Part shown: one piece after another, positions 1-64,000 of the stretch | Numbering within the stretch: position 1 is the first letter of the stretch | Layout: the number at the start of each line of letters is the position of its first letter | Source: Bacteroidia bacterium | GTDB lineage: Bacteria > Bacteroidota > Bacteroidia > NS11-12g > UBA955 | NCBI GenBank assembly: GCA_023228875.1 | Contig: JALOAG010000005.1 | Location: 149,801-213,800, forward strand | Direction: 5' to 3' | DNA length: 64,000 nucleotides | Position numbers and translations under genes: made by a program | Notes under the pieces: generated by a model | The model's input: the letters and a program-made list of their open reading frames with translations, nothing else | Told to the model about the DNA's origin: nothing | The model's database searches: none

Positions 1-192
1 ATATTTAGCGATTTCGATGAGCTCAGATTGTGTAATTCCTTTTCTAATAATCACCTTGGCTTTAGCAGCGCCATTTTTAATTGTATGAATTACTATGTAT
101 CCTACTGCCTCAGATAAAGGGTCTTTCCATTCTAAAACAACTTCGGGTTGTTTGGTTATAAATTTGTTTAATCGTCTTTCAAGAACACTCAT
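1..192 (-). CDS. N-terminal part (runs off window) of a Glu/Leu/Phe/Val dehydrogenase-like protein, divergent
   Basis: Not in the ORF track. My translation from ATG at 192 is MSVLERRLNKFITKQPEVVLEWKDPLSEAVGYIVIHTIKNGAAKAKVIIRKGITQSELIEIAKY. It resembles the N-terminus of Bacteroidota amino-acid dehydrogenases (PEIVFxWKD...EAxGW.VI...GAAGGGTRMRKG). The start overlaps the upstream stop (ATGA). Confidence 0.7.
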   Translation of the reverse strand, partial: MSVLERRLNKFITKQPEVVLEWKDPLSEAVGYIVIHTIKNGAAKAKVIIRKGITQSELIEIAKY

Positions 193-731
193 AAAACCCC
201 TGCCGTGCCTTTGTATTTTGTTTTGATGGTCATCAAAGTGCCTTTGGGTAAAGGTGCACGTAATACCATTTTGATTACCAGATAAATTTCGTCTTTCTTT
301 AAATATTCTTTAAGATTATTACCGCTTGGGGTAAGAGAAATTGTGCTTAATTGTTGCTGAGGAACATCGTGCATATAGGCACCCAAAGTCTCCTTTAGTC
401 CATCTGCTTTTAAATAGACATCAATTTTTTTTAATATATCAAAGGTAGTTGAATCATTCATTACGATTGTCATATCCATTTTATCAAGAAACACATCTTC
501 TATTAATTCTTTAGCAGAGTTTTTGGGAATCAAATAAGCATCAATTCCAGTTGGAAATCTATAGGTTTCAAGAGCAATTTGAGAGTCAATATCTGTAATT
601 TCTATAGTTGCATAAGGAGTGTTGAAACTCATATTAATGGGAATGGTAAAGAGTTTCTTATCTCTTTTTTTACAACCGTTCTGAGCCAGTAATGCAGGTA
701 TGAGAAACAGTATGAGTAAGATTTTTTTCAT
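189..731 (-). CDS. Hypothetical lipoprotein
   Basis: MKKILLILFLIPALLAQNG-C signal with lipobox-like Cys followed by KKRDKK. Start moved to 731 because a TATCTTTG element lies at 750-757. Confidence 0.7.
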   Translation of the reverse strand: MKKILLILFLIPALLAQNGCKKRDKKLFTIPINMSFNTPYATIEITDIDSQIALETYRFPTGIDAYLIPKNSAKELIEDVFLDKMDMTIVMNDSTTFDILKKIDVYLKADGLKETLGAYMHDVPQQQLSTISLTPSGNNLKEYLKKDEIYLVIKMVLRAPLPKGTLMTIKTKYKGTAGVL

Positions 732-749
732 AGAAGTTGAATTGTTCAA

Positions 750-757
750 CAAAGATA
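750..757 (-). promoter_or_regulatory. Bacteroidota sigma-70 -7 element (TATCTTTG)
   Basis: Exact TAnnTTTG match 18 nt upstream of the ATG at 731. Confidence 0.55.
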
Positions 758-763
758 GTGAAA

Positions 764-1867
764 CTATTCACCAATCAATCGCGAAAAATCTCCATGCAAT
801 CCACCTCCTATACTGTCAGCAGTTGCTCCAGTACCTGATTTTAATATATTGACTTGATTTTGAACTCTGAGTAATCCCAAAAATGCAAAAACAAGAGCTT
901 CTTTATAATGAATCAAATTTGCATCCGGCAATATTATTTCTGCCTCTGTGTGAGTACGAATGTGTTCAACCAATACCTTGTTAAGAGCTCCGCCTCCTGT
1001 TATCAAGACTCTTTTTCCATTTCCGTTATTATTTGCGAGTAAATTGATGGCTGATGCAATTTGTACTGCAATATGATCAACCATTGTTTTCATTTTGCTT
1101 TCTGAACTTAAATCTGCAAAATCGCGAATAATACCCCAGAATTCTTGGTTAATCCAATCCCTGTTTAAGCTTTTGGGATAATGCTGTTTGTAATATTCAA
1201 TAGCATTGAGCGAACCCAATAGTTCGTAATTAATATTCCCTTTTTCTGCAATGGCACCATCTTCATCAAATGATTTTCCTTTGTCTCGAGCAATTCTATT
1301 CAAAGGAATATTGCAAGGACATATATCAAAAGACGCTCTATTGCCTGTAGTATCATTGCCGGAAATATTGGCAAATCCACCTAAGTTAAGACAGAAGTCA
1401 TATTCACCAAACAATAATTGGTCGCCAATGGTAACTAAAGGAGCGCCTTCGCCTCCTTTGGCTAAATCTGCTCTTCTGAAATCGTTAACAACTGGAAGTC
1501 CGCAAATGGCGGATAGACTGGCTCCATCGCCTATTTGTGCAGTAATTTTAATTTCCGGAAGATGAAAAGCAGTATGTCCATGTGATGCAACGAAATCAAC
1601 ATCGGATAAGCTGTAATTATGTATAAACTGTTTTACTAATTCACCAAGGTAATGACCGTAAAATACATCTGTTTTTACATAGGTAAGTGCATTTTGTCTT
1701 CTCAGTTGTGACAGTCTGATACGCCATTTTTCTTCATAAGGAATAGTTTCTGCGTGCTTTATTTCAAAGTGCCATTTGTTGTTGTTATTCGAAAATTCAC
1801 AATAAGCGATATCTGTACCATCCATTGAGCTTCCGCTCATCAAACCGATAATTTTAAATATTTTCAT
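764..1867 (-). CDS. anmK: Anhydro-N-acetylmuramic acid kinase
   Basis: GLMSGSSMDGTD, SHGHT, DFRRADLAKGGEGAPLV, GGGALN and KEALVFAFLG motifs. Confidence 0.95.
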   Translation of the reverse strand: MKIFKIIGLMSGSSMDGTDIAYCEFSNNNNKWHFEIKHAETIPYEEKWRIRLSQLRRQNALTYVKTDVFYGHYLGELVKQFIHNYSLSDVDFVASHGHTAFHLPEIKITAQIGDGASLSAICGLPVVNDFRRADLAKGGEGAPLVTIGDQLLFGEYDFCLNLGGFANISGNDTTGNRASFDICPCNIPLNRIARDKGKSFDEDGAIAEKGNINYELLGSLNAIEYYKQHYPKSLNRDWINQEFWGIIRDFADLSSESKMKTMVDHIAVQIASAINLLANNNGNGKRVLITGGGALNKVLVEHIRTHTEAEIILPDANLIHYKEALVFAFLGLLRVQNQVNILKSGTGATADSIGGGLHGDFSRLIGE

Positions 1868-1905
1868 CTCTTTACAATTTATTAATACTATTCTTTTACT
1901 AAAAA

Positions 1906-2760
1906 CTAATTTTCATTTGTCATCAAAAGCGCCATAGCGTCCAATGTTTTACCTTGATGAAGCAATTCTATAGCAGTAGCTTCAATATCCTTGCAGTGTT
2001 TGTATGTCTCAGCAGCTAACTTGATATCTTCAACAGAGGGCATAAACTCTAAGTTGCCTAATTGACCAAGGTGATTTCCTGTAAGCCTATTGCTGTTCCT
2101 AATTTTTGCAGGCAAAGCGTCAATCCCTATACCGCAGGTAACAATATGACGTTCAAGTTCAAAAATTGCTTCCCCATGTGCTCTGCAATACCAATTACCA
2201 CCCATTCTGGCAATTAAATCTATTTTGCTTTGGTCAATCATTTTATTGGCATCCAAAACATCTTCGTGAATGTGAATCAATTTTACTTCACAAATAATCA
2301 GATTGCCTGCTGCGCCACCGGTACCCAGTTCTTTTACTTCCAAGACTTCACATTCCATTTGAACAGGGCTTTCTTTGACTCTATAGGGTTTAATAAGTTC
2401 AGAAGGAATGGGGGTAAATCCGGCTTTTGCAAATTCATCTGTGCCTTTAGGATAAGGACATCCAGCCAGCGTAATTTGATGTAGCATGTCGTATGTTACA
2501 ACATTAATGACCACTTCAGGAACTTCTTTTACATTGTCGTGTGTATGTTTAGTTTCAGCAGTTCTGCCACTGCGTGCAGGAGAAAAAACTGCTATGGGTG
2601 GATTTGCACTAAAAACATTAAAGAAACTGAACGGTGCTAAATTTCTATTCCCATCTTTGTCTATTGTACTAGCAAAGCATATTGGACGAGGACCGACAGC
2701 TCCCAGTAAATATTTGTGAACTAAAGGAATTGGTTGTTCTTTGGTATTGATAGTAAACAT
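1906..2760 (-). CDS. Flavin reductase family protein (DIM6/NTAB-like)
   Basis: VGPRPICFASTID, NLAPFSFFN, VKESPVQMEC and IARMGGNWY motifs. Real start is probably ATG 2760; the ORF-track extension to 2946 overlaps the MCE gene. Confidence 0.85.
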   Translation of the reverse strand: MFTINTKEQPIPLVHKYLLGAVGPRPICFASTIDKDGNRNLAPFSFFNVFSANPPIAVFSPARSGRTAETKHTHDNVKEVPEVVINVVTYDMLHQITLAGCPYPKGTDEFAKAGFTPIPSELIKPYRVKESPVQMECEVLEVKELGTGGAAGNLIICEVKLIHIHEDVLDANKMIDQSKIDLIARMGGNWYCRAHGEAIFELERHIVTCGIGIDALPAKIRNSNRLTGNHLGQLGNLEFMPSVEDIKLAAETYKHCKDIEATAIELLHQGKTLDAMALLMTNEN

Positions 2761-2768
2761 AGAGTGTG

Positions 2769-2776
2769 CAAAGATA
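2769..2776 (-). promoter_or_regulatory. Bacteroidota -7 element (TATCTTTG)
   Basis: Exact TAnnTTTG match 8 nt upstream of ATG 2760. Confidence 0.55.
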
Positions 2777-2842
2777 TTTATAGAATCAAGATTTCTATAA
2801 CAAAAGGTTAAATGAGAAAAGAATTCGGTTATAGCGTAATCG

Positions 2843-3811
2843 CTATTGATTGTAACTTTCTTGGCTACTCTTTTTCTTTGCGTCTTTTCTTTGTTTTTTA
2901 CCCCAAGGCATCGGGACGTATTTTTCGGGGTATTTGTTGATGTCAATTAACAACTTGTTTAAGTCTGCTAAGGTCGCAGTTAGTTTGTCATACAATTGAG
3001 TATCATTCACTAATTTACCTGCTGAACCCTCTCCGTTGTCAATCTTTTTGGTGATGGATTCTACGTTTGCCAAGGTCGCATCTAATCTAGCCAGAATATC
3101 AGATTTAGCAAGTGTAGAGGTGAATTCACCCAAATTCTGTAAAGTTTGAGCAAGTTCATTGCGTTTTGCAGCTAACTCAGCAGTCAATAACTTAATGTTG
3201 TCAAGAGTCTTGGTGATATTTTCATGATTGGCAGTAATCATGTTCGAACTTTTATTAGCTAAATTTTCAATTGCGGTCATCACATCTGTTGTTTTAGTAA
3301 TGGCTGCCTGTAATTGACCTGTTTTGACTACCACAGAATCTAAGTAGTCAACTATTCTTTCAATCTTTTTTGCTATAGGATCCACTGATTGAGTAAACTC
3401 ATCCAACAGTGACACTTCAGTACTGGATAGAAGGGTATCACCGGATTCTAAGTAAGTGTTGTAATGATCATTTAAAATCAGTTTAATTGATTTTCCGCCT
3501 AACAAACCATCTGAAACGATTTCAGCGGTTGAATTAATGGGAATGTCAAGAGGCTCAACAATTTTGAGGATTGTAACAATCTTATTTTTTTTAGTATCGC
3601 GAGTCAAGGAGTTGATATATCCCACTTTATATCCATTGAGAAGTACGCTCTGCCCTTTTCTTAATCCGGGTGTTTGGTCATATACTGCAACGTAATAAGT
3701 TTTAGGTTTGAAAAAATCCCCCTCATTAGCCATATAGTTATATCCCAATATCAGGAAGGTGATTGCAACTGCGGTCAGTGCTCCAATTTTACTTTCGTTT
3801 GATACTTTCAA
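2843..3811 (-). CDS. MCE/MlaD family protein
   Basis: N-terminal TM, GL..G..V.LNGYKVGYI, IP.NSTAEI.SDGLLGGK.I, coiled-coil tail ending GSAGKLVNDTQLY. Confidence 0.9.
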   Translation of the reverse strand: MKVSNESKIGALTAVAITFLILGYNYMANEGDFFKPKTYYVAVYDQTPGLRKGQSVLLNGYKVGYINSLTRDTKKNKIVTILKIVEPLDIPINSTAEIVSDGLLGGKSIKLILNDHYNTYLESGDTLLSSTEVSLLDEFTQSVDPIAKKIERIVDYLDSVVVKTGQLQAAITKTTDVMTAIENLANKSSNMITANHENITKTLDNIKLLTAELAAKRNELAQTLQNLGEFTSTLAKSDILARLDATLANVESITKKIDNGEGSAGKLVNDTQLYDKLTATLADLNKLLIDINKYPEKYVPMPWGKKQRKDAKKKSSQESYNQ

Positions 3812-3843
3812 TTTTCTGTTTTTTTGCTTTTTGAAAAGGCTTG

Positions 3844-3851
3844 CAAAAGTA
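3844..3851 (-). promoter_or_regulatory. Bacteroidota -7 element (TACTTTTG)
   Basis: Exact TAnnTTTG match upstream of the MCE gene. Confidence 0.5.
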
Positions 3852-3865
3852 GTGGTTTAAATTTT

Positions 3866-4663
3866 TTATTTGCTACTTTTAGCTTGGTTGTTTGCGTAAT
3901 ATTTTTTGAATGCTTGAAAGATAGCAAGTGCGATTTTTTCTTGTCCATGTTCAGAAGTCATTGAAGCTCTATCTTTTGGATTAGTTAAAAAACCAATCTC
4001 AACCAATACGCTGGGCATAGATGTTTTCCATAGAACAAGAAAACCGGCTTGTTTAACCCCTCTGCTTTTGAGAGAAGTGTGGTTTTGAAATTCATTTTCA
4101 ACATCCTCTGCAATTTCAAGACTTTTGGTAATAAATGCATTTTGATAAAGTGAGAAAATGATATGTCCGACAGGAGAGTTGGGGTCAAATCCTCCATAGC
4201 TCTCATTGTGTTGGTAGTCAGCTTCTAAAAGTATAGAGGCGTTTTCGCGTTTTGCAACAGCAAGCCATCCTTCGTTCTTGTGGGTTCCCATTACAAAAGT
4301 CTCTGTGCCTTCTGCTGCACTATTGTCATTGGCATTGCTGTGAATGGAAATAAATAAATCACCATTTGCTTTGTTAGCAATTTTAGATCGTTCAGATAGT
4401 TCAATAAAAACATCTTTCTCGCGAGTGAAGACTATGTTTACATTATTCAAACTGTCGCTAATCAATTTACCTAATTTCTTGCCGACAGCAAGCACTACAT
4501 CTTTCTCATTGAATCCTGCACTCTGTCCTCCCGGGTCTTTTCCTCCGTGTCCGGGGTCAATGATTACGGTGAATTTTTTATCTTGTTTGTTGTAGCTAAC
4601 GTCAAGAAATGCAGCATGTATAACTGCACTTGCCAACAAAATCCAACTCAGTGTTTTTTTCAT
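3866..4663 (-). CDS. N-acetylmuramoyl-L-alanine amidase (Amidase_3)
   Basis: VIIDPGHGGKDPG, EKDVVL, LFISIHSN, VKQAGFLVL and MPSVLVEIGFLTN motifs. Start at ATG 4663 gives a signal peptide. Confidence 0.92.
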   Translation of the reverse strand: MKKTLSWILLASAVIHAAFLDVSYNKQDKKFTVIIDPGHGGKDPGGQSAGFNEKDVVLAVGKKLGKLISDSLNNVNIVFTREKDVFIELSERSKIANKANGDLFISIHSNANDNSAAEGTETFVMGTHKNEGWLAVAKRENASILLEADYQHNESYGGFDPNSPVGHIIFSLYQNAFITKSLEIAEDVENEFQNHTSLKSRGVKQAGFLVLWKTSMPSVLVEIGFLTNPKDRASMTSEHGQEKIALAIFQAFKKYYANNQAKSSK

Positions 4664-4673
4664 TATTACTTCC

Positions 4674-7364
4674 TTGATTGGTGGTTTAAGCCTGAATTTT
4701 TGTCTTAGCTTTGCGCCTTCAATTTTGAAACGCAATTTTAGTGCCTCAGTTTTGAACCACCTAAACTTTAAGCCATTTTCTATACATCTGTACCTGTGGA
4801 TAACAGCAGTGTTTATGTTATCCGGTTTTGGGTCTTTTAGCCAAAATGTCTCAACATGGAATAGAAATTTAAAGGATTCTACTGTGATTGGGGTGCAACA
4901 AAATTCGTCTATCATTATAGACAGCACCCGTAAACAAGGTGAGATGAGAGTCTCTAAAGATGCCCTTGAAACAAAAGTGGCTTATCAAGCCAAAGATTCA
5001 GTAATATTGGATTTGAGGAATAAACGGGTTTATTTATATGGCGAAGCGAAAGTTAATTATGGCGAAATGGCACTTGCTGCGGCTTATATTGAAATAAATT
5101 TTGAAATTAAAGAACTCAAAGCAAGGGGTAGGTTGGATAGTCAGGGTAATTATGTTGACCTGCCTGCTTTTAAAGATGATGAAAGAGAAGTAGGGGCAGA
5201 CACAATGCATTATAATTTTGCAACAAAGCGTGGGAGAATGCAGGGTGTACGTATGCAGGAAGGCGAAGGATACGTTTTGTGTAACCGTGTGTTTAGAGAT
5301 AGTTCAGGTGTGATTTTTACTGATTTAGGTAAATATACAACTTGCGACTTAGACCATCCGCATTTCTATCTGAATGCAAGAAAACTCAAGATAATTCCTA
5401 ATAATAAGATTGTTTTTGGTCCGGCTAATTTAGTTGTAGAGGATGTCCCTTTGCCCACATACCTGCCATTTGGACTTTTTCCTACCAAAAAAGGACAGAC
5501 TTCCGGAATATTGATTCCTCAATACGGTTTGAGCCAGTCGCGTGGTTATTATCTTTCAAACGGAGGTTATTATTTTCATTTAAGTGATTATTTAGACCAG
5601 GCACTAACAGGAGATTTTTATTTTAGAGGAAGCTGGGGGGTACATTCTCACACTCGTTATGCAAAACGCTATAAATACAATGGTTCATTGAACTTAGGCT
5701 ATGCTTATAATATCTTTGGTGAAAAAGGATTGCAAGATTATAGGGTTTCTCCTGATTATAAAATAAGATGGGTACATAATCAAGATGCAAAAGCCAAACC
5801 TGGAACAGGTTTTAGCGCAGATGTCGATATTGTGAGCAATCAATATAATTTAAACAACTCTTTTGATGCCAATCAAATTGTAGCCAGTCAATATCGGTCT
5901 TCTGTTTCTTATTCTAAAATGATGAAGTCCGGTAAGTACAATTTAAGAATAGGGCTTAATCACAGTCAGAACACTCAGACAAGAGATTTTAATATTGATT
6001 TGCCAAACATTAACTTTGATGTTGCACGTCTGACACCTTTTAAACGTAAAAATGCAATTGGAAAACCACGCTGGTACGAAACCATTGGACTTAGTTATAA
6101 TACAAATTTTGCTAACCGATTAAACACATACGATTCCTTGCTCACAAGCTCTACTGTCTTAAATGATTTCCGCAATGGAATCAGCCACTCTATTCCTATC
6201 AGTACTTCTGTGAAATTTTTGAAAAATTATTTTACATTAAACCCTTCATTTAATTATGAGGAATATTGGTATTTTAAGACTATCAGAAAAGACTATAATT
6301 CAACTACCAATAAGGTGGAAATGCGTGATGTAGATGGATTTGCAAGAGCTTCAAGTTTTTCGGCTAATGCAAGTATTAATACACGTGTATTTGGTACTTT
6401 TAAGTTTAAAAGAAATCCTAAAATTGAGGCAATTCGACATGTCATAACCCCTTCGTTGAATTTTAATTACAGCCCTGATTTCTCTAATGCTAGGTTTAAT
6501 TATTACCGCGATGTGCAAGTTGATTCATTGGGACATATGAACAGATATTCCATTTTTGAAAATGGTGTAAAAGGAGGACCGGGACAGGGCAGGAGAGGTA
6601 TGATAGGATTATCTATTATAAACAATCTTGAAATGAAGAGGATTATCAAAACGGATACTTCTTCTGATTTCAGCTATGTCAAACTCATTGAATCATTTGA
6701 CATCAATGGAAATTATAATTTTTTAGCGGACAGCTTTAGGTTTAGCAATTTGCGTTTTAATGCCAGAACCACATTGTTTAAAAAACTTTCTATTCAACTC
6801 AATGGAGATTTGGATTTGTATGCAAGAGAAAACAACCGTAGGATAGATAAATTACAAATATTAAAAAACGGGAATCCGGGACATTGGAATAATGCAAGCC
6901 TTGTTGCCTCATTTTCACTCAATCCGGAGGCATTTAAAAATGGACAACCTGTATATACTCCTCCCAATGGAGCCATGTTGACAGATCAAGAATGGCGCAA
7001 TATTGCAATGTATCCCTATAATTATGTGGATTTTAACGTACCTTGGAATCTGAATGTCAATTATTCGTTGAGGTATCAAGAGAATTATGGCAATACAAAA
7101 AACATCTCAAATATTTTTAACTTTTCCGGAGATGTAAGTCTGACTGAAAATTGGAAGATATCAGTAACTTCCGGATATGATGTAACTCGTAAAGAAATTG
7201 CTTATACTTCAATTGATTTTATTCGCGACTTACATTGTTGGCAGTTTAATTTTAATTGGATACCACTGGGAGAGAGAAAAAGCTTTTTCTTTACTTTACG
7301 TGCAAAATCAAGTCTGTTGCAAGATTTAAAACTGAACAAGCGCGGTTTCTGGTTTGATAAATAG
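4674..7364 (+). CDS. lptD: Putative LPS-assembly outer membrane protein (Bacteroidota LptD-like)
   Basis: YTTCDLDHPHFY, C-terminal RDLHCWQFNFNWIP and FTLRAKSSLLQDLK, typical of the Bacteroidota LptD-like family, divergent from the amidase. Start codon uncertain (probably downstream of 4674). Confidence 0.8.
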   Translation: MIGGLSLNFCLSFAPSILKRNFSASVLNHLNFKPFSIHLYLWITAVFMLSGFGSFSQNVSTWNRNLKDSTVIGVQQNSSIIIDSTRKQGEMRVSKDALETKVAYQAKDSVILDLRNKRVYLYGEAKVNYGEMALAAAYIEINFEIKELKARGRLDSQGNYVDLPAFKDDEREVGADTMHYNFATKRGRMQGVRMQEGEGYVLCNRVFRDSSGVIFTDLGKYTTCDLDHPHFYLNARKLKIIPNNKIVFGPANLVVEDVPLPTYLPFGLFPTKKGQTSGILIPQYGLSQSRGYYLSNGGYYFHLSDYLDQALTGDFYFRGSWGVHSHTRYAKRYKYNGSLNLGYAYNIFGEKGLQDYRVSPDYKIRWVHNQDAKAKPGTGFSADVDIVSNQYNLNNSFDANQIVASQYRSSVSYSKMMKSGKYNLRIGLNHSQNTQTRDFNIDLPNINFDVARLTPFKRKNAIGKPRWYETIGLSYNTNFANRLNTYDSLLTSSTVLNDFRNGISHSIPISTSVKFLKNYFTLNPSFNYEEYWYFKTIRKDYNSTTNKVEMRDVDGFARASSFSANASINTRVFGTFKFKRNPKIEAIRHVITPSLNFNYSPDFSNARFNYYRDVQVDSLGHMNRYSIFENGVKGGPGQGRRGMIGLSIINNLEMKRIIKTDTSSDFSYVKLIESFDINGNYNFLADSFRFSNLRFNARTTLFKKLSIQLNGDLDLYARENNRRIDKLQILKNGNPGHWNNASLVASFSLNPEAFKNGQPVYTPPNGAMLTDQEWRNIAMYPYNYVDFNVPWNLNVNYSLRYQENYGNTKNISNIFNFSGDVSLTENWKISVTSGYDVTRKEIAYTSIDFIRDLHCWQFNFNWIPLGERKSFFFTLRAKSSLLQDLKLNKRGFWFDK

Positions 7365-7438
7365 GGTTTGTTTTGATTAACCTTATATTGTAAATCTTGC
7401 GCATGTAATTTTTGACCAACATTTTTATCAGGGTATAT

Positions 7439-7476
7439 AAAAAAAACAGAAGAAAGCATTTGCTTTCTTCTGTTTT
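7439..7476. terminator. Intrinsic, probably bidirectional terminator between convergent lptD and dnaK
   Basis: Perfect 11-bp stem CAGAAGAAAGC (7447-7457), ATTT loop, GCTTTCTTCTG (7462-7472). An A-run on the left gives an 8-U tail on the dnaK strand; a shorter T-run lies on the right. Confidence 0.85.
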
Positions 7477-7533
7477 GGAATGGTTCCTTTGTAATTCGAT
7501 TTTATCTTGCACATAAAGACAATACTAAACCGT

Positions 7534-9438
7534 TTACTTCACTTCTTCAAAGTCCACATCTTGTACATTGTCTGCACCACCTTTGTTGTCGGTGTTGGCT
7601 TGTGGATTTTCAGTGTTAGGGCTTGCATTGTTCTGTTGAGCATTGTACATGTCTTGTGAAGCGGCTTCCCAAGCTTTGTTCAGCGCCTCTGATGCAGAGT
7701 CAAGAGCTGTTAGATTCTTTTCCGAATGTGCTTTTTTCAATTCAGCAAGTGCAGATTCAATAGTACCTTTCTTTTCGGCCGGAATCTTGTCTCCATACTC
7801 TTTAAGATTCTTTTCAGAAGTAAAGATAAGCGTGTCTGCAACATTGAGTTTATCAATTTCTTCTTTCGCTTTTTTGTCTGCTTCTGCATTTGCTTCAGCT
7901 TCTTTTTTCATACGCTCGATTTCCTCTTTGCTCAAACCTGATGACCCTTCAATGCGAATGTGTTGTTCTTTGTTGGTTCCTTTGTCGCGTGCGTGAACGT
8001 TTAGAATTCCGTTTGCATCAATATCAAATGTAACTTCGATTTGAGGCACACCTCTTGGAGATGGTGGTATTCCATCTAAAGTAAATCTGCCAATGCTCTT
8101 GTTATCACGTGCCATAGAGCGTTCACCTTGCAATACATGGATTTCTACTTGTGGCTGATTATCTGCTGCGGTAGAGAATACTTCACTTTTCTTAGTTGGA
8201 ATAGTAGTGTTGGCATCAATTAATTTGGTGAAAATGCCTCCCATTGTTTCAATTCCAAGTGAAAGAGGGGTTACGTCAAGAAGCAATACATCTTTCACAT
8301 CACCGGCTAGCACTCCACCTTGAATTGCAGCACCGATAGCTACCACCTCATCAGGATTCACACCTTTTGATGGTGCTTTGCCAAAGAATTTCTCTACTGC
8401 TTGTTGAATTGCAGGGATACGAGTAGAACCTCCTACCAAAATCACTTCGTCAATATCAGCGGTTGTGTAACCTGCATTTTTGAGTGCTGATTTACAAGGT
8501 TCGATTGTTCTTTGAATCAAATCATCCACTAATTGCTCAAATTTAGCTCTTGTTAGATTTGTTACAAGGTGTTTTGCAACTCCGTCAATGGCGGTGATAT
8601 ATGGAAGATTTATCTCAGTAGCAGCAGAGGATGATAACTCAATCTTGGCTTTCTCAGCGGCTTCTTTAAGACGTTGCATAGCTGTTGGGTCTTTAGAGAT
8701 GTCAATGCCAGGATTGTCTTTTTTAAATTCTTCAACTAACCAATCAATAATTCTGTGGTCAAAATCATCTCCTCCTAAGTGGGTATCTCCGTCAGTTGAC
8801 TTTACTTCAAACACTCCATCGCCAAGCTCAAGAATAGACACGTCATGTGTACCTCCTCCGCAGTCAAACACTGCAATCTTCATGTCTTTATGTCTTTTAT
8901 CTAATCCGTAAGAAAGAGCGGCAGCAGTAGGCTCGTTAATAATCCTGCGAACTTTTAATCCTGCAATTTCTCCTGCTTCTTTCGTAGCTTGTCTTTGAGC
9001 ATCGTTAAAATATGCAGGTACGGTGATAACAGCTTCTGAAACAGTAGTTCCAAGGTAATCCTCTGCGGTCTTCTTCATTTTTTGAAGAATGATTGCTGAA
9101 ATTTCTTGAGCAGAATATTTTCTGTCTCCAATTTCAATACGAGGAGTGTTGTTTTCACCTTTTACAACTTTGTAAGGCACCCTTGCAATCTCTTTACCTA
9201 CTTGATCATAGGTATTACCCATAAATCTTTTAATGGAAAAAATGGTGTTTTGTGGGTTTGTGATAGCCTGACGTTTGGCAGGGTCACCCACTTTTCTCTC
9301 ACCGTCTTTCAAAAATCCAATCACAGAAGGTGTGGTTCTTTTACCTTCTGAATTGGGGATTACAACGGGCTCGTTTCCTTCCATAACAGAAACACAAGAG
9401 TTTGTAGTTCCTAAGTCAATTCCAATTATTTTGCTCAT
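7534..9438 (-). CDS. dnaK: Chaperone DnaK (Hsp70)
   Basis: [36 protein letters not shown], and C-terminal DVDFEEVK. Confidence 0.99.
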
Positions 9439-9474
9439 TTGCTATTTGATTTTTCATCTGTTTCTCAACCATTA

Positions 9475-9546
9475 TGCCATCAAGTCAGAATAGACTTTTT
9501 GGCTGTCAGAAATGATGCTTACTTGTCAGAATGGCACATTTGGCAG
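9475..9546 (-). promoter_or_regulatory. Cluster of TGTCAG/TGCCA-like repeats upstream of dnaK (candidate regulator-binding sites)
   Basis: GTCAGA at 9484, 9505 and 9525, GGCAGA at 9542, TGCCA at 9475, TGGCA at 9532. Confidence 0.45.
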
Positions 9547-9569
9547 AAAATTAAGACTTATTAAGCGAA

Positions 9570-10463
9570 TTATCGTGTCAGAACCGCATATACAAACCGA
9601 ATCATGTTGGTAATAGGATTTCTGGTAAAGACTTTTTTGGTAATCGTGTCTTCTATTGATTGGGTAAGGGCAGGAGAGTGTAATAAAATATTGTGGTGAT
9701 TTCTGAGCGGATGTGATTCAAGCAGAAACTTTTGGTCAGAAGCTTTGGTATGTGTAGAGTTGTCTCCAAAGCCAATGTTGACAACCAAATTGTCTGATGG
9801 AGAGACCGATTTAAGTCCTTGTACCCAATTCAAATATTGGTTTTGGAAATCCCAAGTGTCAATTTTGTTTTTATGTGTAAGCAGCAGGTTTCTGTACCAG
9901 AGTAGTTTGTTGTTGAGATTGCCCGGTACTAAATCGAAACGAAATTTGTAATCTTTCAAAGGAGTGGTGGTGTAATTGTCCCATACTCTTTTCCAAGTTG
10001 CCCAGCCCCAAATATGAGAATAACTGATTAGAATATGATTTTGTTGAATTTGCTTGTCAAACTCAACCAATGTGAAACCTGACACATGTCCTACCGTCAC
10101 ATCCTTTTCATAGAGTTTTAGCATATTGGAGCAAAATACAAAGAAATCATCATTGGGCAGGCAATCATCTTCTAAAATTATACCTTGTTCCGTGTGCTCA
10201 AAAAACCAAGTAATGGCAGAAGACACAGCGAGTTTGCATCCTAAATTCTGAGTGCGATAAAGGGTGTGCAGTTCACATTCCCAGTCTATATTGAATATAG
10301 CTTTGACTTGTTCAACCGTTTTGGCTTCTTGTGTATTTCTGGGACCGTCAACAGCGACAAAGAGTTGAGCCGGTTTGGCTTTTTTGATTTGGTCAAAAAC
10401 CCGTGTCGTCTGTGCAGGACGGTTAAATGCAATGAGTAGGACAGGAGCAATGTAGTCAGCCAT
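9570..10463 (-). CDS. Nucleotide-diphospho-sugar transferase (GT-A-like)
   Basis: PVLLIAFNRP, VAVDGPR, NLGCKLAVSSAITWFF, IILEDDCLP, WGWATWKR, NIGFG motifs. Confidence 0.85.
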   Translation of the reverse strand: MADYIAPVLLIAFNRPAQTTRVFDQIKKAKPAQLFVAVDGPRNTQEAKTVEQVKAIFNIDWECELHTLYRTQNLGCKLAVSSAITWFFEHTEQGIILEDDCLPNDDFFVFCSNMLKLYEKDVTVGHVSGFTLVEFDKQIQQNHILISYSHIWGWATWKRVWDNYTTTPLKDYKFRFDLVPGNLNNKLLWYRNLLLTHKNKIDTWDFQNQYLNWVQGLKSVSPSDNLVVNIGFGDNSTHTKASDQKFLLESHPLRNHHNILLHSPALTQSIEDTITKKVFTRNPITNMIRFVYAVLTR

Positions 10464-10535
10464 AGCGGGCGTTTTAGGGGCGGCAAGATACAACTGATTT
10501 TTTACGATAGTGTTTATAGTATAAGAAATTTACTT

Positions 10536-10543
10536 TAACTTTG
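10536..10543 (+). promoter_or_regulatory. Bacteroidota -7 element (TAACTTTG)
   Basis: Exact TAnnTTTG match 12 nt before ATG 10556. Confidence 0.55.
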
Positions 10544-10555
10544 TAAAAGCAAATT

Positions 10556-11260
10556 ATGATGTTTAAGAATTTAAAAAAGAAGTTGTTACGAATCTTGCCG
10601 ATTCACTACTATAAGATTAAAAGATGGTATTCTCAAGAGGGAGAGGATGCCATAATTCAAACATATTTTGAAGATATAGGAATGAAAAGAAAAGGATTTT
10701 ATGTAGATATTGGTGCACATCATCCCATCAGGTTTTCAAATACTCATTTGTTGTATAAAAGCGGTTGGAAAGGGTTAAACTTTGAACCTAATGTATCAAG
10801 CGGTAGGGCGTTTAAACTCTTCCGAAGAAGAGATAAAACAGTCCACATAGGAATTGGAAATGAAGAGTGTGAAAAAGACTTTTATGTGTTTGATGAACCA
10901 GCGATTAATAGTTTTGACAAAGCTGTTTCAGAAGACCGGGATAAAGAAAGTCCTTACAAACTTATAAAAGTTATAAAAATACCCATAATGAGATTGGAAA
11001 CGGCACTTGACAAATATTTGCCCAAGAATCAGAAAATTGATTTAATGTCCATAGATGTTGAGGGATTGGATTTAGAGGTAATGAAAAGCAATAATTGGGA
11101 GAAGTATAAACCCAATATGTTGTTGGTGGAAGATTTGGATTTTGACTTTGAAAATCTGCAATCATCAGAGGTTTGGAATTTCCTTAAAAAGCAGGATTAC
11201 AAGATTTATGCAAAAACCCACAGGACATTAGTGTTTGTGAGTAATAAAATCGAAAAATAA
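10556..11260 (+). CDS. FkbM family methyltransferase
   Basis: YSQEGED, GFYVDIGAHHP.RFSNT, IDLMSIDVEG.DLEV. Confidence 0.9.
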   Translation: MMFKNLKKKLLRILPIHYYKIKRWYSQEGEDAIIQTYFEDIGMKRKGFYVDIGAHHPIRFSNTHLLYKSGWKGLNFEPNVSSGRAFKLFRRRDKTVHIGIGNEECEKDFYVFDEPAINSFDKAVSEDRDKESPYKLIKVIKIPIMRLETALDKYLPKNQKIDLMSIDVEGLDLEVMKSNNWEKYKPNMLLVEDLDFDFENLQSSEVWNFLKKQDYKIYAKTHRTLVFVSNKIEK

Positions 11261-11267
11261 AACCAAC

Positions 11268-14141
11268 ATGAAGAAGATACTTTTATTGGCTGTTTTGATA
11301 CTTAACATCAATAAGGTATACTCTCAATTTGACACCCTTTTTTGGTTTGTTGCACCCGAGGTTCTGAATTATGGATATGATTTTGACAGACCTATTGTTT
11401 TCAGAATATCGACTGAGAATTTTGCAAGTACCGTTACTATTGATTTTCCCGCTAATCCTCTATTAACCCCTTATGTGATCAACATCGGTGCAAATAACAC
11501 TCTAACACAAGATGTTACGACTTATATAAACGATTTAGAAAATATCCAGCCCAATCAGGTATTAAACAAAGGAATAAGGATTAGAGCAACACAACCTGTG
11601 AGCGTCTACTATGAAGTAGTAAGTTCTATCCAATCTTTTTGCACATATTGTAGCCCAGATATTTTCACACTAAAAGGACAAAAGGCATTAGGTACTAAGT
11701 TTTATATCCCTTTTCAAACTGTATATCCTAACGGTACAAGCGGTTCTTATGCTGCTTTTGACATAGTAGCAACAGAAGACAATACATTTGTTACCATAAC
11801 ACCAAGTCAAAATATTGTGGGAGCAACAGCAGGAAACCCACTTACAGTTGTATTAAACAAGGGGCAAACATTTTCTGCAAGATCATCTTCTCAACAAGGC
11901 AATTTAAAACCGAGTGGTTCTAAGGTAATATCAAACAAACCGATTGCGATAACTATTAAAGACGATTTGGTTTTAATATCATCTTGTCAGGACTTGGCGG
12001 GCGACCAACTTGTTCCTGTTGATTATACTGGTACAGAATATATTGTGGTAAAAGGAAATCTAAATCCCTTTGACATAGTTTCAATTTTGGCAACGGAAGA
12101 CAATACAAATGTCGTCATTAACGGAACTTCGGTAGCAACTTTGAATGAGGGACAAACCTTTACATACAATCTCACTATCAACTGTATTTATATCCAAACA
12201 ACAAAAAAAACGTATGTAATTCATTTGACGGGAACGGGGTGTGAGGGTTCGTTAGCGGTTATTCCAGCTTTGTTCTTTTCATGTATCAAGCAATATGGTT
12301 TTACACGCCCTTCCGCTGATGATTTGTTTTTGTTTGTGATAGTAAAAAACGGTGGCGAGGGGAGTTTTGTGTTAAACGGTAACAGCACTCTGTTTATACC
12401 TGCTGATTTTTCAAATGTCCCCAATACAGGAGGACTTTACAAATACGCTAAAAAATCTTTCAATACTTCCACAGTACCTTCTAATGCAGGAAGTTTAATC
12501 AGAAATACAACACACCCTTTTCAGTTTGCATTACTAAATGGTAGAAATTCCGCAGGTGGTTCTCGCTATGCTTATTTCTCAAATTTTGAGGGCGAAAATA
12601 ATGAAGTAGATATTTCAGCCGAAAAAGCCGCACTTTGCGAGGGCGACACAATCCGTTTATATGGTCAAACTCTTGACCCCAATACCGTTAGTTGGACAGG
12701 TCCCAATGGCTTTACTTCCAATCAACTCAATATTGTTATTCCCAATGTATCGCCTGTTCATGCAGGCTACTATGTATTCACAACTTCCGCCCCTGCTTGC
12801 GGTTCCGGCAAAGATTCTGTTTATATAACTATCGCCTCCAAACCCATCAAACCCACAGTGAGTTCCAATCTCCCCGTTTGTTTGGGAGAAAAACTAATCT
12901 TAAAAATCACAAATAAACCCGGATTTGCTCATACTGTATCGTGGGATAAAGGTGCAAAAAGAGCTATTGGCATTGACGATTCATTGGTTTTTTATCCCAC
13001 ATTTCAGTCAGACGAAGCTGTGTATTCCGTACAATACCGTTCAGTCAGCAACGGTTGTTTGAGCGATACCGCACAAATCAAAGTGTCTCTGTTGCCCTTA
13101 CCCGACAAGCCCTCTATTACTTCTACTGCTACCAAGTATTGCGAATTTGACCATGTTGTCATCAGCAATAAAACGACTGTGCCACTAAGCACACAGTTTT
13201 CATGGAAAGGCGAACATGGGTTCTCGTCAAACCTTCGAAATATGATTGATTTAGACAGCATTAGAACCGGACAATCGGGTTGGTATAAACTCACCTTGAT
13301 TGACAGCAATGGATGCAAGAACGAGAGTGATTTGATTTATATTGACGTTATCCCTTATCCTGATTTGAGCAATGTATCCATTAGGTCAAATAGCCCTATT
13401 TGTTCTGGAGAGCCACTGAATCTCAAAGTACTTAATATAGATAGTAGTTTGGCAGTCAAATGGAAAGGTCCGTCAGGTTTTAGTTCAACATTGAAAGACA
13501 TACTAATTCCAAATACCACCACTGCCATGTCAGGGATATACAAACTAAGTGTGAGCCGTGATATTTGTGAATTTTCAGACACCTTGCAAACAGCTGTTTT
13601 AGTTAGACAAACACCCCGTGCGGATTTTGATTTTTTCCCTGCCATAGCGCGTACAGGACGCAATATTCACTTTATTAATAAGAGTTCTTTTGCTGCTGCT
13701 TATGAATGGAATTTTGGAGATTTCTCTGACCATTCGCCAGCCATTAACCCTGACCATATTTATGAACGTGAGGAAAGATTGTATATAACACTGATTGCAT
13801 ACAATATCGATTCTACTTGCATAGATTCTTCTGTCAAAAGACTGGATGTGTATAACTCCGAAGAAGGAGTGTATGTTCCAAGTGCTTTTTCTCCAAACAA
13901 TGACGGGAATAATGATATCTTTAAAGTAGTAGCAACAGGGGTAAAATTTGAAATTACATTAGAAGTTTATAATCGCTGGGGAGGTCTGATATTTAAAACG
14001 GAAGATGCTCGAAATATTGGTTGGGACGGAACCAACAGTGACATTCCGTGTCAGGAAGGGGTGTACATGTATGTTGTGCGATACATAAGCCTTGAAGATA
14101 AAGCTATTGTTACCTCCGGCACGGTTACTTTGTTGAGATAA
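11268..14141 (+). CDS. Secreted surface protein: IgGFc-binding-like N-terminus, Ig-like repeats, PKD domain and T9SS type B (gliding-motility-associated) C-terminal domain
   Basis: Signal peptide; LGTKFYIP, IVATEDNT.V.I and GDQLVPVDY.GTEYIV motifs; repeated C.G..I.L...W.GP.GF.S units; WNFGD...PDHIY; C-terminal YVPSAFSPNNDGNND.F...VYNRWGGLIF...GWDG...GVYMY...GTVTLLR. Confidence 0.88.
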   Translation: MKKILLLAVLILNINKVYSQFDTLFWFVAPEVLNYGYDFDRPIVFRISTENFASTVTIDFPANPLLTPYVINIGANNTLTQDVTTYINDLENIQPNQVLNKGIRIRATQPVSVYYEVVSSIQSFCTYCSPDIFTLKGQKALGTKFYIPFQTVYPNGTSGSYAAFDIVATEDNTFVTITPSQNIVGATAGNPLTVVLNKGQTFSARSSSQQGNLKPSGSKVISNKPIAITIKDDLVLISSCQDLAGDQLVPVDYTGTEYIVVKGNLNPFDIVSILATEDNTNVVINGTSVATLNEGQTFTYNLTINCIYIQTTKKTYVIHLTGTGCEGSLAVIPALFFSCIKQYGFTRPSADDLFLFVIVKNGGEGSFVLNGNSTLFIPADFSNVPNTGGLYKYAKKSFNTSTVPSNAGSLIRNTTHPFQFALLNGRNSAGGSRYAYFSNFEGENNEVDISAEKAALCEGDTIRLYGQTLDPNTVSWTGPNGFTSNQLNIVIPNVSPVHAGYYVFTTSAPACGSGKDSVYITIASKPIKPTVSSNLPVCLGEKLILKITNKPGFAHTVSWDKGAKRAIGIDDSLVFYPTFQSDEAVYSVQYRSVSNGCLSDTAQIKVSLLPLPDKPSITSTATKYCEFDHVVISNKTTVPLSTQFSWKGEHGFSSNLRNMIDLDSIRTGQSGWYKLTLIDSNGCKNESDLIYIDVIPYPDLSNVSIRSNSPICSGEPLNLKVLNIDSSLAVKWKGPSGFSSTLKDILIPNTTTAMSGIYKLSVSRDICEFSDTLQTAVLVRQTPRADFDFFPAIARTGRNIHFINKSSFAAAYEWNFGDFSDHSPAINPDHIYEREERLYITLIAYNIDSTCIDSSVKRLDVYNSEEGVYVPSAFSPNNDGNNDIFKVVATGVKFEITLEVYNRWGGLIFKTEDARNIGWDGTNSDIPCQEGVYMYVVRYISLEDKAIVTSGTVTLLR
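12620..13615 (+). repeat. About four degenerate Ig-like protein repeats (~85-90 aa) inside the T9SS protein; boundaries approximate
   Basis: Units begin LCEGDTIRL, VCLGEKLIL, YCEFDHVVI and ICSGEPLNL; three contain WTGPNGFTS, WKGEHGFSS or WKGPSGFSS. Confidence 0.6.
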
Positions 14142-14150
14142 AATCGCACA

Positions 14151-14813
14151 CTATTCACCCCACAAATGCGGAAAGAGAAAGAGTCCTGACAAAAGGTAAA
14201 GAATATCTAAAACCGTAATCAATGCCAATTCTTGTAAAATATTAGTTAAATCGGCATTAGCAGTCAATAACTCATTGGAAGCTGTAAATACAACCATCAA
14301 TAACGGAATTAACAATGGTATAGAAAGTAATGGCAATAAGACGGCAGCATTATTACTTGCCGATGCAATGGCGCCTGTAAAAGTGAAAATAGCTGCAAAA
14401 CCAAGAGAACACACTATGGACAAAGTAAATAGCGGAAGTAATGGAATAGGCGTAAAACCATATAACAAAATCAAAAATATCGCTCCAAATAAACTAACCA
14501 TTAGGATATAAATAAAATTGCTGAAAGTGCGCAACACAAAGAAATCTTTTGGTGCAATGATTTGATAAATATACAAATTTAACCCTTTTTGAGTCTGCAA
14601 GAAACTACGACTCAGCCCGCTCACAGACGCCATCAACGTGATGAGCCAGTAAAAGACCGACCAATCTTGCCCTTGCGGATGCTCCATGCCGTAATAAAAT
14701 ACAAGAACAAACGCAAAAGCCTGCATAACAGACGTAAGTATAAGTCTGCGCGAATTAAGTTCGAGAGAAATTTCAAGGGAAAGCCATTTAGTATAATTTT
14801 CAAGGGTTTTCAA
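14151..14813 (-). CDS. ccmB: Heme exporter protein CcmB
   Basis: Six-TM hydrophobic protein of 220 aa with LLPLLSIPLLIPLL signature and RSFLQ..GL.LY motif. Confidence 0.75.
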   Translation of the reverse strand: MKTLENYTKWLSLEISLELNSRRLILTSVMQAFAFVLVFYYGMEHPQGQDWSVFYWLITLMASVSGLSRSFLQTQKGLNLYIYQIIAPKDFFVLRTFSNFIYILMVSLFGAIFLILLYGFTPIPLLPLFTLSIVCSLGFAAIFTFTGAIASASNNAAVLLPLLSIPLLIPLLMVVFTASNELLTANADLTNILQELALITVLDILYLLSGLFLFPHLWGE

Positions 14814-14863
14814 TGTGATTTTTTGCCTTAATTTGCGCCTTGCAAAATAATAGAAATACTTTT

Positions 14864-15325
14864 ATGATTACTCCCTTCGAAAATTTATCAGACACGCACC
14901 AAGCTATTCTCAAAGATGCACCTTTTTGGGTAACCATGTGGGTTGGACTCGCAGACGGACATTTTACTCAAAAAGAACAGATTAAAGCAATTCAGACTTT
15001 AGAAATAAAGGCTTTTTCTGAATCACATGATGTGAGTGTTTTATACCAAGAAATCAAAAATCCTGCTTCAAGAATGGCTGATTTGTTGAATGAATTAATT
15101 GGAGATGTGGAAGCAGATCAGGTATTTGTAAAAGAGAAATTATTAGAAGTAAAGACTGTTTTAGAAGACATAGATAAATCATTTGCCCATGCACTTTTCA
15201 GAAGTTTGAAAAATGTCGGAGTCTATGTTGCCCTTGCTTCAGGTGGTATTTTCGGTTATGATAATATCAGCAGATCAGAAAAAGTAGCATATTCATTGGA
15301 CTTTGTTAAACCAAACATTCAATAA
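14864..15325 (+). CDS. Conserved hypothetical protein (possible TerB-like fold)
   Basis: AP..V...V..ADG....KE and VALASGG.FG...IS..EK pattern. ATG 14864 preferred over TTG 14840. Confidence 0.55.
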   Translation: MITPFENLSDTHQAILKDAPFWVTMWVGLADGHFTQKEQIKAIQTLEIKAFSESHDVSVLYQEIKNPASRMADLLNELIGDVEADQVFVKEKLLEVKTVLEDIDKSFAHALFRSLKNVGVYVALASGGIFGYDNISRSEKVAYSLDFVKPNIQ

Positions 15326-16815
15326 TGTTTTCAAAAATCTTAATTGCAAATCGAGGAGAGATTGCGGTGCGTGTCATTAGGACTTGCCGCGAGATGGGAA
15401 TTAGAACTGTTGCCGTATATTCAGAAGCAGATGCAGACGCACTCCATGTGAGGATGGCAGATGAATGTTACTGTATAGGTGCAGCCACCTCTTCGGAATC
15501 GTATTTAAGAATTGATAAAATAATAGATGTATGTAAAAAGTCCGGTGCAGAAGCCGTACATCCCGGATATGGATTTCTAAGTGAAAATGCCGGCTTTGCT
15601 CGAGCATTAAAAGAGGCAGGGATTACATTCATTGGTCCATCAGCAGAAAGCATGGAACTAATGGGAAGTAAAATTGCCAGTAAGCAGGCAGTGGCTAAGT
15701 TTGGTGTGCCTTTAGTACCGGGTATCAATACTGCTATTACAGACCCAATTGCAGCAGAACAAACTGCAATAGAAATTGGTTTTCCTGTCTTGATTAAAGC
15801 CTCAGCAGGAGGTGGCGGTAAAGGAATGAGGGTAGTAAATAATAAAGAAGAATTTCTCTCTGCTTTGCAAATGGCACAAAGTGAAGCCCGAAATTCATTT
15901 GGTGATGATTCTGTATTCATTGAGAAATATGTGCAGAAACCTCGACATATTGAAATACAGGTATTGGCAGATGGAAACGGCAACAGTATTTATTTGTTTG
16001 AGCGTGAATGTTCAATTCAACGCAGACATCAGAAATTAGTGGAAGAGGCTCCTTCGGGCATTTTGACACCGGAACTTAGAAAAAAAATGGGAGAGGCTGC
16101 TGTGAATGTTACGAAAGCGTGCGACTATCAAGGTGCAGGAACAGTTGAATTTTTGTTGGATGCCAATATGAATTTCTATTTTTTAGAAATGAATACTCGT
16201 TTGCAAGTTGAGCATCCGGTAACCGAACTGATTACCGGGCTGGACTTAGTGAGAGAGCAAATTAGAATAGCAGCAGGTTTAGGATTCTCTTTTAATCCCG
16301 AAGATTTAAAAATCAATGGACATGCAATAGAATTAAGAGTATGTGCCGAAGATCCTTATGAGAACTTCATGCCTGATACTGGACAATTAAGTGTATATAG
16401 AATTCCTAAGGGACCTGGCGTGCGTGTTGATGATTGTGTGGAAGAGGGGATGAGTATTCCGATTTTTTATGATAATATGTTTGCAAAATTGGTAGTGTGG
16501 GCAGAAACAAGAGAATTAGCCATACAGCGAATGAAACGTGCGATCTATGAGTTTGAAATTAATGGAGTGGCTACGACATTGCCTTTTGGTGAGTTTGTAA
16601 TGAACCATCCTGATTTTGTGAATGCTGATTTTGATACATCATTTATTGCCAAGAATTTCACACCGGATAAATTGAGTACAACTGAAGTTTCTAATGATTT
16701 ATTGCAAGCAGCTTCTATTGCCGCTGTCGAAGTTTATCAAATGCCACAATCTGCTCAATACGATACTCAAGAAGCGCCTGAGGCAAGTAAATGGTACCAA
16801 AACCGTAAAGGATAG
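15325..16815 (+). CDS. accC: Biotin carboxylase subunit of an acyl-CoA carboxylase (no fused BCCP domain)
   Basis: KILIANRGEIA, HPGYGFLSEN, GGGGKGMR, ERECSIQRRHQK, FLEMNTRLQVEHPVTE. Substrate (acetyl, propionyl or methylcrotonyl-CoA) cannot be resolved from sequence alone. Confidence 0.9.
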   Translation: MFSKILIANRGEIAVRVIRTCREMGIRTVAVYSEADADALHVRMADECYCIGAATSSESYLRIDKIIDVCKKSGAEAVHPGYGFLSENAGFARALKEAGITFIGPSAESMELMGSKIASKQAVAKFGVPLVPGINTAITDPIAAEQTAIEIGFPVLIKASAGGGGKGMRVVNNKEEFLSALQMAQSEARNSFGDDSVFIEKYVQKPRHIEIQVLADGNGNSIYLFERECSIQRRHQKLVEEAPSGILTPELRKKMGEAAVNVTKACDYQGAGTVEFLLDANMNFYFLEMNTRLQVEHPVTELITGLDLVREQIRIAAGLGFSFNPEDLKINGHAIELRVCAEDPYENFMPDTGQLSVYRIPKGPGVRVDDCVEEGMSIPIFYDNMFAKLVVWAETRELAIQRMKRAIYEFEINGVATTLPFGEFVMNHPDFVNADFDTSFIAKNFTPDKLSTTEVSNDLLQAASIAAVEVYQMPQSAQYDTQEAPEASKWYQNRKG

Positions 16816-16817
16816 CT

Positions 16818-17312
16818 TTATTTAATCTCCTTTTTTATTTTTTCCGTAATCTCTGCAACTGCAGGGCAAATTAGCGTATTCCTATATGTGATGTCAAGGA
16901 TTTGTGCGATATTCTTTCTGTCAGTATGTGGGTATTCTCTGCATGCTTTAGGTCTTACTTCGTAAATCGTGCAATAATTATCTACACCAAGAAACGGGCA
17001 GGGAGCGTAGTTGAGTACCCAGTCTTCATCTTCATCAATGTGCAAATATTTTTCTGTAAAATCTGAGGGACGCATTCCAAGATGTTTTGCAATCCGATCA
17101 ATATCCACATCTCTAAAAATGGGTGAAGTTGTTTTACAGCAATTAGCACAATCCAAGCAATGAATATGTTCAAATGCTTCCTCGTGTAAAGGGTGGAAAA
17201 TAAGATCTAAGTCTTTTCTGCGCTTTAGGTTACGGTAGCATTTCCGGTTTTCTTTCTTTTTTTGATGTGCAACCTCTATGAGTTTGCGATAGGAATCCGG
17301 TAGGTCAGTCAT
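16818..17312 (-). CDS. YkgJ family cysteine-cluster (putative Fe-S/Zn) protein
   Basis: CLDCANCCK, PCPFL...NYCTIYEVRPKACREYP, C-terminal ICPA. Confidence 0.85.
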   Translation of the reverse strand: MTDLPDSYRKLIEVAHQKKKENRKCYRNLKRRKDLDLIFHPLHEEAFEHIHCLDCANCCKTTSPIFRDVDIDRIAKHLGMRPSDFTEKYLHIDEDEDWVLNYAPCPFLGVDNYCTIYEVRPKACREYPHTDRKNIAQILDITYRNTLICPAVAEITEKIKKEIK

Positions 17313-17361
17313 TGCTCAATGAACTGTGTTGAACACAATAAGTAACAATTGGAATGTTCAA

Positions 17362-18336
17362 TTAAAACTCAAGTTTTTCAATGCTTTCATTGATAGCCTT
17401 TTCAATTTGATCCTGAATATTGGTATAATCTCTTGGAACAAACTTTGTCTGAATAAAGGTTTCATACATTTCTACATATCTGTCAGTAACAGATTGCACA
17501 AACTCAGGTGTCATCTCAGGAACAAGTTGTCCCTTTTCACCCCAGAATCCATTTGCCATCAACCATTCTCTCACAAACTCCTTAGAAAGTTGCTTTTGAG
17601 GTTGACCTGCTTTTTGTGCTTTTTCGTAGCTATTCAAATAGAAGAAACGCGAAGAGTCCGGTGTATGCACTTCGTCAATCAACATTACTTTCTTGTCATG
17701 AATTCCAAATTCGTATTTTGTATCTACCAAGATAAGTCCGCGTTCTGCTGCTAATTGAGTTCCTCTTTCATAAAGTTTAAGAGAGGCTTCAGACATTTTT
17801 TCTAATTGTTTTTTTGTGCAAAGCTTTTGTTCTAAGATGTCTTCCATAGTAACATCTTCATCATGACCGGCATGGTTCTTAAACGTAGGTGTAATAATAG
17901 GGTGAGGAAGTTTGTCATTCTCTTTAAGCCCTTCAGGGAGTTTTACCCCGCAAATAATCCTTTTGCCTGATTTATATACCCTCCAAGCATGTCCGCATAA
18001 ATATCCTCTCACCACCATTTCAACCGGTATGGCTTCACATTTGTATCCTATTGTAACATTTGGGTCAGGAGTAGATATTTTCCAAGTTGGGATGATAGCA
18101 CTACAGTTGTCAAGGAAGAAAGAAGAAATATGGGTTAATATTTGACCTTTGTATGGAATTGCTTTTGGAAGAACATTGTCAAATGCTGAAATACGGTCGC
18201 ATGCAATCAACACGATATATTTGTCGGCTAAGGTATATACATCTCTAACTTTTCCTCTGAAGAATGAACTTTGGTTTCTAAAAAAGAAATTAGTTGCCAT
18301 AAGTTCGGTATCTATTTCTGTTGCCATTTTTGTCAA
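17362..18336 (-). CDS. purC: Phosphoribosylaminoimidazolesuccinocarboxamide (SAICAR) synthase
   Basis: GKVRDVY, DRISAFD, PVEMVVRGY, LVDTKYEFG, DEVHTPDSSRF, QLSKEFVR. Confidence 0.96.
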   Translation of the reverse strand: MTKMATEIDTELMATNFFFRNQSSFFRGKVRDVYTLADKYIVLIACDRISAFDNVLPKAIPYKGQILTHISSFFLDNCSAIIPTWKISTPDPNVTIGYKCEAIPVEMVVRGYLCGHAWRVYKSGKRIICGVKLPEGLKENDKLPHPIITPTFKNHAGHDEDVTMEDILEQKLCTKKQLEKMSEASLKLYERGTQLAAERGLILVDTKYEFGIHDKKVMLIDEVHTPDSSRFFYLNSYEKAQKAGQPQKQLSKEFVREWLMANGFWGEKGQLVPEMTPEFVQSVTDRYVEMYETFIQTKFVPRDYTNIQDQIEKAINESIEKLEF

Positions 18337-18365
18337 TTTTAGTTGTTTAGATTTTTTTGAGCGTG

Positions 18366-18373
18366 CAAATTTA
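18366..18373 (-). promoter_or_regulatory. Bacteroidota -7 element (TAAATTTG)
   Basis: Exact match upstream of purC. Confidence 0.5.
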
Positions 18374-18384
18374 TATCTTTACTG

Positions 18385-19374
18385 TTATCCTTCAACAATT
18401 CCTTCTTTGTCATAAGCTTTAAGAATTTCCACAACAAGTTTATGTCTTAGTACATCTTTGTTATTCAAATGAATAATATTAACGCCCTCAATATCATTCA
18501 AGATTTTAATTGCACGTTTGAGCCCTGATTTTTGTTTTTGAGGCAGGTCGATTTGACTTAAATCTCCGGTTACAATTACTTTTGCATCTTTTCCCATACG
18601 GGTTAAAAACATTTTGAGTTGTAAATCTGTGGTGTTTTGAGCTTCATCCAAGATGATGAAACAGTTGTTGAGTGTTCGTCCACGCATAAACGCAAGAGGA
18701 GCAATCTCAATGGTTCTGTTTTCTAGAAAAGTTTTTAATTTATCCAGAGGAATCATGTCTTCCAGTGCGTCATATAACGGACGGAGGTAAGGGTCAATTT
18801 TTTCTTTTAAATCACCGGGCAAAAAACCCAGACTCTCACCGGCCTCAACAGCCGGTCGGGTAAGGATTATCTTCTTAACCTCTTTGTTCTTGAGTGCTCT
18901 GACAGCCAGAGCAACAGCTGTATATGTTTTTCCCGTGCCGGCAGGACCAACTGCAAAAACCACATCATTGTGTTCTATGCTCTCCACCATCTTTTGTTGG
19001 TTGTGTGTTTTTGCAATAACCGGTTTGGCATCATTGCCATACAGTATGATTACAGCATGTGGATGTTGATGATTTGAGTGTGTTTTGGATGTAGTGTTCT
19101 TTTTGTTATCTGATTTTTCGTCATGCTCCCCAAATATCTCATGGATGTGGTAATCGCTCACATTCATTTCTTTTTTTAAAAAAGAAAAATATAGATTGAG
19201 TTTTTTTTCGAATGACTCAATGTCCTTTTTATCACCATTAATTTTGATTTCGTTGCCTCGTCCGATTATTTTGATGTTGGGACTCAGTTCTTTTATGAGG
19301 TTTAATACATAGTCATTGCTGCCATAAATACGCTGTGGCTCAATGCCCTCAATGGTTATTAATTTTTCTTGCAA
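18385..19374 (-). CDS. phoH: PhoH family ATPase
   Basis: GPAGTGKT, RPAVEAGESLGFLPG, APLAFMRGRTL, ILDEAQN, GDLSQIDLP. Likely TTG start at 19374, downstream of a -7 element. Confidence 0.92.
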   Translation of the reverse strand: MQEKLITIEGIEPQRIYGSNDYVLNLIKELSPNIKIIGRGNEIKINGDKKDIESFEKKLNLYFSFLKKEMNVSDYHIHEIFGEHDEKSDNKKNTTSKTHSNHQHPHAVIILYGNDAKPVIAKTHNQQKMVESIEHNDVVFAVGPAGTGKTYTAVALAVRALKNKEVKKIILTRPAVEAGESLGFLPGDLKEKIDPYLRPLYDALEDMIPLDKLKTFLENRTIEIAPLAFMRGRTLNNCFIILDEAQNTTDLQLKMFLTRMGKDAKVIVTGDLSQIDLPQKQKSGLKRAIKILNDIEGVNIIHLNNKDVLRHKLVVEILKAYDKEGIVEG

Positions 19375-19401
19375 ACTATCTCCTTTATTTAATGTGTCCA
19401 A

Positions 19402-19420
19402 TAAATTTGCCCCAAAATTA
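19402..19420. promoter_or_regulatory. Back-to-back -7 elements: TAAATTTG (+, 19402-19409) and TAATTTTG (-, 19413-19420)
   Basis: Sequence TAAATTTGCCCCAAAATTA in the 61-bp gap between divergent phoH and the SAM-dependent transferase gene. Confidence 0.55.
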
Positions 19421-19435
19421 ATCCTTTTCTTTTTA

Positions 19436-20191
19436 GTGAACATCATTACTCTTATTTCTGATTTTGGAAACGGGTCACACTATGTAGCAAGAGTGAAAGG
19501 TATTCTGTATGCAACGCTGGGAGAAGTTACGATTGTTGATATTTCACACGATATTGCATCTTGGAATTTGGAACAAGCTATCTTTATACTGGCTGCCACA
19601 CATAAAACATTTGATGGCAATGTGATTCACTTGATTGGAATAAATGAACAAACAACTTCTCATATTGTTGCAAAATGCAACAATCATTGGTATATAGCAC
19701 CGGACAATGGGATTCTGCCTGAAGTGCTCAAAAATGAAGAGGTTGTGTATTATGGATTGGGTAAACATGAAGAACCTACATTTTTAGAAACTCTTTATCC
19801 ACGTATTGCTAAAACAATCCTTGACGGGAGTTTTGTGACAAGTGCTGTTGAAATAAACTTGCCTACGCAAAAGTTGTTTAAAATTCCTCGTATAAATAAA
19901 GATTCAATGCAAGCTTTTTATGCTTATTTTGACAAGTATGGAAACGCAGTTGTGAATTTAACTAAAAAGGAATTCTATGATTTTGTTGGAAACAGCCCGT
20001 TTGTAATTAGAGTAACTGAAATGGATGCAATTAATAGAATAACTGAAAGTTATTATAAAAGTGAGCAAGGAGAATTAATAGCCATATTTAATGCGGCAGG
20101 ATTCTTGGAGATTTCTGTTACATTTGGCAATGCAAAACAATTGTTTGGATTCCACAGGACACAGTGTGTGATTATAAATAGGAATGTGTAA
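19436..20191 (+). CDS. SAM-dependent chlorinase/fluorinase/hydroxide adenosyltransferase family protein (DUF62), divergent
   Basis: IITLISDFG, IVDISHDI, YIAPDNGIL, YFDKYGNAVVN, FNAAGFLEI. GTG start at 19436. Confidence 0.8.
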   Translation: MNIITLISDFGNGSHYVARVKGILYATLGEVTIVDISHDIASWNLEQAIFILAATHKTFDGNVIHLIGINEQTTSHIVAKCNNHWYIAPDNGILPEVLKNEEVVYYGLGKHEEPTFLETLYPRIAKTILDGSFVTSAVEINLPTQKLFKIPRINKDSMQAFYAYFDKYGNAVVNLTKKEFYDFVGNSPFVIRVTEMDAINRITESYYKSEQGELIAIFNAAGFLEISVTFGNAKQLFGFHRTQCVIINRNV

Positions 20192-20193
20192 TT

Positions 20194-20490
20194 ATGATAA
20201 AACGGATAGTTAAAATGAGCTTTCAGCCTGATAAGATTGATGAATTTTTAAATGTATTTCATCAAGCAAGACCTCATATACTAAAGATGCAGGGCTGTAA
20301 CAGTGTAGAATTATTTTCAGAAGATGACATGCCGCATATCATGTTCACACTAAGCGAGTGGAATAATGTAGTTGCTTTGGAAAATTATCGCAAGAGCGAA
20401 CTTTTTATTAACACTTGGAAAAGGACAAAAGTATTGTTTGCAGAAAATGCACAAGCATGGACAATCAAACCTATAAAAGAAACATTATGA
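20194..20490 (+). CDS. Antibiotic biosynthesis monooxygenase (ABM) domain protein
   Basis: 98 aa; RIVKM.F...GC..VEL...FTLSEW....LENYR.SELF...W. Confidence 0.8.
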   Translation: MIKRIVKMSFQPDKIDEFLNVFHQARPHILKMQGCNSVELFSEDDMPHIMFTLSEWNNVVALENYRKSELFINTWKRTKVLFAENAQAWTIKPIKETL

Positions 20491-22805
20491 AAACCAACTA
20501 TAACTTCACAATTATCCTTAGGAGCGTGATTTTGCTTCTGTTCTTAGTTCCCTTCTTTGTTTTTGCTCAACAAAAAGAGCATATCAAAGCTGAGAAGGCG
20601 CTCAAAGAAAAAAGATATGAAAAGGCATTGAGATATTCTGAAAAGGCATTAAAGAAAAACAGTAAAGATGTAAAAGCATTAATGCTTAAATCCCAATCTT
20701 TGTATTATTTGTTTAAGAATCCCGCCACATCTGAGAAATATAGTGATGGATTAAAAGAGTCAGTAAAAGCAGCGCAAAAGGCATTGGAAAAAGATGAAAA
20801 AGGCTTGATTGAAAATATATATAAGGATTATTTAGTGAAGTTGGCAAGAGAGAATAATGCCGAAGGTGAAAAGTATTTTAAACAAGAAAGATATAGCAAG
20901 GCAGAGCAATATTTTAAGTTAAGTGTAAAATTCAACCCCAATGATACGAGTGCATTATTTTATCTTGGGTCTTGTTATTGGTATCAAGAGCAGAAACCGG
21001 AAGCAATTGAGTATTTTATCTCTGTAGCGCAATCAAATTTTTCTACCTTCTCAGCTAATTTACAGGTTAATCCGATACAATTTAAAGTGTTTAGATTTTT
21101 GACTGAATATTATATGGCAGAAAAGAAGTGGGACTCTGCCGGAATCTATATCTCAATGGGATTGGAAATGTATCCTGATGATTATTTCTTGAGAGGTAAT
21201 AAATACGGTTTATACAGAGTTCGAGTGAAGGATTTGCCTCCATCGCTCAATTACTTGGCAGAAGTTCGCGCAGCATTACAAGATTTTCCAACAGATTCAT
21301 TTTTTCTTATCAAAGAGAATGCATTGTATATTTATCTGTTCAAAAATTCTCTGAATAACAATGTAGTGGCGGATGCAGATTCTTTGCTCGGAATTTTTGT
21401 TTTAGACAGGATGCAAAGGGCACAACGTGCTGACAGACATATAATTGAAAAGTTTGATGTGTTCGTTGGAGATACGCCTGCAGAAATATTTAGAAAGGTA
21501 TTAGATTATGTAACAAGTAAATATCATAAGGAGATATTTGCTTGGTTGAGTCAAAAGTGGATTAGTGAGGAATTAAAGAAAGATTTTGTTAGCGGAAAGG
21601 AGTATTTATCAATGGCTGACAAGGAGTTTAATGCTGGAAAGAAAGATTTTGCAGTGCTCATGTTGCTTTCTGAATACAAACGTCCCAACAGAAAGGGCGA
21701 AAATGAGATGCAATTAATTGAAATGCTTTCCAAATGGTCATATATGCAATTGCCTTTAATGGGGTTAGATTATGCTCAAGAAATGATGGGTGAAATTAGG
21801 AAAGGCAAGAATAAAAATAAAGTAACAAAGATTTATAGAGATTTAAAGTTTGCTTTTATTGATTCATTGGCAGTGAATGGTTACTTTTTCCGTGCTTATT
21901 CAATATTTGGAGAAACATTGACAGAATTTCCGGCAGATGCTAAATATCTAAATGAAGTCAAGTTGAAAAACCTTGCAAATCTTGATTTTAAGATGAATTA
22001 CTACGGTTCTCGCATTGCAGGGTGGGGTAATGAACCCAAAGTAGGAGAAGTTGCATTTGTTACAGATATGTACGTAGCAAATTGTGAAGCAGGTACCGTG
22101 TCCAATGAAGTATTAGAAAGAGTCTTACAACGAGTAAATTATTTTAGAAGAGTCTCAGGTGTAACAAAGCCTGTTTATTTTGCTAAGGATCTCAATACAA
22201 AGTGCCAATTTGCGGCACTGACATTTGAAGCAAACAAGAACCTCACACATACGCCTGCCGATGGACTTAGATGTTTGACAGATTTGGGAAGGGAAGGCGC
22301 AGACAGGAGTTTGTTAGTGAAAGAATATAACCCTGCCTTGGCAATCACAGCATTGATGGGAGATAAGAACTCAAGTCAAGGAAATCGCAGATGGTTGCAG
22401 TATCCCTTGGCTGTAAATATGGGGTTTGGTGCAGGCGCGTCATCCCAAGTGTTATGGGTGATGGATAATACGAATGTGTCTGATTCAACATACTATAAAG
22501 AACACTTTATTGCATATCCAAATGCCGGATATACGCCCAAGATGTTATGTTTTTCTAAGTGGTCTTTTTCAATTTTTGATAACTTGGAAGGAGCAGATGT
22601 AAAGGTGTTTAATAGTGCAGGCAAAAGTGTTAATGTGAAGGTAGAGCCATTAGTAAAGGGGTATGGAATGCCAACAATAGTATTTGCACCGGAATTTGAA
22701 TTAGATAAAAGTGAGAAAGATCAAAAATTTACTGTTTCCATTAAACTCAAAAACGGAAAGACATACTCATACAATGTAGTACTGTTTTCTCCTGACTTGA
22801 AGTAA
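20487..22805 (+). CDS. Secreted TPR-repeat protein with C-terminal CAP/SCP-like domain
   Basis: Signal peptide; TPR-like units (YSKAEQYFKLSVKFNPNDTSALFYLGSCY); C-terminal RVNYFRRVSG...CQFAAL...NLTH.P...GNRRWL.YP...MGFG pattern. Confidence 0.65.
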   Translation: MKTNYNFTIILRSVILLLFLVPFFVFAQQKEHIKAEKALKEKRYEKALRYSEKALKKNSKDVKALMLKSQSLYYLFKNPATSEKYSDGLKESVKAAQKALEKDEKGLIENIYKDYLVKLARENNAEGEKYFKQERYSKAEQYFKLSVKFNPNDTSALFYLGSCYWYQEQKPEAIEYFISVAQSNFSTFSANLQVNPIQFKVFRFLTEYYMAEKKWDSAGIYISMGLEMYPDDYFLRGNKYGLYRVRVKDLPPSLNYLAEVRAALQDFPTDSFFLIKENALYIYLFKNSLNNNVVADADSLLGIFVLDRMQRAQRADRHIIEKFDVFVGDTPAEIFRKVLDYVTSKYHKEIFAWLSQKWISEELKKDFVSGKEYLSMADKEFNAGKKDFAVLMLLSEYKRPNRKGENEMQLIEMLSKWSYMQLPLMGLDYAQEMMGEIRKGKNKNKVTKIYRDLKFAFIDSLAVNGYFFRAYSIFGETLTEFPADAKYLNEVKLKNLANLDFKMNYYGSRIAGWGNEPKVGEVAFVTDMYVANCEAGTVSNEVLERVLQRVNYFRRVSGVTKPVYFAKDLNTKCQFAALTFEANKNLTHTPADGLRCLTDLGREGADRSLLVKEYNPALAITALMGDKNSSQGNRRWLQYPLAVNMGFGAGASSQVLWVMDNTNVSDSTYYKEHFIAYPNAGYTPKMLCFSKWSFSIFDNLEGADVKVFNSAGKSVNVKVEPLVKGYGMPTIVFAPEFELDKSEKDQKFTVSIKLKNGKTYSYNVVLFSPDLK

Positions 22806-22815
22806 GGTAATTTTT

Positions 22816-23376
22816 TTAATTCTTTTTCTTAATTATAATCAGCCTGAGTTCATCAGCAAAATACCAATTGCCATCCATTTTTAACAATAAAATTCGGATG
22901 CGAATTTTGTCTTTTGCATTTCTTTTCATTTCTAAATTTAAGTAGCAGAACTCTCGGTCAAAATCAGGATGAATTCCTTGTTCTAAAAAGAAATGTATTG
23001 GTTCACTCTTTTTAAGATTAATATTTGAATTCTTGGCATCCTTAAATAGCCTTTTAAATTGCTTGTTGAGTCCTGATTTGAAAAGCAAAAACTTATATCG
23101 GAAAGTAGTTTCTGAATATTTTTGTTTGGCAGTAGAATCGAGAAATTGTTGATAGGCGCTCCAAGTGGGGGTGTTGTTCAGCAAGTATTCTTTTTTCTTG
23201 TTGACAATTGCCTTGAAAAATGTGTCGGCTAATTGAATCAGAGATTTATTGCTGTCAATAAAAGTACTGTCTTCAAAACTTCTAAAAGGAATTGGAGAGG
23301 GGATAAAAGTTTGCTGCTGTGCTATTAGAGGTAGCACACAGCTCGTTAGCAATAAAGATAAAATCCACTTTTTCAC
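22816..23376 (-). CDS. Hypothetical secreted protein
   Basis: GTG start at 23376 gives a signal peptide (VKKWILSLLLTSCVLPLIA); TACCTTTG element at 23382-23389; no family recognised. Confidence 0.6.
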   Translation of the reverse strand: MKKWILSLLLTSCVLPLIAQQQTFIPSPIPFRSFEDSTFIDSNKSLIQLADTFFKAIVNKKKEYLLNNTPTWSAYQQFLDSTAKQKYSETTFRYKFLLFKSGLNKQFKRLFKDAKNSNINLKKSEPIHFFLEQGIHPDFDREFCYLNLEMKRNAKDKIRIRILLLKMDGNWYFADELRLIIIKKKN

Positions 23377-23463
23377 ATTGGCAAAGGTAAACATTGAAGT
23401 AGCTAGTGTGCAAGATGTGTTCGTAGAGTAGTATAATCCTTACTGATTGTTGTTCAACAGCAT

Positions 23464-23808
23464 TTATTTTAGTAGCTCTTCCGGGTCCCAGAATACGATT
23501 TCAAAATTTTGAACTCTGTTGTTTACAACCGAAATGCCTTCTTCTGCCAGCAGTTCCTCCATGCTTTGGGATTGAAAATGAAATTTGCCTGTTAATAAAC
23601 CAATTCTATTGACCACTCTGTGTGCAGGAACATTCTGATTGTCATCATTTCCTAAATTATTGAGTGCATAACCTACCATTCTTGCACTCCTTGTTGTACC
23701 TAAGAACCTTGCAATCGCACCATAGGATGTAACTCTACCATAAGGTATTTGTTTTACAGTATCCCAAACTTGCTCATAGAAATCATTCGATGTATGCACT
23801 TTATTCAT
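23464..23808 (-). CDS. Alkyltransferase-like (ATL/MGMT family) DNA-binding protein without catalytic Cys
   Basis: IPYGRVTSYGAIA, ARMVGYAL; VPAHRVVN has Ala in place of the Cys of PCHRV. Confidence 0.88.
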   Translation of the reverse strand: MNKVHTSNDFYEQVWDTVKQIPYGRVTSYGAIARFLGTTRSARMVGYALNNLGNDDNQNVPAHRVVNRIGLLTGKFHFQSQSMEELLAEEGISVVNNRVQNFEIVFWDPEELLK

Positions 23809-23841
23809 CTACTTTGGCGTAATAATTGTAAGGTCAAAAAC

Positions 23842-23857
23842 TATCTTTGCAAATCTA
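23842..23857. promoter_or_regulatory. Abutting -7 elements: TATCTTTG (+, 23842-23849) and TAGATTTG (-, 23850-23857)
   Basis: Sequence TATCTTTGCAAATCTA in the 65-bp gap between divergent genes. Confidence 0.55.
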
Positions 23858-23873
23858 AAAACAAAAATGTTAT

Positions 23874-25391
23874 ATGAAAAAATACCTTGTTAGTTTAGCC
23901 ATCTTACTTACAGGACTAAGCGCTTGTGCACAAAATAAAAACAATAAAAGTGATTATCCTCCGGCAAAAGACGGATATGCAATATCGATTAAAATTAAAG
24001 GGTTACAGCAAGGAAGTCAATTAATATTGGCAAATTATTTAGGTGATAAACCTTATGCTCGTGATACTGCATTTGTTGATAACAACGGGGTGGCTACATT
24101 TTCTGGCAAAGATCGATTGGAGCGTGGTATTTATATGGTGCTCTTGCCCGGTATGTCATATTTTGAAATTTTGGCAACTGATAATAATTATTTCACAATT
24201 GAAACCGATACAACCAAAGAAGATTACTATCAGGATATGAAAGTGTTGAATTCCCCTGAAAATACTCGATTTGTAGCCTATAATTTATTTTTGAGTAAGA
24301 AAGGAATTGAAAGAAGTAAAGCTACAGATGATAAAGCCAAACGTGTGATTGACACTGAAGTTAATGAGTTTAAACAAAAACAAATATCAGAATTCCCTAA
24401 TGATTTGTTAACCCATGTACTTTTAATGATGGAACAACCAAAAGTGCCGGATGCCCCTGCCGGATTAAGCCCTGAGGATGCTAAACAATGGCAGTATAAT
24501 TATTATGTTGCGCACTATTGGGATAATGTTAATTTTAAAGAAGAAGGATTAACCAGAACTCCAGGAGCCATTTTTCAAAACATAATTGATAGATATTTTG
24601 ATAAAGTGATTAGCCAAGACCCGGATTCATTAATCAAACATATTGACCTTGTTGAAAGGAAAATTGACGGGAATAAAGAGTTAGAAAGATTCTATATATG
24701 GTATTTAACTCGTAAATACGAAACCAGTAAAGTGATGTGTCATGATGCAGTCTTTGCACACATGGCTAAGAGTTTTTACTGTACCGGCAAAGCATTCTGG
24801 GCAGATAGTACATTGATTGCCAAAATTTGCGAAAAAGCTGAAAAGATTGGCTACACTACATGTAAAACCAAAGTGCCTGATTTAAGATGTGCTGATATCA
24901 ACGATCAATACCATCATTTGTATCAAGAGAAAGGACGTTACACTATATTGATTTTCTGGGATCCCACTTGTGGACATTGTAAAAAAGTGCTTCCTAAGGT
25001 AGAAGATTTAAAAATGAGAATGAAAGATACCATTTCGGTTTATGCCGTAGCAACCGAAGGTAAATATGATGAATGGGTAAAATACACCCACGAACACCCT
25101 GAATTGATGCAAATTTTTACGAATGTATGCAAAACAGACAGGTATTTCCCATGGCCCATAAACAGACAGAACTACGACATACAAGCGAATCCGACAATCT
25201 TCTTATTAGACACAGAGAAAAAGGTCATCGCTAAGAAAATTGACGAAGACAGATTGGAAGAGTTTATTATCTACATGATGGGTGAAGATAATCTATTACC
25301 GAAAGAGGTTGTAAATGCAAGGATTAAAGATTTCCAAGCTAAGCATCCTGAACCTAAGGAAGAACCGGTTCAGAACCATGAAAATGAGTAA
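23874..25391 (+). CDS. Lipoprotein redoxin (TlpA-like thioredoxin fold, DUF5106-like central region)
   Basis: Lipobox LSAC; YYVAHYWDNVNF; C-terminal FWDPTCGHCKK (CxxC) and YDIQANPTIFLLD. Confidence 0.8.
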   Translation: MKKYLVSLAILLTGLSACAQNKNNKSDYPPAKDGYAISIKIKGLQQGSQLILANYLGDKPYARDTAFVDNNGVATFSGKDRLERGIYMVLLPGMSYFEILATDNNYFTIETDTTKEDYYQDMKVLNSPENTRFVAYNLFLSKKGIERSKATDDKAKRVIDTEVNEFKQKQISEFPNDLLTHVLLMMEQPKVPDAPAGLSPEDAKQWQYNYYVAHYWDNVNFKEEGLTRTPGAIFQNIIDRYFDKVISQDPDSLIKHIDLVERKIDGNKELERFYIWYLTRKYETSKVMCHDAVFAHMAKSFYCTGKAFWADSTLIAKICEKAEKIGYTTCKTKVPDLRCADINDQYHHLYQEKGRYTILIFWDPTCGHCKKVLPKVEDLKMRMKDTISVYAVATEGKYDEWVKYTHEHPELMQIFTNVCKTDRYFPWPINRQNYDIQANPTIFLLDTEKKVIAKKIDEDRLEEFIIYMMGEDNLLPKEVVNARIKDFQAKHPEPKEEPVQNHENE

Positions 25392-25443
25392 CAAGAGTAT
25401 GTGAGAATTGATGGCTCTGGATTCGCAGTTAGCTTCGTATTAA

Positions 25444-26076
25444 TTAAAAAAGTTCTTTTCTGCCGGCAAAACTACAAATAGGGCAGGAGTGTGGATTATG
25501 CCCACGAGCCGAACAAAATTTTCTGCCAAAATATATTATTTGTAAATGAACTTTGTTCCATAGCGTAGATGGAATTAGCCTTTTTAAGTCCTTTTCGGTT
25601 CTGACAACAGATGAGCCGTTACTCAACCCCCATCTCCATGCAAGTCGATGTATGTGCGTGTCAACTGGAAAAGAAGGCACTCCAAAAGATTGAGCCATAA
25701 TTACAGAAGCTGTTTTGTGTCCAACTCCGGGCAGTTCTTCTAACTGTTCAATTTGATTTGGAACTTGTCCGTGATATTTTTCAATTAAAATATGACTCAG
25801 TTCATAGATTGCTTTTGATTTAGCCGGAGAAAGACCGCATGGTTTAATGATTTCTCTAATTTCTTCAACTGAAAGAGTACTCATAGCATACGGATTATCT
25901 GCTAGTGAAAATAGGATTGGTGTAATTTTATTTACTCTTTCATCAGTACATTGTGCTGACAATAACACAGCAATTAATAATGTGAATGAGTCTTTGTGAG
26001 TGAGAGGAATAGGAGGATTGGGGAAAAACTCATCCAATGTTTTTAATATGCGTTCTACCTTTTCTGCTTTTGTCAT
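25444..26076 (-). CDS. nth: Endonuclease III
   Basis: LLIAVLLSAQCTDERVN, HhH LPGVGHKTA, VDTHI.R, C-terminal FC..R...C.IC cluster. Confidence 0.96.
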   Translation of the reverse strand: MTKAEKVERILKTLDEFFPNPPIPLTHKDSFTLLIAVLLSAQCTDERVNKITPILFSLADNPYAMSTLSVEEIREIIKPCGLSPAKSKAIYELSHILIEKYHGQVPNQIEQLEELPGVGHKTASVIMAQSFGVPSFPVDTHIHRLAWRWGLSNGSSVVRTEKDLKRLIPSTLWNKVHLQIIYFGRKFCSARGHNPHSCPICSFAGRKELF

Positions 26077-26079
26077 AAG

Positions 26080-27057
26080 TTAAAAGAAATTAAAAGTTAG
26101 ATCAGCGTAACCCATACTAATGTCTTTAGTTACATGTTTTATAATGCTATCAATTACTTTGGGAAAATGCCGCTTTCCAACTAATATTGAAGATAATTGA
26201 GTAAATAAATCAGAATCGGGATGCATAATTTCTGCTTTTGTAATGCGTGACTCTCTCTCAACTTCAAGCAGAATAGAGCCGGACTTGTTGTGATATTCGA
26301 AATTTGAATGGAAAGAATATGCCGGTGAATAACCATAATTCCATTCATCTTTTTCAAATTTAGTTACTGTAATTGCTTCAATTAGGTCGGTTTCTTCACA
26401 TGTAAATCCTCTAATATCAGTAATGTTAAAGTGTTTAATTAGATGTTGTTCCAGTCCTTGACGGAATTCGGTTAATCCCATGTCCCTCAATAGTAGTTCT
26501 CTAATATTGACAACTTTACTCCTTACTGATTGTACTGCTTTGTCAGTGTATTTGTCAGGGGATGTTTGGATAGCCTTACCGAGATTACGTAAATTGGAAT
26601 CAAACAAAAGTGTTCCGTGATGCAGAATTAGTTTTTCCTTACGAAAATGATGTTCCGCATTGCCACTGATTTTTAGGTTGTTTACAATAATATCATTTCT
26701 CCCACTTGGTACTGCATTTACACCGAGCGATTGTAGATATTCAATAACGGGGTCAATAAATCTTCGGAAATCAATGATATTGGTTTCACTGATTATGGGT
26801 AACCCTATAGTGAAGTTTAAATTTCCTGCATCGTGAAATACCGTTCCTCCACCGGAGATTCTGCGTGCAACTTTAATGTGGTTGTCAATAACATATTTGA
26901 AATTTATTTCAGCTAATGCGTTCTGATGTTTACCTACAACGACTGTATTTTCATTTTGCCACAACATAACAAAGCCTTCGGGGAAATTGTTCAGTAGAAA
27001 TTCCTCCGCTGCTAAGTTAAAAAATGGATTTGTATATGGATTATAGAAAAGAATCAC
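26080..27057 (-). CDS. lplA: Lipoate-protein ligase A
   Basis: FNLAAEE, VVVGKHQN, RRISGGGTVFHD.GNLN, KISGNA, HHGTLLF. Confidence 0.92.
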   Translation of the reverse strand: MILFYNPYTNPFFNLAAEEFLLNNFPEGFVMLWQNENTVVVGKHQNALAEINFKYVIDNHIKVARRISGGGTVFHDAGNLNFTIGLPIISETNIIDFRRFIDPVIEYLQSLGVNAVPSGRNDIIVNNLKISGNAEHHFRKEKLILHHGTLLFDSNLRNLGKAIQTSPDKYTDKAVQSVRSKVVNIRELLLRDMGLTEFRQGLEQHLIKHFNITDIRGFTCEETDLIEAITVTKFEKDEWNYGYSPAYSFHSNFEYHNKSGSILLEVERESRITKAEIMHPDSDLFTQLSSILVGKRHFPKVIDSIIKHVTKDISMGYADLTFNFF

Positions 27058-27968
27058 TTGGGTAAGGTGTTCAATTTATGTGATTTCTTATTGTGTAAAA
27101 ATGTAGCCCACATGTCCTGCACAATGCCGTCTTTTAGACCAAAGTCAGGGGCAATGATTTGGTTGGATTTAACAATTTGAAGAATTTTGATATAAATATC
27201 TCCGGCAAAATCAATTACTTCTGCTCTGTCAGGATTGAGTTGAAGTTTATAAACTCTTTCCTCTTGACTATACTTATGAATCTTGTTATTAATGTTTTTG
27301 AGTTTTCTTAAAGACATAAAAGAGCCTTCTTTCACACCCGCTAATTCATATAATTTAGTCATACTTCCACCGGTACCAATTGATTTGACACGTCCCATTT
27401 TAGCAAAATAGTTGTTTGCCCATTCTTCAAGTTCGTCCCAAGCCTTTTGTTTTACCTTGCCCTCTCTCATTCTGACAGCGCCAATATTAAAACTTTTAGT
27501 AACAATGACTTCTCTATTGTGCAAATGCGAAATCTCAGTACTTCCACCGCCTACATCGATATGGATATAATCGGATTTTTTTTCTAAAAGGTGTAAGAAG
27601 GATTTAATAATTAATTGAGATTCTTGCACCCCGGAAATGATTTCAATTTTAAGCTCGGTCTCTTCTTTAATCTTTGCAATTATTTGTTCTGCATTTTCCG
27701 CATCTCTCATAGCACTTGTAGCACAAGCACGATAATAATCAACATTGTAAACATCCATTAAAAGCCCAAATGCTTTAATAGACTTTGTCAGCAATTCAGC
27801 TTTCTTTTTACTTATTTCTTTAGTTTTAAAAACGTCATCACCTAATCTCAGCGGTAGGCGAGAAAACTCTATTTTTTTTAATTTGCTAAAAGGATTATTA
27901 AGTTCAAGCGGTCTTACAATCAGGAATTTTACTCCATTAGAACCAATATCGATAGCTGCAAGTTTCAC
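27054..27968 (-). CDS. ppx: Ppx/GppA family exopolyphosphatase
   Basis: AAIDIGSN, ACATSAMRDA, IDVGGGSTE, GTGGS, DRAEVI, GLKDGI. Confidence 0.9.
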   Translation of the reverse strand: MKLAAIDIGSNGVKFLIVRPLELNNPFSKLKKIEFSRLPLRLGDDVFKTKEISKKKAELLTKSIKAFGLLMDVYNVDYYRACATSAMRDAENAEQIIAKIKEETELKIEIISGVQESQLIIKSFLHLLEKKSDYIHIDVGGGSTEISHLHNREVIVTKSFNIGAVRMREGKVKQKAWDELEEWANNYFAKMGRVKSIGTGGSMTKLYELAGVKEGSFMSLRKLKNINNKIHKYSQEERVYKLQLNPDRAEVIDFAGDIYIKILQIVKSNQIIAPDFGLKDGIVQDMWATFLHNKKSHKLNTLPK

Positions 27969-27990
27969 AAGCTATTTGACTTTAGTCACA

Positions 27991-29433
27991 TCAAAAAGTA
28001 TTGATTTTGATTCTCTTCTGGAGTTCATCAACATCATATCTGAATTTCTTGTCGGTGTCCATAAGGTCGTTCACAGTTTGACAAGCGTGAATTACAGTTG
28101 AATGGTCTCTTCCGCCAAAATGAGAGCCAATATTCTTGAGTGAAGCTTTTGTAAAATCCTTTGCAAAGTACATTGCAATCTGTCTGGCTTGCACAATTTC
28201 GCGCTTTCTTGTTTTGGATTTTACTGTGTCAACTTCAATATTATAATATTCACAAACGACTTTTTGGATAAAGTCAATAGATATTTCCCTGCTCGTATTC
28301 TTCACTAAATTCTTCATTACTTGCTTAGTTAAATCAAGATCAATTTTCTTTCTGTTAAGAGATGATTGCGCCATTAAAGAAATCAAGGCACCTTCAAGTT
28401 CTCTTACATTATTATCAAGATTGTGAGCAATATATTCAATTACTTCCTCATTCAGCGTAATACCTTCATTGTATATTTTATTTTCAAGAATAGCAATGCG
28501 CGTTTCGAAGTCAGGAGTGTCAATGTCTGCACTTAAACCCCACTTAAATCTACTTAATAACCTTTCGTCAACGTCTTTAATATCTTTAGGTGGTCTATCA
28601 GAAGTTAAAATAATTTGTTTGCCGTTTTGGTGGAGGTGGTTGAAGATTTGAAAGAAAATTTCTTGGGTTTTTTCCTTTTTGGCTAATTCATGTACATCAT
28701 CAACAATTAACACATCTATCTGTTGGTAAAAATTAATGAAATCGTTGTTTGTATTGTTTTTACAAGCATCTATATATTGATTAGTGAATTTCCCAGTTTG
28801 AATATAGAGTACCACCTTGTTTTTATGGTTCAATTTTATTTGATTTCCAATTGCTTGCACAAGGTGTGTTTTTCCAAGCCCGGTGCCGCCAAAAATCATG
28901 AGAGGATTAAAAGCAGTCTCTCCAGGTTGTTGAGCGATTGAAAAACCTGCGGAGCGTGCAAGACGATTACATTCACCTTCTATAAAGTTGTCGAAGTTGT
29001 AACGATTTTGAAGCTGGCTATTAATATTAAGGCGTTTAATGCCCGGAATGACAAAAGGATTTTTAATTTCGGCAATAGCATCAAGGGGCATGTTAACTTC
29101 ATTGCCTGTGTTTTTATTGTGTTTTGAAGTAGGTAAGTTAATGGTATAGGGAGCTTTGTTTGTGCTAGAGTTCTCAACAATAATGTTGTATTCTAATTTT
29201 GCGCCAGGACCTAAAACCTTACGCAAGGTTTTTTGTAAAATATCCACGTAGTTTTCTTCAATCCATTCGTAAAAAAACTGGCTGGGTACCTGTATAGTTA
29301 ATATTTTGTTTTCTAGTTTTAATGGAGCCATAGGCTCAAACCAAGTCTTGAAACTTTGTGCATTCAGATTATCTCTGAATATTTTTAAGCACTTATTCCA
29401 TACTCCTTCGTGATTTAGTTGTTCTTCTATCAT
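27991..29433 (-). CDS. dnaA: Chromosomal replication initiator DnaA
   Basis: WFEPM, YNFDNFIEGECN, GGTGLGKTHL, RLLSRFKWGL, NVRELEGAL, FGGRDHSTVIHA. Confidence 0.99.
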   Translation of the reverse strand: MIEEQLNHEGVWNKCLKIFRDNLNAQSFKTWFEPMAPLKLENKILTIQVPSQFFYEWIEENYVDILQKTLRKVLGPGAKLEYNIIVENSSTNKAPYTINLPTSKHNKNTGNEVNMPLDAIAEIKNPFVIPGIKRLNINSQLQNRYNFDNFIEGECNRLARSAGFSIAQQPGETAFNPLMIFGGTGLGKTHLVQAIGNQIKLNHKNKVVLYIQTGKFTNQYIDACKNNTNNDFINFYQQIDVLIVDDVHELAKKEKTQEIFFQIFNHLHQNGKQIILTSDRPPKDIKDVDERLLSRFKWGLSADIDTPDFETRIAILENKIYNEGITLNEEVIEYIAHNLDNNVRELEGALISLMAQSSLNRKKIDLDLTKQVMKNLVKNTSREISIDFIQKVVCEYYNIEVDTVKSKTRKREIVQARQIAMYFAKDFTKASLKNIGSHFGGRDHSTVIHACQTVNDLMDTDKKFRYDVDELQKRIKINTF

Positions 29434-29657
29434 ATTTCTATTTCTCCTTTTCTTGTTTTTCCTTGATGTATAACGTTCTCGCTCTGTGGTGAGCCGCCCC
29501 TCATTGAGGTTGCTAAATTGTCAATAATTTTAATGCAAACAAAAAAAATATGACTTGTATTTTACTATTCTTTTTTGCATAGCAATACTCCCTATTTCGT
29601 TATTATACATTAAAGAACTAACAATTGTTAATTGTTGTGGGGGCTAAACTAACATAA

Positions 29658-31202
29658 TTATCCTTTATATTCACCAAATATTTTTCTTAAACTATCTGAG
29701 ATTTCTCCTAATGTGGCTAAACCTTCAACTGCATTTAAAATATATGGCATTAAGTTGCGATTTTCTTTTGCAGCATTTTCTATATCAGTCAATAACATTT
29801 CAACCTGTTTGTTGTCTCTGTTATTTTTGAGGCTGATTAATTTTTCTATCTGACTTTGTCTAATGCTGTCATCAATTTTAAGAATTGATTCAGATTGTGC
29901 TTCTTCTTCAATGAAACTATTCACTCCAACAATAATCCTTTCACCTGATTCAATTGATTTTTGGTATTTGTATGCGCTATTTGCAATTTCTTGTTGCATA
30001 AATCCTTGCTCAATAGCAGAGACTGCACCTCCCATACTGTCTATTGTGCGGAGCAATTTGGAAACTTCGGCTTCCATTTTGTCGGTTAAGTATTCAATAT
30101 AATATGAACCGCCAAGTGGGTCATCTGTAAGCGCAGCACCGCTCTCATGTGCTATAATCTGTTGCGTACGTAGAGCAAGTGAAGCAGCTTTTTCTGTTGG
30201 TAACGAAAGTGCCTCGTCATATCCATTGGTGTGGAGTGACTGAGTTCCGCCACAAACTGCGCTCATCGCTTGTATTGCAACACGGATAATGTTATTTTCG
30301 GGTTGTTGAGCTGTAAGGGTGGAACCTCCGGTTTGGGTGTGAAAACGTAACATCATGGCATGTGGGTCTTTCGCTCCCATGTCTTTCATGATTTTTGCCC
30401 ACATTCTTCTTGCAGTACGAAATTTTGCAACTTCTTGAAAAAAGTCATTATGGGCATTAAAAAAGAAGGAGAGTCGCTTACCAAATACATCTATATCTAA
30501 CCCTTTTTCAATTGCAGCTTTAACATACGCCTTTCCATTGGCTAATGTAAATGCCAGCTCTTGAACTGCAGTAGAGCCCGCTTCTCTGATATGGTATCCT
30601 GATATTGAGATTGTGTTCCATTTTGGTACTTCTTGACTACAATATTCAAAAATGTCGGTAATGAGCTTCATTGACGGCTTGGGCGGATAAATATAAGTAC
30701 CGCGTGCTACATATTCTTTGAGTATATCATTTTGAATAGTACCTGAAATATTCTTAAGATTGGCTCCTTGTTGTTTTGCCAATGCGATATACATTGCTAA
30801 CAAAGAAGAAGCTGTTGCGTTGATGGTCATAGACGTGGTAATGTCTTCTAATTTTATACCATCAAATAACACTTGCATATCTTTTAAAGAGTCAATAGCA
30901 ACGCCTACTTTACCCACTTCGCCCATACTCATTTCATGGTCTGAGTCATATCCGATTTGAGTGGGTAGGTCAAAAGCGACCGATAAACCGGTTGTCCCTT
31001 TATTTAATAGGTAGTGGTATCGCTTGTTTGATTCTTCAGCAGTGCTAAACCCAGCATACTGGCGCATTGTCCAAAGTTTGCCTCTGTATTGAGCTTTTCT
31101 TATACCGCGCGTGTAAGGAAATTCGCCTGATGATTCTGCGCCTCCTTCGTACTCAGTTTTAATTTCTATACCGGAGTCGTTAATAATCGTTTTAGCAGAC
31201 AT
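29658..31202 (-). CDS. Methylmalonyl-CoA mutase, substrate-binding (N-terminal) subunit without cobalamin-binding domain
   Basis: WTMRQYAGF (Tyr as in MCM, not the Phe of isobutyryl-CoA mutase), [39 protein letters not shown]; no DxHxxG B12 motif. Confidence 0.92.
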
Positions 31203-31212
31203 ACAGATGAAC

Positions 31213-31746
31213 TTAAAAATATAGTCTAATTTCTGCTTTTAGAAAGTCAATTGCTTTTTGTGTAGGTTGCAAATTGCTAGCAATCATGGCATCAATCATA
31301 GCTTTACTCAAATCAATTCCACTCGCATCTTTAGGTAGGTGTTGGTATGTATTGATGATAAACTCTAATACTTCTTCCTTCACCAACTTTGTCATTGCCC
31401 ATGCCTGATTAGAAATATAAATCTGTTGGGAAATATTGTGAGAAAACTCTGAGTTGATTGCAATAATTAAAATGTTTTTTAATTCAAGTGCACTCAGTCC
31501 GGGTGAGTTGTATTCTTGTATCAGCGTTGCCGGACTAATTCTTTCCACTAATAATACTAATCGCTCATAGGCTTGTAGTTTAATAGGTGTAAAAGACACG
31601 CTATTGGATTTGCGTATATCTAGTTCTAATCTCTTTTGACTGTCATCAGTTAACTTGCTAATTAATAAATAAGTTATTACTGCTACTACGACCGAAGGTA
31701 ATACAAACTTAATGATTTCAAGCAAGATGAGTAAAACTGATTCCAT
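31213..31746 (-). CDS. Conserved hypothetical membrane-anchored protein
   Basis: N-terminal TM; [17 protein letters not shown] and [14 protein letters not shown] pattern typical of a Bacteroidota-conserved family; TATCTTCG variant -7 element at 31773-31780. Confidence 0.7.
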
Positions 31747-32020
31747 TTATTCTGATAATAATTTAAGGTGGGCGAAGATAAAGTCTGAATTCTGAATTAA
31801 CAAAAGAAGATTGAAAAAACACTTTTACATATCTATTGCTTGACTAAATGTTGATTTAATCTGATGTATATAACTTTTATTTGGTGAAAACAGGTACATT
31901 ATATTGCATTATATATCTTGTAAATTACTGAAAATGAGAGCGATTTTGATACTAGCAGAGGTATGCTGTCTTTGAGTAGAAAAATTATCGCATACATTTG
32001 CAACAATAGATATTTGTTGC

Positions 32021-32869
32021 ATGGGGGATATGTTTGAAATGATTTTGATTTCCGGTATTGCCGGGTTGGTAGGTGCATTAACGGGTCTTGGAGGAGGTAT
32101 TGTAATTGTACCGGTATTGACACTGGTGTTTGGTGTTCCGATGAAATATGCAGTAGCCACTTCTTTGATTGCAGTTATTGGAACATCTAGTGGAGCCGCG
32201 GCAACTTATGTAAAAGAGGGTTTTACAAATATTCAGGTTGGAATGTTTTTACAAATTGCAACGTCAATAGGCGCAATCTTAGGGGCTGTAATTATTATTT
32301 GGATGGATGTACCGGTTGATGTTTTGGGGATTGTATTTGGGTTGGTTTTGTTAATCACTGCAATATTGACAGCGAAGAAACAGCCGGATCATCGTGAGAA
32401 TGTAATTGAAGGTTCTTTGACACAGAAGCTGCAACTTTATGGTGCTTTTACTCAAGATGATAAGACTATAAATTATGGTTCAAGGTTTCCGATATTCGGT
32501 TCTTTGATCATGGCACTCGCAGGATTTATTTCCGGTTTGTTAGGTGTTGGAGGAGGAGTGTTCAAGGTGTTAGCAATGGATAATGTTATGAGACTTCCGT
32601 TTAAAGTTTCAACTACTACAAGTAACTTTATGATTGGAGTAACTGCAGTTTCAAGTGCTATTCTTTATTTTGCAAATGGGTATGTAGAACCGCTGCTTGC
32701 TGCCCCTGTTCTAATAGGGATAATATTAGGTGCTTTTGTAGGAGCAAAAATTTTAAAACACATAAACGTGCATTTGTTAAAGCGAATATTTGCTGTTTTG
32801 GTTGCAATTATTGCGCTTTATATGATATATAATGGAATGGTTGGAAATTTTAGTGTAAAGCAATTGTAA
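32021..32869 (+). CDS. Sulfite exporter TauE/SafE family membrane protein
   Basis: GALTGLGGGIVIVP, AVATSL, SGLLGVGGG, P.KVSTTTSNFMIGVTA. Confidence 0.9.
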   Translation: MGDMFEMILISGIAGLVGALTGLGGGIVIVPVLTLVFGVPMKYAVATSLIAVIGTSSGAAATYVKEGFTNIQVGMFLQIATSIGAILGAVIIIWMDVPVDVLGIVFGLVLLITAILTAKKQPDHRENVIEGSLTQKLQLYGAFTQDDKTINYGSRFPIFGSLIMALAGFISGLLGVGGGVFKVLAMDNVMRLPFKVSTTTSNFMIGVTAVSSAILYFANGYVEPLLAAPVLIGIILGAFVGAKILKHINVHLLKRIFAVLVAIIALYMIYNGMVGNFSVKQL

Positions 32870-32871
32870 AA

Positions 32872-33261
32872 GTGATGATGGAATCAAAAAAAATATCCGG
32901 TAAATCAATTGAAATGCTTATTAGTAAAACACTATCGTGGGGTGTTTGGATGTCATTTTGGATTTCTGTTGTGGGGGTAGTATTACACTTCATTAATACA
33001 GTACAATCAGATAGTTTAAAGTCGATGCAATATTCAGAACCTAGTGGTTTTGACATGATTCGATGGGTTCAAGGATTGATAAATCTGAATGCAAGTGATG
33101 TTGCAATGCTTGGAGTATTATTAATGCTGTCAACGCCTTTGTTAAGGGTTGTTTTACTGCACTTTGCATATCAAAAACAAAAGAACAAACTCTATCAAAT
33201 AATTACCATAGCTGTATTATGCATAATTTTAGTTAGCGTTTTAATTGGAGCAAAAGGATAG
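32872..33261 (+). CDS. DUF1634-like membrane protein (TauE partner)
   Basis: Three TM segments, [14 protein letters not shown] motif, directly downstream of TauE. Confidence 0.8.
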
Positions 33262-33346
33262 ATGTGAGCTATGATTCTATGCTGTATCATGCTTTACATT
33301 ATAAATATGTGAGTAAGATGTACACTATTCTCAGCCTAAATTATTC

Positions 33347-33354
33347 TAACTTTG
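33347..33354 (+). promoter_or_regulatory. Bacteroidota -7 element (TAACTTTG)
   Basis: Exact match 8 nt upstream of fur ATG 33363. Confidence 0.55.
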
Positions 33355-33362
33355 CAACCATT

Positions 33363-33887
33363 ATGTCTGAGACAAAAGCAGTGACAAAGAACATCATTGA
33401 ACTCAAGGAAACAGTGCGTAAGATTTTCACTGAATTTCTTGAACAGAATGGACATCGTAAAACCCCTGAACGATATGCAATTTTGGATGAAATTTATTCT
33501 AAAAGAGAACACTTTGATGTGGATACGCTTTACATCCAAATGAAAAATCGCAAATACAGGGTGAGTCGCGCTACTGTTTATAACACTTTAGATTTGTTGT
33601 TGGAAGCAGGCTTGGTTAAAAGACATCAGTTTGGACAAAATCTCGCAATGTATGAACAAGCCTATGGGTCAATGCAACACGATCATTTGATTTGCATTGC
33701 TTGTAGCAAAGTTTTTGAGTTTTGCGACCCTCGCATACAATTGATTAAAAATACGATGGGAGAGATGCTAAATTTTCAAGTAAAACATCACAGTTTGCAT
33801 TTGTTTGGCAATCCTCCTTTGGATGAAAACTCAGTATGTCAAAACTGCAATAAGGTCGTGTCACCTGATATGCCTGATTCAAATTAA
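33363..33887 (+). CDS. fur: Fur family transcriptional repressor
   Basis: [44 protein letters not shown]. Confidence 0.9.
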
Positions 33888-33913
33888 AAAATAAACACAG
33901 ACAGTATAGAATA

Positions 33914-35185
33914 ATGATTGACGTAGTATTAGGATTACAATGGGGAGATGAAGGAAAAGGTAAAATAGCTGATTTTCTTACTCCTAGATATGATGTTGTT
34001 GCACGATTTCAGGGAGGTCCTAATGCGGGACATAGCCTTGCATTTAACCAAAAAAAGGTAGTGTTGAATACTATCCCTTCAGGTATCTTTCATGAAAATT
34101 GTATCAATGTCATTGGCAATGGTGTTGTTGTCGATCCGGTTCGTATCAAAGAAGAAATTGCTAAGGTGGAAGCAATGGGGGGTAATCCCTTGAAGAATCT
34201 AGTGTTTAGTAAAAAAGCAACAATTATACTTCCTACACATAGGGTTTTGGATGCTGCATCAGAATTTGCCAGAGGCGCAGAGAAAATAGGCTCTACATTG
34301 CGTGGTATTACTCCTGCATATCGTGATAAAATCGGGCGTACAGCTTTGTTTTTAGGTGAAATATTCTCTCGAGAATTTAACAAACATTATGAGCAATTAA
34401 AGAAAACGCATTTGAAGTATATAGGCTATTATGGCTATACTGATTTTGATTTGTCTGCTTTAGAATACGAGTTTTTTACTGCAATCGAATACTTGAAAAA
34501 ATTCCAATTTGACGATACAGAATACTTGGTAAATGAAGCGGCAATTACAGGAAAGAAAATATTGGCGGAAGGTGCGCAAGGCTCTATGCTCGATATTGAT
34601 TTTGGCTCATATCCTTATGTAACTTCTTCAAATACTATTTCAGGCGGAGTTTGCAATGGATTGGGAGTTGCACCTTCAAAAGTGAAAAATGTATCGGGTA
34701 TTTTTAAAGCCTATTGTACACGTGTTGGAAGTGGACCTTTTCCAACTGAATTAGATAATGAAATTGGTGTACAGTTACGGCAGAAGGGGTTTGAATTCGG
34801 GGCAACTACAGGTCGCCCAAGACGTTGTGGTTGGTTAGATTTGGTTGCATTGAAATATGCGATCATGTTAAGCGGAGTGAATAAACTTATCATGATGAAA
34901 GCAGACGTACTTTCCGGAATGGATGTTATTCAAGTGTGTACACACTACAAAATTGATGGTAAACAAACAGATAGAGTACCTTCTAACTTATGTGATGTTG
35001 CAATTGAGCCTGTCTATAAAGAATTTGAAGGCTGGAAAGAAGATATTAGTGTTTGTAAGTCGATGGAAGAGTTGCCTAAAACATTTTTGGATTACATAGC
35101 ATTTATTGAAAACTATACCGGAGTGGAAATTTCCATTATTTCTATAGGACCTGACAGGGAACAGACCATTTTGAATCATAAATAA
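33914..35185 (+). CDS. purA: Adenylosuccinate synthetase
   Basis: [47 protein letters not shown]. Confidence 0.98.
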
Positions 35186-35205
35186 TAAAGAAAAATAATA
35201 TTAAA

Positions 35206-36636
35206 ATGAAAGATAGTACAGCATACAGAATTGAGAAAGACAGCATGGGTGAAATCAAAGTCCCTGCTCATGTATATTGGGGAGCACAAACCGAGCGTTC
35301 ATTTGAGAACTTTAAAATAGGAGGTTCTAGGCACAAAATGCCGGTTGAAATTATTAGGGCTTTTGCCTATTTGAAAAAAGCAGCAGCATTGGCTAATTAT
35401 GAATTAGGAGTGTTAAATAAAGAGAAGTGTGATTTGATAGGTCAAGTTTGTGATGAGATACTTGCAGGAAAGTTGGATGATCAGTTCCCGCTTGTGATTT
35501 GGCAAACAGGTTCCGGTACACAGTCTAACATGAATGTTAATGAAGTGATCGCCAACCGAGGACATGTACTCAAAGGCGGTAAACTTACAGATGAAAAGAA
35601 ATTCTTGCATCCCAATGATGATGTAAACAAATCTCAAAGTTCCAATGATACATTTCCAACTGCTATGTCTATAGCGGTTTATAAACAAGTAATTGATTAT
35701 ACCTTGCCGGGTATGCAAGCATTGAAAACTACCATTAAACACAAATCAAGAGAATTTGCCAATGTGATAAAGAATGGTCGCACTCACATGATGGATGCAA
35801 CACCGGTGACAGTAGGACAAGAGTTTTCAGGTTACAGACAACAATTGGAAAACGGACTAAAATCAATAGAACATTCATTGAAAGATGTTGCTGAAATTGC
35901 GCTAGGTGGTACTGCTGTGGGGACAGGAATTAATACTCCAAAAGGATATGCTCAATTAGTAGCAAAACATATCGCAGCACTGACAGACTTGCCTATATTG
36001 TCTGCTCCTAATAAATTTGAAGCACTTTCTGCTCATGATGCTCTAGTTGAGCTACATGGCTCTTTGAAACGGGTTGCAGTGGCATGTATGAAAATTGCCA
36101 ATGATATTCGCTTGTCTAGCTCAGGTCCGCGTAGCGGAATAGGAGAGATACTAATACCAGCTAATGAACCCGGTTCTTCCATTATGCCGGGAAAAGTGAA
36201 TCCGACACAGGTGGAGGCACTTACGATGGTGTGTGCTCAAATTATGGGAAATGATGTAGCGGTTTCAATAGCCGGTTCAAACGGACAATTTCAACTCAAT
36301 GTATTTAAACCATTGATGGCAGTTAATCTACTTGATTCTGCAAGATTGCTCGGAGAGGCATGCCTTTCATTCAATGATCATTGCATGGTTGGGGTGGAGC
36401 CTAATTATCCTGAAATTAAACATAAACTTGAAAATTCGCTCATGTTAGTTACTGCACTTAATACGCACATCGGATATGACAATGCTGCTAAAATTGCTAA
36501 AAAAGCTTATGCTGAGAATACCAGTTTGCGTAAAGCAGCTATCGAATTGGGTCTTTTGACCAACGAACAATTTGACGAATGGGTGAAACCCGAAAGCATG
36601 ATTGGGGATTTGAATGATTCTATTAAATTTGATTAA
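35206..36636 (+). CDS. fumC: Class II fumarate hydratase
   Basis: [35 protein letters not shown]. Confidence 0.98.
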
Positions 36637-36637
36637 T

Positions 36638-37078
36638 ATGATAAGGAAAACTCTTGTAAATGTATTGTTGGTAGGGATAGTTGTTGCTATTGCATCTTGT
36701 GGTGGAACTACTAAAGGCGGAACCTATGGTGAATCATTCACTCCTGCTAATCCGATTTCAATTGATGAAGTCCTTCAACAAATGAATGGCAAAGAGTCAA
36801 TGGAAGTGGAAGTAAAAGGCAGCATTTCTGCAGTATGCAAACATTCAGGTTGTTGGATTACTTTTACAACCAAAGATGGCGAACAAATCTATATCAACAC
36901 GATTAATGAATCTTTTAGTTTGCCTCAAGATGTTGTTGGTAAAACAGCTATTGCAAAAGGCAAGGCTCTGTCAGTAGAAAAGCAAAAAGAGATTGAGATT
37001 GCCAATGGTGAAGATGCAGAGGATTTAGATTGGATTGATAATATTAGCATTGAAGCAACCGGTATTATTGTAGAGTAA
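36638..37078 (+). CDS. DUF4920-like lipoprotein
   Basis: Lipobox IASC; YGESF, AVCKHSGCWI and SIEATGI motifs. Confidence 0.7.
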   Translation: MIRKTLVNVLLVGIVVAIASCGGTTKGGTYGESFTPANPISIDEVLQQMNGKESMEVEVKGSISAVCKHSGCWITFTTKDGEQIYINTINESFSLPQDVVGKTAIAKGKALSVEKQKEIEIANGEDAEDLDWIDNISIEATGIIVE

Positions 37079-37200
37079 CCAATCGTTGTTACTCAGGGTT
37101 GACAGGGTAAAATTGTAATTGGATTTATAGGGTGGATACTTAGCCCTAATTTTTAGTTATTCCTTATACATTTTTATGTTTGTATCATAATAGTTTTTCC

Positions 37201-37230
37201 GGATTGCTTCGGGCGATGCTCTCGCAATGA
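37201..37230. repeat. Solo REP-like palindrome (GATTGCTTCG...CTCGCAATGA type)
   Basis: GGATTGCTTCGGGCGATGCTCTCGCAATGA folds into an ATTGC/GCAAT stem with a TTC bulge and an inner GGGC/GCTC stem; it lies between convergent genes. Confidence 0.5.
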
Positions 37231-37254
37231 AGAGGTGTAGGATGTCTGCTTGGA

Positions 37255-38505
37255 TTAATTTTCTGCGTTGAAGAATTGACCTTCTAGCATGACCTTAGCC
37301 GGTCTTGACATCGCAAAGTGATATGGAATATGGGTCAAAGTTGTACCTGTCCTAAAGAAAAGCAAGGATGCTTTTTTGCCTTTTGTTATGCTACCATAAT
37401 GATCAGATAGTTCAATTGCTGCTGCAGCGTTTATGGTTAATGCGTTGAATGCTTCTTCCGGTAATAACTTCATTTTGGTACACGCTAAACTCCAAACAAA
37501 TAACAAATTTCCTGAAGGACATGAACCTGGATTAAAGTCAGATGCTAAAACCAATGGTAATCCTGCATCAATAATAGAGCGAGAGGGCGTAAAAGGCATG
37601 TTTAAATAGTAAGAGCATCCCGGTAATGAAACAGGCAATGTGTTTGATTTGTGTAATGTTTCTATTTCTTCATTGCCAATATTTTCCAAATGATCCACTG
37701 AAATGGCATTACATGCTACACCAACTTGAACACCTCCGGAGGTAGCCAATTGGTTTGCATGAATTTTGGCTTTTAATCCAAATTGGCTTCCAGTCTTGAG
37801 GATTTCCGAAGTTTCGTCAGGTGTAAAAAACCCTTTATCACAAAAGACATCAATGTAATCAGCGAGTTTCCTTTGTGCAACACGAGGGATTAATTCATTT
37901 TTAATTTTTTCTATGTAGGCTTTGCGATCAGATTTGTACGCGGTTGGAATGGCATGAGCTCCTAACAAGGTTCTTTTGATTGGAATCAAATTCATATCCC
38001 TTAGCTCTGTGGCGACTTCAAGCATTTTGATTTCACTCTCAGTAGTCAATCCATATCCGCTTTTGATTTCAAAAGCAACAGTACCGGTTTGAATACAGTC
38101 ATTAATGCGTTGTAATGCATCTTGTTTCAATTGTTCTTTAGAGGCGGCTTGCATTGCATTTGCAGAATTAAGAATTCCACCACCTGCAGCAGCAATTTCC
38201 TCGTATGATTTCCCTTTTATCTTCATTTTAAATTCCTCTTCACGTGTTTTAGAGAAAATAATATGTGTATGAGAATCAATAAGTCCCGGTATGACTGTTT
38301 GTTGTGCTGCATCTATTATCTGATCAAAATAGGTTTCGTTGGGATAGGTCTTTAATGTGCCAAAATCTGTTATAATGCTGTCTTCAATACTCAGCCATGC
38401 ATTGGCAAGACTGTGTACTTCCATCATTTCTTTGCCGGACAAAAGTTGTTTGCCAGAGGGTTGGATACCATATAAAGTGCCGATATTTTTAATCAGAGAT
38501 TTCAT
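37255..38505 (-). CDS. hutI: Imidazolonepropionase
   Basis: PGLIDSHTH, IAAAGGGIL, EIKSGYGL, DVFCDKGFF, HANQL, SVDHLE, LASDFNPGS. Confidence 0.95.
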   Translation of the reverse strand: MKSLIKNIGTLYGIQPSGKQLLSGKEMMEVHSLANAWLSIEDSIITDFGTLKTYPNETYFDQIIDAAQQTVIPGLIDSHTHIIFSKTREEEFKMKIKGKSYEEIAAAGGGILNSANAMQAASKEQLKQDALQRINDCIQTGTVAFEIKSGYGLTTESEIKMLEVATELRDMNLIPIKRTLLGAHAIPTAYKSDRKAYIEKIKNELIPRVAQRKLADYIDVFCDKGFFTPDETSEILKTGSQFGLKAKIHANQLATSGGVQVGVACNAISVDHLENIGNEEIETLHKSNTLPVSLPGCSYYLNMPFTPSRSIIDAGLPLVLASDFNPGSCPSGNLLFVWSLACTKMKLLPEEAFNALTINAAAAIELSDHYGSITKGKKASLLFFRTGTTLTHIPYHFAMSRPAKVMLEGQFFNAEN

Positions 38506-38520
38506 CTTAATTTTGCTCAC

Positions 38521-39030
38521 ATGATTACGGTGCAAATGTTACGAAATCCTATCAAAAAAGGGAAAGAAGTTTTTATAGCTGATAATGCTAGAGTGATAGG
38601 CAGGGTTGTGCTTGGAGATGAGGTCTCAATTTGGTACGGAGCAGTATTAAGAGGTGATGTAGATGACATCATGATAGGAAACAAAACTAACATACAAGAT
38701 AATGCAGTGATACATGTGGACAAAAACTCACCTTGCGCTATTGGTGATGAATGTATTATAGGGCATGGTGCTATTGTGCATGGAGCAAAACTTGCAAATA
38801 ATGTCTTGGTAGGGATGCATGCAACAGTGTTGAATGATGTAGAAATTGGAGAGTTTTCGATCATAGGTGCAGGTGCTGTTATAGCACAAGGAACCAAGAT
38901 TCCGCCCTTTTCATTGGTTTTGGGGGTGCCTGGCAAAGTTGTAAAAACGTATGATGAATCTATCAAAGCCAGAATAAGACAAAACGCACAGAATTATATT
39001 GATTTATCAAAAGTTTATCTTGAGTTATAA
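38521..39030 (+). CDS. Gamma-carbonic anhydrase family protein (YrdA/PaaY-like)
   Basis: Hexapeptide repeats; SIWYGAVLRGD, NIQDNAVIH, IGHGAIVHG, GVPGKVVK. Confidence 0.9.
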   Translation: MITVQMLRNPIKKGKEVFIADNARVIGRVVLGDEVSIWYGAVLRGDVDDIMIGNKTNIQDNAVIHVDKNSPCAIGDECIIGHGAIVHGAKLANNVLVGMHATVLNDVEIGEFSIIGAGAVIAQGTKIPPFSLVLGVPGKVVKTYDESIKARIRQNAQNYIDLSKVYLEL

Positions 39031-39040
39031 TCCAAAAACA

Positions 39041-39385
39041 ATGAAATACATTATATACCACAATCCGCGTTGTTCTAAAAGTAGAGAATCTTTATGTTAC
39101 CTCCAAGAGAAAGGAGTGGAAATAGAAATCAAGGAGTATTTAAAAGATGCACCCGACATTCAAGAGCTTACTGAATTATTGGCAATGCTCAAGATTCCAG
39201 CTATAGATTTAATTCGTAAAAATGAGCCGATATTTAAAGAGAAATATGCCGATAAACAATATTCTAATGAGCAATGGATAAAGGTGATGCATGAAAATCC
39301 CATATTAATTGAACGTCCCATTGTGATTAAAGGAAATAAAGCCGAAATAGGACGACCTTTACAAAAGGTGATTGATTTGGGATAA
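39041..39385 (+). CDS. arsC: Arsenate reductase (glutaredoxin-dependent) ArsC/Spx-like family protein
   Basis: YHNPRCSKSRE and P.LIERPIV motifs. Confidence 0.85.
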   Translation: MKYIIYHNPRCSKSRESLCYLQEKGVEIEIKEYLKDAPDIQELTELLAMLKIPAIDLIRKNEPIFKEKYADKQYSNEQWIKVMHENPILIERPIVIKGNKAEIGRPLQKVIDLG

Positions 39386-39451
39386 TTCTTTGCGCCTTTG
39401 AGTTTCTAAAGACGTATAAATTCTTTTCATTTGCAACATCATTTAGTTGGC

Positions 39452-40174
39452 ATGTCTGAACTATCCATTTTTATTCCTTGTGTGTTAAATCATCTCTATC
39501 CTCAAACAGCAGAAAGAGGCGTGAAGATATTTAAGAAACTGGGTTATACTGTGAATATTGTTGAAAATCAGGCTTGTTGTGGCTATCCCTATTTAATCAA
39601 TGGAGATAAGCATGGTGCCAAAGAACTGGCACAGAAATTACTCTTTGATTTTCAAACAGGTAAAAGAGATCATAAGATTTTATCTTTATCCCCTCTGTGT
39701 CATCATACAATTCAGAATTCATATCCAAATTTGTTTCATAATTCCATTTCTCATAATTTGTGTCAAAAGGTTTTAACAGATGTTGCAGATATGTATGAGC
39801 TCATTGCAGCACATGAAATAGTTATTACTCCAAAAGAGAAAAGTGTTTTAGTGATTGATAATCTTTCTAATTTGGCAAGCCTTCAGCGGATTACAAATTA
39901 TCATAAAGCTGAAAGTAATTGGCTTGTAAAAGATTCCGGATATTGTTGTTCGGGTGCCGGTAGCGGTTTCAATAGATTTAATAACAAATTAGCTAAAGAC
40001 ACAGTGTTGGAATATTGTTCATTTGCAAAGGAACACCAAGTGGATAGTTTGACTTTTACAGATGAGTTCTCACTTGCTTTCACAGAATCAGTGCTTGAAA
40101 ATGCACATATTCAATTGCAAACCCGACATTTATTTGATATTCTTTATGAACAACTCCACTCCACGAGCAATTAG
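39452..40174 (+). CDS. CCG-domain (Fe-S)-binding protein, LutA/YkgE-like, divergent
   Basis: IFIPC..NHLYPQTA, QACCGYP, second CCSGAG motif. Confidence 0.65.
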   Translation: MSELSIFIPCVLNHLYPQTAERGVKIFKKLGYTVNIVENQACCGYPYLINGDKHGAKELAQKLLFDFQTGKRDHKILSLSPLCHHTIQNSYPNLFHNSISHNLCQKVLTDVADMYELIAAHEIVITPKEKSVLVIDNLSNLASLQRITNYHKAESNWLVKDSGYCCSGAGSGFNRFNNKLAKDTVLEYCSFAKEHQVDSLTFTDEFSLAFTESVLENAHIQLQTRHLFDILYEQLHSTSN

Positions 40175-41261
40175 TTATCCATTACTCAAAGACTTTGTCT
40201 ATAAAGTTTTTCATCATTATGGATTTACTCAAGAACATGCAAAACTATCAGCAGAAATTTTGTGTAAAGCCGACTTGAGAGGAATTGACTCTCATGGTGT
40301 AGCAAGGTTGACAGGGTATTTACGATTGATTGATGCAGGACGCTTGAACCCAAACCCAAAGTTCAATTGGATAACAGACAGACTTTCGGCAGGTACGCTT
40401 GATGCAGATGGCAGTATTGGTTTGGTATCAGCACAAGTTGCCATGCAGAAAGCAATAGAAAAAGCCAAGCAAACGGGTGTTGCATTTATTGGAATATCTA
40501 ATTCAAATCATTTTGGAATTGCCGGTGCGCATAGTGAATTAGCTACACAACATGGAATGATAGGATGGGCAATGACTAATGCAAGTCCATTGGTAGCACC
40601 GGATGGAACAGTGCAAAGACTTTTTGGCACTAATCCAATATCTGTTGCGGTTCCTAATCCCTTATCAGACACAGGAAGACCATTTTTATTGGATATGGCA
40701 ACGAGTGCCGCAGCCAATGGGAAACTTGAAATTGCAGGTAGAGAGCAGCTCGACATTCCCCAAGGTTGGGCAAAAGATAAGAATGGAATGAGTTCGCAGA
40801 ATCCGAATGTTCTAAAAGAGGGTGGTGCATTAATACCTCTTGGAATTGATGCTGAGCATGGGGTACATAAAGGATATGGCTTGGGTGCAATGGTTGATAT
40901 CCTCACAGGTGTATTGACCGGAGCCAACTTTAGCACCTTTGTGCCTCCTTTTGTTTCGTTTTTAAATGTTGCTCAAAATTTGCCCGGTAAAGGTATTGGG
41001 CACTTTATGGGAGCAATGGATATTAGTGCATTTATTGAGCCGGAACATTTTTATGAAAGAATGAAACTTTGGTCAACTCAAATAAAAAATGCACAACCTA
41101 TTGATAAACATACTCCACTGATGATTCACGGTGAACCTGAATTTCTATGTGAAGCAACACGCATTGAGCAGGGCATACCTCTTAATCCGCTTGTTGGAAA
41201 GGAAATGAAAGACTTAGCAGGTAAATTGGCTATCACCACTGATATTTTCAACCATTTTTAA
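40146..41261 (+). CDS. Ldh_2 family oxidoreductase (malate/L-lactate/ureidoglycolate dehydrogenase type)
   Basis: ADLRGIDSHG..RL..Y, NSNHFGIAG, FGTNPISVA.P, LDMATS, HKGYGL, HGEPE. Confidence 0.92.
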   Translation: MNNSTPRAISYPLLKDFVYKVFHHYGFTQEHAKLSAEILCKADLRGIDSHGVARLTGYLRLIDAGRLNPNPKFNWITDRLSAGTLDADGSIGLVSAQVAMQKAIEKAKQTGVAFIGISNSNHFGIAGAHSELATQHGMIGWAMTNASPLVAPDGTVQRLFGTNPISVAVPNPLSDTGRPFLLDMATSAAANGKLEIAGREQLDIPQGWAKDKNGMSSQNPNVLKEGGALIPLGIDAEHGVHKGYGLGAMVDILTGVLTGANFSTFVPPFVSFLNVAQNLPGKGIGHFMGAMDISAFIEPEHFYERMKLWSTQIKNAQPIDKHTPLMIHGEPEFLCEATRIEQGIPLNPLVGKEMKDLAGKLAITTDIFNHF

Positions 41262-41264
41262 AAC

Positions 41265-42950
41265 ATGAGATATTTCTATTTGTTCATCATATCATGGTTA
41301 GTTACTTGCGGATTGCAAGCACAAGATAATGTAATACCGGCAGGTCATTGGATGATGAATCTGGCAGACCGTTATGAAATTATTACAGGAAAGTTTGTAG
41401 ATGGCACTCAGTTAACAGCGGGTTTTGTTCAACGTAAACACATACTTGCAACACATGATACATTTCCTGTATTATCAAAACAAGATATTTTCAACCGCGA
41501 TGAATATTTAAAAAAAGATTTGGCTTGCGGTAGGGCAACAGAATATCCCGGATTTAACAGAAAACCATTTTGGGATAATTTTTATGCTTCACCAGCCTAT
41601 TTACTTGATTACTATGATGTCCATAAAAATTATAGGATAACTTTCAATCCTGTGTTAGCAATGGGTATTGGCAAGGATATGTTGGATAATTCCAAGTATT
41701 TATTCAGGAATACAAGGGGTGGTGAGTTGAAAGGGTTTATTGGTAAAAAACAATCTTTTGGTTTTTATTCATTTGCGACAGATAATCAGGTTTCTTTACC
41801 AAAGTACGTAAATTATTACACTGATAGCTTTGGATATTTGCCCAATCAAACTTTTTGGAAAAGGTTCAAAGCCCAGGGTTATGACTATTTCCAAGCAAGA
41901 GGTTATGTATGGTGGGATGTGAACGAATTTGTGAATTTGCGTTTTGGTCAAGACAAGATTTTTTGGGGGAATGGAATGCGTTCACTCATCTTGGGGGACT
42001 TTTCACCGGCAAATTTATTTTTCCAAATCAATACTAATCTCGGTATTGTAAATTATCAAAATTATTATGGTCAATTTACTGATTTTTCACCTATTACAGG
42101 TGCAAGTTTACTCAGGCGTAAATTTGGGACTTTTCATAGATTAGGAATTAATATTGCTAAAAATGTCAATATTGGGCTGTTTGAAGCAGTGATGTTTGGC
42201 AGACAAGATTCAACACAAAGTGATCGCTATGATATTGCATATCTCAATCCGATTATTTTCTATAGAGCGATTGAACAACAGTTAGGTAGCCAAGACAATG
42301 CGCTGATAGGAATAGATTGGAAATGGAATTTTCTTAAAAGATTTCAATTCTACGGTCAATTTGTGTTGGATGAATTTATGCTAAAGGAGCTCAAGGCACA
42401 AAATGGTTGGTGGGCAAACAAATATGCATTGCAAGTCGGAGCGAAGTACATGAATGTTTTTGGCTTACCAAATATAGATTGGCAAGCGGAATTAAATGTG
42501 GTTCGCCCTTTTACATACAGCCATTTTAGAAGCGGTGGCAACTGGGCAAATTTTGGACAAGCAATTGCACATCCGTTGGGAGCTAATTTCAAAGAAATCA
42601 TTTTTAAGATTTCTGCCCAACCATTAAAAAGGTTAAGAGCAGAATTTACTTTTATTGAATTTCTGAAAGGAGAAGACTTCACACTCAATGGATTAAACTA
42701 TGGTGGAAATATTTTACGAGATTACTCTACTAAAGTACAGGATTATGGCAATACAATCGCGCAGGGAAAAGGTATAGGCGCAGGAATTTTTGATTTGAAT
42801 ATTTCGTATATGCTTCAACACAATTTCTTTATTGATGCCCGTATGTATTACAAGTTGTATGATCAAAATGACAGATACCCAAATACGAAATGGTTTCAAG
42901 TAGGGTTCAGATGGAATATAGATTCTGAAACGAGATTGATGTATTATTAG
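41265..42950 (+). CDS. Outer membrane beta-barrel protein (Wzi/RemB-like)
   Basis: Signal peptide; NTRG..L.G.IG, GNG.RSLIL.D, YLNPIIFYRAIE, FYGQFVLDEF, AHPLGANF.E. Confidence 0.6.
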   Translation: MRYFYLFIISWLVTCGLQAQDNVIPAGHWMMNLADRYEIITGKFVDGTQLTAGFVQRKHILATHDTFPVLSKQDIFNRDEYLKKDLACGRATEYPGFNRKPFWDNFYASPAYLLDYYDVHKNYRITFNPVLAMGIGKDMLDNSKYLFRNTRGGELKGFIGKKQSFGFYSFATDNQVSLPKYVNYYTDSFGYLPNQTFWKRFKAQGYDYFQARGYVWWDVNEFVNLRFGQDKIFWGNGMRSLILGDFSPANLFFQINTNLGIVNYQNYYGQFTDFSPITGASLLRRKFGTFHRLGINIAKNVNIGLFEAVMFGRQDSTQSDRYDIAYLNPIIFYRAIEQQLGSQDNALIGIDWKWNFLKRFQFYGQFVLDEFMLKELKAQNGWWANKYALQVGAKYMNVFGLPNIDWQAELNVVRPFTYSHFRSGGNWANFGQAIAHPLGANFKEIIFKISAQPLKRLRAEFTFIEFLKGEDFTLNGLNYGGNILRDYSTKVQDYGNTIAQGKGIGAGIFDLNISYMLQHNFFIDARMYYKLYDQNDRYPNTKWFQVGFRWNIDSETRLMYY

Positions 42951-43080
42951 TCTTTGGCGATTGATAATCGCTTGTATCACACAATTTATTGCTGATTACT
43001 TGTGTATATGTATTGTAATCAGGACTTTATAATAGCCTTTAATCAAGCTAATTTTGCAGCATATTATGAGAGATTCAATC

Positions 43081-43722
43081 ATGTTAAAGAAAATATCAAG
43101 TGTAATTTTACTGTGGATGTTCAGTATGAGCATCAACCAAGTCTTTGCTCAGAGAGTCAATGAAACCAAGTTGTCATTTAATAAGCAAGATGTAGCATCA
43201 TATTCAATTGAATATGATGTGTCAAAAGCTGACCTACAACAAGTTGCTGAAAGTTATTTTGGAAAAAATATTAATGGTAAAAAGTCAAAAGCAGAAGGTT
43301 TTGTTCAATATATAGCTGCTTCGTGGAGCATTATGCCTTTTGACAAAGGGGATATTTATTACAAAGTAGAAGGCAATAAAAAGAAATCAACTTTGATAAT
43401 TCTGGTGTCGATGGGCTACGATAATTTTGTCAGCTCAAGTACCGAACCTAAAGTATTGGCATCTTTGTCAATGTTTGCATCTGAATTTCAAAAGGAAATT
43501 GAGGCATATCAGCTCAATGCGAAAATTGTAGCTCAAGAGAAAAAGATTAATGATTTAGAAAAGGACTACAAGAAAAAAATGAAAAAGGAGCGCAAGTATT
43601 CTAAAAAGATAGATAAGCTGAATAAGAAGATAGGCAAGAACAAGAATAAATATGAGTCTATTGCTTCTGAGATTGACAAACAAAAACAATTCTTGGAAGA
43701 TTTGCAAAAACAGAAAAAATAA
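43081..43722 (+). CDS. Hypothetical secreted protein with Lys-rich coiled-coil C-terminus
   Basis: Signal peptide; C-terminal heptad-rich segment; TAATTTTG element at 43049-43056. Confidence 0.65.
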   Translation: MLKKISSVILLWMFSMSINQVFAQRVNETKLSFNKQDVASYSIEYDVSKADLQQVAESYFGKNINGKKSKAEGFVQYIAASWSIMPFDKGDIYYKVEGNKKKSTLIILVSMGYDNFVSSSTEPKVLASLSMFASEFQKEIEAYQLNAKIVAQEKKINDLEKDYKKKMKKERKYSKKIDKLNKKIGKNKNKYESIASEIDKQKQFLEDLQKQKK

Positions 43723-43727
43723 TCTCA

Positions 43728-44324
43728 ATGGACAAACAACTACTTTGTCCTTGGTGTTTGGGCTTTGATAGTTATGTAGATTATCATAATAATGAATGGG
43801 GAGTTCCTTGTACCCATGATAAAAAGCTATTTGAATTTCTTGTGTTAGAAAGTGCTCAAGCCGGACTCAGCTGGGCAACCATTTTGAAAAGAAGAGAAGG
43901 ATATCGCAAGGCTTATGCCGACTTTGATCCGGTCATTGTATCTGAATTTACCAATACCCACGTACAAGAACTGCTAATGAATTCAGCAATCATTAGAAAT
44001 AGGTTGAAAATAGAATCATCTATACACAATGCCACGTGTTTTATAAAAGTCCAAGAACAATATGGCTCATTTGCACAGTATATTTGGCACTATGTGAATA
44101 ATCAACCTATTCAGAATCGTTGGAAAACAATGGCTGAAGTGCCGTTCCGCACAATTTTATCTGATAAAATTGCCAAGGATATGAAGCAACTTGGTTTTAA
44201 ATTTCTTGGCAGCACAATTATGTATTCCTATCTGCAGGCAATGGGATTAATCAATGACCATTTGGTGCACTGCCCGCGTTATAACGAAATACAGAATAAA
44301 TATGGAGAAAAGCCGGTATTTTAG
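43728..44324 (+). CDS. tag: DNA-3-methyladenine glycosylase I
   Basis: CPWC...YHNNEWG.P, LFEFLVLESAQAGLSW.TIL, IIRNRLKI, GLINDHLV.C. Confidence 0.95.
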   Translation: MDKQLLCPWCLGFDSYVDYHNNEWGVPCTHDKKLFEFLVLESAQAGLSWATILKRREGYRKAYADFDPVIVSEFTNTHVQELLMNSAIIRNRLKIESSIHNATCFIKVQEQYGSFAQYIWHYVNNQPIQNRWKTMAEVPFRTILSDKIAKDMKQLGFKFLGSTIMYSYLQAMGLINDHLVHCPRYNEIQNKYGEKPVF

Positions 44325-44327
44325 TAT

Positions 44328-44786
44328 TTAATCTAAAATTTGCTTCGTATGTCCATTCGTATCAACCTTTTCAATAATTCGTTCAATTTTACCTGATTCA
44401 TCTATCAAAAACGTGGTTCTTGCGATTCCCATATATTTGCGTCCGTACATGCTTTTTTCTACCCAAACTCCATAGCTGAGTGCAATTGACTTATCTGTAT
44501 CTGCAATGAGGTCAAACGGAAGTGTATAGTTTTTAATAAACTTTTGGTGGCTTTGTTCGCTGTCCGGACTAATTCCCAAAACAACATAGCCTTGTTTCAG
44601 TATATGTGCATAGTTATCACGCAGATTGCAGGCTTGTGCAGTGCAACCTGGCGTATTGTCTTTTGGATAAAAATATAAGATTACTTTTTTGCCTTTAAAA
44701 TCATTAAGAGATACTGTTTTTCCGGCTTGGTTTGTTGAGGTGAACAAAGGTGCGATGTCGCCCTCTTTTAATGGTGATTGGCTCAT
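44328..44786 (-). CDS. bcp: Thioredoxin-dependent thiol peroxidase (BCP/PrxQ)
   Basis: YFYPKDNTPGCTAQAC, RTTFLIDE.GKI. Confidence 0.95.
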   Translation of the reverse strand: MSQSPLKEGDIAPLFTSTNQAGKTVSLNDFKGKKVILYFYPKDNTPGCTAQACNLRDNYAHILKQGYVVLGISPDSEQSHQKFIKNYTLPFDLIADTDKSIALSYGVWVEKSMYGRKYMGIARTTFLIDESGKIERIIEKVDTNGHTKQILD

Positions 44787-46663
44787 GGTAATGTAAAAGA
44801 TTTTTCAAAAGTAGTCTCATTTCCTCTTTCATCCTTAACTTTTAAGGTAAATACATGTTTTCCTTTGTCAAAGGATGCCGGAATTTTCCCTTTTAAAATA
44901 CCTGTTTTAGGTTCAAATTCCATTAATATCCATTGTTTGTCAACATAAGCATTGAAGGTTTTTACACCGGAAAGATTGTCTCCCAGAGAGAAAATCAATT
45001 CATGATTGGGGTTGAATTTGATTGTAGAGATAGAAGGAGCTATGGTGTCGATTCCAACATAAAAAGAACCGAAATTTCTTATGGATGCTTCTATAAATCC
45101 GGCATTATACCTGCCTCCAACAGGATGTTTTCTTCCTTTATCTAATTCAACAATTAGAAGTTTTGAACGATGTTCGGGTTTGACTTCGCCTTCTACTTTG
45201 ATAGCAATATTTGAAGCAAAATGGATAGGAACATATAATTCGCCTATTGCCCAGAGTGGGGAATATCCTCCTTTGTGTTCTGTAAATTCTTTTACGCAAA
45301 CTTGGTAATTAAAATAAAGTGCATTAGAAGGAAGTGTCAATCGCACTTTGTTATGTGAGAGTGCAAATGATTGACCCGGAACAAAGACTTTACATATTGT
45401 TGCATTTTTTGTATTGCCTTGAACTTCAACGGGGGAGAAGGATGTAGAGCTGTCAGCAATGAAAGTGAATAATACACTATCTTTCCTGCCTGATAAATCA
45501 TGTGCTACAATCTTTATCTTACTTGTATCCGTCAATAAAAAAGTGCCTTTATCTTTTCCATACGAATACAAATCCAGTTTGTTTCCATCATCTTTAAAAA
45601 ATTTTTGAGCCTTAATATTTTCTGTTTTGTGAACACAAAAATCAAGATGGCTGTTGATATAGCGTGTTGTATTAAAATTGATTTTTTCAATTTTACATTC
45701 AAAAACAGCTTGGTCATTTACAAACAACTCAGAGTAATTAATACCAAGGTTTTCATTATGAGAACGAAAGTAATCCTTCATATAGGCTCCTACAGCATAT
45801 TTTCCCGGAGGAAGTTTGATTGTTTTATTTCGGGAGGGTAGGTTGTTTTTGTTGGTTCTAATATTGATAAAGGGGTAGGTGCCTTCTTGTTCTCTATATT
45901 GGTTGTCAATTTGATAGATAAATAATTTCAATATTTCAGGTGCAAGGTTGTCAGTAATATTGATTCCAAATAATAATGGGTTCACCGGTTCGGATGTGTT
46001 GGTTTTTCTAATTTCAAAGTGCAAATGAGGTCCACCTGAGCCACCGGTGTTTCCGGAATAAGCAATTAAGTCTCCCTGTTCAACTGCAATCAGACCTTTT
46101 TCAGGGTAAAGTTCTACTTCAAAAGATTGATTTGCATACTGATGCTTACGTATATAAAACTGAATATCTTTACTAAAATGTTGCAGATGGGCATAAACTG
46201 TAGTGTATCCGTTAGGATGGCTGATATATAATGCGTTCCCATAGCCACTTTGAGAAACATTAATTCTACATACATAACCTTTTGCGGCAGCATAGACCTC
46301 TTTTCCTTCTACTCCATCGGTTCGGATGTCAACACCGGTGTGAAAATGATTTGAGCGCAACTCCCCAAATGTGCCTGCCAAGTAAATATCATCATGCATT
46401 GGGAGTTGAAAGTAGTTTTGAGGGAAGCGACCATCCGGCATCATTTCCGGGGCAGGCTCAGGTTCTTCATCCGGAGCTATTGTTGAATCGATATCAATGA
46501 TTGAGGTGTCTCCTGATTGTTCAATGACAACTTGTGTTTGGTTTTTTTTGTCCGGATTACTTAATAATACTAATGCCAGTAGGGGAAATAACAATAAAAG
46601 CAATAATACGGACCATTTAAGTTCTTTTTTAACCTTCACAACTGCAAAACAAACGCTTGCCAA
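44783..46663 (-). CDS. M23 family metallopeptidase
   Basis: FGELRSNHFHTGVD, YAHL, SGNTGGSGGPHLHFEIR; start codon uncertain. Confidence 0.9.
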   Translation of the reverse strand: MASVCFAVVKVKKELKWSVLLLLLLFPLLALVLLSNPDKKNQTQVVIEQSGDTSIIDIDSTIAPDEEPEPAPEMMPDGRFPQNYFQLPMHDDIYLAGTFGELRSNHFHTGVDIRTDGVEGKEVYAAAKGYVCRINVSQSGYGNALYISHPNGYTTVYAHLQHFSKDIQFYIRKHQYANQSFEVELYPEKGLIAVEQGDLIAYSGNTGGSGGPHLHFEIRKTNTSEPVNPLLFGINITDNLAPEILKLFIYQIDNQYREQEGTYPFINIRTNKNNLPSRNKTIKLPPGKYAVGAYMKDYFRSHNENLGINYSELFVNDQAVFECKIEKINFNTTRYINSHLDFCVHKTENIKAQKFFKDDGNKLDLYSYGKDKGTFLLTDTSKIKIVAHDLSGRKDSVLFTFIADSSTSFSPVEVQGNTKNATICKVFVPGQSFALSHNKVRLTLPSNALYFNYQVCVKEFTEHKGGYSPLWAIGELYVPIHFASNIAIKVEGEVKPEHRSKLLIVELDKGRKHPVGGRYNAGFIEASIRNFGSFYVGIDTIAPSISTIKFNPNHELIFSLGDNLSGVKTFNAYVDKQWILMEFEPKTGILKGKIPASFDKGKHVFTLKVKDERGNETTFEKSFTLP

Positions 46664-46752
46664 CGAGATGAGTTTGAATAAATGTTCACATAGGTTGAAA
46701 ACATTGAGATGCTGTCTATGATTTTCAGCAAATCACTACAGTAATGGTATTT

Positions 46753-47910
46753 CTATACGCCTAAACGGTACAGAAAGTAGATTCCAATTGAATGTTGGAA
46801 TTTTTTTGTTGAGATTTCGTAAATAGGTTCGAATCTCAAGTTGAGTTTAAGATTATGTTTTATAAGTGGTTTGGAATAGATAAAACGGAAGAAAATCAAC
46901 TCTCTTTCTCGCTCAAGTGAATAAAAGTTGTCATAATTAAAACTGTTAAACAACGGAGTGCCCAACGCAGAGAAATATTCCCAGCCTTTCCAATAGCTTG
47001 CCATAAAAGAAAAGCCTTTGTGTGCGACACCACCATTGATATAAATTCCCATTCCGTCTTTGTAGGGTTGTCTTAATTCAAGTGAATGGTCTAAAGCATG
47101 AAGAAAATATGGTTGAAAAGTCCATTGTAATTTTTTCTTATTGCCAAATGTAATTTCAGTTCCAAGTGCATTATTTGTGTGATTCACAAGAGGCAAGTCC
47201 ACAGATGAACCACCCTTGTGTTGGTTTGTCATTTGGGTAATCAGTTTTGTCTGAAAGGCAGATTCTGCATCTCCGACCAATAAATATACAAAGGACACAC
47301 CGGATTCTAAAATTTCTTGTCTGTTCAATTGAGCATTTGCTGTTTGTCTCCAATTAATCCAAATGTCTGCAAAAAGTTTTTTATTGCTATGAATGACCTG
47401 GAATCCATTTTCGATTCTATCATACAACATCCTTTCAAATCTGTACAAAGGCTCAATGAGTTTATGTTCTAATCCTCCATATAAAGTTCCGAAAACAAAC
47501 CGTGTGTGTTTGAATTGATAGTCAAATGTGAAAGTAGGGGTATTGCTTGCAAAAGTATTTTCTCCAAAGTTTTTTTGAAGGAAAACACCGCCTTTTAACT
47601 TAAACTCCTTGTCTTTAAAAGGTTTCCAAACAAGGGTAGGGTAGAGTTGATAGCCGAAAAATGTTTCACCGGGTTCAATATTGCTAAAATATTCATTGTT
47701 TTTTACAAAACACAAGGTAATGAAATCAATATAAAACTGTTCGTTTATCTTGCCTAATGGGTTGAAAATATTAACAGTACTTCCATTTTTAATCCTGTCG
47801 GGGATAAAGGTACGCTCGTTTGTAGCAATATAGAAAGGCTTATTAGGTAATTGTGCGAATAAACTTTGACAACTTACCAATAAAAATCCAATACAAAAAA
47901 TCCTGTGCAA
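46753..47910 (-). CDS. Hypothetical outer membrane protein
   Basis: Signal peptide; alternating aromatic beta-strands (H.LIEPLY.FER, ENGFQ, DIWINW); C-terminal amphipathic strand. Confidence 0.6.
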   Translation of the reverse strand: MHRIFCIGFLLVSCQSLFAQLPNKPFYIATNERTFIPDRIKNGSTVNIFNPLGKINEQFYIDFITLCFVKNNEYFSNIEPGETFFGYQLYPTLVWKPFKDKEFKLKGGVFLQKNFGENTFASNTPTFTFDYQFKHTRFVFGTLYGGLEHKLIEPLYRFERMLYDRIENGFQVIHSNKKLFADIWINWRQTANAQLNRQEILESGVSFVYLLVGDAESAFQTKLITQMTNQHKGGSSVDLPLVNHTNNALGTEITFGNKKKLQWTFQPYFLHALDHSLELRQPYKDGMGIYINGGVAHKGFSFMASYWKGWEYFSALGTPLFNSFNYDNFYSLERERELIFFRFIYSKPLIKHNLKLNLRFEPIYEISTKKFQHSIGIYFLYRLGV

Positions 47911-47930
47911 GACTGTAAAGAGTATAATGT

Positions 47931-49397
47931 TTATTTAGTTTCAGCAGGCTGAGCTTCTGTGGGAGGGGTGTCAGGTGGAGAATCCGGTTGTGATTTTCTA
48001 CCTTTCTTATTTGTTTGCTTTTTATTTCTTTCACCCGGTGGTATATAGTCCGGAGAACAAGGGTTTTTCTTGTCCTTACCATAAGCGAATACAATATTGA
48101 CACCTGTCCTCAGGTGCACAGTTCTTGTATCTAAAGGATTGAAAAATAAGAATCCGGCATTGTTGGTAACAATCCACCACTGAATAGGACCGAGGTTGGC
48201 TGCGAGTCCAAGTCCAATGTTTGAAAGCCTCCTATTCATTAATGAAATATTGCCTTGCAAATTCAAAATACGTCCTAATCTCATTTGTCCGTTTACAGAC
48301 CAGGCGGTACTCAATCTTTTGTTAGAAATTTCTCCATACATCATAGCACCCACTCTATTGCCTTTCCAGATTTCATAAGAACCTGAAAGATAAATTTTAG
48401 GTATCAGGTTTGTTTTGTATCTGGCAGAAGGTTCATCACCCAAGTCAAATGTCTGTGTAATTGTGTCCACCAATTTTTCAAACATATCACTATTGCCGGA
48501 TAATGCATCAGAATTAAATCCTCTAAACTCAAAAGTTTTTGTTTGAGATTTGTTGTAATAACGTTTGCCGCCCTCAGACCAGCTGATAAATCCCAAGTCA
48601 AGCAATGAACCTGTGAGTAAGAGTTTTTTATCTAACATCAAATAGGTTGCTCCCAAATCAATTCCATAGCCGAGATTTTTTTGTTTTAATAAATCAGAAA
48701 AATCTTGGTTATCATCAGGCAATGTTGTTCTGAAATCCAGATCATTGTCAAAAGTAACTTGATAATATTCGGAATTAGTAGTGATATTAAACTTAGCCGT
48801 TTTAGTATAAATATTGGCTAAACCTTTCAAGTATTTAAGTCTTGCGCCAACTGACAAATTGCAATTCACTTGGTAGGCAGCACCGGCAGAGAAATCAAGA
48901 TATGCTGTGCTATTTACTCTAAAACCACCAATGTTGAGCGGCTTTCCTACATTTTCATCTGCCAAGTTTCCTTGAAGCAAAAAGGCAAACAAATCATAAG
49001 GGTAATTAAGCCTGAATTGAAATTTTTCCGCAGCAGCAGCATGTATAAACAACTTTGGCGTAACACGTACACCAAACGAAAAGTTGACAAGTTGATCAAG
49101 TTTTGTAGCATTATTTCTACGCATACTTTCTAAGAACTTACCGGTTGACCAGGTAAAGCTGTCCGAATTGTTATCAAATTTTCGTAGGTCGTTTATTGCA
49201 AAACTGTTAGAAAATCCGAGTCCCACATCATAAAAAGTCAGATAGAATCGAGTAATAGGGTTAAGAGCCGGATTGAGTGAATGTCTTTGACCCAGAAACT
49301 CCATATTGTGTAATGTCAGTTCTTGAGCACTAACAGAGGAGCTAAGAGCTATAAAAACAAAAGTCAAAAGTTTGTTGGTGAATTTTATTTTTTTCAT
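47931..49397 (-). CDS. DUF5723-like outer membrane beta-barrel protein
   Basis: Signal peptide; LNPA, GARLKYLKGLAN, GYGIDLGATY, SLLDLGFISW motifs; Pro/Ser-rich tail. Confidence 0.7.
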   Translation of the reverse strand: MKKIKFTNKLLTFVFIALSSSVSAQELTLHNMEFLGQRHSLNPALNPITRFYLTFYDVGLGFSNSFAINDLRKFDNNSDSFTWSTGKFLESMRRNNATKLDQLVNFSFGVRVTPKLFIHAAAAEKFQFRLNYPYDLFAFLLQGNLADENVGKPLNIGGFRVNSTAYLDFSAGAAYQVNCNLSVGARLKYLKGLANIYTKTAKFNITTNSEYYQVTFDNDLDFRTTLPDDNQDFSDLLKQKNLGYGIDLGATYLMLDKKLLLTGSLLDLGFISWSEGGKRYYNKSQTKTFEFRGFNSDALSGNSDMFEKLVDTITQTFDLGDEPSARYKTNLIPKIYLSGSYEIWKGNRVGAMMYGEISNKRLSTAWSVNGQMRLGRILNLQGNISLMNRRLSNIGLGLAANLGPIQWWIVTNNAGFLFFNPLDTRTVHLRTGVNIVFAYGKDKKNPCSPDYIPPGERNKKQTNKKGRKSQPDSPPDTPPTEAQPAETK

Positions 49398-49399
49398 GA

Positions 49400-51022
49400 T
49401 TAGTTGTTTTTAATAATACCTTTAGCTCTTGTTTTAATTCCAGCTTTAATCACGATTTTATTATCAGGATAAATCTTTACAGGAGTATTGCCATTGTTAA
49501 ATGACAATGCTTCGGCTTTTATTCCTATTTTGTTCACATTCTGTGCGTTCAGTTTCTTTAGCAATACTTGGTCTAAACGAATATAAGTAGTTTTTCTACT
49601 TGCATTGGTTACTTTTCCGTTTCCATCCACCGGAGCGGGAACTACCACTTCTGTTTGGCTTAAAGTTTTAAATACAGAATCAACTGCAACATTATTTACA
49701 GAGTCTAAGAAATAGATTTGGAAATTGAGACCTACCGGTAATGTGTTTTCAATGATTAATTTAATTTCAGCATAATCAATGATGTCGGCATCTTTAGGAG
49801 CTGTAAATTCTGCTGTGTCCACAAAGCCAAAGTTTTTAAATGAGCCATAAAATGGTAATTCAATTTCGGAGGTCATGGTTACTCTGCTGGTATCGAGTGC
49901 AAAGTTTTTAGTAATTCCACCGGGATTGATGTCAGCTTGAGCACCAAACTGTATATCCGTAATATTAGATTCAATCAGTTGTTTAACATTGACTTGAGGT
50001 GATTTTAAAATGAGTGTACTACGTTTGTTATTAAAGATTTGTGCTGGTCTGTCAATTGTAAAGGGGAGCGCCACTCCGGTGATGGGCATTGTAGAGCCGT
50101 CTTGTTTCTTTGCTTCAAAAGGATTGAGCGTATTAATTCTGACTGCCATACCATAAGTATTGTCAAAGTATAAATTAAAGCGAGGGTCTTCTGCGGAGAT
50201 GTTACCTTCTCCGGATGCAAGTTCAAAGAGTTTTACCTCTAAGTTTCTTGTGGGTATATTTAATGGTGCATTTCCAAAATAGCCGAAAATGCGTTTGAAA
50301 TTTTGGTTGACTATATTCAGATTGTAACTGATGTTTTGACCACTTGTAATAATATCTGATACCGAGTTCTTGTCTAATCTGATAAGCATTTTTACACGTA
50401 ATCTGTTGGTGTTCATTCCGTTTAAGGTTAAGTCTGCCTTGTATCCGGCAATGTCAACATTGTCAGATGCGGAATTATTTGCAGGGATGTTAAAGTTACC
50501 ATTGTAGGGTACATTGCTTGGTGTCAAGAAACTTTCTATGATAAATGAAACATTTGCAGGGATTTGAAGGGTGGAATTGAGCAAAACGTTTAATGTTCCT
50601 TCTTTATAAATGATGGAGTCAATTTCATAAGGATTTAAGTTAAACACCCAGTCAAAAGTAATGCTGTCATATAGAGAAGTGCCAACCGATGCAGAGTTAA
50701 ATGCAACAATGAATGGAGCGGACATGGGCATTGTGTTTCCTGCTGATTGGTCTGTAAGTACTATGTAGTCATTTCCTATGAGCGAAGAGGAGTTCTGACC
50801 GGCAATGTAGCTGATATAGCCTTCGTCATTAATGAAGATTTGATTCAATGAATCGTAGCGTCTCAGTAAATCCATAGCGGTGAACTGGTCATTAAACAGA
50901 GCAACACCATAAGTACCATCAATTTCGATTCCTTTTGACTTATTGAAATCAAAGTCGCTTTCTTTGATACAGCCCCACAGTAGGACTGAAAGAATAAAAG
51001 TAAAGAGTAATTTATTTTTCAT
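49400..51022 (-). CDS. Large hypothetical surface lipoprotein
   Basis: Lipobox LWGC followed by IKESD; beta-rich body; CAAAAGTA (minus-strand TACTTTTG) at 51052-51059. Confidence 0.7.
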   Translation of the reverse strand: MKNKLLFTFILSVLLWGCIKESDFDFNKSKGIEIDGTYGVALFNDQFTAMDLLRRYDSLNQIFINDEGYISYIAGQNSSSLIGNDYIVLTDQSAGNTMPMSAPFIVAFNSASVGTSLYDSITFDWVFNLNPYEIDSIIYKEGTLNVLLNSTLQIPANVSFIIESFLTPSNVPYNGNFNIPANNSASDNVDIAGYKADLTLNGMNTNRLRVKMLIRLDKNSVSDIITSGQNISYNLNIVNQNFKRIFGYFGNAPLNIPTRNLEVKLFELASGEGNISAEDPRFNLYFDNTYGMAVRINTLNPFEAKKQDGSTMPITGVALPFTIDRPAQIFNNKRSTLILKSPQVNVKQLIESNITDIQFGAQADINPGGITKNFALDTSRVTMTSEIELPFYGSFKNFGFVDTAEFTAPKDADIIDYAEIKLIIENTLPVGLNFQIYFLDSVNNVAVDSVFKTLSQTEVVVPAPVDGNGKVTNASRKTTYIRLDQVLLKKLNAQNVNKIGIKAEALSFNNGNTPVKIYPDNKIVIKAGIKTRAKGIIKNN

Positions 51023-51089
51023 AAGTATATTAATGTGCTGAGGTAATTTGACAAAAGTAATTTATTGCGTGAAAACTATGTAATATTTT

Positions 51090-54000
51090 TTAACATTTCA
51101 AGGTCTCTAAAATGTTGAGTGCTGCTTTAAGGCTGTTGATATTATGTACATTTAGTATCAGTGATTTTGAACTTTGTTTTAAATTGTATTTGAGTGGATT
51201 GTTGGTTATTTGAGTCAGTAGGTGCTGGAATGTGGCATGGTTAAAATAAGCACTGTTGGGATTGGATTGTAAATAAATTCTCATTTCATTATTTGATAGC
51301 GTAATCTTTTCAAACCCAAGTTCTTTTCCTTTCCATTTCAATCGTATTGTTTCAATAAGTTCTAATGTTGGAGGAGGAATAGTGCCAAATCTGTCTTCGA
51401 GATTACTTGCGAACTTTGCTAAATCTGCATCATTTTCAATCGCTGAAAGCTCCTGATACAATAGAAGTCGTTCAGAAATTTGACTGACATAATAATCCGG
51501 AATTAACATTTCATAATCTGTTTCAACCACACATTCTTTAGAAGCAATTACTTCATTCTGATTGTCAAAGAGTTCTTTGAATTCGTCTTCTTTCAGTTCG
51601 CCAACAGCTTCATCCAGAATCTTGTGGTACATATCAAACCCAATTTCGGAAATGAAACCGCTTTGTTCTCCGCCCAATAAATTGCCGGCACCTCTGATGT
51701 CTAAATCGCGCATTGCAATTTGGAAACCGCTGCCCAAGTCTGTAAATTCTTCTATTGTTTTGAGTCTTTTTCGAGCTTCTTCTGTTAACGAAGAAAGGGG
51801 AGGAGCAAGCAGAATACAATATGCCTTTGTGTTAGAACGCCCGACTCTACCTCGCATTTGGTGTAAATCGCTCAATCCAAACATGTGTGCATTGTTTATA
51901 ATAATGGTGTTACCATTTGGAATGTCAAGTCCTGTTTCGATAATTGTGGTAGAGATGAGTACATCAAATTCGCCTTCAATGAAACGTATCATTGTTTTTT
52001 CCAAATCATCACCTTCCATTTGACCATGTGCAACTGCTGTTCTAATATCAGGCATTTCATTCTCTATCATTTTGCGAATTGCTTCAATGTCTTTGACTCT
52101 GTTGTGAACAAAAAATACCTGACCTCCGCGGCTCACTTCCTTGTCAATAGCATTGATAATGACTTCTTTGTTAAAAACATGTAATTCAGTTTGAATGGGC
52201 TGTCTGTTGGGAGGAGGGGTGTTAATCACTGACAAATCTCTTGCTCCCATTAATGAAAAGTGAAGTGTGCGCGGGATTGGTGTAGCGGTGAGTGTCAGGG
52301 TGTCAATATTTACGCGGAGTTCACGCAGTTTTTCTTTTGCACTCACACCGAATTTTTGTTCTTCGTCTATGATTAAAAGACCTAAATCCTTGAATTTAAC
52401 ATCTTTTCCAATCAATCGATGTGTTCCAATGATGATGTCAGTTTTACCTTCGCTTAATTTCTTAAGCGTTTTTTTTTGCTCACTTGGAGATTTAAAACGA
52501 TTTATAAAATCAACTGATACAGGCAGATTTTCCATGCGTTCTCCAAATGTTCTGTAATGCTGATAAGCAAGAATGGTAGTGGGAACTAAAACAGCAACTT
52601 GTTTGCCGTCCAACACAGCTTTGAATGCAGCTCTGATTGCTACTTCTGTTTTGCCAAATCCAACATCACCACAAAGAAGCCTGTCCATTGGTTGGTTTTT
52701 TTCCATGTCTTTCTTTACTTCATCTGTTGCTTTAGCTTGGTCTTCTGTGTCTTCATAGAGGAAGGAGGCTTCTAATTCATTTTGCAAATAATTATCAGGG
52801 CTAAACGCAAAGCCGGGCTGCGCTTTTCGGGCTGCATAAAGTTTTATTAATTCGCGTGCAATGTCTTTTACCTTTCGTTTGGTATTTGCTTTTTGCTTTT
52901 CCCAAACCCCACTTCCCAATTTGTGCACTTTCGGAATGGTGCCTTCTTGTCCTGAAAAACGTGAAATCTTATGAAGTGAACTAATGCTCACATAAAGCAT
53001 ATCATTATCTCTATACACAATCTTAACCACTTCTTGGATTTTGCCTTTAACATCCATTTTTTGTAGTCCGGCAAATTTCCCAACCCCATGATCAATATGT
53101 GTAACAAAATCACCTATTTTTAACTCTTGAAGTTCTTTTAGGGTAAGAGCCGCATTTTTATTTGTTCTGCTATGTTTGTTTTTATATCGGTAATAGCGGT
53201 TAAAGATTTGATGCTCAGTATATAATGCAATTTTTAAATCTTTATCTACAAAGCCTAATGATAGAGCATGGTAAATAGGTTCAAATTTGATGTCGCGTTG
53301 CTTATCCTTAATTATTGCTTCAAGCCGTTCCAATTGTCGTGGTTGCTCAGAAAAAAGAAGGTTTTTGATTCCTAAAACTTCATTTTCTTTCAAATGATTA
53401 AGCGCTAGGTCTAAGCCTTTGCCGAACAAGGGTTGTTCTTTTTGGTTAAAATTAATATCGTGATTACTTTTGAGTTTAAAGTATGAGCCAAATTCAACAA
53501 TTGGAAATTTGCATAACTCTCTATAAGTTGTCCCCATATTCAAAAAGAATTCCGAGTTAGAAATTTCCTTTTCGATATTCTCTAAAATCCATGCTAAATC
53601 CTTAACAAATACAATAGTGTTTAACTTGAGATATTTGAAAAATGAGTCTGCATTTTGTGCGTTTTGTAGTTGAGAAATATTGGGCACCAATTTGAACCAT
53701 TGTACTTTGCTGACTGAGAGTTGAGTTTCAGGGTCAAAAACCCTGATTGATTCAATAGCATCTCCATCCAAAGCAATACGATAGGGTAAATTAGAATCAT
53801 AAGAGAATATATCAATGATAGAGCCTCTAATTGCAAAATGCCCCGGTTGAAATACAAACTCTTCACGTTCATATCCTTGTTCATCTAGCACCTCAATCAT
53901 AAAGTCAATGTCAAAGTTGTCAGCTACATTCAGAGTAACGGTCTTGTTTTCAAGCAAAGAGCCTTCTATTGCTTTTTCAGAAATTGCAGAGGTATAAGTT

Positions 54001-54365
54001 ACAATGAGTAAGGGTTTGTTGCTGTTGTTAATTCGCTCTAATGCACTTGTTCTCAACTGTAGCTTGTCAGGCATTTGTTCAGTTGTATCAAAGGGCTTTT
54101 TATAGGAATCATAAAGTAACACTGTGTTTTTTTCCATCTCCATGTTTTCTAAATCATTTCTGAAAAACTCCGCCTCCTCTTCTGTAGGCAGGATGATAAC
54201 AAAATGACTTTGCAGGTTTTGAAATAATGAACTGAAAAGTACGGCTGACGCTGATCCGGACAACTTGTTTAAATGTATGCTTTTACCATTTGGGCGTAGA
54301 AATTCACCCATTCCTTTGATTGCAGGATGAAACTCAAAAAGATGTTTTAATTCACTAATCTTCAC
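51090..54365 (-). CDS. mfd: Transcription-repair coupling factor
   Basis: VTHIDHGVGKF, MDRLLCGDVGFGKTEVA, IDEEQKFGV, TATPIPRTL, QMRGRVGRS, DLDIRGAG; TATCTTTG element at 54402-54409. Confidence 0.98.
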   Translation of the reverse strand: MKISELKHLFEFHPAIKGMGEFLRPNGKSIHLNKLSGSASAVLFSSLFQNLQSHFVIILPTEEEAEFFRNDLENMEMEKNTVLLYDSYKKPFDTTEQMPDKLQLRTSALERINNSNKPLLIVTYTSAISEKAIEGSLLENKTVTLNVADNFDIDFMIEVLDEQGYEREEFVFQPGHFAIRGSIIDIFSYDSNLPYRIALDGDAIESIRVFDPETQLSVSKVQWFKLVPNISQLQNAQNADSFFKYLKLNTIVFVKDLAWILENIEKEISNSEFFLNMGTTYRELCKFPIVEFGSYFKLKSNHDINFNQKEQPLFGKGLDLALNHLKENEVLGIKNLLFSEQPRQLERLEAIIKDKQRDIKFEPIYHALSLGFVDKDLKIALYTEHQIFNRYYRYKNKHSRTNKNAALTLKELQELKIGDFVTHIDHGVGKFAGLQKMDVKGKIQEVVKIVYRDNDMLYVSISSLHKISRFSGQEGTIPKVHKLGSGVWEKQKANTKRKVKDIARELIKLYAARKAQPGFAFSPDNYLQNELEASFLYEDTEDQAKATDEVKKDMEKNQPMDRLLCGDVGFGKTEVAIRAAFKAVLDGKQVAVLVPTTILAYQHYRTFGERMENLPVSVDFINRFKSPSEQKKTLKKLSEGKTDIIIGTHRLIGKDVKFKDLGLLIIDEEQKFGVSAKEKLRELRVNIDTLTLTATPIPRTLHFSLMGARDLSVINTPPPNRQPIQTELHVFNKEVIINAIDKEVSRGGQVFFVHNRVKDIEAIRKMIENEMPDIRTAVAHGQMEGDDLEKTMIRFIEGEFDVLISTTIIETGLDIPNGNTIIINNAHMFGLSDLHQMRGRVGRSNTKAYCILLAPPLSSLTEEARKRLKTIEEFTDLGSGFQIAMRDLDIRGAGNLLGGEQSGFISEIGFDMYHKILDEAVGELKEDEFKELFDNQNEVIASKECVVETDYEMLIPDYYVSQISERLLLYQELSAIENDADLAKFASNLEDRFGTIPPPTLELIETIRLKWKGKELGFEKITLSNNEMRIYLQSNPNSAYFNHATFQHLLTQITNNPLKYNLKQSSKSLILNVHNINSLKAALNILETLKC

Positions 54366-54512
54366 TTAACCAAGCCCAACGAGGATCAAATATAACGTGT
54401 GCAAAGATAGCGTTTGCATAATGTTGATTGCATAGACTTGTTCTTAAAAAATTGCAGATTAAAATTTAAGTATTGATATTGGGTTTAACCTATTTGTTAA
54501 TCCTTGAATGAC

Positions 54513-55334
54513 TTATAGTCGCGTTGCAAAAATATTGGCTTGTAAGAAACAGCCATTGACAATTTTTTTGTTCACAAATGGCTGTGCAAGTTTAACAGGT
54601 ACTTCCATCCTGTATGTAAATCCTGCATTTTCTAATTGTTGCAGAATATCAGCTAAGAATGGAGTTTCGTTTTCTCGTTGATGATATTCAATAAAGATGT
54701 TTTTGATTTTTGGGAAATGTTTGGCAATATGTGGAATTAATATCCTTTCGGCTCCTTCAATGTCAATTTTTAGCATGTCTATGTTAGTAAATGAGTCTAA
54801 ATAGTTGCTAAAATCAATTGCTTCTACACTGTTGTTACCGGTACTTTCCACTATCATACCACCGTCTTTTCCATCAGAAAGAAAGCTGATTTTTTCATTT
54901 TTAACATATACTGCTTGATTGAGTATATGAACGTTAGGCGATGTTATTGGTGCTAAATTTTGTTTTAATTTTTCAAAAATTTCCGTGTCAGCTTCAAAAC
55001 TATAAATGTTGGCACCGGGATAATGTTTTGCAAACCAAAAAGTACTTAACCCAATATTTGCACCGCAATCAATGATATTTATTGAAGTTGTAGTGGTTGT
55101 GTCAAATCTATAGTATTCACGGTAGTATATTTCATGGTATTGCCAGAAGAAACCGAGTTTGTCGTTGATAATAAAGGGCTGCCCGTTTATTCTAAACTTT
55201 TGAACAGGAAATATAACTAAACGTAAACCTAAGAAAAACAACTTTCTAAAATCCTTTTGCAGTATAAACTTAAAAAGTCCACCAAAGAAATATATCAATA
55301 AGCCCCTAAGCATGTACCCATAAAATTTCTGCAA
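54513..55334 (-). CDS. FkbM family methyltransferase
   Basis: IIDCGANIGLS, SFEAD, IDMLKIDIEGAE, IFIEYH. Confidence 0.9.
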   Translation of the reverse strand: MQKFYGYMLRGLLIYFFGGLFKFILQKDFRKLFFLGLRLVIFPVQKFRINGQPFIINDKLGFFWQYHEIYYREYYRFDTTTTTSINIIDCGANIGLSTFWFAKHYPGANIYSFEADTEIFEKLKQNLAPITSPNVHILNQAVYVKNEKISFLSDGKDGGMIVESTGNNSVEAIDFSNYLDSFTNIDMLKIDIEGAERILIPHIAKHFPKIKNIFIEYHQRENETPFLADILQQLENAGFTYRMEVPVKLAQPFVNKKIVNGCFLQANIFATRL

Positions 55335-55504
55335 AGGAAAGTAAATTCTGTGTCAAGTTTGTTGTAAAATCTTGCAGCAATGGTAATTGCTTATGTTGAC
55401 TTGTGTAGTTTGTCTCTTGGTAAGGTGTTGAAGAGTCATCAACATAAGTCTCAAAAAGAATTTCTGATGGCTATATTTGCGGACTGATTTTGCAATAAAA
55501 CATC

Positions 55505-56692
55505 TTGAAAATACTTTTTGTAGCCAACCGTTTTCCCTTTCCTCCACACAGAGGAGATAAGATTAAAATTTATAATCTGGCACGTAAACTTGCGTTAAAA
55601 CATGAGTTAATATTGGTTACATTCACGCAAGATAAACAAGACCTTGCAAATCTTTCTAAGTTAAACCATATTTTTTCGAGAGTTGAAACTATACACTTGC
55701 CTCAATGGAAGTCAGTGTTGTCTTGCAGCCGTTTTTTAATTGACAAAAGCCCATTACAAGTATTGTATTTTCGCTCAAATGCGTTTAAAAAATTATTGTC
55801 AAAAGTGGTAGCAGAAGAACAGCCGGATGTTGTGCATGTGCAACATTTGCGTATGTCTCAATATCTGAATCAATTAGCAGGAATTCCGGCTTTATTGGAT
55901 TTGCCGGATGCATTCAGTATGTATTGGGAGCGAAGAAAAAATCAAGCTGCCGGAGTGCTGAAAAAAATGTTTAACACAATGGAATTTAAGAGGCTGGAAA
56001 AATATGAGCTTATTCTGAAACGATTTAACCTTTGTGTTGCATGTTCTAAAGAGGATGTAAATTATTTGATTAAAAAGCATGAATTGACGAATATCAAGGT
56101 ATTGCCAAACGGAGTTGATGTAGAAGTGTTTTCTTCAGGAATGGGTCATGATTATAGTCAGAATAAGATATTATTATTTACGGGAAATATGAATTATGCT
56201 CCCAACGTTGACGGTGTGCAATACTTTGTGAAGGATATTTTGCCATTGATTCATAAAAAACACCCGCAAGTTAAATTTGTTATTGCGGGACAAAATCCTG
56301 TTCACTCTGTTCTTACATTGGCATCAGAACAAGTTGAAGTTACAGGTTTTGTAATAGATATTGTGGACTATTATAAACAAGCAGCGGTTGTTGTTGCACC
56401 CTTGCGTATAGGAGCCGGAACTCAAAATAAAGTGCTTGAGGCTTTGTCTATGGCTATTCCGGTGGTTTGTACGCGAGTTGGTTTTGAAGGATTGGGAATT
56501 AAACAAGGTGAAGGTGCCTTTATGGAAACAGAAAATACTGCTTTTGCAAACAGGGTAATGGAGTTATTGGACAATCAAGAATTAAGAAAAAGTACAGGGC
56601 TGTCCGGACAGGCAATGATTCGAAAACAATTTGATTGGAATGTTGTTGCGAGTGTGTTAGAAGAGTATCTAAAAGAAATTAAGCATGGGTAG
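55505..56692 (+). CDS. Glycosyltransferase family 4
   Basis: RFPFPPHRGDK, FTGNMNYAPNVDG, APLRIGAGTQNKVLEALSM; TATATTTG element at 55472-55479. Confidence 0.92.
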   Translation: MKILFVANRFPFPPHRGDKIKIYNLARKLALKHELILVTFTQDKQDLANLSKLNHIFSRVETIHLPQWKSVLSCSRFLIDKSPLQVLYFRSNAFKKLLSKVVAEEQPDVVHVQHLRMSQYLNQLAGIPALLDLPDAFSMYWERRKNQAAGVLKKMFNTMEFKRLEKYELILKRFNLCVACSKEDVNYLIKKHELTNIKVLPNGVDVEVFSSGMGHDYSQNKILLFTGNMNYAPNVDGVQYFVKDILPLIHKKHPQVKFVIAGQNPVHSVLTLASEQVEVTGFVIDIVDYYKQAAVVVAPLRIGAGTQNKVLEALSMAIPVVCTRVGFEGLGIKQGEGAFMETENTAFANRVMELLDNQELRKSTGLSGQAMIRKQFDWNVVASVLEEYLKEIKHG

Positions 56693-58076
56693 GATTCGCT
56701 TTTTTGGTGCCATTATTATCTTATCTCTGATTATACAAGCTGCGTATTTTGGAGATGTTAAATCCATGTTTGGAGACTCTGCTTTTACAGTCTTTAAAAT
56801 TCTGAATTTTGAATCGATACCGGTTGAGCATGATCGTTATGCAGGGGCAATTGTGAATATTCCTGCGTATTTAGGGATGTATTTTGATGCCCCAATTTCG
56901 TTAATTTTTAAACTTTATGCAATAGGACCTTGGTTGTTGATATTGGGAGTTTTTAGTTTGTTGGTTTATTTAAAAAGACCTGTTGAGTCGCTGACCTTAG
57001 TCATTTCCTTAGTATGGTTTATGAGAGAAAGTTTCTTTATTACGACAGAAGTACCGGCTGCAGTGTCATTCTCGTTATTGTTTAGTGTGTTTTTGTGGTG
57101 GCAGAATAATAATCAAATTGTGCGAGATTGGCGTCCGGTATTGATTGGGTTATTGGGTGTAATCGGGGCGGTTTTCTCGCATCCCATTGGCTTGATATTA
57201 GTATCCTTCTTATTAGTATTGAAGTTCACGGACAGTATAAAGGAATTTAGGAAATGGTGGTATTTTGCCATTCCTTTGCTGATTGTTATACTGTTAAAGT
57301 CAGCTTTTTTTTCGACTTCCTCTTATGAAGAATCATTTTATACAAAATTGTTTAAAGACATAACATGGGTGCAAGGTTTTACAGATTTATATTCAGTACA
57401 ATTCTTTTTTAAAGCACAAAACGGGATGTATTTATTGTTGATTTTGCTTTGGATATTAGCCTTGTTTAGACTCAACACAAATGAAGCACGTCCTACATTT
57501 TTATTCAGCTTAATAGGGCTGCCGGTTTTGTGGGTATTAGTCATGGTAACTTTTAAAGAAGGGGATGTAAATCCCATGATGGAAAAGAGTTATTTAGCGA
57601 TAGTAATGCCCGTAGTTTTTGTATTTATTTTTAGAAGTTACCAATTGTACAAAGGAATAGGAGGGATGGTGTTTCTTTCTTTTTGGGTTATTAGTTTAAT
57701 CAGTATAAGCAACATTGCTAAAATTGGCAATGAAGTCTATGCAAAGCGTTTAAATCGTTTAGAGAAATTAGTAACCATGCAACAGCGAACCGGACACGAC
57801 AAATTTTATGTAGAAAAAGCACAAATTAAAGGAGATGTTTGGCTTACCCATTGGGCTCTGCCTTTTGAAACCTTGTTAATGTCTTTAGAAAAAAATGGAG
57901 TTGGTAAGCTCACTGTGTTAGATATGTCAACAAGAAACTTGCCCAACCTTAATTCACATCAATATTATGGACCTGATTGGTTTGGCGCATGGGATGTGAA
58001 CACTTTAAATAAAAAATACTTTTCACTATCAAAATCTGAATGGGTGAAAATAGGTAGTCTTGATTTTGTAGAATAA
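56685..58076 (+). CDS. Polytopic membrane protein (possible GT-C/polysaccharide-related)
   Basis: About 10 hydrophobic segments; overlaps the GT4 stop, so probably co-transcribed. Confidence 0.6.
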   Translation: MGRIRFFGAIIILSLIIQAAYFGDVKSMFGDSAFTVFKILNFESIPVEHDRYAGAIVNIPAYLGMYFDAPISLIFKLYAIGPWLLILGVFSLLVYLKRPVESLTLVISLVWFMRESFFITTEVPAAVSFSLLFSVFLWWQNNNQIVRDWRPVLIGLLGVIGAVFSHPIGLILVSFLLVLKFTDSIKEFRKWWYFAIPLLIVILLKSAFFSTSSYEESFYTKLFKDITWVQGFTDLYSVQFFFKAQNGMYLLLILLWILALFRLNTNEARPTFLFSLIGLPVLWVLVMVTFKEGDVNPMMEKSYLAIVMPVVFVFIFRSYQLYKGIGGMVFLSFWVISLISISNIAKIGNEVYAKRLNRLEKLVTMQQRTGHDKFYVEKAQIKGDVWLTHWALPFETLLMSLEKNGVGKLTVLDMSTRNLPNLNSHQYYGPDWFGAWDVNTLNKKYFSLSKSEWVKIGSLDFVE

Positions 58077-58144
58077 TGCCTTTAGTGGGTAAGTCGTGTA
58101 TGTTTCTTATGGTATTCGATTTGGAATTTCAAAATCTTTGAGCA

Positions 58145-58152
58145 TATATTTG
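58145..58152 (+). promoter_or_regulatory. Bacteroidota -7 element (TATATTTG) for the TetR-paa operon
   Basis: Exact TAnnTTTG match 23 nt upstream of ATG 58176. Confidence 0.55.
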
Positions 58153-58159
58153 TAGAGAC

Positions 58160-58173
58160 CTAACGTTAGTTAG
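58160..58173. promoter_or_regulatory. Candidate TetR operator (CTAACGTTAG palindrome, extended by TTAG)
   Basis: Perfect 10-bp palindrome at 58160-58169, between the -7 element and the TetR start codon. Confidence 0.5.
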
Positions 58174-58175
58174 CT

Positions 58176-58754
58176 ATGAAGGTGGCGAAAAGACAGTTAA
58201 TAATAGATAAAGCGCTGGAATTAATCAGAAAAAACGGATACCACGCAACAGGAATGAGAGAACTTGCAAAGGCTTTTGACATGGAAGCCCCAAGTTTATA
58301 TAATCATATTAGTTCTAAAGAAGAAATTTTACAAGAAACATGCTTTGGCATGGCAGATAAGTTTATAACTGCATTGGATGAAGTCAATGATATTTATTTT
58401 AATGGCGAAGAAAAATTACGCATGGGAATAAGAAATCATATAGAAATTCTTACAGCGAACTTAAATGCGACCCATGTGTTTTTATATGAATGGCAGAATT
58501 TAAGTGAGCCATATTTGAGCAAATTTGTAGAATTAAGACATCAATACCAAGACGGTTACAGACAGATTATTATGACAGGCGAAAAAGAAGGTGTGTTTAA
58601 AGAAAGTGATATCAAGTTTGCAACACTAACAATATTATCTGCAATAAACTGGGTTATAGAGTGGTATAGACCGGACGGCAAAATGAGTCCAAAAGAAATT
58701 GCAGATAAACTCACTGACTTTATTTTGTCAGGACTAAAAAAAGAAAAAATATAA
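58176..58754 (+). CDS. TetR/AcrR family transcriptional regulator (PaaR-like by context)
   Basis: N-terminal HTH GYHATGMRELA...SLYNHISSKEEIL; heads the paa genes. Confidence 0.9.
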   Translation: MKVAKRQLIIDKALELIRKNGYHATGMRELAKAFDMEAPSLYNHISSKEEILQETCFGMADKFITALDEVNDIYFNGEEKLRMGIRNHIEILTANLNATHVFLYEWQNLSEPYLSKFVELRHQYQDGYRQIIMTGEKEGVFKESDIKFATLTILSAINWVIEWYRPDGKMSPKEIADKLTDFILSGLKKEKI

Positions 58755-58767
58755 ATCATCAATACTT

Positions 58768-59757
58768 ATGTACGGAAACGCTTACATCGACCCCGACCAA
58801 ACCCCTAACAAATATACTCAAGACGAAGATCTTGAAAAACTTGCTGAATTTGAGGCAAGGATTGAAGGAGGAGATAAAATTGAACCCAAAGATTGGATGC
58901 CCAAAGAGTACAGAAGGCAATTAGTAAGAATGATTGAGCAGCATGCTCATTCTGAAATTATTGGAGCTTTGCCTGAAGGTACATGGATAACACGTGCGCC
59001 CGGCTTTAGACGTAAACTGGCACTAATGGCTAAGGTACAAGACGAAGTAGGACATGCTCAATTACTTTATAGCGCTGCCGAAACTCTTGGTAAATCACGT
59101 GAAGAAATGATAAATGACTTAATTAACGGTAAGTCAAAATATTCTAATGTGTTCAATTACCCGGCAGTAACTTGGGCAGACTCTGCCATCATTGCATGGT
59201 TGATAGATGCAGGTGCAATCGTAAATCAACTTGCCAATTCAAAAGGTAGCTATGGTCCCTATTGCAGGGCACTTGAAAGAATTTGTGTAGAAGAATCTTT
59301 TCACTTGAAATATGGACATGATAATGTTGTATTCTTAGCAACCGGCACTAAAACCCAACGCGACATGGTGCAAGATGCGCTCACAAGATGGTGGACTCCT
59401 ATCATGCATTTCTTTGGACCAAGCGACAAAATCTCAGTACACACTGAAACATTGATGAAATGGAAAGTAAAAATGGCTTCAAACGATGAAATGCGCCAAA
59501 CTTTCCTTAATATGTATGTCCCTAAAATTTGGGATTTAGGTCTTGTAATTCCTGACCCAAACTTGAAGAAAAATGAGAGTACAGGACTCTGGGAATATAC
59601 TGAGCCGGATTGGGAAGAATTTAAAAGAGTTATTAATGGTGATGGACCTTGTAATAAAGAAAGACTTGCTGTAAGAAAATATGCTGAAGAAAAAGGAAGA
59701 TGGGTGCGCAAGGCGCTTTTAAAGAAAGATGCAGAATATGTTACTCCGCTTGTTTAA
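58768..59757 (+). CDS. paaA: 1,2-phenylacetyl-CoA epoxidase, subunit A (catalytic)
   Basis: IEPKDWMP..YR, QHAHSEIIG.LPEG.WITRAP, AKVQDEVGH, SYGPY.RA..RIC.EESFH. Confidence 0.96.
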   Translation: MYGNAYIDPDQTPNKYTQDEDLEKLAEFEARIEGGDKIEPKDWMPKEYRRQLVRMIEQHAHSEIIGALPEGTWITRAPGFRRKLALMAKVQDEVGHAQLLYSAAETLGKSREEMINDLINGKSKYSNVFNYPAVTWADSAIIAWLIDAGAIVNQLANSKGSYGPYCRALERICVEESFHLKYGHDNVVFLATGTKTQRDMVQDALTRWWTPIMHFFGPSDKISVHTETLMKWKVKMASNDEMRQTFLNMYVPKIWDLGLVIPDPNLKKNESTGLWEYTEPDWEEFKRVINGDGPCNKERLAVRKYAEEKGRWVRKALLKKDAEYVTPLV

Positions 59758-59778
59758 TTAAATAATGAAAAAGAAAAT

Positions 59779-60156
59779 ATGAAAATACATTCATTAGACC
59801 CTAGAATTACTCGTGCAGAAATAGATAGTGAAAAACCGTTTGAAGTAGCTAAAGAATTAGATCAGTGGCAAACCTATGAGGTTTTTCATCAAACCAAGCG
59901 CGGGCTACAACATCAACATGTAGGTTGTGTTCATGCACCTAACGCAGAAATGGCACTCTTGTTTGCTAAAGAAGTGTATGGACGCAGAGGTATGTGTGTA
60001 AATCTGTGGGTAGCCAAGTCTGCTAATATTTATGCATCTGACTATGAAGATGCAGATATTTTTGAGGCAGAAGAAGTCAAAACATATCGAGATCCGGGTT
60101 ATTATAAAGTGATGGATAGAATTAGAGCATTTAAAGAAAAACAACAATCGTTATGA
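59779..60156 (+). CDS. paaB: 1,2-phenylacetyl-CoA epoxidase, subunit B (N-terminally extended)
   Basis: YEVF, HVGCVHAP.AEMAL..AKEVY.RR...VNLWV. Confidence 0.88.
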   Translation: MKIHSLDPRITRAEIDSEKPFEVAKELDQWQTYEVFHQTKRGLQHQHVGCVHAPNAEMALLFAKEVYGRRGMCVNLWVAKSANIYASDYEDADIFEAEEVKTYRDPGYYKVMDRIRAFKEKQQSL

Positions 60157-60923
60157 ACATATCTGAAAAAGGATTTGAAGCAATCAAGGATTTGCTCTAT
60201 AAAATGGCTGATGACCAATTGATTATTGGGCATAGAAATTCTGAATGGACAGGGTTAGGTCCTGTATTAGAAGAAGATATTGCGTTTTCTTCAATGGCTC
60301 AAGATAAACTTGGACATGCACAAGCGTTATATGAAATTCTTAGCCAAATGGGAGAGGGAGACCCTGATACCATAGCGTTTATGCGTAATGCAGAGCAATT
60401 TCATTGCTGCCATTTGGTTGAACTCCCGATTGGAGAATATGAATTTAGTTTAATGCGACATTTTTTCTTTGATAATGCTGAATTATTACGCTTCGAAATG
60501 TTGGCAAACTCATCTTTCGAACCATTGTCCTTCCTTTCTAAAAAAATTAAAGGTGAAATCAAATATCATACTATGCATGCGGATGTTTGGATATCTCAGC
60601 TGGGCAACGCTTCTGAAGAGAGTAATATTAGAATGCAAAATGCGCTGAATGCCACATTCTCATTGGCACTAGGAATATTTGAAAAAGGAAATTTTGAAGA
60701 TGTGTTAATATCAGAAGGTATTTTTGATGGAGAAGAATCGCTTAAAGCCAAGTGGCTCAATGTAGTGATTCCAATACTTGAAAAGTCAGGGTTGAATGTT
60801 CCGGACCCAAATGCAACAACTGCTTCTATGGGTGGACGTAAAGGAAATCATACCGAACATTTACAATCGCTGTTAAATGAAATGACAGAAGTATTTAGAA
60901 TAGACCCTGCAGCAGAATGGTAG
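60153..60923 (+). CDS. paaC: 1,2-phenylacetyl-CoA epoxidase, subunit C
   Basis: ADD.LI.GHR.SEW.G..P.LEEDIA, KE..YH-like GEIKYH, GRKG.HTEHL..LL.EM. Confidence 0.94.
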   Translation: MNISEKGFEAIKDLLYKMADDQLIIGHRNSEWTGLGPVLEEDIAFSSMAQDKLGHAQALYEILSQMGEGDPDTIAFMRNAEQFHCCHLVELPIGEYEFSLMRHFFFDNAELLRFEMLANSSFEPLSFLSKKIKGEIKYHTMHADVWISQLGNASEESNIRMQNALNATFSLALGIFEKGNFEDVLISEGIFDGEESLKAKWLNVVIPILEKSGLNVPDPNATTASMGGRKGNHTEHLQSLLNEMTEVFRIDPAAEW

Positions 60924-60939
60924 ATAAGCGAGGTGTGAA

Positions 60940-61425
60940 ATGTTAGTTACCCAAGCAGATGTGCTCAATGCGCTCAAAGAAGTAAGCGACCCTGAAATTC
61001 CCACTATTTCTATTGTGGATTTGGGGATTGTTACAAAAATTGTTATTAATCCTGAACAGACATACGTAGAGCTGACTCCTACATTTGCAGGTTGTCCGGC
61101 ACTTAGAATAATGGAAACATTGGTAGTAAATAAACTAAGTGAAAAAGGGTTCGCTAACCCTGTAGCTAAAACAACTTTTGAAGTTCAATGGAATACAAGT
61201 ATGATTTCAGAAGCCGGTTTGTTTGCATTAAAGAAGCATGGACTTGCTCCACCTCAACCGATTGATGGAGAATTAAATTTGAATGATTTAAAGAAAATCC
61301 CTTGCCCTTATTGCGACAGTCCAAATACTGAACTCAAAAGCCCTTTTGGTCCAACTCTCTGTCGTTCAATACACTATTGCAACGATTGCCTGCAAACGTT
61401 CGAGGCGTTTAAACCCGTACAATAA
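60940..61425 (+). CDS. paaD: 1,2-phenylacetyl-CoA epoxidase, subunit D
   Basis: V.DPEIP.ISIVDLG, TPTF.GCPA, CPYCDS.NT, FGPTLCRSIHYC.DCLQTFE.FK. Confidence 0.94.
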   Translation: MLVTQADVLNALKEVSDPEIPTISIVDLGIVTKIVINPEQTYVELTPTFAGCPALRIMETLVVNKLSEKGFANPVAKTTFEVQWNTSMISEAGLFALKKHGLAPPQPIDGELNLNDLKKIPCPYCDSPNTELKSPFGPTLCRSIHYCNDCLQTFEAFKPVQ

Positions 61426-61514
61426 TCCTTGCCGGGTTGCAAACTGATTTATTGTATATCATGCAATAGAGTAGTGATTGCTAATGTTGGACTATCGCAC
61501 TGCAACAGAACTCA

Positions 61515-61982
61515 TTAGCAAAATATGTTGTAATTGACAAAAGCATTGAGCCAATGTGTAAGATTTCCGTCAACGGAGAAATTCTTATCAATGGTCATTC
61601 TAAGATTGTTTTGGGCGAAATGATGTTCAAACAGAGTTGATGAATACACCTGTTGCAAATCATGATTTGAAAGAAGTAAGAGTTCATTGGACAACATTTG
61701 AAAGATGGCGTATTTTAAAATATTTAAGCACAAGTGTTTGAAAAGCAGATTGAGTGCTTTAAAAAAGGAGAGGGGAAGTATATTTGTGAGTTCCCGACAA
61801 GCGAAACCGACCTGCGCTCCATTCAAAAGATACTCAGATACAATAATAGAAAAACTACAAAAATCTAATTTTATAAGGGTACAAAAAGCCTTCCAAAACA
61901 TCAAAAGTCCGTTTTGCGATTTGTAGTATGAATAATACACCAAGCCAAACAAGAGTAAATTATTTGTGTATTTTTGTTGCAT
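61515..61982 (-). other. Unexplained 155-codon ORF, possibly spurious or a degraded gene
   Basis: No recognisable motifs; lies between paaD and the cassette region. Confidence 0.2.
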
Positions 61983-62039
61983 ATATAAATGAGTTTCCGG
62001 CTAGCATAAAAGACTACATCACAACGCTCACAACTCCTA

Positions 62040-62161
62040 TATAAACCACCCAAAAAACCAACTTAAAAAGCATAGTTGAAAAAACAAGTGTGCTTAAAAC
62101 GCTTCTAATGAAGCCGTTTTTGATGTTTTTTTCTTTTTTTAGAGAGTTGTGCAACAGCTAC
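62040..62161 (+). mobile_element. Possible IS (IS1182-like) terminal remnant interrupting an attC-like site
   Basis: Ends in GAGTTGTGCAACAGCTAC (62144-62161), which from memory resembles IS1182-type termini. The open frame leading into it reads ...NLKSIVEKTSVLKTLLMKPFLMFFSFFRELCNSY. No transposase body and no convincing partner inverted repeat. Confidence 0.3.
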
Positions 62162-62178
62162 CCGTGTTAGCACTCGTT
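62162..62178 (-). repeat. Truncated attC-like site downstream of the cassette gene (core TGCTAAC plus start of left arm)
   Basis: Minus strand reads ACGAGTGCTAACACGGG, with the core 13 nt after the stop codon. The core is the exact complement of GTTAGCA upstream of the gene. Confidence 0.55.
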
Positions 62179-62185
62179 TTTCTTT

Positions 62186-63388
62186 TCAATTCGTCAATTT
62201 TGGTCTCTCCGTTTTTACTAAAAGTCCGTTTGCAATAAAACTATCTCCTGTTGTCAATTCTATTGTGTAAGTTAATTGTTCCTCTTCAATTGTCTCAATG
62301 GAAATTATGTTTATAAACTTATTTTCAGTCGGGATAAAAACTCTGTCACCGATTTTTAATTGAATTACTTCAGATGTTTGTTCGTAATTGTTGTTTGATT
62401 TAGTTGGGTTTACTGATGCCCAAATTTTGTCTTCTGTCCAAAATGGGTGGTCGTCAGTTGCAATTATTTCTCTGTCTGAAAAGCGTAGTTTTAAAAGATA
62501 GGTATGTCTTGCTATAGTAAGTTCTGAAACTTTCACTTTGTCCAAATTACCTGTCAAATTATTGTATGTAAGAACCCAATCTTGATTTGTTATTTCTTCT
62601 ATTTTCTTTGTTGAATTGTCAGCCATTGTGATTTGTGTCCCTGCTGCGAAACAATGAACGTCTAAGCCGTCAAAATTGATTTCACTAACAGCAACGTCAT
62701 CGTATTTTGTGCCTTTGTAAATTTCTAAAATCTCTAAGGTTAGAATTAAGTCCTTTGTGCTATCAGTAGATTGAATAGGATTGATTTTAAAAGACTGAGT
62801 GTTGTTAATGTCTTTAAGTTCAAGAATTGCTGTCGGTTTGCCGTTCACAATCATTTTGAACTTTGCTACTCGTGAATTTGCTTTCCACAAGTCAGTATTT
62901 TTAATGTACCCGTTCCAAATTATTATTTCATTTACCCTTGGTGCATATGGTTTGAAATGAAAATTTATTTTATTTCCGATTGAACCGTTTGAGTTGTCAG
63001 GAATCCACGCAGTAAAAAGGTCAAAGTCGTGAATGTTGTCTGGTAAGTATGTTATTTTTCCTTCGTCTTTTAAATACGAAGAAGAGGTTATTTTGTAAGG
63101 TCCACCGCCACAATACCAACTGCAACCAACACCTTGCGTCAATGGACCGTAACCGCTTTCTAAAGAGTCAATCATTTTTTTGTCTTGCTCTGAAAGTTTC
63201 TCATAGTCAATCTCACCCGAATTGATTTTTCCATATTGGTCAAGTGCTTTTTGCCAAATTATTTGGTCTGCTTTTTTAAAGTCATTAGAAGCGTTAACTG
63301 TCGCCTGAATAATCGGCAAATTTTGACCTGAAATCGAAAGTCCCAAAGTCAAAAAGAAAATTGTCAATATGTAAGCTGTCTTTGTCAT
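62186..63388 (-). CDS. Secreted protein: NADase-type glycan-binding/discoidin-like domain plus C-terminal Hint (intein-like) domain; candidate gene-cassette ORF
   Basis: Signal peptide; GCSWYCGGG; DFDLFTAW, IIIWNGY.K....W.AN.RV, EILEIYKG.KY.DVAVSEI; then H-C246FAAGTQITMAD, T311DDH314PF, LKIGDRV, TYTIEL...SFIANGLLVKTE. Confidence 0.8.
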   Translation of the reverse strand: MTKTAYILTIFFLTLGLSISGQNLPIIQATVNASNDFKKADQIIWQKALDQYGKINSGEIDYEKLSEQDKKMIDSLESGYGPLTQGVGCSWYCGGGPYKITSSSYLKDEGKITYLPDNIHDFDLFTAWIPDNSNGSIGNKINFHFKPYAPRVNEIIIWNGYIKNTDLWKANSRVAKFKMIVNGKPTAILELKDINNTQSFKINPIQSTDSTKDLILTLEILEIYKGTKYDDVAVSEINFDGLDVHCFAAGTQITMADNSTKKIEEITNQDWVLTYNNLTGNLDKVKVSELTIARHTYLLKLRFSDREIIATDDHPFWTEDKIWASVNPTKSNNNYEQTSEVIQLKIGDRVFIPTENKFINIISIETIEEEQLTYTIELTTGDSFIANGLLVKTERPKLTN

Positions 63389-63411
63389 TTGTTGTGTCTT
63401 CCTAAAATGCC

Positions 63412-63548
63412 TGCTAACGGTTGGCAGCTACAAGAAGTTGGCGATTTTCACCACAACTACCCGTGCGGAGAACCAAATATTCATTAACCACAAATATGTC
63501 TGCGGAACACTCAACCGCCAATTTATTGTAGGTGCTGCTATGCCCAGT
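63412..63548 (-). repeat. attC-like imperfect palindrome (~135 bp) between two cassette-like genes
   Basis: Arms CTACAAGAAGTTGGCG (63428-63443) and CGCCAATTTATTGTAG (63516-63531) pair at 14/16. On the minus strand the element starts GGCATAGC and ends GTTAGCA, 23 nt before the next ATG. Confidence 0.7.
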
Positions 63549-63594
63549 ACTTTGTCCTTTTTCATAAGTTTAATATCAAGCCAAACCACTTCCA

Positions 63595-64000
63595 TCAATT
63601 TTCCTTTCGAGGAATCAGTAATTTGCTTTTTTGATTGGAACATCCTGTTTCTTTTATAGTTTCGGAAGGAATTAATTTGATTGTTTTGTCAGCCGTATCT
63701 CCAAGTCTGAAATGATAATATGTGTCGCAATTTAAAGAATCTATCACTATCTTTATTTCCTTTCTGCCAATTTGTAATTTGCAGTACATAGCACCGGAAG
63801 TATGTGAGAAAGTGACCACACTATCAGTTTCCGATACCTTAAAGCTTCTAATTTTTTTTCCGTTAGATGACAGCCCTATTTCTACTTTAACCATTTGTCC
63901 TGCCAGTCTCCATTCTTTGATATTGATGCATGTCAACCCACAACCTGGTTGAGCCTTAAGCATAAGTTTTGGAATGCAGATTATCAGAATCAAAAGGACT
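63595..64000 (-). CDS. Hypothetical secreted protein (5' end outside window); candidate upstream cassette ORF
   Basis: The frame stays open to the window edge (..VLLILIICIPKLMLKAQPGCG..) with a signal-peptide-like stretch. The stop lies ~50 nt before the attC-like element. Confidence 0.55.
   Translation of the reverse strand, partial: VLLILIICIPKLMLKAQPGCGLTCINIKEWRLAGQMVKVEIGLSSNGKKIRSFKVSETDSVVTFSHTSGAMYCKLQIGRKEIKIVIDSLNCDTYYHFRLGDTADKTIKLIPSETIKETGCSNQKSKLLIPRKEN

Follow-up and report, generated by a model that had tools for sequence, protein, structure and literature searches.

A probable integron gene cassette at the end of an array in a Bacteroidia genome, with a relative beside a 280-residue tyrosine recombinase

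Integrons are the textbook platform for the capture and reshuffling of genes, and in genome surveys Bacteroidota, a dominant phylum of gut, wastewater and soil, have come across as nearly devoid of them. Reviews count Bacteroidota among the integron-bearing phyla (PMC8618304, PMC9668308), and an integron in this phylum is therefore not a first. For Bacteroidetes, the IntegronFinder 2.0 survey gives only In0 elements from earlier work and a single complete integron, that of Salinibacter ruber, with almost nothing found by IntegronFinder surveys in Bacteroidetes proper (PMC9024848), and a preprint of 2024 counts Bacteroidota among the clades in which integrons had not been found before (10.1101/2024.07.02.601686). 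Classical surveys choose intI genes by the additional domain of the integrase (PMC2426708), a domain that IntI activity is reported to require (Messier and Roy 2001, as cited in PMC9668308). Chromosomal integrons are also reported to carry restriction–modification systems (10.1101/2024.07.02.601686).

We analysed a 64,000-nt stretch of a Bacteroidia genome, called the window throughout. Its gene content is Bacteroidota-like: DUF5723 and LptD_2 occur in it, as does the CHU_C domain of type IX secretion. Near its right end, a minus-strand gene for a protein of 400 residues had been singled out as an integron-like cassette bounded by complementary cores. Identical flanking context in relatives, no further copies of the repeat and no recombinase were named in that original prediction as findings that would speak against it. 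Direct reading of the sequence confirmed the positions and spacings of the cores: GTTAGCA is separated from the ATG by 23 nt, and TGCTAAC follows 13 nt after the TGA stop codon (62188–62186; Table 1). The first cassette bases TTAGCA pair with TGCTAA, so that the cassette start is complementary to the R″ box of its own attC. Both cores keep GTT and AAC and, as had been pointed out, deviate from GTTRRRY/RYYYAAC, differing at two positions. Among the 63 window ORFs of at least 100 residues, 4 (6%) show any complementarity of 7 nt when their 40-nt flanks are compared, and this gene alone has a pair of the GTTNNNN/NNNNAAC type, making the pair unusual but not proof. TAnnTTTG is the −7 element of Bacteroidota promoters; the gene had been described as lacking it between core and start, and the motif is absent from the cassette strand throughout 62000–64000. 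We conclude that window 62166–63417 (minus strand) is very probably an integron gene cassette with one promoterless ORF, the last in an array that runs rightwards, on the strength of demonstrated cassette boundaries, attC structure and covariation, differing genomic contexts and association with a recombinase.

Table 1 Features of the array end, in window coordinates
Feature	Position	Strand	Remarks
Fixed chromosomal flank, array end to paaD	61426–62011		Doubtful 155-aa ORF only
Repeat E, nt 1–150 of 471	62012–62161	−	Cut at 62012 by chromosomal DNA; 98.7% to E consensus (blastn)
attC spacer remnant ACGG	62162–62165	−	Similarity to L002 and L003 stops at this point
R″ box TGCTAAC of the cassette's own attC	62166–62172	−	Exact complement of first cassette bases TTAGCA
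Cassette ORF, 400 aa	62186–63388	−	Signal-peptide-like N-terminus; NADase-type discoidin domain, aa 91–240; Hint domain, aa 245–391
R′ core GTTAGCA	63412–63418	−	Inferred crossover G|TT between 63418 and 63417, the 5′ cassette boundary; homology to L002/L003 starts at 63419/63418
attC_A, attC of upstream cassette, 'type 2' subfamily	63408–63545	−	Model R1, 46.2 bits, E 1.7e-8 in window, filters off, full length 1–139
3′ part of 137-aa ORF, cassette A (355-aa and 137-aa genes, start beyond window)	63595–64000	−	Match to L001

A scan of species-representative genomes identified homologues of the 400-aa gene in two metagenome-assembled genomes (MAGs), labelled Flavobacterium (L002, 84% amino acid identity) and Fermentimonas (L003, 77%), taxonomic labels that could suffer from binning errors. 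By blastn, the window matches L002 with 86.3% identity over 63419–62165 and L003 with 81.0% identity over 63419–62160, and nothing outside these intervals is alike. The 5′ junctions read ...CCAACC|GTTAGCAGGCATTTTAGG in the window, ...GCGGAAC|GTTAGCACTCATTTTAGG in L002 and ...AATAAGAC|GTTAGCACTCATTTTAGA in L003, where the cassette start GTTAGCAC is preceded by attI in L003 and by an attC in L002. At the 3′ end, ...AACGAGTGCTAACA is common to all three sequences, which diverge after TGCTAAC(A). Homology breaks at G|TTAGCA and TGCTAAC, and the unit is therefore bounded there, as expected of an integron cassette. Far from an identical context in relatives, the breaks fall exactly at the cores and the flanks are unrelated, giving the gene three different neighbourhoods in three genomes. 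In L003 the cassette is the first of its array, 215 nt from a divergent tyrosine recombinase gene and next to an attI-like site; in L002 it lies mid-array, where three elements of about 138 nt part same-strand ORFs. In both genomes TGCTAAC begins a complete attC, about 138 nt long and closing with ...AAC|GTT, which scores 112.5 bits (L002) or 109.7 bits (L003).

Behind an N-terminus that resembles a signal peptide, the 400-aa protein combines a NADase-type discoidin (glycan-binding) domain (Pfam PF25302, 5e-40; NCBIfam NF047619, 6e-36) with a C-terminal Hint/intein-like domain that opens with Cys246 and for which TIGR01445 (intein N-terminus) and AXH exceed their cut-offs. Its sequence matches in the PDB are 6tmm/6y75 (Hint) and 7ji1 (NADase translocation domain). 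From these features, the product would be a secreted, self-processing glycan-binding protein.

The array continues beyond the right end of the window. An ENA metagenome contig of 3754 nt (L001) is 100% identical over 1976 nt to window 62025–64000 and extends the sequence by 1.78 kb rightwards, the direction in which further repeats had been expected, adding another attC and the 355-aa gene. The order in L001 is attC (420–558), 355-aa gene, 137-aa gene, attC_A (L001:2234–2371, equal to window 63408–63545) and 400-aa cassette. The attC at L001:420–558 is a strong match (121 bits) 1.7 kb upstream of attC_A, and dozens of further copies occur in related loci. The 137-aa ORF has a signal-peptide-like N-terminus, consistent with the secreted-protein gene predicted to precede the palindrome on the same strand; a called 55-aa ORF that overlaps attC_A is probably spurious. 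If L001 is the true continuation, the locus has two attC sites closer together than the 4 kb allowed for a CALIN (a cluster of attC sites lacking an integrase) and no integrase in its vicinity, and thus classifies as one.

To describe the attC family, we built a covariance model (R1) from 8 founder sites in L001–L003, a training set that excludes the window site 63408–63545. The founder alignment has 19 stem pairs in its consensus, with compensatory changes in 15, and searches with R1 returned 46 sites from 19 sources at E ≤ 1e-5. In the alignment of these 46 sites, itself fitted to the model, 86.8% of cells are paired as against 33–38% with slid partners, and the covariation score is 0.60 compared with 0.06–0.12 in slid controls. 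Such strong covariation implies selection on the folded form of attC. Family members are about 138 nt long (criterion range about 57–141 nt), with AAC/GTT boxes, two stems with bulged bases and a variable loop. The predicted attC-like family is present and may be lineage-specific, but the suggestion that standard models may miss it gains no support from the attC architecture, which is canonical; what falls short of the usual criterion is the integrase.

In the window, attC_A is the only site found by the R1 search, and the attC of the cassette itself is not detectable. The site closes with the R′ core GTTAGCA, whereas in its R″ box, CATAGC, AAC has become AGC; the site's 3′ end (63413–63447) is multi-copy in reads. 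The 'type 2' subfamily to which it belongs has the pattern AAC-AGCAC-CTACCC...GGGTAGCTGC-AAAAC-GTT and is common in landfill contigs. Neither region 63390–63570 (z = +0.91) nor the downstream region (z = −0.24) surpasses shuffled sequence in folding energy, which on its own therefore gives no support. The palindrome of about 135 bp originally described here thus stands as a full-length match to the attC model, but it is imperfect and folds like shuffled sequence.

Just past the 3′ boundary of the cassette lies a repeat, which we named E. TGCTAAC, taken in the original prediction as the 3′ bound, is the R″ box of the attC that belongs to the cassette itself, but this attC is truncated: E begins inside it, 4 nt after TGCTAAC, and only R″ and those 4 nt remain. 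E is 471 nt long, its copies are 97–99% identical, and its constant ends, GTAGC-TGTTGCACAAC... and ...GTTGTGCAACA-GGCAC(A), form a near-terminal inverted repeat of 11–12 bp; the terminal sequences are GTAGCTGTTGCACAAC...GTTGTGCAACAGGCAC. At 12 left junctions, cassette R″-A-NNN is followed by E, and at 9 right junctions E is followed by A-NNNN-L″, the rest of the attC and GTT. The orientation of E is that of the cassette at every junction, and none of 7 complete copies has a target-site duplication. Word depth in Logan contigs of four metagenomes (X1, X2, X3 and X8, of which X1 is a landfill sample) reaches 950–3300 over 62012–62170 as against 30–38 for neighbouring sequence. In metagenome contigs many different sequences adjoin 62169–62172, and a single consensus continuation, E nt 151 onward, precedes 62012. 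We have seen E only in the window, L001 and the landfill loci L066–L072.

The right end of E carries TTTG-21 nt-TATATTTG, a motif invariant in seven copies and directed at the next cassette, which suggests that E may supply a promoter for that cassette. An Rfam scan of L001, including a full copy of E, returned no matches, and at 471 nt E is too short for a transposase gene. By analogy with IS1111-attC (PMC11187229), E could be an element without autonomy whose homing targets are attC sites; its sequence, starting with TTGCAC and followed by an attC whose R″ is GTGCAAC, could also be that of an ORF-less cassette. Insertion of E as a standard cassette at R′ is an incomplete account, the preceding attC being R″ plus 4 nt at 12 of 12 left junctions. 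A candidate autonomous form, the sole long insert within an E copy (L071 5959–7306), proved to be a nested IS unrelated to E, whose transposase-like ORF of 516 aa lies on the other strand. Two further candidates, both for excision products, were rejected. The 96-nt terminal overlap of L001 lies inside the multi-copy E and is therefore an assembly break at a repeat, not an excised circle. The joint 62168→63435 has only 22 nt on one side, is not at G|TT, does not fit an attC × attC product and occurs at single-copy depth even in runs without the cassette.

A search by tblastn with the L003 integrase found no relatives in the window, in keeping with the absence of an integrase noted at first, and none in landfill loci L066–L072; by this search the 64-kb window encodes no integrase, and it contains no attI. 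A tyrosine recombinase and a conserved attI-like site nevertheless adjoin the same cassette in L003, answering the expectation that a recombinase should exist. The L003 integrase has 280 residues, is encoded divergently from the cassettes and contains Phage_integrase (1e-38) and SAM_4 domains. It scores 236 bits against NF040815 'site-specific tyrosine recombinase/integron integrase' (cut-off 220) and 230 bits against TIGR02249 'integron integrase', below the cut-off of 265. More than 5000 relatives were found at E ≤ 1e-30. Nearly all of the 120 matches listed are exactly 280 aa long, the few with an organism name are mostly Bacteroidales, and several among the matches listed are named 'tyrosine recombinase/integron integrase' by NCBI.

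Integrase genes of this family mostly lie next to attC arrays. Nine loci have enough upstream DNA to be informative (L003, L073, L075, L078, L079, L080, L081, L082 and L083), and all except L081 have R1 attC matches beside the integrase on the opposite strand. Where identical integrase proteins occur in different samples, constant housekeeping genes lie on one side and differing genes on the attC side; the attC-side gene sets of integrase loci include complete restriction–modification systems. L003, L073/L074, L075 and L077 have a conserved attI-like region in common, with AAGAC|GTT as its end (AAGACGAA in L073). Across genera, this region comprises an inverted AACATTCGTA, two direct TACGAATGTT repeats and CGTAAATAAGAC|GTT at the start of the first cassette. 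An attI joined to its first cassette at G|TT thus occurs in relatives, and in L003 the cassette that starts there is the 400-aa cassette.

The structure of the recombinase raises the question of mechanism. Among PDB sequences, the L003 integrase matches archaeal XerA best (5hxy, 4a8e), without a break in the alignment, whereas IntI4 (2a3v) aligns in two blocks, query 9–183 with chain 8–180 and query 204–278 with chain 244–318. About 43 residues are therefore missing at the position of the IntI additional domain, between 2a3v residues 180 and 244. Because this domain is absent and the TIGR02249 score is below the cut-off, the 280-aa recombinase fails the usual definition of IntI. The layout could accordingly be integron-like with another mechanism behind it, the arrays being served by an Xer/XerA-type recombinase without the IntI domain that reads extrahelical bases; such an enzyme may use double-stranded core sites or other cofactors, not folded single-stranded attC bottom strands. 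The position of E, in the spacer between R″ and L″ and not at R′, points the same way, as a junction unusual for IntI chemistry. We nonetheless consider this alternative unlikely, given the canonical single-strand architecture of attC with its strong covariation, cassette junctions at G|TT as in classical integrons and a C-terminal ...SPLD motif common to the L003 integrase and IntI4.

At the left, the array meets chromosomal DNA at a constant point. Flank 61400–62041 is covered in all four metagenomes, by contigs of 51–52 kb in X1 and X8 and by shorter ones in X2 and X3, and in each the flank contigs end 30 nt into E. The cassette gene has a depth of about 38 in X1 and of 0 in X2, X3 and X8, in contigs that show presence better than absence. 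With the flank in 4 of 4 runs and cassette depth in X1 only, the junction between array and chromosome is fixed and the neighbouring cassette variable. No attC lies further left in the window, and the doubtful 155-aa ORF of the flank has no Pfam or NCBIfam matches. Placement of the gene at the distal end of an array, as originally proposed, is thereby supported.

The same observations bear on a further alternative, in which the gene came to its place in this genome, and stays there, by way of E and not by integrase action, either through homologous recombination between direct copies or because E is mobile together with adjacent DNA. Near-identical copies in a single orientation, that of the cassette, at very high depth would suit such a process, as would the bounding of L001 by E on both sides with its terminal overlap within E and a terminal E/chromosome junction that stays fixed while the adjacent cassette differs between samples. 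However, it accounts for local reshuffling only and leaves unexplained why homology to L002 and L003 ends exactly at G|TT and R″; elsewhere, moreover, the gene is a complete attC-bearing cassette at attI without any E. We regard this account as improbable. That the gene is an ordinary chromosomal one, with heptamers complementary by chance and hairpins that are terminators or REP-like repeats, draws on the unexceptional folding energy of the palindrome and the 6% of window ORFs with some flank complementarity, but is contradicted by the homology boundaries, attC model match, covariation, integrase/attI association and variable presence and can hardly be entertained.

Under the preferred reading as an integron cassette, we infer recombinase activity, strand choice, expression and present immobility. 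The cassette begins at the crossover point G|TTAGCA, inside the R′ box of the attC before it, and ends with TGCTAAC of its own attC, and a tyrosine recombinase would recombine folded attC hairpins with each other or with the attI beside its own gene. The relatives have exactly such a platform: a 280-aa integrase, a conserved attI ending AAGAC|GTT and divergent cassettes, each with an attC of about 138 nt. The integrase can probably no longer excise the window cassette, because the cassette's own attC is interrupted 4 nt after R″ by an E that is itself cut, and because the R″ of attC_A has changed from AAC to AGC. Homologous recombination between copies of E may have become the route of turnover at this array end.

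The wider system is an integron in layout and attC structure, and one that fails the formal IntI criterion. We tentatively propose, as a possibility somewhat short of probable, that it represents an overlooked and widespread lineage of Bacteroidota integrons whose 280-aa integrase lost or never had the IntI-specific domain, with its own attI, canonical but lineage-specific attC sites and defence-system cassettes, and in which a 471-bp promoter-bearing repeat colonises attC in a landfill/wastewater lineage. The proposed lineage would span at least Bacteroidales, with cassettes common to Flavobacteriales-labelled MAGs. Surveys that define intI by the additional domain would skip it, because the 280-aa integrase is without that domain. 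The literature searched, which lay outside subscription journals, yielded no account of short-integrase integrons in Bacteroidales, and the system seems under-described in the searchable literature. If the 280-aa recombinases work as integron integrases, IntI activity does not everywhere need the additional domain, a point with consequences for the recognition of attC hairpins; tools requiring that domain would under-count integrons, and a large mobile cassette pool in Bacteroidota, including secreted Hint-domain proteins and restriction–modification systems, would become visible. With one cassette in three genomes, the window offers a concrete and checkable case.

The closest described systems are sedentary chromosomal integrons and CALINs such as the Vibrio arrays (PMC9024848). 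Common to these and the present system are same-strand, mostly promoterless cassettes between structured AAC...GTT attC sites, G|TT junctions, a divergent intI with adjacent attI, strain-variable cassettes beside conserved housekeeping genes and, in the relatives studied here, whole restriction–modification systems as cassettes (compare 10.1101/2024.07.02.601686). By contrast, the host here is a member of Bacteroidota, the 280-aa integrase is without the additional domain and attI has its own conserved TACGAATGTT repeats; the array end in the window also has a broken terminal attC and shows no integrase. With IntI1 and VchIntIA (PDB 2a3v), the short integrase shares N-terminal SAM-like and catalytic domains, a C-terminal SPL(D/S) motif and divergent orientation from the cassettes, but it is without the roughly 43 additional-domain residues and scores closer overall to archaeal XerA. 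Repeat E resembles IS1111-attC elements (ISKpn4, ISPst6; PMC11187229) and group IIC-attC introns (PMC3001079) in lying inside attC, at one position and in one orientation, with no target duplication. Its inverted repeats of 11–12 bp compare with the subterminal 11–13 bp of IS1111-attC, and its outward-facing promoter-like motif recalls the group IIC-attC introns. Unlike both, E appears to carry neither transposase nor reverse transcriptase, and its extensions outside the inverted repeats are of 4–6 nt on both sides, compared with 7 and 3 in IS1111-attC.

Every copy of repeat E, the array repeat, sits inside an attC site, with the R'' box on one side and the L'' box on the other, and in cassette orientation; the element carries near-terminal inverted repeats of 11-12 bp. 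In metagenomes from landfill, sludge and wastewater, E has 25-100 times the depth of the chromosomal DNA beside it, and it bears an invariant, downstream-facing TTTG-21 nt-TATATTTG motif. The insertion sequence nested within one landfill copy contains a putative transposase-like ORF of 516 aa on the opposite strand. Conserved motifs are also found outside the R boxes at cassette starts and ends, both in the window and at sites in the landfill locus L072; R'' is preceded at a distance of a few bases by an A-rich tract, GAAAAGAAA, and a (C)ATTTTAAGA-like motif directly follows R' at many cassette starts.

Contigs from metagenome runs X1, X3 and X8 contain a joint between window positions 62168 and 63435, at which ...CGCCAACTT, resembling attC_A (the attC upstream of the focal cassette), is fused directly to AACACGGGTAGCTG of the R''-E junction. 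This joint has single-copy depth, including in runs that lack the focal cassette, one of its sides comprises only 22 nt, and it probably represents a different locus. On its left, the array end adjoins a convergent group consisting of a TetR-like ORF and four further ORFs that, from reading their sequences, we take to be putative paaA-D (phenylacetate-CoA oxygenase). The 55-aa ORF at the other side of the focal cassette is probably a spurious call.

Coordinates of repeat E, the integrase-associated cassettes and neighbouring features
Feature	Location	Remarks
Repeat E	window 62012-62161; complete copies include L072:348-818(-) and L066:4841-5311	471 nt, high-copy
E copy interrupted by nested insertion sequence	L071:5861-7411(-)	break at E nt 215/216
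Motifs outside R boxes	e.g. window 63411-63395, 62185-62173	
TetR-like ORF, then four same-strand ORFs	window 58176-61425	
55-aa ORF	window 63428-63595(-)	called as gene on ENA contig; nearly all within attC_A
Second attI-like region	L003:16044-16175	
Integrase N-terminal fragment	L073:7234-7548	
177-aa ORF with tandem units	L003:17582-18118	
Cassettes adjoining 280-aa integrase	L080:1244-6917, L083:949-4023, L082:263-5259, L075:6129-9629, L066:89-4588	

In L003, the Fermentimonas locus carrying the focal cassette beside the 280-aa integrase, a second attI-like region lies 6.2 kb within the array and is followed by more cassettes. A 104-aa N-terminal integrase fragment lies within the array of L073, a further locus of this integrase family, and these two observations together suggest that the platform has been duplicated internally. 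One L003 cassette contains a 78-nt unit, present as five tandem copies, within its ORF. Cassettes near the 280-aa integrase carry entire restriction-modification systems (HaeIII-type, BsuBI/PstI-type and type I HsdR), and others encode an Hsp70 and UvrD-like helicase pair or a trypsin-TPR and reverse-transcriptase pair; all of this cargo looks like defence genes.

Follow-up and report, generated by a model that had tools for sequence, protein, structure and literature searches.

Hint domains are the chemical engine of protein splicing, of Hedgehog lipidation and of toxin release. Cys1, together with a TxxH motif, drives an N-to-S acyl shift. In inteins, the thioester formed in this way is attacked by the +1 residue, and neither C-terminal cleavage nor splicing proceeds without the cyclisation of an Asn and the +1 nucleophile.

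The A-type BILs (structures 6y75/6tmm and 2lwy; Pfam PT-HINT) process themselves and occur in settings other than conserved host proteins. BIL domains without the splicing residues yield cleavage products (PMC7664689, PMC7765530). B-type BILs (Pfam Hint_2) keep motifs A and B, lack the intein C-terminal motif and are often secreted, all of which is shared by the protein described below. Hint-like domains at the C-terminus of secreted bacterial proteins have been noted (Dassa & Pietrokovski; Buerglin 2008, PMC2362128), among them the Bdellovibrio/myxobacterial type (Dori-Bachash 2009), and for B-type BILs and these proteins alike N-terminal cleavage is expected or shown. Finally, the Hedgehog HhC/Hog domain (1at0, 6tyy) is a C-terminal Hint fold of a secreted protein, likewise without Asn, that uses only the N-to-S acyl shift, with an Asp (or a His, in D303H) near Cys1 as general base. 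The incoming nucleophile is activated by this residue, D303 (D46); the D303H form retains activity, and hydrolysis is known to occur as a side reaction (PMC9163320).

Here we analyse a window of 64,000 nucleotides (36% GC) from a Bacteroidia bacterium (contig JALOAG010000005.1). A first-pass annotation, made from its sequence, had assigned to one gene a C-terminal Hint domain without the His-Asn terminus and had proposed Hedgehog-like autoprocessing of a secreted protein. The domain is found to belong to a class of single, C-terminal Hint domains ending in V-x-x-E, for which one N-terminal self-cut is predicted.

Results

Gene and genomic context

The gene (Table 1) encodes a precursor of 45.3 kDa, or 43.0 kDa without its signal peptide. 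The interval 62186-62653, on which the analysis was centred, runs exactly from the Cys246 codon (62651-62653) through the stop codon (62186-62188). The gene is convergent to a paaABCD operon of the same window, and the 760-bp gap between them holds no convincing gene. No paralogue was found within the 64-kb window, which as a whole stands nearest to MAGs of Flavobacteriales. A near-identical copy of the gene exists in a landfill metagenome. Upstream lie small ORFs of 137 aa and 55 aa and one for a 355-aa CarboxypepD_reg-like protein, which are shared only with the near-identical contig. Inspection of four distant homologues and 46 loci revealed no conserved neighbour gene. In a promoter scan of the locus, promoter-like sites were at background level; the sole standout of the promoter and terminator scan was a hairpin at 62101-62114 that resembles a terminator.

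Immediately past the 3' end of the gene, positions 62012-62169 are a truncated copy of a MITE-like repeat, whose full unit is 470-600 nt long with terminal inverted repeats of about 16 nt. Given this length and these ends, which are more like those of a MITE, an integron attC site was rejected; an Rfam search and folding of the repeat found nothing. Thirteen copies were present in one metagenome, and in the landfill run the depth of the repeat was 700-1900x, versus 37x for its flanks. In one contig (L001), two copies flank a block of four genes, and the contig thereby looks circular.

Table 1. Features of the precursor and their positions in the window.
Feature	Position	Strand	Remarks
Whole gene	62186..63388	-	400-aa precursor; more than 400 homologues with identical architecture
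Signal peptide, aa 1-21, MTKTAYILTIFFLTLGLSISG	63326..63388	-	read from sequence; Gln22 becomes N-terminal after the predicted cut by signal peptidase I
N-terminal helical region, aa 22-90	63119..63325	-	AlphaFold2 helices 39-56 and 67-77; conservation
NADase-type discoidin / F5-8 type C domain, predicted glycan-binding, aa 91-240	62669..63118	-	Pfam, NCBIfam, PDB and Foldseek matches
Predicted scissile junction, D243-V244-H245 / C246	62651..62662	-	conservation
Hint domain, aa 246-394	62207..62653	-	profile, AlphaFold2 and Foldseek matches
His295	62504..62506	-	class-specific, invariant; end of strand 281-295 (AlphaFold2)
Block B, T311-D312-D313-H314, followed by invariant P315	62447..62458	-	conservation
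K392-T393-E394, in place of His-Asn-(+1)	62207..62215	-	only the Glu is kept class-wide (V-x-x-E)
Six-residue tail RPKLTN and stop	62186..62206	-	poorly conserved, dispensable in homologues

Export and the lectin-like part

The residue exposed by the predicted signal peptidase cut, Gln22, is conserved in at least 90% of the homologues, which fits the Q-rule for substrates of Bacteroidetes signal peptidase I (PMC5837995). Neither a lipobox Cys nor a toxin domain or a T9SS C-terminal domain was seen in the Pfam scan and the sequence of the 400-aa protein. The protein was rejected as a lipoprotein since the lipobox is absent, and as a T9SS cargo since there is no Por_Secre_tail.

The helical region closes with an invariant C89-S-W-Y-C93-G-G-G loop, of which residues 88-94 have a pLDDT below 50 in the AlphaFold2 model. 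C89, C93 and C246, the latter at the catalytic position, are the only three cysteines of the precursor. The next domain is recognised by Pfam PF25302 (NADase_transloc; 5e-40, 137.5 bits versus a cut-off of 27) and by NCBIfam NF047619 (6e-36, score 123.4 versus 38). It matches the translocation domain of SPN, the NAD+ glycohydrolase from S. pyogenes (7ji1, 1.9e-05), with which it shares the discoidin, or F5-8 type C, jelly roll, and by Foldseek CBM32-type domains as well. In SPN, however, the translocation domain precedes a toxin domain, whereas here a Hint domain follows and there is no toxin. The junction and the start of the Hint domain read GLDVH245 / C246FAAGTQITMAD, block B stands in the context IIAT311-D-D-H314-PFW, and the C-terminus reads GDSFIANGLLV391-K392-T393-E394-RPKLTN.

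A Hint fold outside the named Hint families

Residues 246-394 are a genuine Hint fold, with a match far beyond chance. An AlphaFold2 model built from a 69-sequence alignment reached a pLDDT of 90.9 and a pTM of 0.81, and Foldseek matched it to 6y75 (E=1e-12, TM 0.90), 2lwy (0.89), 6qaz (0.87) and 4o1r (0.84). BIL domains as a group scored TM 0.84-0.90 and many mini-inteins 0.75-0.88, whereas Hedgehog (6tyy, TM 0.70) ranked 50th, after BILs and inteins. In profile comparisons, the domain matched the BUBL1 BIL2 Hint domain of Tetrahymena thermophila (6y75/6tmm, E=4e-21) and the BIL of C. thermocellum (2lwy, 4e-10). The assignment of a Hint domain to the C-terminus of an exported protein, made in the first-pass annotation, is thus borne out by the model, the profile matches and the signal peptide. 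Its further label of a Hedgehog-type domain is not, since the closest structures are BIL domains and the Pfam Hint model stays below its cut-off.

Of the curated models, only two, NCBIfam TIGR01445 intein_Nterm (27.3 versus a cut-off of 24.5) and Pfam AXH, exceeded their cut-offs on the domain. The three Pfam models that the first-pass annotation had named for a check all fell short: Hint (PF01079) reached 14.5 bits for a gathering threshold of 29.7, aligning only residues 245-279; PT-HINT 14.3 for a cut-off of 27.7; and Hint_2 13.4 bits for 28.4, on residues 246-295 only, about the first 50 of the domain. Intein_splicing (24.1, cut-off 35.8) and Vint were also below threshold. The domain is therefore placed within the Hint superfamily, outside every named Hint family.

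Conservation in the family

Among 5.8 billion proteins searched there were 408 relatives, nearly all of about 400 aa with the identical architecture and mostly from Bacteroidota. Their annotation goes no further than "Hint domain-containing" or "NADase-type glycan-binding domain-containing" protein. When GTDB species genomes were scanned with a pattern, 41 loci came up, mainly from Flavobacteriales, Bacteroidales, Cytophagales, Chitinophagales and Saprospiraceae, and a few from Ignavibacteria, Fibrobacteria and Chitinispirillales. Cultured species that carry the gene include Flavobacterium beibuense, Psychroflexus aurantiacus, Xanthocytophaga flavus and Porphyromonas pogonae.

Among 106 close homologues, D243, V244, C246, F247, H295, D313, H314, P315, W323, N332, Y335, K392 and E394 are invariant, and H245 and T311 are each kept in 105. 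The stretch F239-x-G-L-D-V-H-C-F, which joins the lectin-like part to the Hint domain, is invariant. On average the homologues are 77% identical to the query in the discoidin domain, 61% in the Hint domain and 42% in the tail. In the wider class (n=56, down to 24% identity), C246, H295, H314, P315 and W323 are found in all 56 sequences, T311 and E394 in 55 each and D313 in 53. The residues of N-terminal cleavage, Cys1 and TxxH, are thus invariant or nearly so over 162 homologues, which supports the first-pass annotation, whose reading of the Cys246 start, of T311-x-x-H314, of the FIANGLLV-KTE end and of a short tail was also right.

Alignment to 6tmm (C1A/N143A) and to LVHNK relatives puts K392 at the position of the penultimate His, T393 at that of the terminal Asn and E394 at the +1 position. 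Class-wide, position 392 varies (G, K, S, A, R, N), as does 393 (T, V, Q), and a catalytic role for K392 or T393 was rejected for this reason. The +1 Glu is kept in 161 of the 162 sequences (106 close and 56 distant homologues). None of about 160 aligned sequences has a His-Asn terminus, and several homologues stop exactly at the equivalent of Glu394. The first-pass annotation had thus described the terminus correctly, including the loss of His-Asn, which holds family-wide and excludes splicing and C-terminal cleavage; it had missed the conserved V-x-x-E that replaces it and the class-specific His295.

The V-x-x-E class and its His-Asn relatives

When the Hint part was used by itself in an exhaustive HMMER search, 2,875 matches were obtained, the best 150 of which fall into two kinds. 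The first is made of arrays in which two to seven BIL-like domains stand in tandem, with L-V-H-N-K..C-F junctions of the canonical type, for instance in a Nanoarchaeota MAG and in a 4,119-aa Mucilaginibacter protein. The second is made of single C-terminal Hint domains that end in V-x-x-E (VKTE, VGVE, VGTE, VGQE, VAVE, VRVE). A discoidin domain is present in 46 of 56 members of this class; in others the N-terminal part is of another kind, as in a lipoprotein from a Treponema MAG (L043), and one (L044) has almost none, only a signal peptide and Q-N-D before the Hint domain. In the relatives of the His-Asn type, H295 is present in about 37% and D313 in about 56%, so that H295, D313 and E394 form a class-specific set of jointly kept residues.

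In the tandem arrays, internal domains end in V-H-N, and the last domain often ends in V-x-x-E/D (P0139, P0140, P0166, P0182, P0185, P0237). This location suggests that the V-x-x-E class may be a "terminal" version of the Hint domain, for sites that need only the N-terminal cut.

These distributions also bear on the origin of the domain. Had it been a degenerate intein, or the PT-HINT pretoxin domain of a polymorphic toxin that lost its C-terminal partner, the intein_Nterm score would be accounted for, as would the presence of canonical V-H-N BIL arrays among the closest sequence relatives. Yet there is no C-extein, toxin domain or homing endonuclease, the proteins keep one architecture of about 400 aa, the V-x-x-E end does not decay but is maintained by selection in hundreds of sequences, and Intein_splicing and PT-HINT score below their cut-offs. 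We consider such a remnant extremely improbable. A mobile intein as such was rejected, C-extein, Asn and endonuclease being all absent, as was a pretoxin Hint, for want of a toxin domain. Compared with a class 1 intein, the domain has no His-Asn, no +1 Cys/Ser/Thr, and only six residues after E394.

Homology to the AXH domain of ataxin-1

Residues 247-348 are homologous to the AXH domain of ataxin-1 and HBP1 (PF08517; 1oa8, 4j2j, 1v06). Pfam AXH is the top-scoring model on the domain (42.3 bits versus a cut-off of 33) and matches 48 of 56 class members; the family profile matches ataxin-1 AXH (4j2j) at 3e-07, with an hhalign probability of 95.6%. The two share the motifs F-x-x-G-[ST]-x-I-x-[LM]-A-[ND]-G and [HY]-P-F-[WF]...W-[AS]-S. 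The AXH domain, however, is a nuclear module of eukaryotes without catalysis: it has Tyr in place of Cys1 and VLVEY in place of TDDH, and it lacks the C-terminal third of the Hint fold.

One could suppose from this match that the bacterial domain is itself a non-catalytic module for binding or scaffolding, and that the protein stays intact; the existence of almost stand-alone secreted Hint proteins such as L044 would fit such a role. However, the Cys1, block-B Thr and His and C-terminal third that AXH has lost are kept here, Cys246, Thr311 and His314 being near-invariant in about 160 sequences. Such invariance is expected only if the chemistry is used, which makes a scaffold role very unlikely. 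As the bacterial domain retains its catalytic residues and the complete Hint fold, the AXH match is taken as homology, not as common function. Judged from the sequences, the eukaryotic AXH looks like a relative of this Hint clade that was truncated and inactivated. No link of AXH to Hint domains or inteins was found in the open literature searched.

A predicted single self-cut

We propose, with a probability of about one half, that the precursor is exported and cuts itself once, that the thioester is hydrolysed and that the lectin fragment is freed without splicing, the Hint domain acting as a single-turnover maturation protease. After Sec export, signal peptidase I would cut before Gln22. As the catalytic residues are invariant and the fold is that of a Hint domain, we infer that Cys246, with Thr311 and His314, would turn the His245-Cys246 bond into a thioester by an N-to-S acyl shift. 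Terminal Asn, +1 nucleophile and ligatable downstream part are all absent, so this thioester would not be carried into splicing; it would be resolved at once, most likely by water. The water may be activated by three residues packed around what is the Asn/+1 site of inteins, namely the +1 residue Glu394 together with His295 and Asp313. As far as position and conservation tell, Glu394 and His295 are the likely catalysts of this step. The predicted products are a free 25-kDa lectin-like fragment ending in His245 (residues 22-245, 25.3 kDa) and a spent Hint fragment (residues 246-400, 17.8 kDa).

The single self-cut is supported by the near-invariance of C246, T311, H314 and P315 in the 106 close and 56 distant homologues, set against the loss of Cys1 and of the block-B Thr and His in AXH. 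Three points speak against mere release. Hydrolysis poorly explains why a lectin should carry a disposable 18-kDa domain, the conserved set of nucleophile-activating residues could equally serve transfer to an acceptor, and variants nearly devoid of cargo, such as L044, are not explicable by cargo release.

The first two of these points lead to a Hedgehog-like transfer, in which the hydroxyl or amine of an acceptor would attack the His245 thioester and the lectin fragment would become covalently anchored. The acceptor might be an envelope lipid, peptidoglycan or a glycan bound by the adjacent discoidin domain, with His295 or Glu394 as general base activating it. A transfer would account for the retention of a costly domain. 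The invariant His295 lies at a strand end where Hedgehog has its general base D46 (D303), and a His in place of this Asp is functional in Hedgehog (PMC9163320). By its secondary-structure register, His295 is a plausible candidate equivalent of D46, although the hhalign alignment to 1at0 is weak (24% probability) and leaves the register ambiguous by +-3 residues. A conserved carboxylate is present at the +1 position, and the junction between the two domains is rigid and invariant, the pTM of the two-domain model being 0.81.

Other observations do not favour a transfer. Hedgehog has a sterol- or adduct-recognition region that is absent here, where the tail has six residues and is missing in some homologues; its junction is G/CF instead of H/CF; for the present family no acceptor is known, and no conserved neighbour or partner gene was seen at the loci examined. 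An adduct is known for no bacterial Hint domain, and a bacterial precedent is lacking. On balance a transfer appears rather doubtful. The coupling to a cell-surface or small-molecule acceptor, which the first-pass annotation had offered as an alternative to release, thus found no support: in the absence of an adduct-recognition region and of a partner gene it is a possibility, and plain autoproteolysis is the more economical reading.

A specific form of the transfer, which we judge unlikely, gives the choice of acceptor to the N-terminal lectin rather than to a C-terminal adduct-recognition region. The discoidin domain would bring a glycan or envelope nucleophile, His295 and Glu394 would activate it, and the lectin fragment would be esterified or amidated onto it, in a bacterial counterpart of Hedgehog cholesteroylation. 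In a variant of this scheme, the +1 Glu may itself attack the thioester and give a mixed anhydride as acyl-transfer intermediate.

Discussion

The general idea of such domains is not new and goes back to the BIL papers and to Buerglin 2008 (PMC2362128). Closest in sequence and structure are the A-type BILs, at 21-27% identity, with which the domain has in common Cys1, TxxH, the HPF..W motif and F-x-A-N-G-x-x-V. These BILs, however, end in His-Asn and cut at their C-terminus, whereas here the end is K-T-E and there is nothing downstream to release. The B-type BILs and the Bdellovibrio type come from Proteobacteria, in contrast to the Bacteroidota/FCB hosts of the present family; for the Bdellovibrio type the distinction is drawn from its description. 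From B-type BILs the family differs further by its V-x-x-E end and His295, and by its fixed fusion to an NADase-type discoidin domain. No paper describing this family was found in the literature searched, where the Bacteroidota family, the discoidin fusion and the V-x-x-E/His295 signature all appear to be undescribed.

Should Glu394 and His295 indeed resolve the thioester, the domain would offer protein engineers a compact tag that cleaves itself and needs no Asn. The AXH domain of ataxin-1 also seems to stem from this clade, which would give AXH an evolutionary origin that we did not find in the open literature searched. The locus defines a populous, uncharacterised class of Hint domains, hundreds of whose sequences come from Bacteroidota and from the FCB group at large. 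Were its thioester resolved by Glu394 and His295, an intein-like site would have been turned, in this class, into a pure single-cut protease or an acyl-transferase.

Genomic surroundings of the Hint gene

The Hint gene lies beside an ordinary phenylacetyl-CoA oxygenase gene set, identified by Pfam and convergent with it, to which it is unrelated. No convincing gene was found in the 760-bp stretch between the two; the 155-aa ORF that it contains had no Pfam match and no homologue among the 47 loci.

Directly 3' of the Hint stop codon is a partial copy of a MITE-like repeat, which at full length measures 470–600 nt, has terminal inverted repeats of about 16 nt (GTAGCTGTTGCACAAC ... GTTGTGCAACAGGCAC) and had no match in Rfam. 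Copies share 91–99% identity. In the landfill run, contig depth was 700–1900x for the repeat versus 37x in its flanks. One metagenome contained 13 copies over 8 stretches, each starting directly 3' of a stop codon, and the host genes were unrelated.

An identical Hint gene was present on L001, a 3,754-bp contig of a different sample, at the end of a block of four genes (a 355-aa CarboxypepD_reg-like protein, proteins of 137 and 55 aa, and the Hint protein). The first 96 nt of this contig (nt 1–96) are identical to its last 96 nt (nt 3659–3754), and both correspond to window positions 62025–62120 on the opposite strand. Therefore, either the four-gene block has a copy of the repeat on each side, or the assembly closed the contig into a circle; a second copy would lie beyond the end of the window.

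Features of the window and of two homologous loci
Feature	Location	Strand	Remarks
PaaA, PaaB, PaaC, PaaD	window 58768–61425	+	phenylacetyl-CoA oxygenase gene set
760-bp stretch	window 61426–62185		from paaABCD operon end (paaD ends 61425) to Hint gene
155-aa ORF	window 61515–61982	minus	within 760-bp stretch
Partial MITE-like repeat	window 62012–62170		~158 nt
Terminator-like hairpin	window 62101–62114		inside the repeat
AXH-similar region	window 62345–62650		aa 247–348 of Hint ORF; first two-thirds of Hint domain
C-S-W-Y-C-G-G-G loop	window 63101–63124		aa 89–96; invariant
Hint protein of L044	4730–5290		186 aa; C-terminus LVKAGEGKK
Hint protein of L043	1369–2286		305 aa; C-terminus LVKTEDVK

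N-terminal parts and tandem Hint domains

The C-S-W-Y-C-G-G-G loop is the sole segment of the model with pLDDT below 50. Its two cysteines and the predicted catalytic Cys246 are the only ones in the protein; a disulfide is conceivable, as is a redox link to Cys246.

Hint domains of this class, which end in V-x-x-E in place of His-Asn, are also fused to N-terminal parts of other kinds. The L043 protein, from a Treponema MAG, is a putative lipoprotein, and that of L044 consists only of a signal peptide, the residues Q-N-D and the Hint domain. Release of a cargo does not readily account for this latter form, which has none.

Some large proteins (P0121, P0122, P0126, P0145, P0236 and others), from sources including a Nanoarchaeota MAG and Mucilaginibacter (a 4,119-aa protein), carry two to seven BIL-like Hint domains in tandem, head to tail, with next to no sequence between them; the junctions read ...LVHNKGGCFLAGT.... 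In arrays of this kind, the final domain frequently has V-x-x-E/D at its end and no His-Asn.

Similarity to the AXH domain

The eukaryotic AXH domain (ataxin-1/HBP1) showed significant similarity to the first two-thirds of the Hint class, 48 of whose 56 aligned members exceeded the Pfam AXH cut-off. The family profile matched the structures 4j2j (3e-07) and 1v06 (1e-04), and hhalign gave 95.6% probability for AXH versus the Hint family. No link of AXH to Hint domains or inteins was found in the open literature, and domain databases may already record one. Since it has Tyr at the position of Cys1, and VLVEY where the Hint class has IATDDH, AXH looks, judged from its sequence, like an inactivated, truncated Hint domain.

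Follow-up and report, generated by a model that had tools for sequence, protein, structure and literature searches.

Close to one end of a 64,000-nucleotide stretch of a Bacteroidia genome (hereafter the window; C66:149801–213800 of a 2.9-Mb assembly with 73 contigs and 36% G+C), a long hairpin lies between two co-directional genes and raises two linked questions: whether it is a recombination site comparable to the attC sites that stand at the 3' ends of integron cassettes, and whether a single base in its upstream core, which reads AGC in place of AAC, has put it out of action. An initial annotation, made from the letters of the DNA, had described it as an attC-like hairpin at 63412–63548 with a mutated core. 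We find that the hairpin is one of 61 sites of the same layout in this genome, whose arms covary, that its AGC is a rare and derived change, and that this change has a marked predicted effect on the folded structure. The explanation that we regard as probable is that it is an attC-like site of an integron-like gene-capture system, crippled by an A>G mutation and lying in the decaying end of an array.

The complete site, from R'' to R', occupies 63412–63547 on the minus strand (covariance model 98.7 bits, E = 3e-21) and is the penultimate site of its array, flanked by two minus-strand genes, a 137-aa gene that ends at 63595 and a 400-aa gene that starts at 63388. In minus-strand order it reads CTGGGCATAGC-A-GCACCTACAA-TAAA-TTGGCGGTT-[66 nt]-AATCGCCAA-CTTC-TTGTAGCTGC-CAACC-GTTAGCA. 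The R'' core CTGGGCATAGC (63547 to 63537) carries, opposite plus-strand C 63538, the G that replaces the family's invariant middle A of AAC. A one-base spacer, A (63536), separates this core from the L'' box GCACCTACAA (63535 to 63526), which pairs, with one C•C mismatch, with 63424–63433, the L' box TTGTAGCTGC (63433 to 63424) delimited by covariation analysis. Further inwards, a TAAA segment read from the sequence leads to the 5' arm TTGGCGGTT (63521 to 63513) of an inner helix (helix 3; 84% paired, five pairs with compensatory changes), whose partner AATCGCCAA (63446 to 63438), assigned by the same covariation analysis, is joined to L' by a CTTC segment, again read from the sequence. An unpaired 5-nt spacer, CAACC (63423 to 63419; family consensus AAAAC/AAACC), faces the 1-nt spacer of the opposite arm and precedes the R' core GTTAGCA (63418 to 63412), of which the reverse complement, TGCTAAC, closes the next cassette at 62166–62172. 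By analogy with integrons, the crossover would fall within R' at G|TT, after which TTAGCA... would open that next cassette.

Between the inner arms, the 66-nt variable terminal structure (63447–63512) consists of two tandem CCGCA-(8 nt)-TGTGG mini-hairpins and not simply of the AT-rich spacer that had been described there. The CAGCAC/GCAGCTAC flanks of the initial annotation, which were thought to leave unpaired bases, turn out to be the outer three pairs of the L box together with its C•C mismatch; an alternative pairing of GCAGC with GCTGC around an ACC bulge is possible solely through the A>G change. Two open reading frames over the hairpin, of 71 and 73 aa, one of which corresponds to a 55-aa gene call in an ENA contig, were treated as spurious.

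Folded on its own, the site is not significantly different in energy from shuffled sequences (z = 0.65 and −1.17 for the two strands), so that the case for a function must rest on comparison. A loose palindrome expression run genome-wide gave about 1000 matches, mostly false; it was tightened and then given up for a covariance model built from 26 aligned sites of this genome, which recovered 61 attC-like sites of ~132 nt (an earlier targeted scan had found ~45 sites of the same layout). All share an AAC core, a 10-bp box, a 4×4 loop, a GGCGG helix, a long variable middle and a mirror image that ends in GTT, and the span between the start of L'' and the G of R' is a constant 117 nt across the family sites of the targeted scan; the length of about 135 bp, formerly placed near the long extreme of attC sites, is simply the norm of this family. 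The sites are clustered at C50:1–34000, on C2, C19, C25, C39, C67 and C68, and at the end of C66, the contig of the window, which extends 7.2 kb past it with a run of minus-strand genes and related elements in their gaps (locus L007). No Rfam family matched anywhere across the array, and exact-pattern scans of metagenomes returned no further copies of the site itself.

Pairing within the hairpin is borne out by the 26 aligned sites, in which 89.9% of cells are paired (69% in shuffles), the observed covariation is reached by none of 500 shuffles, and 16 pairs show changes on both sides, with G•T wobbles scored as standard pairs. In the L box, all ten pairs have compensatory changes and 92% of cells pair; when the partner columns are slid as a control, pairing drops to 32–41%. 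It is thus comparative evidence, and not folding energy, that establishes the reality of the hairpin, and the first annotation of an attC-like element at this position holds. L'' and L' therefore vary between sites while keeping their pairing, as integron attC boxes do. A second regularity ties the sites to the genes between them: there is one site at the 3' end of each cassette, and when consecutive sites are compared, at least 29 of 37 pairs have an R'' whose variable part reverse-complements the R' of the site before it (a match being 5/6 positions or better, which random pairs reach in 5.6%; three of the exceptions are parsing artefacts). In the site at 63412–63547, the 6-nt variable part of R'' matches the R' that opens the same cassette at 6/6 positions. 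When 60 related genomes were compared, homologs were found for the attC part only, the cassette genes having none there.

The sites contain no single-base bulges. In their place are an asymmetric 1×5 loop that separates the R box from the L box and, inside the L box, a conserved C•C or T•G position; these could take the part of the extrahelical bases that, with an unpaired central spacer, set strand choice in classical attC sites. In alignment A1, the column pairs 19/126 and 36/110 hold a top-strand T•G or G•T in 13 and 18 of the 26 sites, respectively; on the bottom strand they become C•A or A•C mismatches, which may likewise replace extrahelical bases.

The AGC in R'' is a real, single and derived A>G mutation. 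AAC stands in 25 of the 26 aligned sites of the genome, in 42 of 43 uninterrupted sites of the covariance model set and in 97 of 99 sites beside homologous recombinases in other Bacteroidota, so that only 3 of 142 intact sites deviate overall; AAC is the consensus of the genomic copies and no other copy reads AGC, in agreement with the original proposal of a core mutated from AAC. The nine closest homologous sites, which come from other genera within this family and order, read TAAC or CAAC without exception, and the nearest of them are up to 85% identical to the site, with the L boxes and the variable region in common. What makes the mutation unambiguous is that the start of the cassette preserves the original core sequence: the previous site opens the cassette with an R' of G|TTATGCCCA, and this cognate R', GTTATGCCCA, implies an R'' of TGGGCATAAC, which the observed TGGGCATAGC matches at 9/10 positions, the sole difference being the middle A>G. 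The outer cores of the family thus read AAC...GTT, and those of this one site AGC...GTT; it is a mutated member of the attC-like kind and not another kind of element. AGC is also present in the ENA metagenome contig L096, which is 100% identical over 3754 nt including the whole cassette, though this contig may derive from the same sample or reads and is not independent proof of the base call.

The two foreign sites that depart from AAC (L027 1884–2025 and 32–163) read TAAA and TTAC, and their own R' triplets, TTT and GTA, are complementary to the altered cores, which argues that selection maintains the pairing of the two cores. Within this genome, the R' triplet is changed at four other of the 61 sites, to GTG at C66:217232–217368, TTT at C39:85332–85471, GAT at C2:12609–12749 and GTA at C50:558675–558810; decay of the cores is scattered through the arrays and not peculiar to the site studied here.

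In integrons, the bottom strand of the attC site is the one that folds. For this site, the plus strand of the window corresponds to the bottom strand; its R' arm reads ...GCTAAC (63413–63418) and its R'' arm GCTATGCCCAG (63537–63547). Across the sites, bottom strands are better folders than top strands in 20 of 26 from this genome and in 53 of 68 from others, a bias that fits bottom-strand use, if weakly. The A>G change has different consequences on the two strands: on the bottom strand it turns the middle pair of the cleavage triplet, adjoining the presumed cut, into an A•C mismatch, whereas on the top strand it yields only a G•T wobble and creates a GCAGC that is able to pair out of register with the GCTGC of L'. 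The site is among the least stable of the 26 (−17.7 kcal/mol versus a mean of −24.1 kcal/mol, bottom strand); within the array, R-box pairing is limited to 4 bp, intact sites included. Folded in the array form with DNA parameters, these four R-box pairs of the bottom strand have probabilities of 0.62/0.64/0.62/0.54 with AAC and of 0.01/0/0/0.01 with AGC, which amounts to a loss of the predicted R-box pairing. In the excised-circle form, with the cognate 10-bp R box, the minimum free energy of the bottom strand is −27.8 kcal/mol with AAC versus −24.0 kcal/mol with AGC, and the triplet pair probabilities are 0.97/0.99/0.99 versus 0.37/0/0.75.

The closest precedent comes from class 1 integrons, where attCaadA7 with a non-complementary middle triplet position recombined with attI1 at a frequency of 6e-6 compared with 2.2e-3 for the wild type, a loss of ~370-fold, while complementary double changes at this position were well tolerated (Frumerie et al. 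2010, PMC2811028). Both that mutant and the present site are, once folded, mismatched at the middle of the cleavage triplet; in the present site the mismatch is a natural A•C from the non-cleaved arm acted on by a recombinase of another family, and not an engineered T•T on the cleaved arm acted on by IntI1 (PMC2811028). Most likely, the site at 63412–63547 would be strongly weakened by A>G; we infer the strand used, the position of the cut and the extent of the loss of activity. The earlier expectation that the change weakens recombination is thereby strengthened by the predicted loss of R-box pairing and by the class 1 precedent, and it keeps the standing of a prediction.

The cassette closed by this site is 1813 nt long, starts beyond the window at ~65230 and carries two genes of 355 and 137 aa, the 3' part of the second lying at 63595–64000 (minus strand, gene call). 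Only 17 nt separate the two genes (L007 9595–11093; the first with a CarboxypepD_reg domain), and no remnant of a site is seen in that gap. Downstream of the site, the last cassette of the array has a 400-aa gene (62186–63388, minus strand; NADase_transloc lectin-like domain and Hint domain) as its sole gene and is closed by the R'' TGCTAAC (62166–62172) of a last attC-like site, of which the remainder is missing. A truncated copy of a repeat with its target ACGG (62012–62165, minus strand; 98.7% identity, element positions 1–153) decapitates this last site and marks the end of the array, beyond which unrelated plus-strand genes begin. The site that opens the two-gene cassette is itself split by a complete copy of the same repeat, 474 nt long, so that both boundary sites of this cassette, and the outer boundary of the last cassette as well, are damaged. 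With one site split upstream and another truncated downstream, it is most likely that the last two cassettes can no longer move, and the two-gene cassette is probably stuck. The initial annotation had inferred a possible immobilisation of the upstream cassette from the mutated core; such immobilisation gains support, and the mutation together with the MITE-split upstream site is a likelier cause than the mutation alone.

The 474-nt repeat sits inside several attC-like sites and is a miniature inverted-repeat derivative (MITE), formed by internal deletion, of a 1.82-kb insertion sequence with a single full copy at C19:135619–137438. This full copy encodes a 506-aa DDE transposase of the IS1182 family (NF033551, 306 bits with a cut-off of 270), of which the MITEs retain codons 1–25 and 476–498, and both forms end in the 16-bp inverted repeats GTAGCTGTTGCACAAC and GTGCCTGTTGCACAAC, as expected of IS1182. 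Every copy of the IS or MITE lies in an attC-like site, 4 nt after the AAC of R'' and in one orientation, and 16–18 of the 61 sites (about a quarter) are split in this way; there are at least 10 complete copies of the MITE plus fragments at contig ends (among the copies, L007 11094–11855, 13402–14042 and 16784–17206). Two other readings of the repeat, as a non-coding cassette or as an insertion made by the integrase, were rejected because of the full IS1182 copy, the fixed insertion point and the 16-bp inverted repeats. Target duplications match in only some copies, which probably results from recombination between copies and suggests cassette loss along with it. In the literature searched, we found no report that links IS1182 to attC targeting, an absence that is not proof of novelty.

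The two ends of the MITE have features of their own. Its right end (L007 ~13480–13520 and equivalents, minus strand) carries TTTG-(21 nt)-TATATTTG pointing into the next cassette, which matches the Bacteroidetes −33/−7 promoter consensus, and its left end a GCTTC-ATTA-GAAGC hairpin with T-runs on both sides that resembles a bidirectional terminator; from these motifs, the MITE may insulate and re-promote cassettes. The loop at 63457–63464 is ACGGGTAG, at a place where all nine close homologs have TCAACATT; as the loop of the second mini-hairpin it reads CGGGTAGT in place of TCAACATT, with the stems unaltered, and the altered stretch now reads ACGG|GTAG, exactly as at a junction 1.2 kb away between target and IS left end. 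This loop swap may be a templated patch.

The array itself begins on another contig, beside a recombinase. The best candidate in the genome is a 365-aa protein (C50:34488–35579, plus strand, identified by profile matches), which is divergent from the minus-strand array that runs from ~34300 to the start of C50; ~200 nt from its gene lies an attI-like sequence, GTTATAGCCA (region C50:34290–34330), which matches the R'' of the first cassette, TGGCTATAAC. The genome thus has a divergent recombinase with an attI that fits the first cassette. The protein consists of Phage_int_SAM_4 and Phage_integrase domains with an unassigned N-terminal extension of ~90 residues and scores 214 bits with the archaeal XerA profile and 202 bits with that of the integron integrases (TIGR02249), below the cut-off of 265. 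Positions 177–240 of the TIGR02249 model are unmatched, and the alignment to VchIntIA (PDB 2a3v) skips ~33 residues, 214–246, which constitute the IntI-specific domain; no protein of this genome (100% complete) reaches the integron-integrase threshold, and the IntI domain is missing from the candidate. The arrangement is widespread: the recombinase has 308 relatives in Flavobacteriales, Chitinophagales, Cytophagales and Bacteroidales-type genomes, and attC-like sites flank these relatives at dozens of loci, mostly in divergent arrangement.

Together, these elements suggest how the site would have operated. It closes the two-gene cassette at the distal end of an array whose start is on another contig, where an Xer-like tyrosine recombinase is transcribed divergently next to an attI-like site. 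One strand, probably the bottom strand, would fold into the long hairpin, in which R'' would be paired to R' and L'' to L'; recombinase subunits would bind the two boxes, cut within the AAC/GTT triplet and exchange the strand with attI or another attC-like site. The A>G mutation would weaken the site by putting an A•C at the middle pair of the triplet, although the tolerance of a core mismatch may differ for a recombinase that has no IntI-specific domain to read attC structure.

Most likely, the site works like the attC sites of sedentary chromosomal integrons, such as the ~125-nt VCR of the Vibrio cholerae superintegron. Like these, it is an imperfect palindrome at the 3' end of a mostly promoterless cassette; its kind has outer cores of the form RYYYAAC...GTTRRRY, in which only AAC/GTT is conserved, L boxes that covary and a long variable middle, with length and sequence homogeneous within the array; and R'' mirrors the start of its own cassette in an array divergent from a tyrosine recombinase with attI. 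Unlike VCR-type sites, it has no bulged extrahelical bases, but the 1×5 asymmetric R/L loop and the conserved mismatch or wobble of the L box, and the Bacteroidota sites add the 4×4 loop and a second helix, GGCGG. The partner recombinase, without the IntI-specific domain, also differs from those of VCR-type systems, as does the host phylum, in which integrons are reported to be nearly absent, with only In0 elements and a single complete integron, that of Salinibacter ruber, in the Bacteroidetes (IntegronFinder 2.0 preprint). Since the structural and positional features agree while the IntI domain and the bulged bases are absent, we regard the site as a variant of the attC kind and not as a plain member. 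Our literature search found no paper that describes this Bacteroidota system, which again does not prove it new.

In its decay, the site resembles degenerate attC sites and CALINs, clusters of attC without an integrase, being mutated, at an array end far from the integrase and flanked by sites that an IS has disrupted; unlike CALINs, its array does have a recombinase, on C50, and the damage is one identifiable base change that can be dated against the R' of the cassette's own start. The targeting of the sites by the IS and its MITE has parallels in the IS1111-attC group of the IS110 family and in the group IIC-attC introns, which likewise insert only in attC-like sites, at a fixed position and in one orientation; in contrast to these, the present element is a member of the IS1182 family with terminal inverted repeats of 16 bp, and it has spawned a MITE found in about a quarter of the sites.

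The weightiest alternative accepts the site as a genuine attC-like site and takes AGC as functionally neutral, so that the cassette would still be mobile through it. The top strand would show nothing worse than a G•T wobble; class 1 rules may not hold for a recombinase that differs from canonical IntI; and in class 1, joint changes of both arms are tolerated best at the middle of the triplet (PMC2811028). Against this, the class 1 variant left non-complementary lost ~370-fold (PMC2811028), and among the three intact sites of 142 that depart from AAC, the two foreign ones are compensated in R', which argues that pairing is under selection. In most sites the bottom strand folds better than the top, and there the change is an A•C that abolishes the predicted R-box pairing; the upstream site of the cassette is interrupted in any event. 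We consider neutrality unlikely, at about one chance in four, and prefer the reading of a crippled site.

Two other explanations are far less probable. A draft assembly of 73 contigs could contain a sequencing or assembly error, with AAC as the true reading; the ENA metagenome contig, identical across the whole cassette, includes the AGC, and the site bears a second private difference, the 8-nt loop swap, and we regard such an error as highly improbable. Slightly less credence still is due to a reading of the hairpin as REP-like or as a terminator of transcription, without a role in recombination. Its position between co-directional genes, the TTTT run that follows R' and a weak terminator-like pattern at 63530–63552 on the plus strand would suit a terminator, but that pattern, the match that overlaps the site, is antisense to the cassette genes; minimal short-stem matches number 5 against 1.7 ± 1.3 expected in shuffles, and terminator and promoter scans gave nothing persuasive. 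A terminator unrelated to gene boundaries, which the initial annotation had held against its own proposal, does not agree with the strict relation to boundaries seen here, nor would a terminator or REP have cores that vary cassette by cassette in register with the neighbouring site, or arrays that adjoin a tyrosine recombinase and an attI-like site in many genomes; REP-like elements also gain nothing from Rfam, where no match was found.

Taken alone, the finding is small: one decayed site at an old array end, the expected fate of cassettes far from the integrase. The surrounding system matters more, with 61 sites, a non-IntI recombinase conserved in hundreds of genomes and an IS that targets the sites; if active, it would be a platform for gene capture in a major phylum, both environmental and host-associated, and standard detection criteria, which look for the IntI-specific integrase domain, would miss it. 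Still more tentatively, with a confidence that falls a little short of even, we propose that the site is a fossil marker in an undescribed class of integrons with a wide distribution in Bacteroidota, characterised by an Xer-like recombinase, 132-nt hairpins with asymmetric loops and strand-specific wobbles or mismatches, and an attC-specific IS1182 element with a promoter-delivering MITE, in which the A>G acts strand-specifically. If this is true, the change would be harmless on the top strand, where it gives G•T, and would disrupt the bottom strand, the one recombined, where it gives A•C; it would then constitute a natural test of strand choice in the Bacteroidota system. AGC and AAC versions of the site are a ready pair of substrates for asking which strand this Bacteroidota recombinase uses and how it recognises its sites.

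The cassette genes are mostly without known function; the others include the CarboxypepD_reg protein and the lectin and Hint protein at the array end, and a LinB-like nucleotidyltransferase in a cassette beyond the window (L007 15447–16247; PF21418, E = 6e-24). Judging from this domain match, the product of the latter cassette could possibly be a lincosamide-modifying enzyme.
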